A DNA stretch of 36,462 nt from Verrucomicrobiota bacterium (GTDB lineage: Bacteria; Verrucomicrobiota; Verrucomicrobiia; Verrucomicrobiales; DEV007). Where the stretch lies: contig JASFYY010000137.1 of the NCBI GenBank assembly GCA_045046875.1, forward strand, positions 1 through 36,462, read 5' to 3'. Position 1 is the first letter of the stretch; every line of letters begins with the position of its first letter. Below, piece after piece: positions 1-36,462 of this stretch. The notes beneath the pieces were generated by a model. That model saw nothing but the letters and a program-made list of their open reading frames with translations, ran no database searches and was not told the origin of the DNA. The position numbers were made by a program, and so were the translations under genes.

Positions 1-1860
1 AAGTTTGCCATTGATCCATATTTCCCAGGATATCGGATATCGTTCGGCTGAGGAACTTTCTTCACTGTTAATTTTTTGGATCCAAGTAGAAGATGAAAAG
101 GTGGGGGATTTCCCATTGTTTGTTATATGGATATTTTTCCACAACAAGCGGGATTCCTCTGGGAGGGATGCAGGTTTTTTCGGATCACCAATAGCGATAT
201 AGGAGCCTTGGGTTTGTTGGGTGGCCAGATGGAATACAAAGGAATGGTGGGAGGGGTGAGCTGTTGACAATAGCTTGTCGAGCATCAGTACGTCCGGTCG
301 ATCAAGAGGCACGTCTGACCAGATGTCGGGGGCGGCCAGAAAGCTCTCAGCTACTGCCCAGATTACGATTTTGGCATTCGAATGATCAATGTTTCTTGCG
401 AACTGATTGGGTGCAATGGCGGCACTTCCAGATGCCGAGGCGATTTTGTTGACCGGCGTTCTCAATTCCTTGACTAAGTGCGGCTGGATGCCTGCTGCTC
501 CTGCCCCAGAACCATAGGCATTGGAAAAGGAATCGCCGAGTAAGTGGATTTCTGCATTAGGAAAATTTGCATTCAGGAGTTTACGGTCACTGTCTTTTTC
601 GGCGTTAACATGATATAGCGGCTGCATTTCCGTTACTTGTTGACGAGAAGGAGGACGATCAAATATCGGCATGGTGTAAGGCAGTTTTTCGAGGACCGCG
701 CTTTCAGTAAACACAGCAGAATGGTTGGTGGAAGAGAGTTTGCTGTAAGAAGGCCGCTGTTTGATGGTATCAGCAATCAAGGTGGCAGCCAAACGTGCGC
801 CTGATGGTGACCAGTGAGTGTCGTTGCGGCGATAGACGGGATAGGCTTCGCCTTCGAAATCTTGATAGGAGTTTGAGAGAAAAGTGGGTGTCAGATCGAC
901 GCAAGTGACGCCTTCAGCTTCCAGCGCATTCATAAGATCCCGGACAGCCGAGTTGATGCGTCCGTCGATCGCAGGGTCATATTCTATATTGGTGGCAATT
1001 CCGGGATAGATGGTGGTTGAGCGCGGAATGGGGACAAAAACCAGATCGATGCCTTTTTCATCGAGGTGTTGTTTGAAAAGAAGAATGCTTTTCAGTGGGC
1101 CGAGAGCATTTTTTTTGGTTGGTTGTATTTTCCAGAAGTCAGTTTCATACATTGCCGGCACATGACTCCAGAAGAAGAAATCCTGAATCAGACCACCGGT
1201 GACTTTCCCTTGGTGGGCGATCAGAGTCTGGATGATGAGATTACGATTGGAACTAGGAGCTCTTGCGTTTGTTTTCGCGGTTTTGTTGCGGGAAGTGAAT
1301 GCATCTTCTTCACTCCACGACGATACAAATAGGATTTGATTATCAGAAAAGGGTAAGTCATTGGATTGCCTCAGATTTTTTATTTTATCCGGAACCTGTG
1401 AGTATGGGATGGTGTTGAGAGTGATCACGTCCCCAGGTTTGAGATTGACTGCTGGGTAGAGCACGCGCTTTCGGAAGGCATAAAAGACCAAGTCAACATT
1501 TTCACCGGACGAGGAGCCTGATTTGGAGATGGGTTGGCAGAGGGTGTGGGTCAGGCAATCCGGGTAGGGACTTTTTTTAGGGTTCGGGATTCGTGAAATT
1601 TCAAGAACCCGGTAGCTCTGCGGGGCATTATTAGTTTCATCTGCAGCAGCAGCTTTAAGTAGTGGGAAATGAAAAAAAATCCCAATTAGAAACAGTAAGT
1701 GTAAGAGTTTTGAATCGGAGCGATATATCTTATATGTCCCGACCCATTTGCCCACGCATGCAGCGATTAGGTTTATTTTATTTTTTTCGGAGTAGGAGTT
1801 TTCCATTTCTGGGGTAGGGCTGATGTCCTTTATCCATGCATTTCCTTGCTCCGGCAACAT
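1..1860 (-). CDS. AlgX/AlgJ-like (SGNH-type) polysaccharide O-acetyltransferase domain protein, partial (runs off the left edge)
   Basis: Not in the ORF track because no stop lies in the window. Hand translation of the minus frame from ATG 1860 (alternative ATG 1806) gave no stop in the segments checked down to position 1. It has a hydrophobic N-terminal segment (LLHLLFLIGIFFHFPLLKAAAA), GIDLVFVPIP, VYRRNDTHWSPSGA (the DxHW motif of AlgJ/AlgX) and IHLLGDSFS. Confidence 0.75.
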   Translation of the reverse strand, partial: MLPEQGNAWIKDISPTPEMENSYSEKNKINLIAACVGKWVGTYKIYRSDSKLLHLLFLIGIFFHFPLLKAAAADETNNAPQSYRVLEISRIPNPKKSPYPDCLTHTLCQPISKSGSSSGENVDLVFYAFRKRVLYPAVNLKPGDVITLNTIPYSQVPDKIKNLRQSNDLPFSDNQILFVSSWSEEDAFTSRNKTAKTNARAPSSNRNLIIQTLIAHQGKVTGGLIQDFFFWSHVPAMYETDFWKIQPTKKNALGPLKSILLFKQHLDEKGIDLVFVPIPRSTTIYPGIATNIEYDPAIDGRINSAVRDLMNALEAEGVTCVDLTPTFLSNSYQDFEGEAYPVYRRNDTHWSPSGARLAATLIADTIKQRPSYSKLSSTNHSAVFTESAVLEKLPYTMPIFDRPPSRQQVTEMQPLYHVNAEKDSDRKLLNANFPNAEIHLLGDSFSNAYGSGAGAAGIQPHLVKELRTPVNKIASASGSAAIAPNQFARNIDHSNAKIVIWAVAESFLAAPDIWSDVPLDRPDVLMLDKLLSTAHPSHHSFVFHLATQQTQGSYIAIGDPKKPASLPEESRLLWKNIHITNNGKSPTFSSSTWIQKINSEESSSAERYPISWEIWINGKL

Positions 1861-1937
1861 TTAGTTCAGCGGGATTCTATTTGAAAATGAATGTCTGTTT
1901 GAATTTTCGGGTGGGCTTTGTAAGTTGAGGCCTTGTT

Positions 1938-2855
1938 ATGACCCTCGAAGAAAAATTACTGGAGATTTTGCAGCGCACGGCGGCGGCGGAAGCGATGGAC
2001 TGGCTGGCTCAGGAGTGCGCGGCGCAGCGTGCGGACTTTGTGCAGCGGTCGTTTTATTATGCTTTCAGCGGGGTGTCGCGGCGTTTTGATAAAAAGGGTG
2101 GATTGGAATTGGTCGAAGCGGATGGCGGGGACTTGGATGTTTTGGTGCCGGGTTTCACGTTGGAGGGGTGGGATCAGTTTCGTTTGGGGCGGGTGATTTT
2201 GTTGCTGGTATTGGCGGAACAGGGACAGGACGTTTTTCTCGAGACTTTGCAGAAGTTGCTGGGCACGGCGGATTTGCGGGAGCAGGCGGCGATTTATTCG
2301 GCGCTGCCGCTTTTTCCCCGTGGAGAAGAATATGTGGAGATGGCCCAGGATGGTTTGCGTACTAATATTGTAGATGTGTTTGATGCGGTCGCTTTGGGTA
2401 ATTCTTATCCCGCACAGTATTTTTCCGATGAAGCGTGGAACCAGATGGTGTTGAAAGCTTTGTTCATCAGTCGTCCGTTGTTTAAGATTGTAGGGATTGA
2501 TCAGCGGGGTAATGCCGCCCTGGTCGAGGCTTTGTCCGATCTTGCCCACGAACGTTGGTCGGCGGGGCGTTGGGTTTCGCCGGAGTTGTGGCGCTCGTGT
2601 CAGAATTTTATCAGTCCGCAGGTGGTGGAGGACATGCAGCATTTGTGTGAGTCGCAGCAGCCCGGCCAGCGGGAGGTGGTGGCGTTGCTTCTGGCGGATG
2701 ATGAATCCGGCGGGGCGGTGGCGGACCTTAAGGCGCAGGTTTCGTCATTGGTGGATGAAGTGAAAGCGGGGGGCTTGACTTGGGATCAAGTGGGGCGTGA
2801 ATTTGGTAAGGATTGTTTTTCGGTTTTTGATGACAAACAAAGTGACAAACGTTGA
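1938..2855 (+). CDS. eboA: EboA domain-containing protein
   Basis: 305 aa containing GLRTNIVDVFDAVALGNSYPAQYFSDEAWNQMVLKALF and AHERWSAGR, typical of EboA. It lies directly upstream of an EboB-type TatD gene. Confidence 0.85.
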   Translation: MTLEEKLLEILQRTAAAEAMDWLAQECAAQRADFVQRSFYYAFSGVSRRFDKKGGLELVEADGGDLDVLVPGFTLEGWDQFRLGRVILLLVLAEQGQDVFLETLQKLLGTADLREQAAIYSALPLFPRGEEYVEMAQDGLRTNIVDVFDAVALGNSYPAQYFSDEAWNQMVLKALFISRPLFKIVGIDQRGNAALVEALSDLAHERWSAGRWVSPELWRSCQNFISPQVVEDMQHLCESQQPGQREVVALLLADDESGGAVADLKAQVSSLVDEVKAGGLTWDQVGREFGKDCFSVFDDKQSDKR

Positions 2856-2889
2856 GAGCCCAACCCTGATAGTCTAATATTTTTTTACG

Positions 2890-3798
2890 ATGAAATTTTT
2901 TGATTCACATGTGCACATGGTGTCGCGGACGACTGATGATTATCAGCGGATGGCGGCGGCGGGAACGGTGGCTTTGATTGAGCCTTCTTTTTGGCAGGGA
3001 CAACCGAGGACCGAGGTGGGGTCGTTCAAGGATTATTTTAATACTCTGATTGGTTTTGAGCGTTTTCGTGCGAGTCAGTTTGGGATCAAACATTATTGCA
3101 CCATTGGTTTGAACCCGAAGGAGGCGAACAATGAAAAACTGGCCGACGGGGTGATGGAGTTGTTGCCGCTGTATATTTGTAAAGAGGGGGTGGTGGGCAT
3201 CGGCGAGATTGGTTTTGATGACCAGACCAAGTTGGAGGAAAAATATCTGCGCATTCAGGCGAGGATGGCGGTGGAGGCGGATCTGCCGATTCAGATTCAT
3301 ACGCCGCACCGGGATAAAAAAAAGGGCACACAAAGAACGATGGATGTGTTGGAGGACACAGGGTGCGATCCGAGGAGGGTGATCATTGATCACAATAACG
3401 AGGAAAGTGTGAAGGAGGTGCTTGATCGCGGTTATTGGGCAGCGTTTACGATTTATCCGCATACCAAGTTGGGCAATGAGCGGTTGGTGGAGATTTTGCG
3501 TGAATATGGTGGTGAGCGCATCATCGTTGACAGCGCGGCGGACTGGGGTATCAGCGATGCGCTGGCGGTGCCGAAGACCGCGGCGGTTTTGAAGGAGAAT
3601 GGCACGACGATGGAGACCATTGAACGGGTGACTTATGGCAATCCGCTGGAGGCCTATGGTCAGAGTGGTCAGGTCAGTGAGAGTGATTGGGAGGATGCTG
3701 AGGGGGTGGATCCTTCGGCTTTGTTTGCCGGCAATACTTTGTTTCGTGGAGGGCAGGATGTGGAGGAGGCGATGGCGCAGTATCGAGTGATCACATGA
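2890..3798 (+). CDS. eboB: TatD-family metal-dependent hydrolase (EboB type)
   Basis: Motifs FDSHVHMVSRTTDDY, IEPSFWQGQPRT, GIGEIGFD, IHTPHRDK, IIDHNNE and DSAADWG match the ebo-cluster TatD subfamily. Confidence 0.85.
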   Translation: MKFFDSHVHMVSRTTDDYQRMAAAGTVALIEPSFWQGQPRTEVGSFKDYFNTLIGFERFRASQFGIKHYCTIGLNPKEANNEKLADGVMELLPLYICKEGVVGIGEIGFDDQTKLEEKYLRIQARMAVEADLPIQIHTPHRDKKKGTQRTMDVLEDTGCDPRRVIIDHNNEESVKEVLDRGYWAAFTIYPHTKLGNERLVEILREYGGERIIVDSAADWGISDALAVPKTAAVLKENGTTMETIERVTYGNPLEAYGQSGQVSESDWEDAEGVDPSALFAGNTLFRGGQDVEEAMAQYRVIT

Positions 3799-3831
3799 GG
3801 GGGAACCACTAATAAACACGAATAGACACTA

Positions 3832-4617
3832 ATGGTTATGAATGAGGGGAGGAGGTTTAGGTGGAGAGGGTTTTGTTTGATTTTTTTTCTAAGTGTTTTG
3901 TTTTCGCCGTTGCTTTGCGGCGAGGAGGTGGAATTTCGGGGGGCGAAGTTTACGGTTTATCGGATCGATCCGGCTAAGGAAAAGCTTGAGGTGTTTTGGC
4001 GAGATAAAAAGGGCGAGCCTTATCTCACTTTTGAAGCTTTGCAGGCGGCGTTGAAGTTGCGTGGCAAGCGTTTGAAGTTTGCGGTCAATGCGGGGATTTA
4101 TGCGCCGGGTTTTTCGCCTGAAGGTTTGCATGTGGAGGAGGGAAAGAAGTTGGTATCACTGAATTTAAAAAACGCTCCCGGAAATTTTTATTTAAAACCG
4201 AACGGGGTGTTTTTTATTGATCGAGACGGGGCGGCAGGGGTGATGGAAAGCCTTCGATTCAAGCGATCCAAACAGGGGGTGCGTTTGGCGGTGCAATCGG
4301 GGCCTTTGCTGCTTGATCGAGGGAAGGTTCATCACAAATTTAATGAACCCTCGAAGAATTTATTGCTGCGCAACGGGGTGGGAGTTGATGATCGGGGGAG
4401 GATTGTTTTTGCTTGTTCTGACCGCAGCGAGCATGGCAAGATTGGCAGGATAAATCTTTACGGTTTTGCTATGCTGTTTAAGAAGCTCGGTTGTGAGAGT
4501 GCTTTGTTTTTGGACGGGGATATTTCTGAAATGTTTATCAGCGGGGAAACCGGAACCTTGCAGCGGACTTCGGCTTTTGCCGCGATGTTTGGTATTGTCG
4601 AGGAGTTGAAGGAGTAG
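3832..4617 (+). CDS. Phosphodiester glycosidase family protein (YigE/NAGPA-like), secreted
   Basis: Signal peptide plus AVNAGIY, PEGLHVEEG, GNFYLKPNGVF, AVQSGPLL, RNGVG and ALFLDGDIS motifs. Confidence 0.8.
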   Translation: MVMNEGRRFRWRGFCLIFFLSVLFSPLLCGEEVEFRGAKFTVYRIDPAKEKLEVFWRDKKGEPYLTFEALQAALKLRGKRLKFAVNAGIYAPGFSPEGLHVEEGKKLVSLNLKNAPGNFYLKPNGVFFIDRDGAAGVMESLRFKRSKQGVRLAVQSGPLLLDRGKVHHKFNEPSKNLLLRNGVGVDDRGRIVFACSDRSEHGKIGRINLYGFAMLFKKLGCESALFLDGDISEMFISGETGTLQRTSAFAAMFGIVEELKE

Positions 4618-4621
4618 GGTA

Positions 4622-4701
4622 GCACTTTTGGCGCTGGAGGTTGGGGGGATTGTCCCCGCCCAGGCGGTGCCTGGGGCTGACATAGGGGCAGCACTTTGGG
4701 C
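4622..4701. repeat. Degenerate REP-like palindromic element
   Basis: Perfect stem CCCAGGC-GGT-GCCTGGG (4659-4675), flanked by decayed GCAC...GC palindromes at 4622-4634 and 4691-4701. The layout matches the 5551-5594 element. It sits immediately after a stop codon. Confidence 0.5.
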
Positions 4702-4875
4702 TTGTGGGAGGAATTTTGATAGGAGGGGGTCCTTGGTGGGTGTTTTTTGTCGTGAGGGAGTTGCTGTTTGCTTGCTTTTGGGAGTGGGGAAAACGAGGTG
4801 CTTAAAAAATAATCTGTTTTTTGGTGTTTTTACCGCTTTTTATGGATATCCTTTGCGAACTGTTGCCCAAGCACT

Positions 4876-5472
4876 ATGACTCATCACTTTCCTTTTTATT
4901 CCCTATTAACGGCTGTTTGTTTATTGCCGCTTTCTTCGCAGGCTTTGGATTTTGAGGCGGATATCCAACCGATTCTCAAGAAAAAATGCTTTAAATGTCA
5001 TTCTGGCCCGAAAGCAAAAAAAGGATTGCGCTGGGATAAAGCAGAGGTGATCGCCGAGTGGATCAAAGAAGGGAAGGATTCGGTTATTATTCCAGGCAGT
5101 CCGGTTAAAAGCTTGATGTTTGTCAAAACGGATCAGGGGCGTAAGAGTCATCCTGATGGCATGCCGCCTCTTCGCAGGGGGGAACCTTTGTCCGAGAGCG
5201 AGTTGAGGTTGGTTGCCAAATGGATCACCGAAGGGGCAAAAATGAATGCGGGGGATGCGGGCAGCAGTGCCAAAAAAATGGCGACAAAGGATGATGATAA
5301 AATTCATGGTTGGACCAATCTGAGTGGTCAGACGATCAAAGCGGGTTTTGTGAGATTAGAGGAAAAAGCGGTGGTTTTAAAATTGGAGAGTGGCAAAGAA
5401 ATTACTTATCCGATGAGTAAGTTGACACCAGAGAGTCGTCAGCAAGCAAAAAAACTGGCTGAAGGCCAATAA
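4876..5472 (+). CDS. Planctomycete cytochrome c domain protein with C-terminal SHD1-like domain
   Basis: Signal peptide; DFEADIQPILKKKCFKCH (CxxCH); PGSP..SLM; MPP axial-Met motif and KWITEGA. The C-terminal WTNLSGQTIKAGFV...PMSKLTPESRQ resembles the SLA1 homology domain 1. Confidence 0.8.
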   Translation: MTHHFPFYSLLTAVCLLPLSSQALDFEADIQPILKKKCFKCHSGPKAKKGLRWDKAEVIAEWIKEGKDSVIIPGSPVKSLMFVKTDQGRKSHPDGMPPLRRGEPLSESELRLVAKWITEGAKMNAGDAGSSAKKMATKDDDKIHGWTNLSGQTIKAGFVRLEEKAVVLKLESGKEITYPMSKLTPESRQQAKKLAEGQ

Positions 5473-5512
5473 GGGTGTAAGACAAAATAGTTAAGCTGCT
5501 GACCGCTATGCG

Positions 5513-5728
5513 TTTCGCCCTTTGCAGGGCTGGGAGAATTGGGTTTTTTACCCAGTGCTTCGCACTGGGCTATGTCATTGAGCACCGTTGGTGCAAAAAA
5601 GAGATGAAGTAACCTGTCCTGTAAGGACAAAATGTGATAGCCCCAGTGCGAAGCGCTGGGGTTAAATCAGTTATATTATCAGCCCTGAGCCGGAGCGTAG
5701 CATAGACAGCCGGAGGCAACGGGCGAAA
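5513..5728. repeat. Inverted pair of REP-like elements (REPIN-like)
   Basis: Left unit: GCCCT-TTGC-AGGGC (5517-5530), CCCAGTGC-TTC-GCACTGGG (5551-5569), GCACC-GTT-GGTGC (5582-5594). Right unit in inverted orientation: GTCCT-GTA-AGGAC (about 5616-5628), CCCCAGTGC-GAA-GCGCTGGGG (5641-5661), AGCCCTG...CAACGGGCGAAA (5681-5728). Confidence 0.7.
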
Positions 5729-5858
5729 TGGTATTGAGGGGTGATAAGGTAGCTTTCAATAAGCAATGGCTAACTTTTTTGTCCTGCACCCGATCAATAA
5801 GGGGGCTCTGCAAAAAGATTGAGCAGGGGATGGATCGGGGAGGTCTATCACTGTTAAT

Positions 5859-7370
5859 ATGAAAAGAGCGATATTTTTTACGGGAGTTTTATTTGCAATC
5901 AGTTTCCTGGGAGCGCAAGCCGCACCGGTGAAAGCGGGTTTTGCCGAGCGTGACATCACTCCAAGCATAGGAATGGAAAAACCAGGGGGCTACGGTAAGT
6001 CGTATAATCGTTTTTTACACGATCCGTGCAAAGTGCGTGCGGTGGTATTCGATGATGGCAAAAAACGGGTGGCATTGGTGGGCATTGATGCGCTGGTGAT
6101 TCGCCGGGTCAATGTGCAGAATGTGCGCAAGAAGGTGAAGGAGATGTGTGGCATCGAGGCGGACTCGATTTTGATTGGCGCTTCGCATTCACATTCCTCG
6201 GGGCCGACGGGCATGATTCTACCGGGAGAGTTTGATCAGGCGGATGCTTTTATCCAGGAGCTGGCTTATGTAAAATCATCCAATGCGGACAGTGCTTATT
6301 TGGAAATGGTCGAGCGCAAGTTGGTGGACGTGATCGTTGCGGCGGATGGAAAAAAGGCGGAGGTGGAAGTGGGTTTTGCCAGCGGGCATGAAGGCAATGT
6401 TTCGTTCAATCGCCGTTTTCGGATGAAAAATGGGCAGACTCATACTCATCCGAGATATGGCAATCCTGATATGTTGAAGCCTGCGGGTCCGATTGACCCT
6501 GAAGTGGGGGTGATCGGAGTGTGGGACAAAAAGAGTGGGGAGATCCTTGGCTGTGTGGTGAATTTCGCCTGTCACGCGACCACCAGTCCGGGGGGGATAT
6601 CCGCCAATTACCCTTGGTATCTTGAAAAAGTGATCAAGGATGTGATGGGGGATAAAATCGTCACGGTGTTCTTGAATGGCGCTTCGGGAGACATCACCCA
6701 GGTGAATAACCAGACTCCGATACAGATGAAAAGTGGTGAGGGCATGGCAAAAATTGTGGGAGGTTCGGTTGCTGCGGAGGCGCTGAAACAATTGTGGCGG
6801 ATGCCACGGGGAACGGAAGTGACGGTGGATGCGCAGCAGGAAGTGATGCGTATTGCGCGGCGTAAACCTAGCAAGGCTCACTTGGATGCGGCGCGCAAGA
6901 ATGTAAAGGACGAGGCTTTCAAAAAGAAGGATCCGGCTGCCTGGACTTTTGCCAAAGAGACGGTTTTGCTTGACGCGCTGATTCATTCCGAACCTGTCCG
7001 CGATGTTGAGATCCACGCGGTTAAAGTAGGGCCGGCGGTTTTTGTCACGACTCCTGCCGAGTATTTCACCCAGTTTGGTCTCGATCAGAAAAAAGAGATT
7101 AAGTTCCCTTATGTCTGGCCGGTGAGTCTGGCTAATGGTTGTGTCGGATACGTGCCGACAGAAGAGGCTCTGAGCCCTACGGGAGGCGGTTATGAGACTC
7201 GCTTGACCAGTTACAGCAACTTAATCCCCAAGGCGGGCACGATGATGCGTGACAAGGGCATTGAGCTGGCGGGTAAAATGAAAGCGGACCCAGAGCCGGA
7301 AGGAAAAAAGTTGGCTCCTTTCAAGGGCACTGGTTGGAAATACGGTAACGTGCCGCCGGAGGTGGATTAG
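5859..7370 (+). CDS. Neutral/alkaline ceramidase N-terminal-domain family protein, secreted
   Basis: Signal peptide plus KAGFAERDITP, LHDPCKVRAVV, IGASHSHSSGP, NRRF, GPIDPEV, NFACHAT, FLNGASGDI, PAEYF and NGCVGYVPT...GGYE motifs. Confidence 0.75.
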   Translation: MKRAIFFTGVLFAISFLGAQAAPVKAGFAERDITPSIGMEKPGGYGKSYNRFLHDPCKVRAVVFDDGKKRVALVGIDALVIRRVNVQNVRKKVKEMCGIEADSILIGASHSHSSGPTGMILPGEFDQADAFIQELAYVKSSNADSAYLEMVERKLVDVIVAADGKKAEVEVGFASGHEGNVSFNRRFRMKNGQTHTHPRYGNPDMLKPAGPIDPEVGVIGVWDKKSGEILGCVVNFACHATTSPGGISANYPWYLEKVIKDVMGDKIVTVFLNGASGDITQVNNQTPIQMKSGEGMAKIVGGSVAAEALKQLWRMPRGTEVTVDAQQEVMRIARRKPSKAHLDAARKNVKDEAFKKKDPAAWTFAKETVLLDALIHSEPVRDVEIHAVKVGPAVFVTTPAEYFTQFGLDQKKEIKFPYVWPVSLANGCVGYVPTEEALSPTGGGYETRLTSYSNLIPKAGTMMRDKGIELAGKMKADPEPEGKKLAPFKGTGWKYGNVPPEVD

Positions 7371-7386
7371 GGAAGATGTGCGATGG

Positions 7387-7415
7387 TTGACATGACTATG
7401 ATCTTGAGCCACACT
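7387..7415 (+). promoter_or_regulatory. Putative sigma70 promoter for the 7525 gene
   Basis: TTGACA (7387-7392), 17-bp spacer, CACACT (7410-7415). Confidence 0.45.
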
Positions 7416-7524
7416 TTTAGTCGAAAGGCTAAATGTTTCGTCTATAGAGGACTCGGAAACAGTTCGTAATGTTCTGTGAGGGGAAGCAATTGGCGTAAAT
7501 TTTAAAGAAAGGTTCCTGTAGCTC

Positions 7525-8436
7525 ATGACTCCCACATACTTTACTGCATTTAATTATAGGCTTTTATTAGTGATGGGGTTCGCCATTTTTGTCAGTTCGA
7601 GCTTGGTTTTCGCTGATGATGTGAATTTTGATGGTGATTGGGAGGGAATCATTGTTACTCCGGGAAGAGCCGATTCCGAGGTTAAGATATCAGTTAAAGG
7701 AGGGGCCTTTGCGCAGTATTATAAAAGAAACGGCGAGTGGAACCGTATGCAGTCCAGAAATCCGTATTACAAAAAGTTTGCAGACATTCTGTTGGTGGGC
7801 TGGATCAATCAGAGCGGGATATGGACTGAGAACCAGATGTTTTCTTTAAGTTATATGGATCCAAATAGAGTGAAGCTTATGTGGACGCGTCACGTCACTA
7901 ATCGCAAGGAGGGTGGTGTGGATGTATGGAGTCACCGTGGGGAGGGGGAGTTGACTCGTAGGGGGAGTAAGGGGGCTTCTCCGCTGGGGAGCTCAATTCT
8001 GGGTAAAACCTATGAGATTCAAAGGTTGGGAACGGACAAGCAAGATGCTTTTGTTGATGGCGGGTGGCGAAATGGCCTTGAATGCATAGAAGTGAAATTT
8101 GCGGTTGCTCCTGACATGAAGAGCAAGGATATGATTTTAAAAGCTTATTTTTATGATTCGGCAGGCAAGTTGATTTACGAGTTGGATGCTCCTTCACAAA
8201 TTAGTGACTCTAACCAGGAAACCAGCACTATCCCTATGAACATAGATGCAGGGGAAAAATACACGGTATTTTTTGCTATTCCTACACGATTTCACCGGGG
8301 ATCAAAAAAATGGAAGCGCGCGGTTGTGGTATTGGGGGATAGACAGCAGGTGGTGGCAAAAGTTTATCCGAAGGACGATGTCTCAAAATTTCCCTTTCCT
8401 GAAAAAGGTTTGTTGAAGTTGGATGAAAAGAAGTAG
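7525..8436 (+). CDS. Hypothetical secreted protein
   Basis: 303-aa ORF with a signal peptide (…SSLVFA/DD). It appears to have two beta-rich halves joined by a G/S linker. No family recognised. Confidence 0.7.
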   Translation: MTPTYFTAFNYRLLLVMGFAIFVSSSLVFADDVNFDGDWEGIIVTPGRADSEVKISVKGGAFAQYYKRNGEWNRMQSRNPYYKKFADILLVGWINQSGIWTENQMFSLSYMDPNRVKLMWTRHVTNRKEGGVDVWSHRGEGELTRRGSKGASPLGSSILGKTYEIQRLGTDKQDAFVDGGWRNGLECIEVKFAVAPDMKSKDMILKAYFYDSAGKLIYELDAPSQISDSNQETSTIPMNIDAGEKYTVFFAIPTRFHRGSKKWKRAVVVLGDRQQVVAKVYPKDDVSKFPFPEKGLLKLDEKK

Positions 8437-8521
8437 TTGGGGGGAGTATATTTTTTCCAACACCAAACCAACCGCGGAGCGGGTCTGAGTTCGCGCGATG
8501 AGCTTGTTAGAGTGCTGGAGC

Positions 8522-9832
8522 TCAGGAAAAGAGCTGCATGATAGGCTGTTTTTCGGGCACCATTTGTTTGGTTTTGCCATCGAGCTTGTGGCCTGCCACC
8601 ATGAAGGGGCGGCCTGACGGGGAATAAATGACTTTGTCCAGTGGCATCCCCATGGCGTAGGCGATGGTGGCGTTGTGATCCTTGGCGTTGACCACGTTTT
8701 CCTTGGGCGCGACGCCTTCGTCATCCGAGGCCCCATAGACCTGGCCTCCGACAATGCCTCCTCCGGCCCACATGGTAGAAAACACTGCCGAGTGGTGATC
8801 TCGTCCGCCATTGGCGTTGATGCGCGGGGTGCGGCCAAATTCGGAACCCAGTACGATCAAGGTTTTGTCGAACAGGCCTTCGGCCTTCAAGTCATCGATC
8901 AGAGCCGAGACCGCCTTGTCCATAATGCCGGCGCGTTCGGGTATCACATTCCACAGATCATTGTGCATGTCCCAGCCGCCGTAGGTGACTTCAACATGGC
9001 GCACACCGTTGGCTACCAAGCGTTTTGCCAGCAGGCAGCCCTGGCCCAATTGATTGAGACCATAGTTGTCACGCTTTTCTTGTTTTTCTTTGGAGAGATC
9101 AAAGACTTCCAGGTCTTCGCTTTTCATCAGCTTCAAGGTTTCGTCATAAAAATCGGAGTAAGCTTTGACTTCGTTGGTTTTGAATTTGTTGCGGAATGCG
9201 GTGTCGAAGGTGTCGACCATTTTCATTCTTTTTACAAAGGAACGCTCATCCACGGTGGCTTTCACATTTTGTATTCCTTTTTCAGGATCACCGATGGGCA
9301 GCGGGCTGAGCAGTGGTCCCATGAAACCGGAGCCGGGGTGATTGCCGCCGCCGCCGATCAATACGCTGTCTGGCAGGGTTTCATGTTTTTTGCCTAATAG
9401 ACGCTGTGCCCATGGGCCGGTGGTCGGATGGATGATGGTGGCTTTTCTGGCGTAGGCGGTGTGCAGTCGGTAGCTGGCTCCGCGATGGTCGGCGGTCAGA
9501 AGTTGCATTGAGCGAACCAGCGCAATGTCTTTGAATCGTTCGGCCAGGCCGGGCAGGAATTCCGATAGTTCAATTCCGGCGACGGGAGTTTTGGCGGTTC
9601 CTGTTTTGCCCTGGGTTGAGGCTCCGGGTTTGGGGTCGAAGGTGTCGAGGTGGGTCATGCCGCCACTCATGTAAAGAAAGATGCAGTGCTCGGCTTTGCC
9701 GCCACTCGATGCGCCGTAAACGCGGTCGTTTCCGAGCAAGGGTACCATGCTCACCCCCAGTGCGCTTTTTGCCGCATTCATCATGAATTTGCGGCGACTT
9801 TGTCCGTCCAATTTATTTGCTGAGTTTTTCAT
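8522..9832 (-). CDS. DUF1501 domain-containing protein, Tat-exported
   Basis: SRRKFM twin-arginine signal plus IFLYMSGGMTHLDTFDPKP, GCLLAKRLVANGVRHVEV, GWDMH, SEFGRTPRIN and GRDH motifs. Confidence 0.9.
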   Translation of the reverse strand: MKNSANKLDGQSRRKFMMNAAKSALGVSMVPLLGNDRVYGASSGGKAEHCIFLYMSGGMTHLDTFDPKPGASTQGKTGTAKTPVAGIELSEFLPGLAERFKDIALVRSMQLLTADHRGASYRLHTAYARKATIIHPTTGPWAQRLLGKKHETLPDSVLIGGGGNHPGSGFMGPLLSPLPIGDPEKGIQNVKATVDERSFVKRMKMVDTFDTAFRNKFKTNEVKAYSDFYDETLKLMKSEDLEVFDLSKEKQEKRDNYGLNQLGQGCLLAKRLVANGVRHVEVTYGGWDMHNDLWNVIPERAGIMDKAVSALIDDLKAEGLFDKTLIVLGSEFGRTPRINANGGRDHHSAVFSTMWAGGGIVGGQVYGASDDEGVAPKENVVNAKDHNATIAYAMGMPLDKVIYSPSGRPFMVAGHKLDGKTKQMVPEKQPIMQLFS

Positions 9833-10118
9833 TATACTAGATCCTTTGTTAGTGACTTGATTAGGCAGTGGCGAGGGATAGCAAACCCATCATGGACGCC
9901 AAATGGATTCACTACTCCCACCACTCGCTACTTTTTATAAGAGTAGCTATGATCAAGATAGGATGGGAGAGGCTTTGCGGACTATGCGTTTATTGATGAT
10001 TATTGTGCAGAATTTGCACAATGGGGACTGCTTACGGCTAGGGAGGGCAGAGGGAGGGGGTGTTTTTTTGGCACAGTGGCGGACAAATATGGAATTTTGT
10101 TCTACGAGAAAGGTTTTC

Positions 10119-11042
10119 CTACCCGGTTTCGGGCATGAAGGTGGGCATGACGATGCCGTTGGTGTCTGGTGATTCGCCGAGCACCTGGGAAAAGTGAAGC
10201 TCGCAATTTTTGGCTCCGATGGAATACATCGCATCGACCAAGTCATGCTGGTCAGCGGGGACCAGGAAAACCGGGCTGCGTCCCTTGTGTTGGTTCAGCT
10301 CTGCGACAATGAGCGAGCTGCAGGTTTTTGCATCACGCGAGATGCCCGGACCGAGCATGTTGCTGCCGGGGTGATGGACGGATACCAGGAAACCATTGAG
10401 TTCTCCATTTTCATCTTCGCTGATGCTGACGTGCCAGATGTCTTGATCATTTTTGATAAAATAAGCATAGTCTTCTCCTCGCGATATACCACTGACCGCT
10501 AACTCCAGTGCGGCCATGGCAGGAGCGTCATCCATCGTCGCGTCGCGGACCCGACTGAGATCAAAGGCCGATGGGTCGATGCCGTTGCTTGGCACGGGCA
10601 GAGCCATGTCTTGATAGATAGCGGTGGGCACAAACCCTTTGCGATTGTAGAGCGAATAGGAATCGAGGTTCAAGGCACTCGATACCAGGCGCAGCGCCTG
10701 TTTGCGTTGTTTGCTGAAATCGATGATCTCATTCAACAGTGCTCCTGCGACACCTGCACCAAAATAGTTAGGGTGAACATTCATGATGCCCAGGGAGACG
10801 TGGGTTTCGCGCGGGTGATAAAAACAGGATCCGAGGATCATGCCGCTTTCATTATGTTTGGCAACGAGGCAGCGGTCGGGATCGAGGTCCTCATAAACTT
10901 GACAGAATAACAGGCAGACTTCTGGTCCGCCCTTGAAAGCGGATACCCCCTGTTTGGTTTCGTACCAGTGATTGGTTGAGAGGTAGATCAGATTGGCCAC
11001 TTCCGGCCAATCTTCTTTTTTCATGGTGCTAAGGCTGAACAT
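10119..11042 (-). CDS. GNAT family N-acetyltransferase (probably two GNAT-like domains)
   Basis: Acetyl-CoA-binding motif A (MNVHPNYFGAGVAGALL) and SYSLYNRKGF. A second RDATMDD-type domain start follows. Confidence 0.8.
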   Translation of the reverse strand: MFSLSTMKKEDWPEVANLIYLSTNHWYETKQGVSAFKGGPEVCLLFCQVYEDLDPDRCLVAKHNESGMILGSCFYHPRETHVSLGIMNVHPNYFGAGVAGALLNEIIDFSKQRKQALRLVSSALNLDSYSLYNRKGFVPTAIYQDMALPVPSNGIDPSAFDLSRVRDATMDDAPAMAALELAVSGISRGEDYAYFIKNDQDIWHVSISEDENGELNGFLVSVHHPGSNMLGPGISRDAKTCSSLIVAELNQHKGRSPVFLVPADQHDLVDAMYSIGAKNCELHFSQVLGESPDTNGIVMPTFMPETG

Positions 11043-11168
11043 AATAATAAGTGGAGTGGGGGTTGGTGGAGAGATTAACGCTGAATACTTAGCGGGGCAA
11101 CGCGGGGTTGTATATTCGCTTGCAAAGGAGGGCTGGAAAAAAAGTGAGATTTAGATTGTGTTGGAAGC

Positions 11169-11193
11169 TTAACATTTGTTAACTTTTTTTACA
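11169..11193. promoter_or_regulatory. Candidate operator / Pho-box-like repeats upstream of the PhoH-family gene
   Basis: Perfect inverted repeat TTAACA-TT-TGTTAA (11169-11182). It also reads as direct repeats TTAACA / TTAACT / TTTACA at 11169, 11179 and 11188. Confidence 0.35.
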
Positions 11194-11220
11194 GCTAGTC
11201 TTTGTGATTAATATTTCAAA

Positions 11221-12801
11221 ATGAAGCAAACCCCTACCCCAACTAATCCGGTCGGCAAAAATGGTGCCAATCAATCTGACTTATTTCAAAAAACACAGCC
11301 GCCGGACACTCGTAACGGAAACACGGTGCGTTCGTCTCCTGAGCGGCGAAAGGGCAAGTTGCCCGATGGATTGAGAGCGCCGTCTGCAGTAGGTAAAAAT
11401 TTTGTGCTGGATACCAACGTGTTGTTACACGATCCGGGCTGCGTGCACCGTTTTGGTGACAATCATGTTTGCATTCCCTTGGAGGTGTTGTGCGAGCTGG
11501 ATCGATTCAAATCGGAACAGTCGGAGCGCGGCACCAATGCGAGGGCGGTTCACCGCACTCTGGTTGAGTTGTTTCATGATCATCCTGAGAACGCTACTTT
11601 CGGCATCCCGACGGCAGGCGGAGGTACGGTTAGAATGGTGATCTGTCATTCAGGAGACCGTAAGGCCAAGTCGGAAGCTTCCCAGCTTTGGGATCTGTTG
11701 CCGGGCAGCGGGTCGGTGGATCACCGTATTTTGTTTTGTGCCAAAATGCTGTCGATTGTCAATACCGCACCGGTGATTCTGGTAACCAAGGACTTGAACT
11801 TGCAACTGAAAGCGCACGCTTTGGGTTTGCCTTGTGAGGATTACCTCAATGATAAAGTGGAGCCCGAGGGTGGCGCGGGGCATCAAATCGAGCGTTATGA
11901 AGTGACGGCGAACCAGTTGCAGCGTTTTGCCAGCAGCGGGCGTTTGGAGCTGGCGAAAAAGAACCTGTCGGATTTTTCTTTGAATGATTATGTGCTGTTG
12001 TGTGCCGGGGAAAAGCGTACGATGCCGGCGAGGTTCGTGGGAAATTCTAGCTTTGTTCGTTTGAGGATTCCTCCGTCGATAAAAATCCAACAGGGCACGG
12101 TGATTAGGCCTTTGAATCTAGGTCAACAGTGTTTTCAGGATGCGTTGTTGAATCCGGATATATCAATGGTGACCTGTTATGGTCAGGCTGGCACGGGCAA
12201 GACCCTGTTGGCGGTGGCTTCGGCTTTGCATGCTACTTTTGGAGGTGCTTATACGGGAATCACGGTGAGTCGGCCGGTGGTTCCGCTGGGAGAGACCTTG
12301 GGCTTTTTGCCGGGGGCGCTGGATGAGAAGTTGGCTCCTTGGCTGACCCCTATCTTTGATGCGCTGGAGTTTATTCTGGCTCCGAATTCATCCGGCGAAC
12401 GAGGGAAGAAAAATCGTAAAAATGCAGGATCGAAAAACGGAAACCCGACTGTGGCAGGGGCACAAAAATGTTACCAACCTATGTTGGACTCCGGATTGAT
12501 AGAGGTCGAGGCTTTGTGTTACATCCGAGGGCGTTCGATTCCTAATCGATTTTTTATTCTGGATGAAGCTCAACAGTTGACCCCACTGGAGGCTAAAACG
12601 ATTGTGACCCGTATGGCGAGTGGATCTAAATTGGTGTTGGTGGGTGATCCGGAGCAAATTGACAACCCTTATGTGGACCGGCGCAGTAACGGTTTGGTTT
12701 TCACCCGGGATCGTTTGCGCAATGAGGCTTGCAGTGCGCATGTGACTTTGGAAAAAGGCGAGCGCAGTGAGCTGGCGGAAGCCGGGGCACGGTTGATGTG
12801 A
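11221..12801 (+). CDS. PhoH family protein with N-terminal PIN domain (PhoH2-like)
   Basis: PIN motifs FVLDTNVLLHDP, ELDRFK, DHRIL and LVTKDLNL. PhoH ATPase motifs GQAGTGKT, SRPVV, LGFLPG, YIRGRS, ILDEAQ, TR and GDPEQID. Confidence 0.9.
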   Translation: MKQTPTPTNPVGKNGANQSDLFQKTQPPDTRNGNTVRSSPERRKGKLPDGLRAPSAVGKNFVLDTNVLLHDPGCVHRFGDNHVCIPLEVLCELDRFKSEQSERGTNARAVHRTLVELFHDHPENATFGIPTAGGGTVRMVICHSGDRKAKSEASQLWDLLPGSGSVDHRILFCAKMLSIVNTAPVILVTKDLNLQLKAHALGLPCEDYLNDKVEPEGGAGHQIERYEVTANQLQRFASSGRLELAKKNLSDFSLNDYVLLCAGEKRTMPARFVGNSSFVRLRIPPSIKIQQGTVIRPLNLGQQCFQDALLNPDISMVTCYGQAGTGKTLLAVASALHATFGGAYTGITVSRPVVPLGETLGFLPGALDEKLAPWLTPIFDALEFILAPNSSGERGKKNRKNAGSKNGNPTVAGAQKCYQPMLDSGLIEVEALCYIRGRSIPNRFFILDEAQQLTPLEAKTIVTRMASGSKLVLVGDPEQIDNPYVDRRSNGLVFTRDRLRNEACSAHVTLEKGERSELAEAGARLM

Positions 12802-12859
12802 TGTTTTCAAATTGAGAAATTATCTTGTTTTAAAAAAGACCGGGCAATAAGGTCGCAAG

Positions 12860-13771
12860 ATGGAATGGAAAGGTAGAAGACGTAGTTCGAATGTCGAGGA
12901 TCGCCGCGGTGAGCGGGTGAGTGGAGCTTCGCAAGGATCCTCTGCGGCTGGGGGTATGCTTTTGTCGTTGTTTTTCCGTAGCAGTAAAAAGACCAAGCTG
13001 TTTGTGGTTGTGGCAGGATTAGTGGCGATGTTCGTTTTCGGCATTTCTCCGATGTCGGTATTGAACTTTGTTGGTGGAGGAAGTGGTGAGCCGGTGGTGA
13101 CACGGGATGCTCCAGCGCCGAATGATGAAATGCGTGCGTTTTTGTCGACGATCAAGGCGGATAACGAGGATGTTTGGGCGGGTTTATTCCTCGAGCAGGG
13201 AATGGCTTACCGGCCGGCCAAGATGGTGATTTACTCGGATCAAACGGTGATGCCCGGCGGGGTGGCGGATGCTCGTATGGGGCCGTTTTATATGCCCGCC
13301 AATGAAACGGTTTACATTGACCCTCATTTTTTCAGGGAGATGAAAGAGCGTTTTGGCGCACCGGGCGATTTTGCCCAGGCTTATGTCATCGCGCATGAAA
13401 TCGGGCATCATATCCAGAATTTGCTGGGTTACACGGATAAGGTCCATGGGCAGCGTGGCAGGGCTTCAAAAAAGGAATACAACCAGCTTTCAGTGCGGCT
13501 CGAATTGCAGGCCGATTTTCTAGCTGGGGTTTTTGCTCATCATGCGGATCAGCAGTTTAATTTTCTAGAGGATGGTGATATCCGGGAAGCGATGAATTGC
13601 GCGCGGGCGATTGGTGATGATACTCTGCAGAAGCAGTCGGGTGGACGGGTGATGCCCGATTCGTTCACTCATGGAACTTCCGCGCAGCGGGCGAAGTGGT
13701 TCATGAAAGGCTATCGCAGCGGAGATGTGAAGCAGGGCAATACCTTTGAGCTGCCTTACGGGCAGTTGTGA
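12860..13771 (+). CDS. Neutral zinc metallopeptidase (YpfJ-like)
   Basis: Motifs RRSSNVEDRRG, a transmembrane segment, GPFY, GDFAQAYVIAHEIGHHIQ (HExxH), ELQADFLAG, IGDD and SFTHGT. Confidence 0.9.
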   Translation: MEWKGRRRSSNVEDRRGERVSGASQGSSAAGGMLLSLFFRSSKKTKLFVVVAGLVAMFVFGISPMSVLNFVGGGSGEPVVTRDAPAPNDEMRAFLSTIKADNEDVWAGLFLEQGMAYRPAKMVIYSDQTVMPGGVADARMGPFYMPANETVYIDPHFFREMKERFGAPGDFAQAYVIAHEIGHHIQNLLGYTDKVHGQRGRASKKEYNQLSVRLELQADFLAGVFAHHADQQFNFLEDGDIREAMNCARAIGDDTLQKQSGGRVMPDSFTHGTSAQRAKWFMKGYRSGDVKQGNTFELPYGQL

Positions 13772-13790
13772 GAAGAGCGGGGTTCAGAGT

Positions 13791-14561
13791 TCAATGGCTT
13801 CGTATCAGGTTGGTTTGCGAGGCGTTTTGCGGGATTTTGATGGTGAACAAATCTGCAGCAAAGTGTGGCGATAGATTCCACTGGGATACTCTGCTGGAAA
13901 TTTTCGGGGAACCGTCACGGGCTTTGATGGTGATGACTAATTTGCGTGGTAGCTGATCTTTTTGCCCAATCCATAGCTCCCAGTCGAGACTCTGTAGGGT
14001 CGCTTTGAGGTGGTCGCATTGAGTTCCGTCGATCGACTCGCTGCCGACGTGATTGACCACACCACCTTCGTGAGTCAGGCTGCGGTAAGGATCACTGACG
14101 AAGATGTCAGAGAGTGGCGGGCGAACTCCCCAGTCCCCGCTGATGCTGTCGATGACTTCATCGATGGTGCCAGGTGCTTCCTGACTGGCGTATTCGTTGC
14201 GTTTTTCATTATAGGTGATGACTTTTGACCCATCATAAAGCAAGTGGCGTTTGCCTTGCGGGGTGGTGGTGATGCCTCTGATTTGATTGGGACGCTTGAC
14301 GAACATGTCGATTTGCGCTGATTCGTCGATGCTGGTGCCAAGCACCAAGGCGGCATCGATGGTGCGTGAGGTGTGGAAGCTGAATTGCTGACTAGCGGCT
14401 AGTTTGTTTGACATGGCGCGCAGGGCGGCATCGGCTCGCGGGTCAATGGTGAGCGGGTTTTGATCGAGGGTGCTGCAACTATTTCCGAGCATGACAAGAG
14501 CTGCCAACAGCAGGGGGAGGCGGAGCTTGCGAAATGATGATTTGAGGCAGATGGCTTTCAT
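13791..14561 (-). CDS. DUF2092 domain-containing putative lipoprotein
   Basis: Lipobox-like LGNSC plus IDPRADAALRAMS, VKRPNQIR, LYDG, CDHL, WELWI and LPRKLVIT. Start set at ATG 14561 (MKAICL). Confidence 0.75.
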   Translation of the reverse strand: MKAICLKSSFRKLRLPLLLAALVMLGNSCSTLDQNPLTIDPRADAALRAMSNKLAASQQFSFHTSRTIDAALVLGTSIDESAQIDMFVKRPNQIRGITTTPQGKRHLLYDGSKVITYNEKRNEYASQEAPGTIDEVIDSISGDWGVRPPLSDIFVSDPYRSLTHEGGVVNHVGSESIDGTQCDHLKATLQSLDWELWIGQKDQLPRKLVITIKARDGSPKISSRVSQWNLSPHFAADLFTIKIPQNASQTNLIRSH

Positions 14562-14708
14562 GGATGAATGAGTGGGCAATAGGATTTGAAATAGGATTTA
14601 AATCTGAAAAAAGAGTAGGGGAGTGAAGTATGCTTGTCTATGCTAAAAGGCGTGCCGAGGGTATTACATGCAGCATGAATCAACTGGAATTTAGAAGTAG
14701 TAAATAGG

Positions 14709-16310
14709 ATGTGGGAAGTTTTAGAGCTCAACTCGACTTGGATCGTGCTGGCATTTGTTTGCGGTTTGCTGGCGAGGATGTTGGGTTTGCCACCTTTGAC
14801 CGGTTTTTTAGTAGCGGGATTTATATTAAACATAGAAGGGATCCAGTCCAGTCCGGTGATTGAGCAGTTTGCTGATCTGGGAGTTACTTTGTTATTGTTC
14901 ACACTCGGACTGAAATTGCGGCTCAAGGATTTGTCAGCGCCTTATGTGTGGGGGAATACCATGGGGCACATGGCGTTGGTGGTCTGTGTGGTGGCGGCGT
15001 CATTGATGCTGGTGGGGGTGATTGTCGAGGCGGATTGGATTCCCCGGGGTTGGCGGACTTGTCTGGTGTTGGCTTTTGCATTGAGTTTTTCCAGCACAGT
15101 GTTTGCGGTGAAGGTATTTCAAGACCGTTCCGAAATGGGTTCGCTGCATGGCAGGGTGGCGGTGGGTGTGCTGATTGTGCAAGATATCGTGGCGGTGGTT
15201 TTTATGAGCTTTGCCGGTGCCGGGGTGCCTTCCTGGTGGGCGCTGCTTTTGCTGCTGTTGGTTCCCGCTCGTCCGCTGTTGTATAAAATGTTGGATTGGG
15301 GTGGGCACGGGGAGTTGTTGACTTTGTTTGGATTTGCGATGGCTTTTTTTGGTGCGGAGGTTTTTGGCCTATTGGGGATGAAGGGGGATTTTGGGGCTTT
15401 GTTGCTTGGGGTGTTGATGGGAGGGCATGCCAAAGCTTCGGATCTTGCCAAGAGTCTATTGCGTTTCAAGGATGTGATGTTGGTGGGATTTTTCCTTACC
15501 GTCGGTATGATGGGTTTTCCCGATCTTCGGGGTTTGGTGATCGCCGCCGCACTCGCTTTGGTTTTGGCTCCTTTAAAAGCACTGTTGTTTTACCGTTTGT
15601 TCACTTGGTCGAAATTACGATCTTCGACCTCTTATTATGCCACACTGGCCTTGTCCAATTTCAGTGAATTTGGCTTGATCGTTGGTGCAGTGGCGCTAGG
15701 GGCGGGTTGGATCGAGCAGGAGTGGTTGGTGATTTTAGCGATGGCCTTGGCTTTGTCGTTTGTTGTTTCTTCCTGGGCTAACGCTAAAGCTCTTAAGGGA
15801 TTTGAGAAGTTTGGTGTCACTCTCAAACGCTGGCAATCAATCAAACGTCTGCCCGGCGATGGTTTTTTGGATCCTGGCGATGCTGATCTGGTAATCATCG
15901 GGATGGGTCGGGTGGGTACGAGAACCTATGAGACGCTCAGTGAACGTTATGGCAGGGAGGTGCTTGCCGTGGATGCGGATCCTACGGTGGTGAAGGAGCA
16001 CCGTGAACGGGGGCAGAATGTGATCAGCGGAGACGCAACCGATCGTGACTTCTGGGAACGCTTTCGGATGAAACAAATCCGAGCGGTGATGTTGACCTTG
16101 CCGAGGAAAGCGGAGAATCAGAATGTGGCGAGACATTTACGTCGCTGGGGATTTAAAGGGATTATTTCGGCGGCAGCGCGATACGAGGGGCATGTTGCAG
16201 AACTAGAGGATGCGGGAGTGGATTTTGCTTATAACTACTATGCTGATGCGGGGGAGGCTTTTGCGTTGGCGGTGTGTGGCAAGTATTTGATCGAAGGTGA
16301 GGAAAAGTAG
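14709..16310 (+). CDS. Cation:proton antiporter (CPA2/Kef-type) with C-terminal TrkA-N domain
   Basis: About 12 hydrophobic segments, LSFSST, VLIVQD and SEFGLIV. C-terminal Rossmann motif IIGMGRVG and GDATD. Confidence 0.9.
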   Translation: MWEVLELNSTWIVLAFVCGLLARMLGLPPLTGFLVAGFILNIEGIQSSPVIEQFADLGVTLLLFTLGLKLRLKDLSAPYVWGNTMGHMALVVCVVAASLMLVGVIVEADWIPRGWRTCLVLAFALSFSSTVFAVKVFQDRSEMGSLHGRVAVGVLIVQDIVAVVFMSFAGAGVPSWWALLLLLLVPARPLLYKMLDWGGHGELLTLFGFAMAFFGAEVFGLLGMKGDFGALLLGVLMGGHAKASDLAKSLLRFKDVMLVGFFLTVGMMGFPDLRGLVIAAALALVLAPLKALLFYRLFTWSKLRSSTSYYATLALSNFSEFGLIVGAVALGAGWIEQEWLVILAMALALSFVVSSWANAKALKGFEKFGVTLKRWQSIKRLPGDGFLDPGDADLVIIGMGRVGTRTYETLSERYGREVLAVDADPTVVKEHRERGQNVISGDATDRDFWERFRMKQIRAVMLTLPRKAENQNVARHLRRWGFKGIISAAARYEGHVAELEDAGVDFAYNYYADAGEAFALAVCGKYLIEGEEK

Positions 16311-16352
16311 GTTGTGCTTGAACTTTGGCGCAAACTCAGTCATGGATGGTGG

Positions 16353-16829
16353 ATGAAATGGATACAACTACTGTTGGTGGTGTTGGCTTTGAGCGCTTGG
16401 TCTTGCGAGACTTTGAAGCTGAAGGGGACGCATGGGAAAGATGCCAAAGGAGAAGACGAGCAACCTACCTCACTGGCCGATATTGATACCAGCGATTTGC
16501 CCGCGGAATATGTGCCGGGGGTTCGCCCAGTGGTGACCTATTACGTCGATGAAATGTCCAATAGCCAGTTCACTTTTGATGATGAAATCGGGGACTATAG
16601 GGTGAAGTTGTTTCCTGACCATACTTACAGTTTCACTGCGACGGCCAAGGATAAATCGAGAAGCAGCACCAAAGGAGGCTTGTGGAAATGGCACCGGGTG
16701 GGGCCTGACCAGGGGTTTTTGATGCTGGACAACCGGCGCTGGTTTTTAGGTTTCACTACTTTGGATGAAGCCAAGGCGACGACCAAGGGGGATCAACGTT
16801 CCTTCATACTGAAATTCTCTCATATGTGA
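16353..16829 (+). CDS. Hypothetical lipoprotein
   Basis: From ATG 16353: MKWIQLLLVVLALSAWSC, a type II signal peptide with lipobox Cys, followed by a beta-rich domain. Confidence 0.7.
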   Translation: MKWIQLLLVVLALSAWSCETLKLKGTHGKDAKGEDEQPTSLADIDTSDLPAEYVPGVRPVVTYYVDEMSNSQFTFDDEIGDYRVKLFPDHTYSFTATAKDKSRSSTKGGLWKWHRVGPDQGFLMLDNRRWFLGFTTLDEAKATTKGDQRSFILKFSHM

Positions 16830-16855
16830 TATCGGCTGTATGACACAAGATTTAC

Positions 16856-16883
16856 TTGTATCGCTCCGGAATCAGGGTAATCT
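16856..16883 (+). promoter_or_regulatory. Putative sigma70 promoter of the riboswitch transcript
   Basis: TTGTAT (16856-16861), 16-bp spacer, TAATCT (16878-16883). The predicted start at about 16889-16891 lies just 5' of riboswitch P1. Confidence 0.5.
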
Positions 16884-16891
16884 CTAGTCAA

Positions 16892-17034
16892 GCATCAGGA
16901 GTGGTTTTGCTCGAAAGAGCGAGATCCGGCAACCTGGCGATGGAGAAGCCAAGGTGCCTTGGGAGCAGAAATGTTTCCGATGTGCGAGTAGTCCGGTTCG
17001 TTTGAGCGGGGTGAGCTCGAACAGAAATTCTCCA
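16892..17034 (+). ncRNA. SAM riboswitch, SAM-I/IV variant architecture
   Basis: P1 GCATC (16892-16896)/GATGT (16979-16983). J1/2 AGGAG. P2 GGTTTTGCTC-GAAA-GAGCGAGATC, with no kink-turn. P3 GGCAACC...GGTGCC SAM-binding core with TGGC/GCCA extension. P4 GGGAGCA-GAAA-TGTTTCC. P5 TTTGAGC/GCTCGAA (17001-17021). Pseudoknot between L3 TGGAGAA (16941-16947) and TTCTCCA (17028-17034). Confidence 0.88.
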
Positions 17035-17059
17035 AGGGAGCGAAAAAGAATTTTCGATG

Positions 17060-17092
17060 ACCGCCGATCCTGATGGGAACGGCGGTTTTTTT
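17060..17092 (+). terminator. Intrinsic terminator forming the riboswitch expression platform
   Basis: ACCGCCG (17060-17066)...CGGCGGT (17080-17086) stem with inner TCC/GGA pairs, followed by a T run to 17092. It lies between the aptamer and the ATG at 17160. Confidence 0.85.
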
Positions 17093-17159
17093 GTGTTCTT
17101 TTTCGAGCCCTGAAAAGAACTGGTGTGATTGGAAATAAAATATAACCAAATCACATAAC

Positions 17160-17447
17160 ATGACTTACGAAGATATATTACAAGGATCGAGAGCCGGTAA
17201 GGGCTCATCACAGTTGAACCACGGGGGTGTCACCGTTGATCAAATTGGTCAAAAGGATCGCCTTGCAGTGAGGGTGGATGCGGCAAATCCGGATCACCAC
17301 TTATGGAATAACCGAGGCACCTGGTGGTGTCACTTCACTTTACACAAGGCGGACTATACCGCGCAGCGGGTGCGGGTGTCGCTCAAGACACGGGATCAAT
17401 CTGAGGCGCGGGTGCGCCGGGATGAAGTCTTGGCAGCGATCGCTTGA
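17160..17447 (+). CDS. Small hypothetical protein, putative stand-alone arm-type (integrase N-terminal / DUF6538-like) DNA-binding domain; SAM-riboswitch regulated
   Basis: 95 aa: NPDHHLWNNRGTWWCHFT...RVRVSLKTRDQSEARVRRD. The HL-x(4)-G-T-W...R-x-R-x-SL-x-T-x-D-x(3)-A-R pattern recalls three-strand-plus-helix arm-binding domains. It is the first ORF after the riboswitch terminator. Confidence 0.75.
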   Translation: MTYEDILQGSRAGKGSSQLNHGGVTVDQIGQKDRLAVRVDAANPDHHLWNNRGTWWCHFTLHKADYTAQRVRVSLKTRDQSEARVRRDEVLAAIA

Positions 17448-17478
17448 TTGGTAGGAAATAAAAAGCCGGAGAGGAAAA

Positions 17479-17625
17479 ATGAATACGGAAACGCGTAAAT
17501 CCAAATCCACAAGTAAAGTGATCGGGGGGCAGGTTTTTTGGAAAAGGGGGAAACCACCTCTGCCGAGTAATTTCAAGCAATGGCCCTTGCCGATGCGTTT
17601 GCGATTTTTGACTCAGCAAGGGTAA
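17479..17625 (+). CDS. Unannotated 48-aa basic small protein, probably co-transcribed with the 17160 gene
   Basis: Too short for the ORF track. Hand translation gives MNTETRKSKSTSKVIGGQVFWKRGKPPLPSNFKQWPLPMRLRFLTQQG*. Shine-Dalgarno-like GGAGAGG at 17468-17474. It starts 31 bp after the upstream stop and fills the gap up to the convergent ppk2 stop. Confidence 0.55.
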   Translation: MNTETRKSKSTSKVIGGQVFWKRGKPPLPSNFKQWPLPMRLRFLTQQG

Positions 17626-17633
17626 TGGCTGTT

Positions 17634-18719
17634 TCAGGTTAGATTCAAAGGGTGGTTTTTTTTGTCGTAAACAGAGGAAGCCTGACCGACGATCAAGGGG
17701 TCGGGAGTGCCTAGGAAATCGGGATTTTTGTCTGGATAGTCGAGATTATGCAGGAAGTGACGCATGCACTCGATGCGGGCGCGTTTTTTGTCATCGGATT
17801 TGATCACTGTCCAAGGGGCATCAGCGGTATCGGTGTAGAAAAACATCGATTCTTTGGCGCGGGTGTAATCGTCCCAGCGGTTTAACGATTCCATATCGAT
17901 CGGGCTGAGCTTCCATTGTTTGAGAGGATCTGTCTTGCGGGCGTGGAAGCGCCTCAGTTGTTCTAGGCGACTGACTGAAAACCAATACTTGTTAAGGGTG
18001 ATGCCGGCGTTGGTGAGCATGCGTTCCAGCAAGGGGCATTGGCGCAGGAAGTCAAGATACTCCACTGAGTTGCAGAATCCCATGACCCGTTCGACGCCGG
18101 TGCGGTTATACCAGGAGCGGTCAAAAAAGACCATTTCTCCGTTGGTGGGCAGGTGTTGTATGTAACGTTGAAAATACCACTGGCCGCGTTCTTTGTCGGT
18201 GGGTTTTTCCAAAGCGACCACATGGGCGGAGCGGGGATTAAGGTGCTCCATGAAACGTTTGATCGCCCCGCCTTTGCCGGCTGCATCGCGGCCTTCAAAA
18301 ATGGTCACAATTTTTTCAGCCCCTTCACTGACCCAGCGCTGTACCTTTAATAGTTCAGCTTGCAAGCGCAGTTTTTGCTGCTCGTATTCTTTGTTACTGA
18401 GTTTTTTCTGATAGGGGTAGATGCCCTTTTCGTAATTGACTTCCAGGGTGACTTCATTGGTCAGTCCTTTGGTGATCCGTTTGGAGTCGATTAGTTCCGA
18501 TAGGTCGGCAAATTCGGTTTCCAAGGCTTTTTCGTTTTTCTCTGGATCTGAAAAATCGGGTGCAGTGTGTTGATAGGGATCATCCAGATCGACATCGGAC
18601 ATTTCAGGAGTATGGCCGCCTTCCTGTTTGGCGTCGTTTGCATCTTCTGTCGGAGTCGATGCGCTTACGGAAGCTTTCTCTGAATCCGATTTTCGGGCCT
18701 TTTTTTTGGAGATGCTCAT
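17634..18719 (-). CDS. ppk2: Polyphosphate kinase 2
   Basis: Walker A FEGRDAAGKGG plus QWYFQRY, FFDRSWYNR, WKLSPID and APWTVIKSDDKKRAR. Start set at ATG 18719; it carries an acidic, low-complexity N-terminal extension. Confidence 0.92.
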   Translation of the reverse strand: MSISKKKARKSDSEKASVSASTPTEDANDAKQEGGHTPEMSDVDLDDPYQHTAPDFSDPEKNEKALETEFADLSELIDSKRITKGLTNEVTLEVNYEKGIYPYQKKLSNKEYEQQKLRLQAELLKVQRWVSEGAEKIVTIFEGRDAAGKGGAIKRFMEHLNPRSAHVVALEKPTDKERGQWYFQRYIQHLPTNGEMVFFDRSWYNRTGVERVMGFCNSVEYLDFLRQCPLLERMLTNAGITLNKYWFSVSRLEQLRRFHARKTDPLKQWKLSPIDMESLNRWDDYTRAKESMFFYTDTADAPWTVIKSDDKKRARIECMRHFLHNLDYPDKNPDFLGTPDPLIVGQASSVYDKKNHPLNLT

Positions 18720-18797
18720 AGGTGTGCCAGAGTTTACGTTTCTCGCTGACGAAAGGAAACTCAAATCCAAGTAAAAACTAAAAATGCTTTGGGCAGT

Positions 18798-19880
18798 CTA
18801 TAAACGAACCCAGTCTTTGAGTTGTGGGTGCTCAAAAATCATCGTTTCCTGGATCGTGAGATCCATGCCTGCCTGGGATTCCATAGCTCGTTGGAACATC
18901 GCATGGGCGATTCCGACATCAACGTAAGCCAACCCCACGGCGTTGAAGTAGGTGCGTTCGTCATCGGACTCGCGTCCGGGCTTTTCGCCGGTGACTAGAT
19001 CGACTAGATTACCATGGATGTCGTCGTCGCCGAGTTCCCCGTCTTTATACATTCGCGACAGGGTCTGGGTGCGGTGTTTGACGGTGTCCCAATCGTCACA
19101 GACGATCTTGTCGCATTGAGCGGCTACCGCGTATTCATCCTCCCAGCCTCCGATGTGGGAATAAAAGCAGCCTTTTTTCATCCACTCGGCCTTGAGCAAG
19201 GGAGCCTGGGCACTGGTGGCGGTGACAATGACGTCGGCTCCGTCGGTGGCTTTTTGTAGGTTGGTATCGGCAGCCACAAACTTTAAGTCGGGCAAAACGA
19301 GCGACATTTCCTTGATGAATTGAGCTTCTTCATCAGGAGTTTTTGCTCCGATCCGGCATTCTTCGAGTGAGGGCAGCACGGTTTTCATCGCGATCAGGTG
19401 CATCTTCGCCTGTTCGCCGGATCCAATGAAGCCGATTGATTTGGAATCGGGCCGGGCGAGGTGTTTGGCGGCGAGTGCTCCCATAGCTCCTACGCGGATA
19501 TTGGAGCACAGGGTACCTTCCATAAAGGCAATGGGGAATCCGCGTTCTATTTCGGAAAGAATGATGACAGCGGATAAATTTTGCAGACCATGCAATACGG
19601 GGTTCGGTGGAAAAACCGACACCCATTTGACTCCACATATTTTTTCTTTGATGAAGGTGGCGGGTAGGCAATTGATCCTTTCCTGGGTGTCTTCGTTGAA
19701 AATCTGGACAATTTTTTCAGGGAAAAGCACATCGTTGTTTTTGTAGGCGGTCAGAGAATTCTCTGCGGCTTTGATCGCTAGTTTCAGGTCTAAACAGCCG
19801 GCTTGTAGCAGGTCTTCCTGGGAGAGATAGCGGCAAGCGATGCGATGGGTGGGATGCGAGTCGAGTGGATTAGCTTTCAT
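18798..19880 (-). CDS. Ornithine cyclodeaminase / mu-crystallin family protein
   Basis: Motifs RINCLPA, GVKWVSVFPPN, GFIGSGEQA (Rossmann), ADVIVTATS, GRESDDE and AVGLAYVDV. Confidence 0.85.
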   Translation of the reverse strand: MKANPLDSHPTHRIACRYLSQEDLLQAGCLDLKLAIKAAENSLTAYKNNDVLFPEKIVQIFNEDTQERINCLPATFIKEKICGVKWVSVFPPNPVLHGLQNLSAVIILSEIERGFPIAFMEGTLCSNIRVGAMGALAAKHLARPDSKSIGFIGSGEQAKMHLIAMKTVLPSLEECRIGAKTPDEEAQFIKEMSLVLPDLKFVAADTNLQKATDGADVIVTATSAQAPLLKAEWMKKGCFYSHIGGWEDEYAVAAQCDKIVCDDWDTVKHRTQTLSRMYKDGELGDDDIHGNLVDLVTGEKPGRESDDERTYFNAVGLAYVDVGIAHAMFQRAMESQAGMDLTIQETMIFEHPQLKDWVRL

Positions 19881-20069
19881 ATCACCACTCTACGGGGAGG
19901 GTGATTTTTTGCTGTGCGTGTGTTGCGCTAGTCTGAGCGAATATTGCAGTGTGGATTTTATTATGTTTGCTTGCGGGGGAGTTAGAATAAATTGCTGCCA
20001 GCAGAGTTGCCGAATGGATTTTTTGGTGGGAAGGTGAGGCTTTCTACAACCACATTAATTTACCCTATT

Positions 20070-21095
20070 ATGGCAACCTGGCATTACGCAGATAAGAATA
20101 AAGAGCAGCACCAAATTGAGGAATCTGAATTAGAGGCCGCGGTGAAACAGGGACAGATTACTGCCGCAACCCCGGTTTGGAAGACTGGCATGGGCGGGTG
20201 GAAACCGGCCAAAGAGGTGCTGGGTTATTTGTTTGCTCAAGCAGGTGCCGGTTCGGCTGAAAACGCTCCTCCTCCTTTGGCTGAGATGGGTGGCGGTGGG
20301 CTGATGAAGGCGCACGTGGTTGACTTTGAAATCTTTGGTGATGACATGCAAATTGTGGAAGTGGAGCTTGATCCTGGTGAAACGGTGATCGCTGAAGCCG
20401 GGGCGATGAATTACATCGAAGAGGATATTGTTTTTGAGGCCAAGATGGGAGATGGAGCCAAGCCGACCGACGGCGTGATGGGCACTTTGTTGGCGGTAGG
20501 CAAACGGGCTTTGACGGGCGAGTCGATTTTCTTGACTCATTTCACCCATGGCGGAGCGGATGGCAAGAGGCGGGTAGCTTTTGCGGCGCCTTATCCTGGT
20601 AAAATTATCGCCTTGGATCTGGATGATACCGGTGGTGAGATCACTTGTCAGAAAGACGCTTTTCTCTGTGCGGCCAAAGGTACCGAAGTGTCGATTGCTT
20701 TTAATAAACGCCTTGGAACGGGGTTTTTTGGCGGAGAAGGTTTTATTCTCCAGCGTTTGCGAGGTGATGGCATGGCTTTCATCCACGCGGGTGGTACCGT
20801 GATAGAGAGGGAGTTGAAAGGGGAGACCTTGCGGGTGGACACCGGTTGCCTGGTGGCTTTTTCACCTAGCATCAAATATGACATTCAGCGGGCGGGTAAT
20901 ATGAAGTCGATGTTTTTCGGCGGAGAAGGGTTGTTTCTGGCGACCTTGAGCGGGCATGGCAAGGTGTGGCTGCAAAGCCTGCCTTTTTCCCGCATGGCGG
21001 ATCGCATTCTTGCTCACGCACCTTCGGCAGGAGGGAAATCCAAGGGCGAAGGCAGTGTGCTTGGCGGCTTGGGTAGGTTGCTGGACGGGGATTGA
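20070..21095 (+). CDS. TIGR00266/AIM24 family protein with N-terminal GYF_2 (DUF4339)-like domain
   Basis: From ATG 20070: WHYA...[20 protein letters not shown] (GYF_2) and a PPP linker. Then [43 protein letters not shown] and [10 protein letters not shown] (AIM24). Confidence 0.85.
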
Positions 21096-21172
21096 GTTGT
21101 GGGGGCTCTCTTTAATTTAGGGCAACGTGAATGGTAACTGCGAATATGGGCAAACATTTTGCTTGCTTCAAC

Positions 21173-22081
21173 TTATTTTTTCATCAGTTGTCGAATTTGA
21201 TTTAAGCCTTTTTCGCCGGTGTGAACGGCACCGTTGTAGGTGCCGTTTTTTTCTCCTTTTTCAGCCAAGAGGATGAACTCGAAGGCGTTGGGATTGGTGC
21301 TGAGTTGATAGTTGATAATGTCGTCGGCAGTGAGCACCCAGTGGGCGCGCTGTTTGGTCAGGGTGAAGTTGAAGTCTCCGTTTTTTTCCAAGGTGCGGTA
21401 GATCAGCTCGGTGCAACAGTTGCGGGAGGCGTCCGAGAAGTCATAACGAAAATCATAAGGGGTATCCACATAGAGCAAGGTGTCGCTCAGTTGTTTGCGG
21501 GTTTGCTCGGGGGTGAAGACGGGGCGCAGCACGGCAAGCCGGTTGATGTGGGTTTGTAGCAGTTTTTTCAATGAATAGAGACGCACGCCTTCGGCGACGG
21601 CTTCGATGATATCCGCTTCTTCTCCGGAAGAGATGTGTTGGGTGTTAGCGTCGCGAAGCAGCTTTTGGGTTTGCCGGGGTTTTGCTACCTGTTGGCGAAG
21701 GTAGTCATCATTAAGGCCGATGCCCTGCCGGTCTTTGATGTTGCCGATGTAGGTGATGCCATGCTTGAATTTTCCAGGCAGGAATACGCTGCTCATATAA
21801 CCTTCGGTGAAACTGAGCAGCACATCGCCGGGTTGCAGCAGTGATTTGATTTGTTGGATTTGTCCGGGCGAGAAACGCACAATGGACTTGGTCGGATTTT
21901 TGATGCGAGCCACTCCCCTGTAGAGTTTGCCTTGGGCGGAGTAGAGCTGTTCGTCGATTTTGCGCTTGAGTTTGTTATGGGTGGCAGCAGCAGGGGGTGT
22001 TTGGTTATGATGCTCCACCGCTTGTTGACTGGAGCAGGCAGTCAGCAGGCATAAGTAAAGGATGACGAGGTGGAATTTCAT
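21173..22081 (-). CDS. YiiX/YebB-like permuted papain-like (NlpC/P60) amidase, lipoprotein
   Basis: Lipobox LTAC plus LQPGDVLL, KHGITYIG (His), IIEAVAEGV and PYDF...CCTELIY (C-terminal Cys, permuted order). Confidence 0.8.
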   Translation of the reverse strand: MKFHLVILYLCLLTACSSQQAVEHHNQTPPAAATHNKLKRKIDEQLYSAQGKLYRGVARIKNPTKSIVRFSPGQIQQIKSLLQPGDVLLSFTEGYMSSVFLPGKFKHGITYIGNIKDRQGIGLNDDYLRQQVAKPRQTQKLLRDANTQHISSGEEADIIEAVAEGVRLYSLKKLLQTHINRLAVLRPVFTPEQTRKQLSDTLLYVDTPYDFRYDFSDASRNCCTELIYRTLEKNGDFNFTLTKQRAHWVLTADDIINYQLSTNPNAFEFILLAEKGEKNGTYNGAVHTGEKGLNQIRQLMKK

Positions 22082-22282
22082 TGCCGGATTAAGTGGTATT
22101 AGGCGTTAAATCTGTTATTTAAGCATATTTTGAATGGGAAGCGAGGCAGCTGGAGATAATCTGCTTGTTTCTTGTTATTTTTGTGGCATGGGTCTGCGCT
22201 CGGAAAGTTCCCGAGTCAGTGGGGATTGGGTCAGAAGACCAGCGAAGTGAGTGTTTTATTGCCCGGAGGGCTATTTAGGAGG

Positions 22283-24124
22283 ATGAAGAATCAAAGTGCA
22301 AAAATCAGGAATGTGGCCATTATTGCCCACGTGGATCACGGTAAAACCACGTTGGTGGACGAATTGTTGAAGGCGGGTGGTGCTTATCACGAAAATCAGG
22401 ACGTGTCGGAGCGGGCGATGGACTCGATGGATTTGGAGCGTGAAAAGGGGATCACGATCAAGGCCAAAAACACGGCGGTGCATTGGGGGGATCATATTAT
22501 CAATATCGTTGATACTCCGGGTCACGCAGATTTTGGTGGTGAGGTGGAACGGGTGATGAAGATGGTGGACGGGGTGTTGCTGGTGGTGGATGCTTATGAG
22601 GGGCCGCAGGCGCAGACGCGTTTTGTGTTGCGCAAAGCTTTGGCCGAGGGTTTGTGCCCAGTGGTGGTGATCAATAAGATCGATCGGGATCATGCGGATC
22701 CGATGGCGGTGAAGGAAAAAGTTTTGGAGTTGTTCCTGGATCTCGAAGCGAGTGATGAGCAGTTCGAGGCGGCGTTCATGTATGGCAGTGCGCGGGATGG
22801 CTATTTCATGGACAGTCCTGATGGGGATCAGAGTGCTGGGGTATTGCCGTTGTTGCAGACGATCATCGATGAGGTTCCTATTCCTGAGGTGGAAGAGGGG
22901 GATTTCCGTATGTTGGTCAGTAATATCGATTGGGACAATTATGTCGGTCGTGTGGCGGTGGGGCGTATTCTAAGCGGTGAGGTGAAGAAGGGTGACAAGA
23001 TCTTTGTGCATCGTCGCTCGGGAGCCAAGGAACGCGCTACGGTGACAAAAATCTTTGAATACAGTGGGCTGGGAGTGAGTGAATCGAAATCGGGCGGTGC
23101 TGGTAATATCGTCGGTATTTCTGGTTTTGAAGATGTTGATATTGGCGAGACTTTGTCAGCTTCTGAGGAAGCTGAGGCTTTGCCTTTTGTCGATATTGAT
23201 CCGCCGACGGTGCAGATGGAGTTCTCGATCAATGATGGTCCGTTTGCTGGTCAGGATGGTAAAAATGTGACGACTCGTCAAATTCGCGATCGCCTGATGC
23301 ATGAAATGAAGATCAATGTATCGCTTCAGGTGACGGACGGCGATCTCGCTGGGGTGTTCAATGTGAAGGCTCGTGGTGCGATGCAGATTGCGATTTTGGT
23401 TGAACAGATGCGTCGGGAGAATTTCGAGGTGCTGGTATCGCGTCCAACGGTGATTTATAAACGGGATGAGGTTACAGGAAAAAAATTGGAGCCTTTTGAG
23501 CGGATTTTTGTCGAGGTTCCTGAGGAAAATGTCAATTCGGTGATGCGCAGTCTGACTGGAAGGCGTGCACAAATGGAGAGCATGGACACGGTTCATGACC
23601 GCAAGGAGATCGTTGCGATTATTCCGACTAGGGGATTGATTGGTTTTGAGACAGAGTTGATGAATGTGTCAAGTGGTCACGGAGTGATGAGTCATTTGTT
23701 TCATGAGTATGGTCCTCATTGTGGTGATATACCGACTCGCCAGACGGGCACCTTGATATCGACGGATACGGGGGTGGCGACGGCTTACTCTCTCGATGCG
23801 TTGGAGGATCGCGGCAAGTTGTTCATCGATGCAGGTGATACGGTCTATCAGGGGCAGGTGATCGGGGAGAACCCGCGTGCTGACGATCTGCCAGTGAACC
23901 CGACCAAGGAAAAACACCTGACGAACCATCGCTCTAAAGGAGATGGTAAGGGGATTCAGCTGTCTCCAGCGGTGCAATTTTCCCTAGAGCGGGCGATTGA
24001 GTATCTCGCGGCGGATGAGTTGGTGGAGGCTACTCCAAAAAGTTTACGGATGAGAAAACGCATCCTGTGCAATAGCGAGCGCAAGCGTTTGAGTCGTAGC
24101 AGCAAAAAAGCAGCGGCGGTTTAG
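22283..24124 (+). CDS. typA: Translational GTPase TypA/BipA
   Basis: [44 protein letters not shown] and C-terminal [14 protein letters not shown]. Start set at ATG 22283. Confidence 0.96.
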
Positions 24125-24135
24125 TGGAGCAATTC

Positions 24136-24164
24136 TTTACTTTATAGGACAGAGCGGCTAGAGT
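24136..24164 (+). promoter_or_regulatory. Putative sigma70 promoter for lepA
   Basis: TTTACT (24136-24141), 17-bp spacer, TAGAGT (24159-24164). A leader hairpin TGACTGGGTA/TATCTGGTCA follows at 24174-24198. Confidence 0.4.
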
Positions 24165-24226
24165 GCCGCGCGTTGACTGGGTAGAAAATATCTGGTCATT
24201 CCATCTAAAAAACTCAAGCAAACACG

Positions 24227-26026
24227 ATGTCTATCGAGCTCACCCGGAATTTCTCGATCATCGCCCATATTGATCACGGCAAGACAACTTTGTCGGATCG
24301 TTTGTTGGAGCACACTTCGACGATTTCGCAGCGTGAGCAGCAGGATCAGTTGCTCGATTCGATGGATCTCGAACGCGAGCGTGGGATCACGATCAAGTCG
24401 CATCCGGTGACGATGCTGTTCCAATCCAAGGATGGGAATGAATACCGCCTGAATTTGTTGGACACTCCGGGGCATGTGGATTTTTCTTACGAGGTGTCGC
24501 GTAGTCTAGCGGCTTGTGAAGGCGCTTTGTTGCTGATCGACGCGGCGCAGGGGGTGGAGGCGCAGACGGTGGCTAACTTGCATTTGGCTACCCAGCAGGA
24601 GCTGAAGGTGATTCCGGTGATTAATAAAATTGATTTGCCCGGGGCGGATCTGCCGATGGCTAAAAAGCAGTTGGAGGACATCATTGCAATTCCGGCTGAG
24701 GAGGCGATCGAGGCCAGTGCCAAGATGGGAATTGGGATCGACGATATCCTCGAAGCGGTGGTGGAACGCATTCCGCCGCCGGAGACGATGGAAGATGGTT
24801 TGTTGCGAGCGACGGTGTTCGACTCGGTTTTTGATACTTATCGCGGGGTGGTTTCTTATGTGCGGGTGGTGTCGGGGCAATTGAAGCGCGGTACCGGCAT
24901 CAAGATGATGAGCACCGGTAAAAATTACGAGGTGAAGGAGGTGGGGATATTCACTCCGAAGCAGGACAAGCGGGATGTGCTTAATGCGGGCGATGTGGGT
25001 TATGTGATCGCGAACATGAAAACCTCAACCGAGGTGAAAATCGGCGATACGATCACTGAGTCCAAACACCCTTGTCCGGAAGCTTTGCCAGGTTTTAAGG
25101 TGGTGCAACCGATGGTGTTCAGCGGTATTTATCCGGTGTCTACGGATGACTTTGAGCAGCTCAAGCTGGCGATGGGCAAGCTGCAGATCAACGATGCGGC
25201 TTTTACTTATCAAGCGGAGAGTTCGGTGGCTTTGGGTTTTGGTTTTCGTTGTGGATTTCTCGGACTGTTGCACATGGAGATTGTTCAGGAGCGGTTGCGC
25301 CGGGAGTATGATATGGATGTGATCTCCACTTACCCGGGGGTGATCTATCAGGTGACTAAAACTAATGGCGAAGAACTGGAGGTGGATAATCCCAGCTTCT
25401 TGCCTGAAGCGCAGGTGATCGAAGAGATTCGCGAACCGATCGTGCGGGTTTTCATCATGGTGCCTAATCAATATATTGGCGAGATGATGAAAATGGTGTT
25501 GGAGCGACGGGGGGAGTTGGAGAATACCGAGACACTGGACGAGGTGAGGGTGATGTTAAGTTGTTTGTTGCCATTGAATGAGATTCTGGTGGATTTTAAC
25601 GACAAGCTGAAGAGCTTGACACGCGGTTATGGTTCGATGGATTACGAACATGCCGGTTACCGTCCGGCGAAGCTGGTGAAGATGGATATGTTGATCAGCG
25701 GTGAGTCGGTGGATGCCTTTTCTTCGATTGTGCATCGTGATAAAGCACAGGCTCGCGGGCGTCATTTAGCGGCCAAGCTGAAAGAGGTGATTCCACGCCA
25801 GATGTTTACGGTGGCGATTCAGGCGACGATTGGCGGCAATATCATTGCGCGTGAGACGATCACGGCGATGCGCAAAAATGTGACGGCCAAATGTTATGGC
25901 GGGGATATTTCGCGTAAGCGCAAACTTTTGGAGAAACAGAAAGCGGGTAAGAAGAAAATGAAAGCGATTGGGAAAGTGAATATTCCGCAGGAAGCTTTCA
26001 TTAAGGTATTGAAAACCAGCGACTAG
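24227..26026 (+). CDS. lepA: Translation elongation factor 4 (LepA)
   Basis: RNFSIIAHIDHGKTTLSDRL, DTPGHVDFSYEVSRSL, GFRCGFLGLLH and KCYGGDISRKRKLLEKQKAGKKKMK. Confidence 0.98.
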   Translation: MSIELTRNFSIIAHIDHGKTTLSDRLLEHTSTISQREQQDQLLDSMDLERERGITIKSHPVTMLFQSKDGNEYRLNLLDTPGHVDFSYEVSRSLAACEGALLLIDAAQGVEAQTVANLHLATQQELKVIPVINKIDLPGADLPMAKKQLEDIIAIPAEEAIEASAKMGIGIDDILEAVVERIPPPETMEDGLLRATVFDSVFDTYRGVVSYVRVVSGQLKRGTGIKMMSTGKNYEVKEVGIFTPKQDKRDVLNAGDVGYVIANMKTSTEVKIGDTITESKHPCPEALPGFKVVQPMVFSGIYPVSTDDFEQLKLAMGKLQINDAAFTYQAESSVALGFGFRCGFLGLLHMEIVQERLRREYDMDVISTYPGVIYQVTKTNGEELEVDNPSFLPEAQVIEEIREPIVRVFIMVPNQYIGEMMKMVLERRGELENTETLDEVRVMLSCLLPLNEILVDFNDKLKSLTRGYGSMDYEHAGYRPAKLVKMDMLISGESVDAFSSIVHRDKAQARGRHLAAKLKEVIPRQMFTVAIQATIGGNIIARETITAMRKNVTAKCYGGDISRKRKLLEKQKAGKKKMKAIGKVNIPQEAFIKVLKTSD

Positions 26027-26080
26027 GGTTTCTATTGCTGGTCTAATGAATAGCAAGGAGTCACAGACCGAAACGCGGAT

Positions 26081-27229
26081 ATGAGTTTTTTTAAGCCAAA
26101 GCATATCAAGGAAGGCAAGCTTTTGCTGAAGGGCGTGCGCAAATTTGTCCGTTATAATCGGGATTTGATCAAGGATGAGCAGGCTAAAAAGATCGAAGTG
26201 ATCGAGGGCGAGTTCAGGGAGAAACTCGATCAAGCCGAGGTGACGGAAGATGAGCTGAACAAAGCGGCGGTGGAGTTGACCGATGTTTGTGAGAAGTCGG
26301 TGCCTAGTTACAAGAGCTCGATGCTGAAGGAGAATCTTGAGGTGATTTTTGTAGCGGTGGTGATTGCGATGGGGATCCGGGCGTATTTTGTCCAGCCGTT
26401 TAAAATCCCGACGGGATCGATGCAGCCGACTTTGAACGGTATCATCGCGTATCCGCACAAACAAGCGCACCCAGTGGAGGGCAGCGATTACACCGAGCCG
26501 GGGCGTTTTGGGCAAATATGGGAGAAACTTTATTTTGGTCGTAATTACATCAACTTGGTGGCTGAAGGCAGCGATACCGTTTTGTTGTCGCAGATGGAAG
26601 AGGTGAAGTTTTTGCGTTTTTTTACTCGTACTGAGATTCCTTGCAGCAGTGGCAGGGTTTATACCGTGTCAGGAACTAAAAAGAAAGTTAGGGAACTCAT
26701 CACCTATTCAGTGCGGCACAATCAAGTGGTGAAAAAGGGGCAGCCGATTGCGAGGGGTTATATTGATACGGGCGATCAGGTTTTGGTGGATAAGTTTTCC
26801 TATCACTGGATCAAACCCAAGCGAGGTGAGGTTTTTGTGTTTGTGACCCGTGGCATCGATGGCATTGAGCGTACCTTCTCGCCAGATCAGAGAATGGGGG
26901 GAGCGCAACATTATATCAAGCGGCTGGGTGGTGTGCCCGGCGATGAGCTGAAAGTGGAGCCGCCCAATTTATTCATTAATGGTAAGCTGGCTGAAGAAGA
27001 AGGTTTTCGCAATGTGATGTCAAAGGAGAATGGCTATAATGGTTACACTTCAGGTGTTGGTTATCAGCTTGATTTCAAATTGGGTGATGAGGAATACGTT
27101 GCCTTGGGAGATAATAGTGGGAATAGCTACGACAGCCGGGGCTGGGGAGTGGTTCCTCGAGACAACATTGTGGGCCGCGCGCTTTATGTTTATCTTCCAA
27201 TCGGTCACCACTGGGGACGGATTCATTGA
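26081..27229 (+). CDS. lepB: Signal peptidase I
   Basis: QPFKIPTGSMQPTL (catalytic Ser), YIKRLGGVPGD (catalytic Lys) and GDNSGNSYDSRGWG. It lies downstream of lepA. Confidence 0.93.
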   Translation: MSFFKPKHIKEGKLLLKGVRKFVRYNRDLIKDEQAKKIEVIEGEFREKLDQAEVTEDELNKAAVELTDVCEKSVPSYKSSMLKENLEVIFVAVVIAMGIRAYFVQPFKIPTGSMQPTLNGIIAYPHKQAHPVEGSDYTEPGRFGQIWEKLYFGRNYINLVAEGSDTVLLSQMEEVKFLRFFTRTEIPCSSGRVYTVSGTKKKVRELITYSVRHNQVVKKGQPIARGYIDTGDQVLVDKFSYHWIKPKRGEVFVFVTRGIDGIERTFSPDQRMGGAQHYIKRLGGVPGDELKVEPPNLFINGKLAEEEGFRNVMSKENGYNGYTSGVGYQLDFKLGDEEYVALGDNSGNSYDSRGWGVVPRDNIVGRALYVYLPIGHHWGRIH

Positions 27230-27241
27230 GTAGTCTTTAAT

Positions 27242-28093
27242 ATGTCAAGTGCCCCCCCTCCAGCGGACAGTGAGTCCATCGTCAAAGCCAGTGGTTCCAA
27301 TTTGGCATTTGCTTTCTCTGTATTGCCGAAGGAAAAGCGCGCCGATATGCGGGTATTTTATGCGTATTGCCGGGTGGTGGACGATATCGTCGATGACGGG
27401 GATTTACCAGTAGAAGAGCGCCGTCAGCATTTGGACCAGTGGCGGGCGTTGGTGAAGGGAGAAGCGGGCGAAGTGCGTCCTGGACTGGAGTGTGAGCTAC
27501 AGGATTTGCAGAAACGTTACAACTTGTCTCCGCAGAGTTTGCTTGAAATTATCGATGGCATGGAGATGGATTTGGAAACTCCGGTGCGTTATGAGAGTTT
27601 TGATGCGCTGAAAAAGTATTGTTACCGCGCAGCGAGTGCGGTGGGTTTGGTGAGTATTGAGATTTTTGGTTACGAACGCGAGAGAACCAAAGATTACGCA
27701 GAGCTTCTAGGTTATGCCTTGCAATTGACAAACATTTTACGCGATGTGGCAGAGGACGCCCAGGTGGGGCGGATTTATTTGCCGCGCGAGGATATGGAGC
27801 GCTTTGGTTATAGTGAGGAGGAATTGCTGGCGGGTAAATATGATGCCAGGTTTTTTGCTTTGGCTGAGTTCATTGCGTCGCGTGCCGAGGATTTTTACGC
27901 AGAAGCGGAGGCGGCTTTGCCCGAGGTTGACCGTGAGTCAATGAAGTGCTCGGAGCTGATGAGAGTGATTTACCAGCAATTACTGGAGAAGATGAAAGCG
28001 GATCAGTTCCGGGTTTTTGACAAACGTTACAGTCTGAGCAAGTGGGAGCTGATGAAATTGCTGGGGCGCGGGATGGTGGGGAAGATTTCCTAA
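27242..28093 (+). CDS. Phytoene/squalene synthase family protein (HpnD/CrtB-like)
   Basis: YAYCRVVDDIVD, GMEMDL, YCYRAASAVG and LQLTNILRDVAEDAQVGRIYLP. Confidence 0.9.
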   Translation: MSSAPPPADSESIVKASGSNLAFAFSVLPKEKRADMRVFYAYCRVVDDIVDDGDLPVEERRQHLDQWRALVKGEAGEVRPGLECELQDLQKRYNLSPQSLLEIIDGMEMDLETPVRYESFDALKKYCYRAASAVGLVSIEIFGYERERTKDYAELLGYALQLTNILRDVAEDAQVGRIYLPREDMERFGYSEEELLAGKYDARFFALAEFIASRAEDFYAEAEAALPEVDRESMKCSELMRVIYQQLLEKMKADQFRVFDKRYSLSKWELMKLLGRGMVGKIS

Positions 28094-28114
28094 GCTGACA
28101 AGTGTGAGGGAGGT

Positions 28115-28651
28115 TTACGAAGGGTTGTTGACCGATTTGGACGGTTCAGATGGGGAGATGCGTTCGCTGTTGGTCTCTGTTATAGGGGATTGGCTAGGGC
28201 TGGGCGTTGGGGAAAGCAGGCGGGCGATGGTTTTGAGTAGGATGGGGGGATCAAAAGGCTTGGTCAAAAAAGCATTGGCGCCAGCGTCGAGTACTTGGCG
28301 CATCGTTTCGCTTTGTGGGTTTCCGCTTGCCGCCAGAATAGGTAGGTTTGCTAGCTTGGGCTTGCTCAGGCCGCGTATCTGACGAATGGCTTCCAATCCA
28401 TTTAGATTAGGCATTTCAAGATCCATGATGACCAGATCGAAGGGGCGTGTGGCAATACAGTCGAGGGCTTGTTGGCCGTCGTTCGCTTCGAAAGTGAGGT
28501 ATCCGGTCAAATTAAGAAGCCGGGAGAGAATCAGGCGATTGGCCGACAGGTCATCGACGATCAGTAAACGGAATTGGTTGGGCTCCGGTTGGCCACTCGA
28601 CGGCACGGCTTGGTGCGTGGGTGCGGATGGCGGGTTGGAGTGAGGCGTCAT
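28115..28651 (-). CDS. Single-domain response regulator (CheY-like receiver)
   Basis: LLIVDD, DLVIMDLEMPNLNG (phospho-acceptor Asp), PILAAS and GANAFLTKPF. Both termini are Pro/Ser-rich. Confidence 0.88.
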   Translation of the reverse strand: MTPHSNPPSAPTHQAVPSSGQPEPNQFRLLIVDDLSANRLILSRLLNLTGYLTFEANDGQQALDCIATRPFDLVIMDLEMPNLNGLEAIRQIRGLSKPKLANLPILAASGNPQSETMRQVLDAGANAFLTKPFDPPILLKTIARLLSPTPSPSQSPITETNSERISPSEPSKSVNNPS

Positions 28652-28781
28652 GGTGAAAAATTAAAGGATAGCAGGCTTACAGATAGAGCGTTCTAGAGGG
28701 TGTGATCTGGTTATATTATTTAGATAACGAAGAGGTGCGTAATGTTCAAGTTTTATAAAAGAACGGCGTGTTGGGAATGAG

Positions 28782-29645
28782 TCAGGGTTTTAAATTAGGT
28801 AGTTGCCAATAGCTTTGAAGACGCTGGTATTCTGACTGGGGGAGCAGGACGTATTGAGGATTGCCTTTGGGACGCAGCCATCGGATGATTTGTATCAGTT
28901 TCGATTTTTCCATGGTGGTGCAGCCACTGGTCGCACGATCCGGACCGCGGCGAATATGGAAAAAAATGACACTGCCTGCCCCGGGCAGAGGTGGGTCGGC
29001 ATTGTGGCGGATTTCCAGCAGCCATTCGTAGGCAAAATCCCCATGGCGCATTTTTTGTTTTTCGAACCACGGGGGAATGCCGCGTTTGGGATCGATCACG
29101 ATATGGCGATTGTAATAGGGATTGGCGGAGTCATCCGGCCAGGCATCCCATTGGCCGACTTGGTGATAAGGCAAAACGGTGCCGGCGGGTGGGTGGGGGG
29201 CGTAACCATAAAGTTTGTTGATCGAAAAACAGCCGGCGGGCGCTCTGCCGTCACGCTCCTTTTTTTCCGTGCCTTTGGGATTGAGTAGAGTGCCTCGCCC
29301 CCACGCTAGACCATTTTTTCCTAGTAAGATGGGAATGGCTCGGGTAAATAAAGCGGGTTGCCACGGGGAGTTTGGCTGAGGTTTGTGGAATACCCGGAGT
29401 TGTCCGCGGTGCTTGTTCCATCCGTTAGTGGTAGCTACCAACAGTTGCCTCACGTTTGGCGGCAGGGTGGTGGGCAGTTTTTTTTGCTGCGAAGAACTTT
29501 TACTAAATAGGTTGAAGCTTTTTTTCTGCTGTGCAGATGTCGGAGAAACGAAGCATGAAAACAATAGGGATAGGGTCGCGGTAACGAGTAGCTGTGCGGC
29601 TTGGCAATGTCTACGAGCGAGAAAGTGTGAATGGGCAAGCGGCAT
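28782..29645 (-). CDS. L,D-transpeptidase (YkuD-like) family protein, secreted
   Basis: Start set at ATG 29645 with a signal-like segment. Motifs LGKNGLAWGRG, KKERDGRAPAG, YYN and GSVIFFH...ATSGC (catalytic His and Cys). Confidence 0.85.
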   Translation of the reverse strand: MPLAHSHFLARRHCQAAQLLVTATLSLLFSCFVSPTSAQQKKSFNLFSKSSSQQKKLPTTLPPNVRQLLVATTNGWNKHRGQLRVFHKPQPNSPWQPALFTRAIPILLGKNGLAWGRGTLLNPKGTEKKERDGRAPAGCFSINKLYGYAPHPPAGTVLPYHQVGQWDAWPDDSANPYYNRHIVIDPKRGIPPWFEKQKMRHGDFAYEWLLEIRHNADPPLPGAGSVIFFHIRRGPDRATSGCTTMEKSKLIQIIRWLRPKGNPQYVLLPQSEYQRLQSYWQLPNLKP

Positions 29646-29655
29646 GCCTAGGGGC

Positions 29656-31131
29656 TTATTGGATGGTGCTTTCTTTTTCAAGGGGAGGTAGAAGTCCGTT
29701 GCCAATGAGTGCGCCTGATTCGTTGCCTCCTTCGGGCAGATCGGGTAGCGGCACGTTGACGGGTTCTCTGTAGCGGTGGGATGCTCCCTTTCCGGTTGCG
29801 GAGCGGGGTTTGCTGATTCGTGCAGTGGTCGGGTAAGGAGCTTTAATTGCATGGGCGAACATGTTGGAGGGAACTTCGTTGGCTTTTGCACGGCGCAGGT
29901 GTTTGTTGCGAACGACCCCGATGCTTCCGGATGACAGTTCGATCGATGACCAGTCGTCGCCGGATTTGGTCATTCGGACAATGGTGCCTTCTCCCAAGGA
30001 TTGGGCGGCGGCTTGTTTTCCTGATTCTCCGAAGGGGAAAAACTGGGCTTTGCTGGTGTCCACGACATAGATGTTTTTTCGTGCACCGCCAGCACTGGAT
30101 GCATCATCCGGAGATTTGTTTTTCTTCAGTGAGAGTTTGGATAAAAAGCCGGACTTGGGTTCATCCTCCATGGCTTCCATTTCCGTTTTGTCTGTTTCAC
30201 CAGCACCATCGGGGCCGTAATAAACGTCAGCATTTTCGGCCTGTTTTTTATTTTTGTTGCCGACCAGCGGGATGCGGGAGAAGAAGCTCTTTTTGTTTCC
30301 GGGCATCACATCCTCCTCTTCGGGATAAGCGTCCTGCCACTTCTGTGGAGCTTCGGAGTTGTCGCTCTCTTCGTCATAGGGATTTTCATCTTTCTTTTTG
30401 CCTCCGGTCAAACTGCTGACCAGTGGTATCCGGAAACCTCTTTTTTCAGGTTGTTCGACGGGGGGCGTGTTGGTGGTCACACTTGCGGGTTCTGGAGTGC
30501 GCGGAACCACTTTATCGAGAGCCAGGCTTTCGGGCGGGGCAAACTGCGCGACGGGGTTGGGGGCGGATTCCTTTTTGTTTTTCTTGCGGAAAAAGCCAGG
30601 GCGTAGAGAGGCCAGACCCTTCACTGCTCGGCCTGGAGCTGAAGCTACCCCCCTGAGCAGGCCCTTTTTTTTGCCTTCTTCTTCTAGCGGAGGTAGGCTG
30701 GCGGTGAAATCAGCCGGTACTCCGGCAGTGATTCGGCCTTGTCCTTTGCCGTTCCAGGAATCGATTTCTGATTGTTTGACCTTCTTATAAGCGTCGGCTG
30801 CTTGTTGCTGCTGAACAGCGAGGGCAGCCCGGCGTTTGTATTCTTTGTCCAGACGAGCTTTTTCAAGAACCTTATCGCGGTTGCTTTGGTCAGTGCTCTG
30901 GGTGGCGGTGCGCCGAAGGGCGGCAATCTGCGCATCGCGTTGTGCTTTTTGGGCTTGAGCCCGGATCTCGATCAAACGTTTGTGGTCGGCATCCGACCCA
31001 TAGGGGAGTTCAACCTGTTGGGCGTTTGCCACAGGGAGCAAGGCAAGCAAGCTCGCCGCTGTCACTGCAGTGATGCGGAAACAGGAGAAAAGTGGAGAAT
31101 GAGAAAGCCGTTTTGCCATGGAGACTGTCAT
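29656..31131 (-). CDS. Secreted hypothetical protein with coiled coil, low-complexity repeats and SH3-like domain
   Basis: Signal peptide (…LLPVANA/QQ), an Ala/Gln/Lys helical region and an acidic/Pro-rich linker. SH3b-like segment SLGEGTIVRMTKSGDDWSSIELSSGSIGVVRNKHL. The start is uncertain (31131 or 31119). Confidence 0.7.
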   Translation of the reverse strand: MTVSMAKRLSHSPLFSCFRITAVTAASLLALLPVANAQQVELPYGSDADHKRLIEIRAQAQKAQRDAQIAALRRTATQSTDQSNRDKVLEKARLDKEYKRRAALAVQQQQAADAYKKVKQSEIDSWNGKGQGRITAGVPADFTASLPPLEEEGKKKGLLRGVASAPGRAVKGLASLRPGFFRKKNKKESAPNPVAQFAPPESLALDKVVPRTPEPASVTTNTPPVEQPEKRGFRIPLVSSLTGGKKKDENPYDEESDNSEAPQKWQDAYPEEEDVMPGNKKSFFSRIPLVGNKNKKQAENADVYYGPDGAGETDKTEMEAMEDEPKSGFLSKLSLKKNKSPDDASSAGGARKNIYVVDTSKAQFFPFGESGKQAAAQSLGEGTIVRMTKSGDDWSSIELSSGSIGVVRNKHLRRAKANEVPSNMFAHAIKAPYPTTARISKPRSATGKGASHRYREPVNVPLPDLPEGGNESGALIGNGLLPPLEKESTIQ

Positions 31132-31313
31132 AATCTTGCGAAAAAGCAAAGTTGACGGATTCTATCCCATGAAGCGCTTCTAGTCCAACTAAAGGGGAAG
31201 TAAATGCGCTATAGAAATTATGGTAATATTTGTAAATAATTAATATTAGATTGGATGTGGGATTGAGATCTTTCGGGTTCATCGTTATTAAGGAAAGCTG
31301 AAGAATTTTCATT

Positions 31314-31718
31314 ATGATCAGTGCTGAAAAACAGAAACAATTAAAATTGCGCTTGTTGCGATTGGGAATTTACGAGGAAGATTTGAGCGAGAAATTCATT
31401 GCCGGTTCAGGTCCCGGGGGGCAGAAGATCAATAAAACCGCATCGAGGGTTTATTTGCGCCATGATGCATCAGGGGAGGAAGTGCGGTGTCAGGTCGGGC
31501 GTTCGCAGAGTTTTAACCGTTATCAGGCGAGGATGTTACTGTGTGAACGTTTGGAAGAAAAAAAGCGGCAAAAAAAGTTGGAGCAGCAACGGTTACGCGC
31601 CCGGGAGCGCTACCGCAAAAGGCGTCGTTCGAAAGCACAAAAGAAGCGCTTACGCGCCACAAAAACCCAACGCTCCGAAAAAAAACAACGCCGTAAAAAC
31701 GTAGGTTTGGACGGATAG
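31314..31718 (+). CDS. Peptide chain release factor-like protein (GGQ domain; ArfB/YaeJ-related rescue factor)
   Basis: EKFIAGSGPGGQKINKTASRV and RSQSFNR, with a very basic C-terminal tail. It has no codon-recognition domains. Confidence 0.85.
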   Translation: MISAEKQKQLKLRLLRLGIYEEDLSEKFIAGSGPGGQKINKTASRVYLRHDASGEEVRCQVGRSQSFNRYQARMLLCERLEEKKRQKKLEQQRLRARERYRKRRRSKAQKKRLRATKTQRSEKKQRRKNVGLDG

Positions 31719-31821
31719 CTGCTCTTTGGTGAAATTTGGATGGACTGTCGGGGCGGCTGGAGGGAGAAATTAATTTGCAATTGTTGTCTTGGCTGGAGGC
31801 TGTAAGGTTGGGCTGTTTGTT

Positions 31822-32625
31822 ATGCAGGAGTATCACCGTTTATTAAATTTGGTATTGGAGCAGGGGAAAATCCGAGAAGACCGGACCGGGGTCGGTACGG
31901 TGGGGGTGTTTGGGGCTCAGGCCCGGTTTGATATCAGGGATCACTTTCCGGTATTAACGACCAAGAAGCTGCATTTGAGGTCGATCATTCATGAGCTGTT
32001 GTGGTTTCTGAAGGGGGACACCAATGTGAAGTATTTGCAGGACAATGGAGTAAAGATTTGGGATGAGTGGGCGGATGAAGAGGGCAATCTAGGGCCCGTG
32101 TATGGTAAACAATGGAGGGATTGGCAGACTGGGGAGGGGCAATCTTCTATTGATCAAATTGCCCAGGTGGTGGAGCAAATCAAGACCCGGCCGCAGAGCC
32201 GCAGGCACATGGTCTGTGCTTGGAATCCTAGTGATGTGCCACGCATGGCGTTGCCGCCTTGTCATTGTTTGTTTCAATTTTACGTGGATGTGGAGGCTGG
32301 GGAATTGAGTTGTCAATTGTATCAGCGCAGTGCGGATTTATTTCTTGGCGTGCCATTCAACATCGCTTCGTATGCTTTGTTGACGATGATGATGGCGCAG
32401 GTTTGTGGTCTTAAACCGGGGGAGTTTGTGCATACTTTCGGGGACTTGCATTTGTATTCCAATCATCTGGAGCAAGCTCGCTTGCAATTGACACGTAAAC
32501 CGCGCGCCTTGCCGAAGATGAGTTTGAACCCAGCAGTAAAGACGATAGACGGTTTTGTTTTTGAGGATTTTAAATTAAGTGATTATGATCCTCATCCGGG
32601 GATCAAAGCGCCCATTGCCGTGTGA
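31822..32625 (+). CDS. thyA: Thymidylate synthase
   Basis: [44 protein letters not shown] and IKAPIAV. Start set at ATG 31822. Confidence 0.97.
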
Positions 32626-32654
32626 GGAGGTTGTAGTTTTTTCTGGGATCTAGT

Positions 32655-33122
32655 ATGAAATTGAATGCAATAGCGGCGATGGCGAGCAACCGGGTGATTG
32701 GCAAGGCAGGGGAATTGCCTTGGCATCTGCCGGAAGATTTCCGTTGGTTCAAAAAACTGACGATGGGGCATCCAGTGGTGATGGGGAGGAAAACCTGCGA
32801 GTCGATTGGTCGACCTTTGCCCGGAAGGAGGAATATTGTGATTTCCAGGGAATGGCGACAAGCCCCCAAGGGGTTTGAGCTGATTCACTCTATCGAAGCC
32901 GTGGCCGAATTGGATTTGCAAGGAGATGTGTTTTTGCTGGGAGGGGCGATGCTTTATCAAAAAATGCTGGCGCAATGTGAGCAGTTGTATTTGTCCTATG
33001 TTTTTGCAGAGTATGAGGGCGATGCGTATTTTCCGGATTTTGAAGAGCTGTTTGTCTTAGATGAAGTGATGGCATCTTACCCTGAATTTGAACTTCGACG
33101 CTATGTGAGGAGACTAAGTTGA
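32655..33122 (+). CDS. folA: Dihydrofolate reductase
   Basis: VIGKAGELPWHLPEDFRWFK, MGRKT, RPLPGRRNIV, LGG and GDAYFP. It is adjacent to thyA. Confidence 0.95.
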   Translation: MKLNAIAAMASNRVIGKAGELPWHLPEDFRWFKKLTMGHPVVMGRKTCESIGRPLPGRRNIVISREWRQAPKGFELIHSIEAVAELDLQGDVFLLGGAMLYQKMLAQCEQLYLSYVFAEYEGDAYFPDFEELFVLDEVMASYPEFELRRYVRRLS

Positions 33123-33198
33123 ATAACTTCCAACTGTGAGTGGGTGTTGGTCGTTCGCTCTCAGCTTATAACGATATTGATTTAGAAAAAATAAGAGA

Positions 33199-33924
33199 AT
33201 GTTTATGAATGAAAATATAAAAAAATATGGATCGAAGGTTTTGTTCCTTGCGATGGGTTTGATGGGGGTTTTGATCTTTGCCGTTGCTTGCGCACCCAAG
33301 GCCGATAAAAAGCCGAGTCCGGAAAACAAGGAGAGGAAAGTGAAAATTGAAACTGACAAGCCTGCGAAACTGGCACTTCCTGATGAAAGCAAAGAACCTG
33401 AAAACGCAGGTTATGCCATTTTGGGAGCCGGGTGTTTCTGGTGTGTGGAAGAGGTGTTGCAACAAATGGATGGAGTGACGGCGGTGGTATCAGGTTATGC
33501 CGGAGGAACGGCAGCTGATGCTAATTACGAAGCTGTTTGCACGGGCAAGACGGATCACGCTGAAGTGGTGAAGGTTACTTTTGATAAAGATAAAACGTCC
33601 TATGGAAAGGTGCTTGATACTTTCTGGAAGCTACATGATCCAACCACGTTGAATCGCCAGGGCCCGGACAGTGGGCGTCAGTATCGGTCGGCTATTTTTT
33701 ATCAGAATGATGAAGAGAAAGCGATCGCGGAAGCTTCCAAGAAAAAGCTCAATGAAGCTGAGCAATATCCCAGCGCGGTGGTGACCCAGGTTGTTCCTTT
33801 GGATAAATTTTATCCGGCTGAGGATTATCATCAAAACTACGCGAGGTTACATCCTGATGATGGTTATATCCGGGCGATTCTTTTTCCAAAGTTGAAAAAA
33901 TTGCATTTGCAGATCCCTGAGTAG
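33199..33924 (+). CDS. msrA: Peptide-methionine (S)-S-oxide reductase with N-terminal lipoprotein-like signal
   Basis: GAGCFWCVE, SGYAGG, HAEVV, HDPTTLNRQG, QYRSAIF and FYPAEDYHQNY. The N-terminal hydrophobic stretch ends in AVAC. Confidence 0.93.
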   Translation: MFMNENIKKYGSKVLFLAMGLMGVLIFAVACAPKADKKPSPENKERKVKIETDKPAKLALPDESKEPENAGYAILGAGCFWCVEEVLQQMDGVTAVVSGYAGGTAADANYEAVCTGKTDHAEVVKVTFDKDKTSYGKVLDTFWKLHDPTTLNRQGPDSGRQYRSAIFYQNDEEKAIAEASKKKLNEAEQYPSAVVTQVVPLDKFYPAEDYHQNYARLHPDDGYIRAILFPKLKKLHLQIPE

Positions 33925-33959
33925 TAAGGGCCGCGGATTTAAAAAGTGAAGACGTGGTT

Positions 33960-35156
33960 CTAATGATCTGTCAGTTCATTAGGTAGTCGCTTGAGCGGGG
34001 CGAGGTCTTTGCCGATGATGAGTTGCCGGGTGAGGAGCCGTCGTTGGGGGGCAAGGTCTCCCTTGGTGGGTAACAGGGCGATCACATCCCATTGGCGTTT
34101 GCCAAAGTGGAAGCTGTTATTGAGAATCCATTGGTAGTCACGGATGAAATCGCTGTCATTGCCTTGTGACAGGGTGGGGGCGGGTAGGTCGATGATGACC
34201 AGGGTGGGCGACATGGTACGGATTTTTTGCGACCATTTCCTGATTTGTGCAAGGCTTTGATTAGCTACCGGCCAAGAGGTGAGTTCGATTTTGGCCTGGG
34301 GGAATTTTTTCTTCAAGGCGGCGGGGACCAACTGGTCATAGGGGGGCATGGCGACCAGTTTGACCGGCTGATTGGCGTGCAATAGTCGCAGAGTGTTTTG
34401 CAGCGGATTGGGGGAGCTATCAATATCCGCCAGCGATATTTTTTTACCAGAAAGGGATTGGGTGATGAGTTCGGCAAAACGTTTGTGGCCGTTGAGGTTG
34501 GGGTGGATGGTTTCGCTCATCAACAACATCCAGGCGGTGTGGTCTTTTTTATCCAGATCACTCCAGTCTTGGAAAAAATCGACGTAGGGCAGTTTCAGCT
34601 CGGAGGCTATTTTTTGCACTCTGTTGGCGTAGGCTGCGAGTTTGGCATTGGGGCGCGTGGGGTTTTCATAAACCGAATTGGCCGAGCAGAGTATGACGGC
34701 TGCTCCTGCAGTGAGGCATTGCCGGGTGATGTCACGCAGATTTTTTTCGTAATCGTCTATTTTGATCCGAGTCACATCATTCATGCCGAACATGATAACC
34801 ACTAGATCCGGTTTTTTAGCGATGACATCCTTTTTGATTCGGGTGAGGGCATTGGCGGTGGTGTGGCCACTGATGCCGGCATTGATCATTTCGAGTTTTG
34901 CCGTGGGGTAGGCTTGTTGCAGGGCGATGCCGAGCATGTCGGTCCAGGCGCGAGCCGATCCGCTGTGGTAATAGACGCCTGTGATGCTATCACCAAAACA
35001 GACGATGCGGGTGGGGCGCTCACCGCTTTTGAGTTGTTGTTTTATTTGCTGGATATGGGGTGTTTCCTGAGCCTGTGATGAGGTGGGAAAAACGACGGCC
35101 AATAAAAGGGTGGCGATAATACTGAAGCTGAGCTTTGAACGTATGGGGGGGAGCAT
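33960..35156 (-). CDS. SGNH/GDSL hydrolase family protein, secreted
   Basis: Signal peptide plus CFGDSIT, INAGISG, FGMND and ETIHPN. An additional C-terminal domain follows. Confidence 0.85.
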   Translation of the reverse strand: MLPPIRSKLSFSIIATLLLAVVFPTSSQAQETPHIQQIKQQLKSGERPTRIVCFGDSITGVYYHSGSARAWTDMLGIALQQAYPTAKLEMINAGISGHTTANALTRIKKDVIAKKPDLVVIMFGMNDVTRIKIDDYEKNLRDITRQCLTAGAAVILCSANSVYENPTRPNAKLAAYANRVQKIASELKLPYVDFFQDWSDLDKKDHTAWMLLMSETIHPNLNGHKRFAELITQSLSGKKISLADIDSSPNPLQNTLRLLHANQPVKLVAMPPYDQLVPAALKKKFPQAKIELTSWPVANQSLAQIRKWSQKIRTMSPTLVIIDLPAPTLSQGNDSDFIRDYQWILNNSFHFGKRQWDVIALLPTKGDLAPQRRLLTRQLIIGKDLAPLKRLPNELTDH

Positions 35157-35208
35157 GTTCTGAATATGAAGTGGATTGGAATTAGGAATTAATAATTACA
35201 AATTCGGA

Positions 35209-36462
35209 ATGAGGAAAGATTTTTTTTCAAAAGAATTGCCGCGACGGCGTTTTGTCCAGATGGCAGCGGCTTCGTTGCCGCTGGTGGTGGGCGGGTTCGG
35301 TGCCTGTCAGGCCAAGGGGAATGGGGAAAAGAAAATCAAGGTGGCGGTGGTGATGACGACTTTTTTTTATCGCTCCCACGCGCATGTAATACTTGAGAAT
35401 TTTCTCCAACCTTATTTGTTCAATGGCAAGGTGGTCGATCCTCGGGAGGAATTTGAGATTGCGAGTTTTTATGTCGATCAGCTGGCTGAGGAAGAAGGTC
35501 TGGACGGCGAGTCTTCTGATATGTCGCAAGAGGTGGCGAAGGAGTTTGGCATTCCTGTATTTGAAAATATAGCCGGGGCTTTGGGTCTGGGAGGTGAGGG
35601 GTTGGCAGTTGATGCGGTGTTGATTATTGGTGAGCACGGCAAGTATCCTTTTAATGGCAGAGGGCAGGAGCTGTATCCCAAAAAACGTTTTTTTGATGAG
35701 ACGGTGGCGGTTTTTAAGAAAAGTGGGCGGGTGGTGCCGGTTTACAGCGACAAACATTTGTCCCATCTGTGGGACGAGGCAAAAGCGATGTATGATACTT
35801 CACGTAGCATGGGCTTTGGACTGATGGCGGGAAGTTCAGTGCCGCTGGCAGAGCGCAGGCCAGTGATGAAGATTCCGTCCGGGGCAAAGGTGGTGGAAGC
35901 GGTGTCGATTCATGGCGGGCCTGTGGAGCGTTATGATTTTCACGGTTTTGAAGTGTTGCAGTCTTTGTTAGAGGGGCGGGCGGGAAATGAAAGTGGGGTG
36001 AGTGAAGTGCAGTTTTTGCAAGGAGATGCTCTGTGGAAAGCAGCGGATGAAGGGCGTTGGTCTGCTGATTTGGCCGCTGCCGCCATGCGGGCGGAGTTTC
36101 CTGATGACAAACGATCACTGAAGGAAATGTGGTTGGATAAGTTCGCGGATGCGGATTTTTATGCGGTTTTGGTGAACTACAAGGATGGGACTCGAGGGAC
36201 GGTGTTGAAGGTCGGCAATGACGGGATCCGCTGGAACTTTGCTTGTCAGCTTGAGGGCGAGTCAAAGCCATTGTCCACTCGGTTTCATGTTGGACCGTGG
36301 AATAATCGCAATTTGTTCCGTGCTTTGTCGCATTCGATTCAAGAGCATTTCCGACAGGGGCGATCACCGTATCCGGTGGAGCGCACTTTGTTAACTACAG
36401 GTCTGCTGGAAGCGGAGATGGAGTCACGTGACAAGGGCGGAGTGGCGGTGAAAACGCCGCAA
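35209..36462 (+). CDS. Tat-exported hypothetical protein, probable Gfo/Idh/MocA-like Rossmann fold, partial (runs off the right edge)
   Basis: Not in the ORF track. Hand translation from ATG 35209 gives MRKDFFSKELPRRRFVQMAAASLPLVVGGFGAC (twin-Arg), SHAHVILENFL, SFYVDQ, AVDAVLIIGEHGKYP, VYSDKHLS and LMAGSSVP. Confidence 0.75.
   Translation, partial: MRKDFFSKELPRRRFVQMAAASLPLVVGGFGACQAKGNGEKKIKVAVVMTTFFYRSHAHVILENFLQPYLFNGKVVDPREEFEIASFYVDQLAEEEGLDGESSDMSQEVAKEFGIPVFENIAGALGLGGEGLAVDAVLIIGEHGKYPFNGRGQELYPKKRFFDETVAVFKKSGRVVPVYSDKHLSHLWDEAKAMYDTSRSMGFGLMAGSSVPLAERRPVMKIPSGAKVVEAVSIHGGPVERYDFHGFEVLQSLLEGRAGNESGVSEVQFLQGDALWKAADEGRWSADLAAAAMRAEFPDDKRSLKEMWLDKFADADFYAVLVNYKDGTRGTVLKVGNDGIRWNFACQLEGESKPLSTRFHVGPWNNRNLFRALSHSIQEHFRQGRSPYPVERTLLTTGLLEAEMESRDKGGVAVKTPQ

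Follow-up and report, generated by a model that had tools for sequence, protein, structure and literature searches.

A SAM-I/IV-type riboswitch preceding a putative small DNA-binding regulator and a microprotein in Verrucomicrobiales, with a candidate operator shared with methionine genes

Riboswitches that control regulatory proteins are represented by the c-di-GMP riboswitch Vc2, located before tfoY, by the B12 switch controlling pocR, and by SreA/B, which act on prfA. In these systems a riboswitch signal is passed on through a transcription factor, as it would be at the locus described here. Compared with them, the locus involves another ligand or mechanism and other families of factors, and a SAM switch acting in cis would control an activator of the synthesis of SAM precursors that is also subject to positive autoregulation. 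The protein regulators MetJ, MetR, SahR, and SamR, as covered by the relevant parts of PMC4239095, share with it the plan of a regulator whose site precedes both Met genes (metX, metB/metC-like) and the regulator's own gene. In contrast to their mode of sensing, SAM would here be detected by the mRNA rather than by a protein; the box described below is a non-palindromic 7–8-mer, whereas the operators of SahR and SamR are palindromes of 20 and 24 bp, respectively (PMC4239095, same parts), and a SahR-like gene coexists in the same genome, beside metK. With the SAM-I/IV riboswitches (RF01725), as presented in the sections on this class in PMC2864571 and PMC6890682, the element has in common the core consensus, an unbroken P2 without PK-1, the presence of P4 and P5, a pseudoknot that pairs L3 with the 3′ tail, and the predicted OFF behavior. 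It differs from them in that a putative regulator and a microprotein are controlled instead of an enzyme or transporter, in that its score lies at the edge of the cut-off, and in that a single anti-P1 strand is used for a terminator or, alternatively, for a hairpin at the start codon. The open-access literature searched contained no account of this protein family, box, or relay, although the association of riboswitch and gene may appear in the gene-context tables of Weinberg et al. Both the riboswitch class and riboswitch-controlled regulators are already known, and a Met relay from a SAM riboswitch to a protein seems not to have been described.

The stretch of DNA analyzed (36,462 nucleotides, referred to as the window) covers positions 1–36,462 of contig JASFYY010000137.1 in the assembly GCA_045046875.1 of a Verrucomicrobiota bacterium, the host genome being 94.7% complete. 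The initial annotation had recognized here a promoter, a SAM riboswitch, a terminator, two small ORFs, and a convergent ppk2 gene, and each of these elements was recovered (Table 1). The putative promoter consists of TTGTAT (16856–16861) and TAATCT (16878–16883) separated by 16 nt, with the CTTG motif kept in relatives, and was not listed by a consensus promoter scan. The terminator is formed by a hairpin (17059–17087, −18.6 kcal/mol) that leads into seven U residues (17086–17092), and a simple scanner did not list it. Both ORFs are as originally delimited. The convergent gene encodes PPK2 and ends at 17634, therefore a Met enzyme within this transcript is impossible, as had been argued. A TATGACA box at 16839–16845 had been overlooked. 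Just upstream of it lies an ORF of 171 residues (16314–16829), with no Pfam family, positioned directly behind a KefC-like K+ antiporter gene; it ends 9 nt before the box and is common only to the closest relatives. The unit may also be transcribed by read-through from this upstream gene ending at 16829.

Table 1. Positions of the elements of the riboswitch locus within the window.
Element	Position	Strand	Basis or remark
Candidate activator box GTATGACA	16838–16845	+	About 10 nt upstream of −35
Putative sigma-70-type promoter, TTGTAT-16-TAATCT	16856–16883	+	Sequence; CTTG conservation
SAM-I/IV-type aptamer: P1 16892–16896/16979–16983, unbroken P2, P3, P4, P5	16892–17034	+	RF01725 match; covariation
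L3 loop UGGAGAA, 5′ strand of PK-2; partner UUCUCCA 17028–17034	16941–16947	+	Covariation
Anti-P1 UCCUGAUG, inner stem and loop of terminator	17068–17075	+	Complementary to aptamer 5′ strand
Intrinsic terminator, predicted SAM-bound OFF state	17059–17092	+	Hairpin and U7
95-aa protein, candidate activator	17160–17447	+	Homologues; predicted fold
48-aa microprotein	17479–17625	+	Conserved core; codon-position entropy
Convergent ppk2, 3′ boundary outside the system	17634–18770	−	PF03976, E 8.6e-105

The covariance model RF01725 matches the window at 16887–17035 (41.0 bits, E 5.9e-5), and the helices as well as PK-2 covary, in agreement with the aptamer originally proposed. The match misses the Rfam gathering threshold of 41.1 bits by 0.1 bit, and an Rfam search at the gathering threshold gave nothing. 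Among homologous copies, four exceed the cut-off (L029, 46.2; L149, 42.1; L130, 41.4; L031, 41.3 bits) and two fall below it (L013, 39.4; L036, 38.6 bits); at E ≤ 0.01, 6 matches were obtained among the 13 loci scanned. Elsewhere in the host genome, RF01725 matches nothing at E ≤ 1. The fold of the region 16885–17100 has a z score of −4.22, with none of 200 shuffled sequences being as stable. In an alignment of 25 diverse sequences, 95.4% of the cells are paired and 18 of the 30 pairs have two-sided changes, a result biased in favor of the tested structure by its having been drawn from one of these sequences. None of 500 shuffles reaches this covariation, and slid controls yield 27–53%.

The SAM-contact nucleotides of SAM-I/IV given in the portion of the supplement to Weinberg et al. 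(2010, PMC2864571) used here are U7, G11, A45, U57, G58, and U88. Their equivalents T5, G9, A41, T65, G66, and T91, provisionally mapped by consensus and numbering, are invariant in 25 of 25 copies. As outlined for this class in the corresponding passages of PMC6890682, P2 is not split, PK-1 is absent, and P4 is present. Here P2 forms a simple hairpin that varies in length and has no internal loop; the base of P2 is paired in 96% and that of P4 in 95.9%, both with two-sided changes, and P5 is paired in 94.1% (25 sequences). PK-2, formed by L3 with the 3′ tail, is paired in 85.6%, with four of its five pairs changed on both sides; its compensatory variants include GGAAAA/UUUUCC, CAGAA/UUCUG, and AGGAGU/ACUCCU. 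The aptamer accordingly fits the SAM-I/IV class as it appears in these parts of PMC2864571 and PMC6890682, and it is predicted to bind SAM. Assignment to the SAM-I class, with its kink-turn P2 and PK-1, was rejected on the grounds that RF00162 gave no match (E ≤ 0.1, host genome, controls positive) and that an internal loop is absent from P2. The 94.7%-complete host genome yielded no further SAM-I or SAM-I/IV riboswitch; the SAH riboswitch model gave no match there, but its controls gave none either. Some relatives deviate in layout, with additional sequence separating the promoter from the aptamer in L130 (~150–260) and an additional short ORF between the riboswitch and the gene in L078 (upstream of 4001).

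The complement of the first P1 strand, CCUGRUG, is found in 61 of 64 leaders. The expression platform is of the terminator type in 9 of the 64 and consists of a hairpin over or abutting the start codon in 51, with one leader having both. For the window, the state combining P1 with the terminator was computed at −83.9 kcal/mol and the anti-P1 state at −81.5 kcal/mol, a difference of 2.4 kcal/mol that includes neither the pseudoknot nor the ligand. The anti-P1 sequence lies inside the terminator, and the riboswitch is therefore predicted to be an OFF switch, silencing the genes when SAM is high. The expression at low SAM suggested in the initial annotation is upheld as a prediction, with anti-P1 located within the terminator or the start-codon hairpin.

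The 95-aa protein has 213 close homologues and belongs to a Verrucomicrobiota family. Grouped at 50% identity, its relatives make up 972 clusters, and the 150 best of these all have lengths of 73–141 residues. A search of GTDB genomes located it at 376 loci, and the analysis used the best 80 of them. Twenty-eight positions are invariant in 34 sequences, and the ORF is regarded as real. The gene is present in 47 of 151 genomes of the class and in 80 of 161 of the order; by family, the counts are 32/44 in that of the host, 40/44 in f2, 2/44 in f3, 2/23 in f53, and 3/3 in f54. Tandem or neighboring duplicates of the gene are seen in some f2 genomes (L052, L158, L477, L479).

The predicted model of the 95-aa protein (block pLDDT 78–91 over residues 41–95) consists of strands 48–51, 54–62, and 68–74 followed by a helix, 80–94. 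This arrangement of three antiparallel strands and then a helix, spanning residues about 43–95, is like that of the arm-type domains of integrases and of AP2 domains. The best VIA structure matches are the integrase arm-type domains 3jtz (Z 4.7, rmsd 2.1, 48 residues aligned) and 1z1b (Z 4.4), with the AP2 domain 2gcc at Z 3.9, although a Z of 4.7 is weak, in the range of common arrangements, and the arm and AP2 matches are tied with unrelated folds. Foldseek comparison of the model with the PDB gave no match at E ≤ 0.001, and a PDB search with the protein sequence gave no significant one. DUF6538 matches at 17.6 bits against a cut-off of 27 and is similarly sub-threshold in 38 of 45 relatives; the nearest named clusters in the Atlas are PF02920 and PF12167 (0.90). 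DNA binding by this protein is likely, because the model, the arm-type and AP2 matches, the Atlas neighbors, and the sub-threshold DUF6538 match agree, and the resemblance to nucleic-acid-binding domains remarked on earlier is thereby retained as a predicted fold with weak structural matches. Arm-type and AP2 domains bind short, non-palindromic sites. With the integrase arms (lambda, HPI, Tn916) and AP2/GCC-box domains (3jtz, 1z1b, 2wcc, 2gcc; PF02920, PF12167, DUF6538), the protein shares a three-stranded sheet packed on a C-terminal helix, predicted in its case, and conserved Trp, Arg, and His residues on the strands. Unlike them it stands alone, its matches are weak structurally and sub-threshold by profile, and its proposed role is that of a bacterial metabolic activator. 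A tyrosine integrase was rejected as an identification, since no recombinase lies in frame with or adjacent to the ORF and the best 150 of the 972 relatives are as short as stated above.

The 48-aa ORF carries a core, LPxNFxxWPxxMxRR(Y/F), at residues 28–44. Of 81 loci, 56 have this core just downstream of the first gene, whereas all 16 loci without a riboswitch lack it; the ORF often overlaps the stop codon of the first gene. Codon-position entropies over 55 distinct cores are 0.81/0.77/1.44, with six of the columns fixed by the search pattern; outside these columns, an invariant Arg uses all six codons. The reading of this ORF as spurious was rejected on its recurrence and on the codon-position constraint; conservation with synonymous variation supports the second small protein as well. 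Twelve database proteins match the 48-aa profile, one of them annotated beside a homologue of the 95-aa protein; no Pfam family was matched, the Atlas gave no usable match, and none of 268 proteins has the motif fused into a longer homologue. The ORF largely co-occurs with an N-terminal MTYxD extension of the first protein, a pattern that phylogeny alone could explain. We can speculate, weakly, that the peptide is a partner, cofactor, or modulator of the 95-aa protein in one clade.

The association of riboswitch and gene recurs, as the initial annotation had suggested looking for: among the best 80 of the 376 GTDB loci, 63 have the riboswitch, 16 do not, and one is ended by a contig edge. By a loose pattern, the riboswitch is also present in 23 of 29 class-level copies outside family f2, and four Akkermansia flags by the same pattern were read as chance matches in upstream coding DNA. 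A recurrent link to Met genes was found too. In 13 of the 16 riboswitch-less loci the gene follows, on the same strand, a Cys/Met PLP enzyme gene, and in 22 of the best 80 loci a TonB receptor–metH unit stands divergently, back to back with it. The gene heads metY–metX operons in L127–L130 and metK operons in five loci (L461–L463, L466, L478). In these five, box and gene head a divergent metK whose product is 37–49% identical to host MetK, across several families, and these loci may represent a mobile SAM-supply cassette. In genus g2, inferred to be Akkermansia, all 32 sampled genomes contain the gene, which has lost both the riboswitch and the box there. There it follows one gene resembling those of ribosomal proteins (L125, L126, L155–L163) and metX follows another (L121–L124), both without riboswitch or box; from their sequences, we take these neighbors to be L28 and L36, respectively. 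The metH gene of the host is split over two contigs (end of C105, and C126), most likely by an assembly break.

TATGACA is present in 63 of 63 riboswitch promoters, all from the best 80 of the 376 GTDB loci. Its distance from the aptamer is 51–53 nt in 58 of them and 61–62 nt in 5, so that it lies upstream of the conserved CTTG of the −35 region by about 10 nt or, in the latter group, by a further helical turn. CTTG itself occupies this place in 53–57 of the 63 promoters, and the −10 element, TAnnnT, is weaker. The box is a single non-palindromic 7–8-mer with unconserved flanks. In a class-level scan of 40 regions from about 60 matches, it precedes 24 of 29 copies outside f2, and neither riboswitch nor box accompanies any of 13 core f2 copies; among further copies, it was found in 15 of 17 outside the core f2 clade and in 0 of 5 inside it. 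In core f2, 40 of 44 genomes have retained the gene, yet riboswitch and box are both absent there. A role of the box as the −35 element of an upstream promoter was rejected, there being no conserved −10 at 17 nt. That it serves the divergent TonB receptor–metH promoter was judged unlikely, because its position is constant relative to the riboswitch side and the receptor promoter carries its own SahR-like site.

Boxes of the same geometry are located in the host genome before metX (C18) and before a two-gene operon for cystathionine synthase/lyase-like enzymes (C31). In 30 genomes of the riboswitch clade, strict TATGACA within 300 nt of the gene start precedes metX in 20/30 and the transsulfuration operon in 3/28, but metY in 0/27 and metF, metK, and cysK in 0/30 each; on this 0/117, a general promoter element was rejected. 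The relaxed pattern ATGAC[AG]-8..11-T[TGA]G, chosen after the metX and transsulfuration data were known, gives 25/30 and 18/28 for these two, 1/27 for metY, 1/30 for metF, and 0/30 for both metK and cysK. The −35 that follows the metX box is a non-canonical TGG or TAG in 21 of 29 cases. Sixty fresh genomes gave a strict metX box in 13 of 16 gene-bearing members of the host family, one more having TATGACG and two neither box nor variant; these counts overstate independence, since all 13 positives belong to one genus. Genomes without the gene have the metX box in 0/12 of the same family and 0/32 overall, among them G215, a member of the genus of the fresh positives. In gene-bearing genomes of other families, a metX box or variant was found in 0/12 (f2 0/5, f3 0/2, f53 0/2, f54 0/3), some of these metX windows possibly being misplaced or operon-internal. 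At class level, where metX has its own promoter, gene-bearing genomes comprise two with the box, one with a variant, one with none, and one ambiguous, against 0/8 of the gene-less ones; for metY–metX operons the box is present in 0/6 gene-bearing genomes and 1/21 gene-less ones. The one gene-less genome with the box before metY–metX is G047 (94% complete), whose assembly yielded no copy of the family gene.

Additional targets were sought by pattern scans, but no convincing new member emerged: G178 gave 18 matches against 9 in the control, the gene itself and metX included, and scans of f2 and f3 genomes likewise gave no convincing target. With the query used, the first transsulfuration gene was missed in three genomes, two of f2 and one of f3. 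In G178, a TTATGACG box with promoter geometry precedes the gene of a 207-aa membrane protein (L388), a possible extra target. In many relatives, an inverted repeat, AACAGGGTT..AACCCTGTT, surrounds the transsulfuration operon's −35, and it also occurs in a few other intergenic places (L225–L247, L197, L208, L384). It represents a second operator or else a small repeated element, and was not found by pattern in the host genome.

Another, conserved site, ATCA-N3/4-ATCA(A/C)GATTTGT, lies upstream of metK (G000:C15:55787–55848; L320–L349), beside a divergent gene of the ArsR-methyltransferase (SahR-like) type that forms a separate locus. A similar ATCA..GATTTGT site precedes the TonB receptor–metH unit (L017, L023, L028, and others; G000:C105, upstream of 14445). 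The pattern of metK and metH sites agrees with the core SahR regulon as set out in the pertinent part of PMC4239095, and a SahR-like regulon covering metK–ahcY and btuB–metH is probable in Verrucomicrobiales. The 95-aa protein matches no RHH, LysR, or ArsR-methyltransferase family in Pfam or NCBIfam, and its membership in the MetJ, MetR, SahR, or SamR groups was rejected. The relay to a Met/SAM regulon envisaged in the initial annotation therefore gains a candidate operator and targets, but it is narrower than a general regulon of that kind, because metK and btuB–metH carry the SahR-like site and metY, metF, and cysK have no box.

Sequence comparison documents the aptamer class and its covariation, the anti-P1 segment, the conservation of both ORFs, and the spacing and gene-specific distribution of the box. 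On these features we base a mechanism that we regard as reasonably probable, in which the 95-aa protein, made when SAM is low, binds TATGACA and activates metX, the transsulfuration operon, and its own gene. SAM would stabilize P1 and PK-2, freeing CCUGAUG to complete the terminator in the window or the start-region hairpin in most relatives, and the genes would be off at high SAM because of this completed hairpin. Shortage of SAM would open the switch and allow the 95-aa protein to accumulate; bound just upstream of −35, it would recruit RNA polymerase at promoters with a weak −35. Activation of metX and of the cystathionine synthase/lyase operon would then yield more O-acetylhomoserine and homocysteine, the protein reinforcing its own transcription until SAM recovers, with a separate SahR-like repressor handling metK–ahcY and btuB–metH.

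The box could instead be read by another activator, for example one of the OmpR/PhoB type, with the riboswitch-controlled proteins being low-SAM effectors that have some other job. The reverse complement of the box presumably resembles a PhoB half-site, and the host contains a GTGACA-N5-GTGACA direct repeat at 11 nt (G000:C115:6603–6630), 9 nt before CTTG and upstream of the genes of a PhoB-like response regulator and histidine kinase, itself a candidate Pho-type box. The persistence of the gene without the box in core f2, and the box in G047, would also be accommodated. PhoB/OmpR-type boxes, however, are direct repeats of half-sites about 11 nt apart, and a second TGACA half-site at 10–12 nt is present in 0 of 63 promoters; moreover, where the gene occurs in unrelated contexts the box has moved with it, and none of the 32 gene-less genomes has the box at metX. 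We consider this reading unlikely.

Alternatively, the 95-aa protein could bind the box, or RNA, and act as a repressor, as an anti-repressor of the SahR-like factor, or post-transcriptionally rather than as a direct activator. It is very small and without an evident activation domain, the structural matches include RNA-binding mitoribosome proteins with AP2-like folds (9g6k, 9i05), and negative autoregulation is common. Against such roles stand the location of the site upstream of −35, in either of two positions that are helically phased, the degenerate −35 of the box-bearing metX promoters, and the presence of SahR-like sites at other promoters, and repression of metX at low SAM would oppose homeostasis; we hold them to be quite improbable. 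Least credible is that the gene derives, as a relic with no regulatory role, from a mobile element of the integrase type and has come to lie behind a riboswitch left over from a lost Met operon. The likeness to integrase arms, the patchy distribution (47 of 151 genomes of the class) with its extra copies, and the few distant copies having neither riboswitch nor box (L150, L151, L162) would suit such an origin. The invariant positions, the uniformly short lengths of the best 150 of 972 relatives, the coding constraint on the second ORF, and a riboswitch that covaries across orders yet stays before this gene make it very hard to sustain.

Returning to activation by the 95-aa protein, we can tentatively propose, as a possibility held with less confidence than the mechanism itself, that a lone domain of the integrase-arm/AP2 type became an activator under the control of a SAM riboswitch and its own operator. 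It would form a portable positive-feedback switch in which one RNA sensor runs a scattered methionine regulon, joined in one clade by a microprotein partner. If that is so, the protein would represent a new class of bacterial activator. If the relay itself is correct, it would provide a methionine regulator for a widespread and little-studied phylum and a new family of bacterial transcription factors with a fold known from integrases and from the AP2 factors of plants and apicomplexans, and a single riboswitch would control distant genes through a protein.
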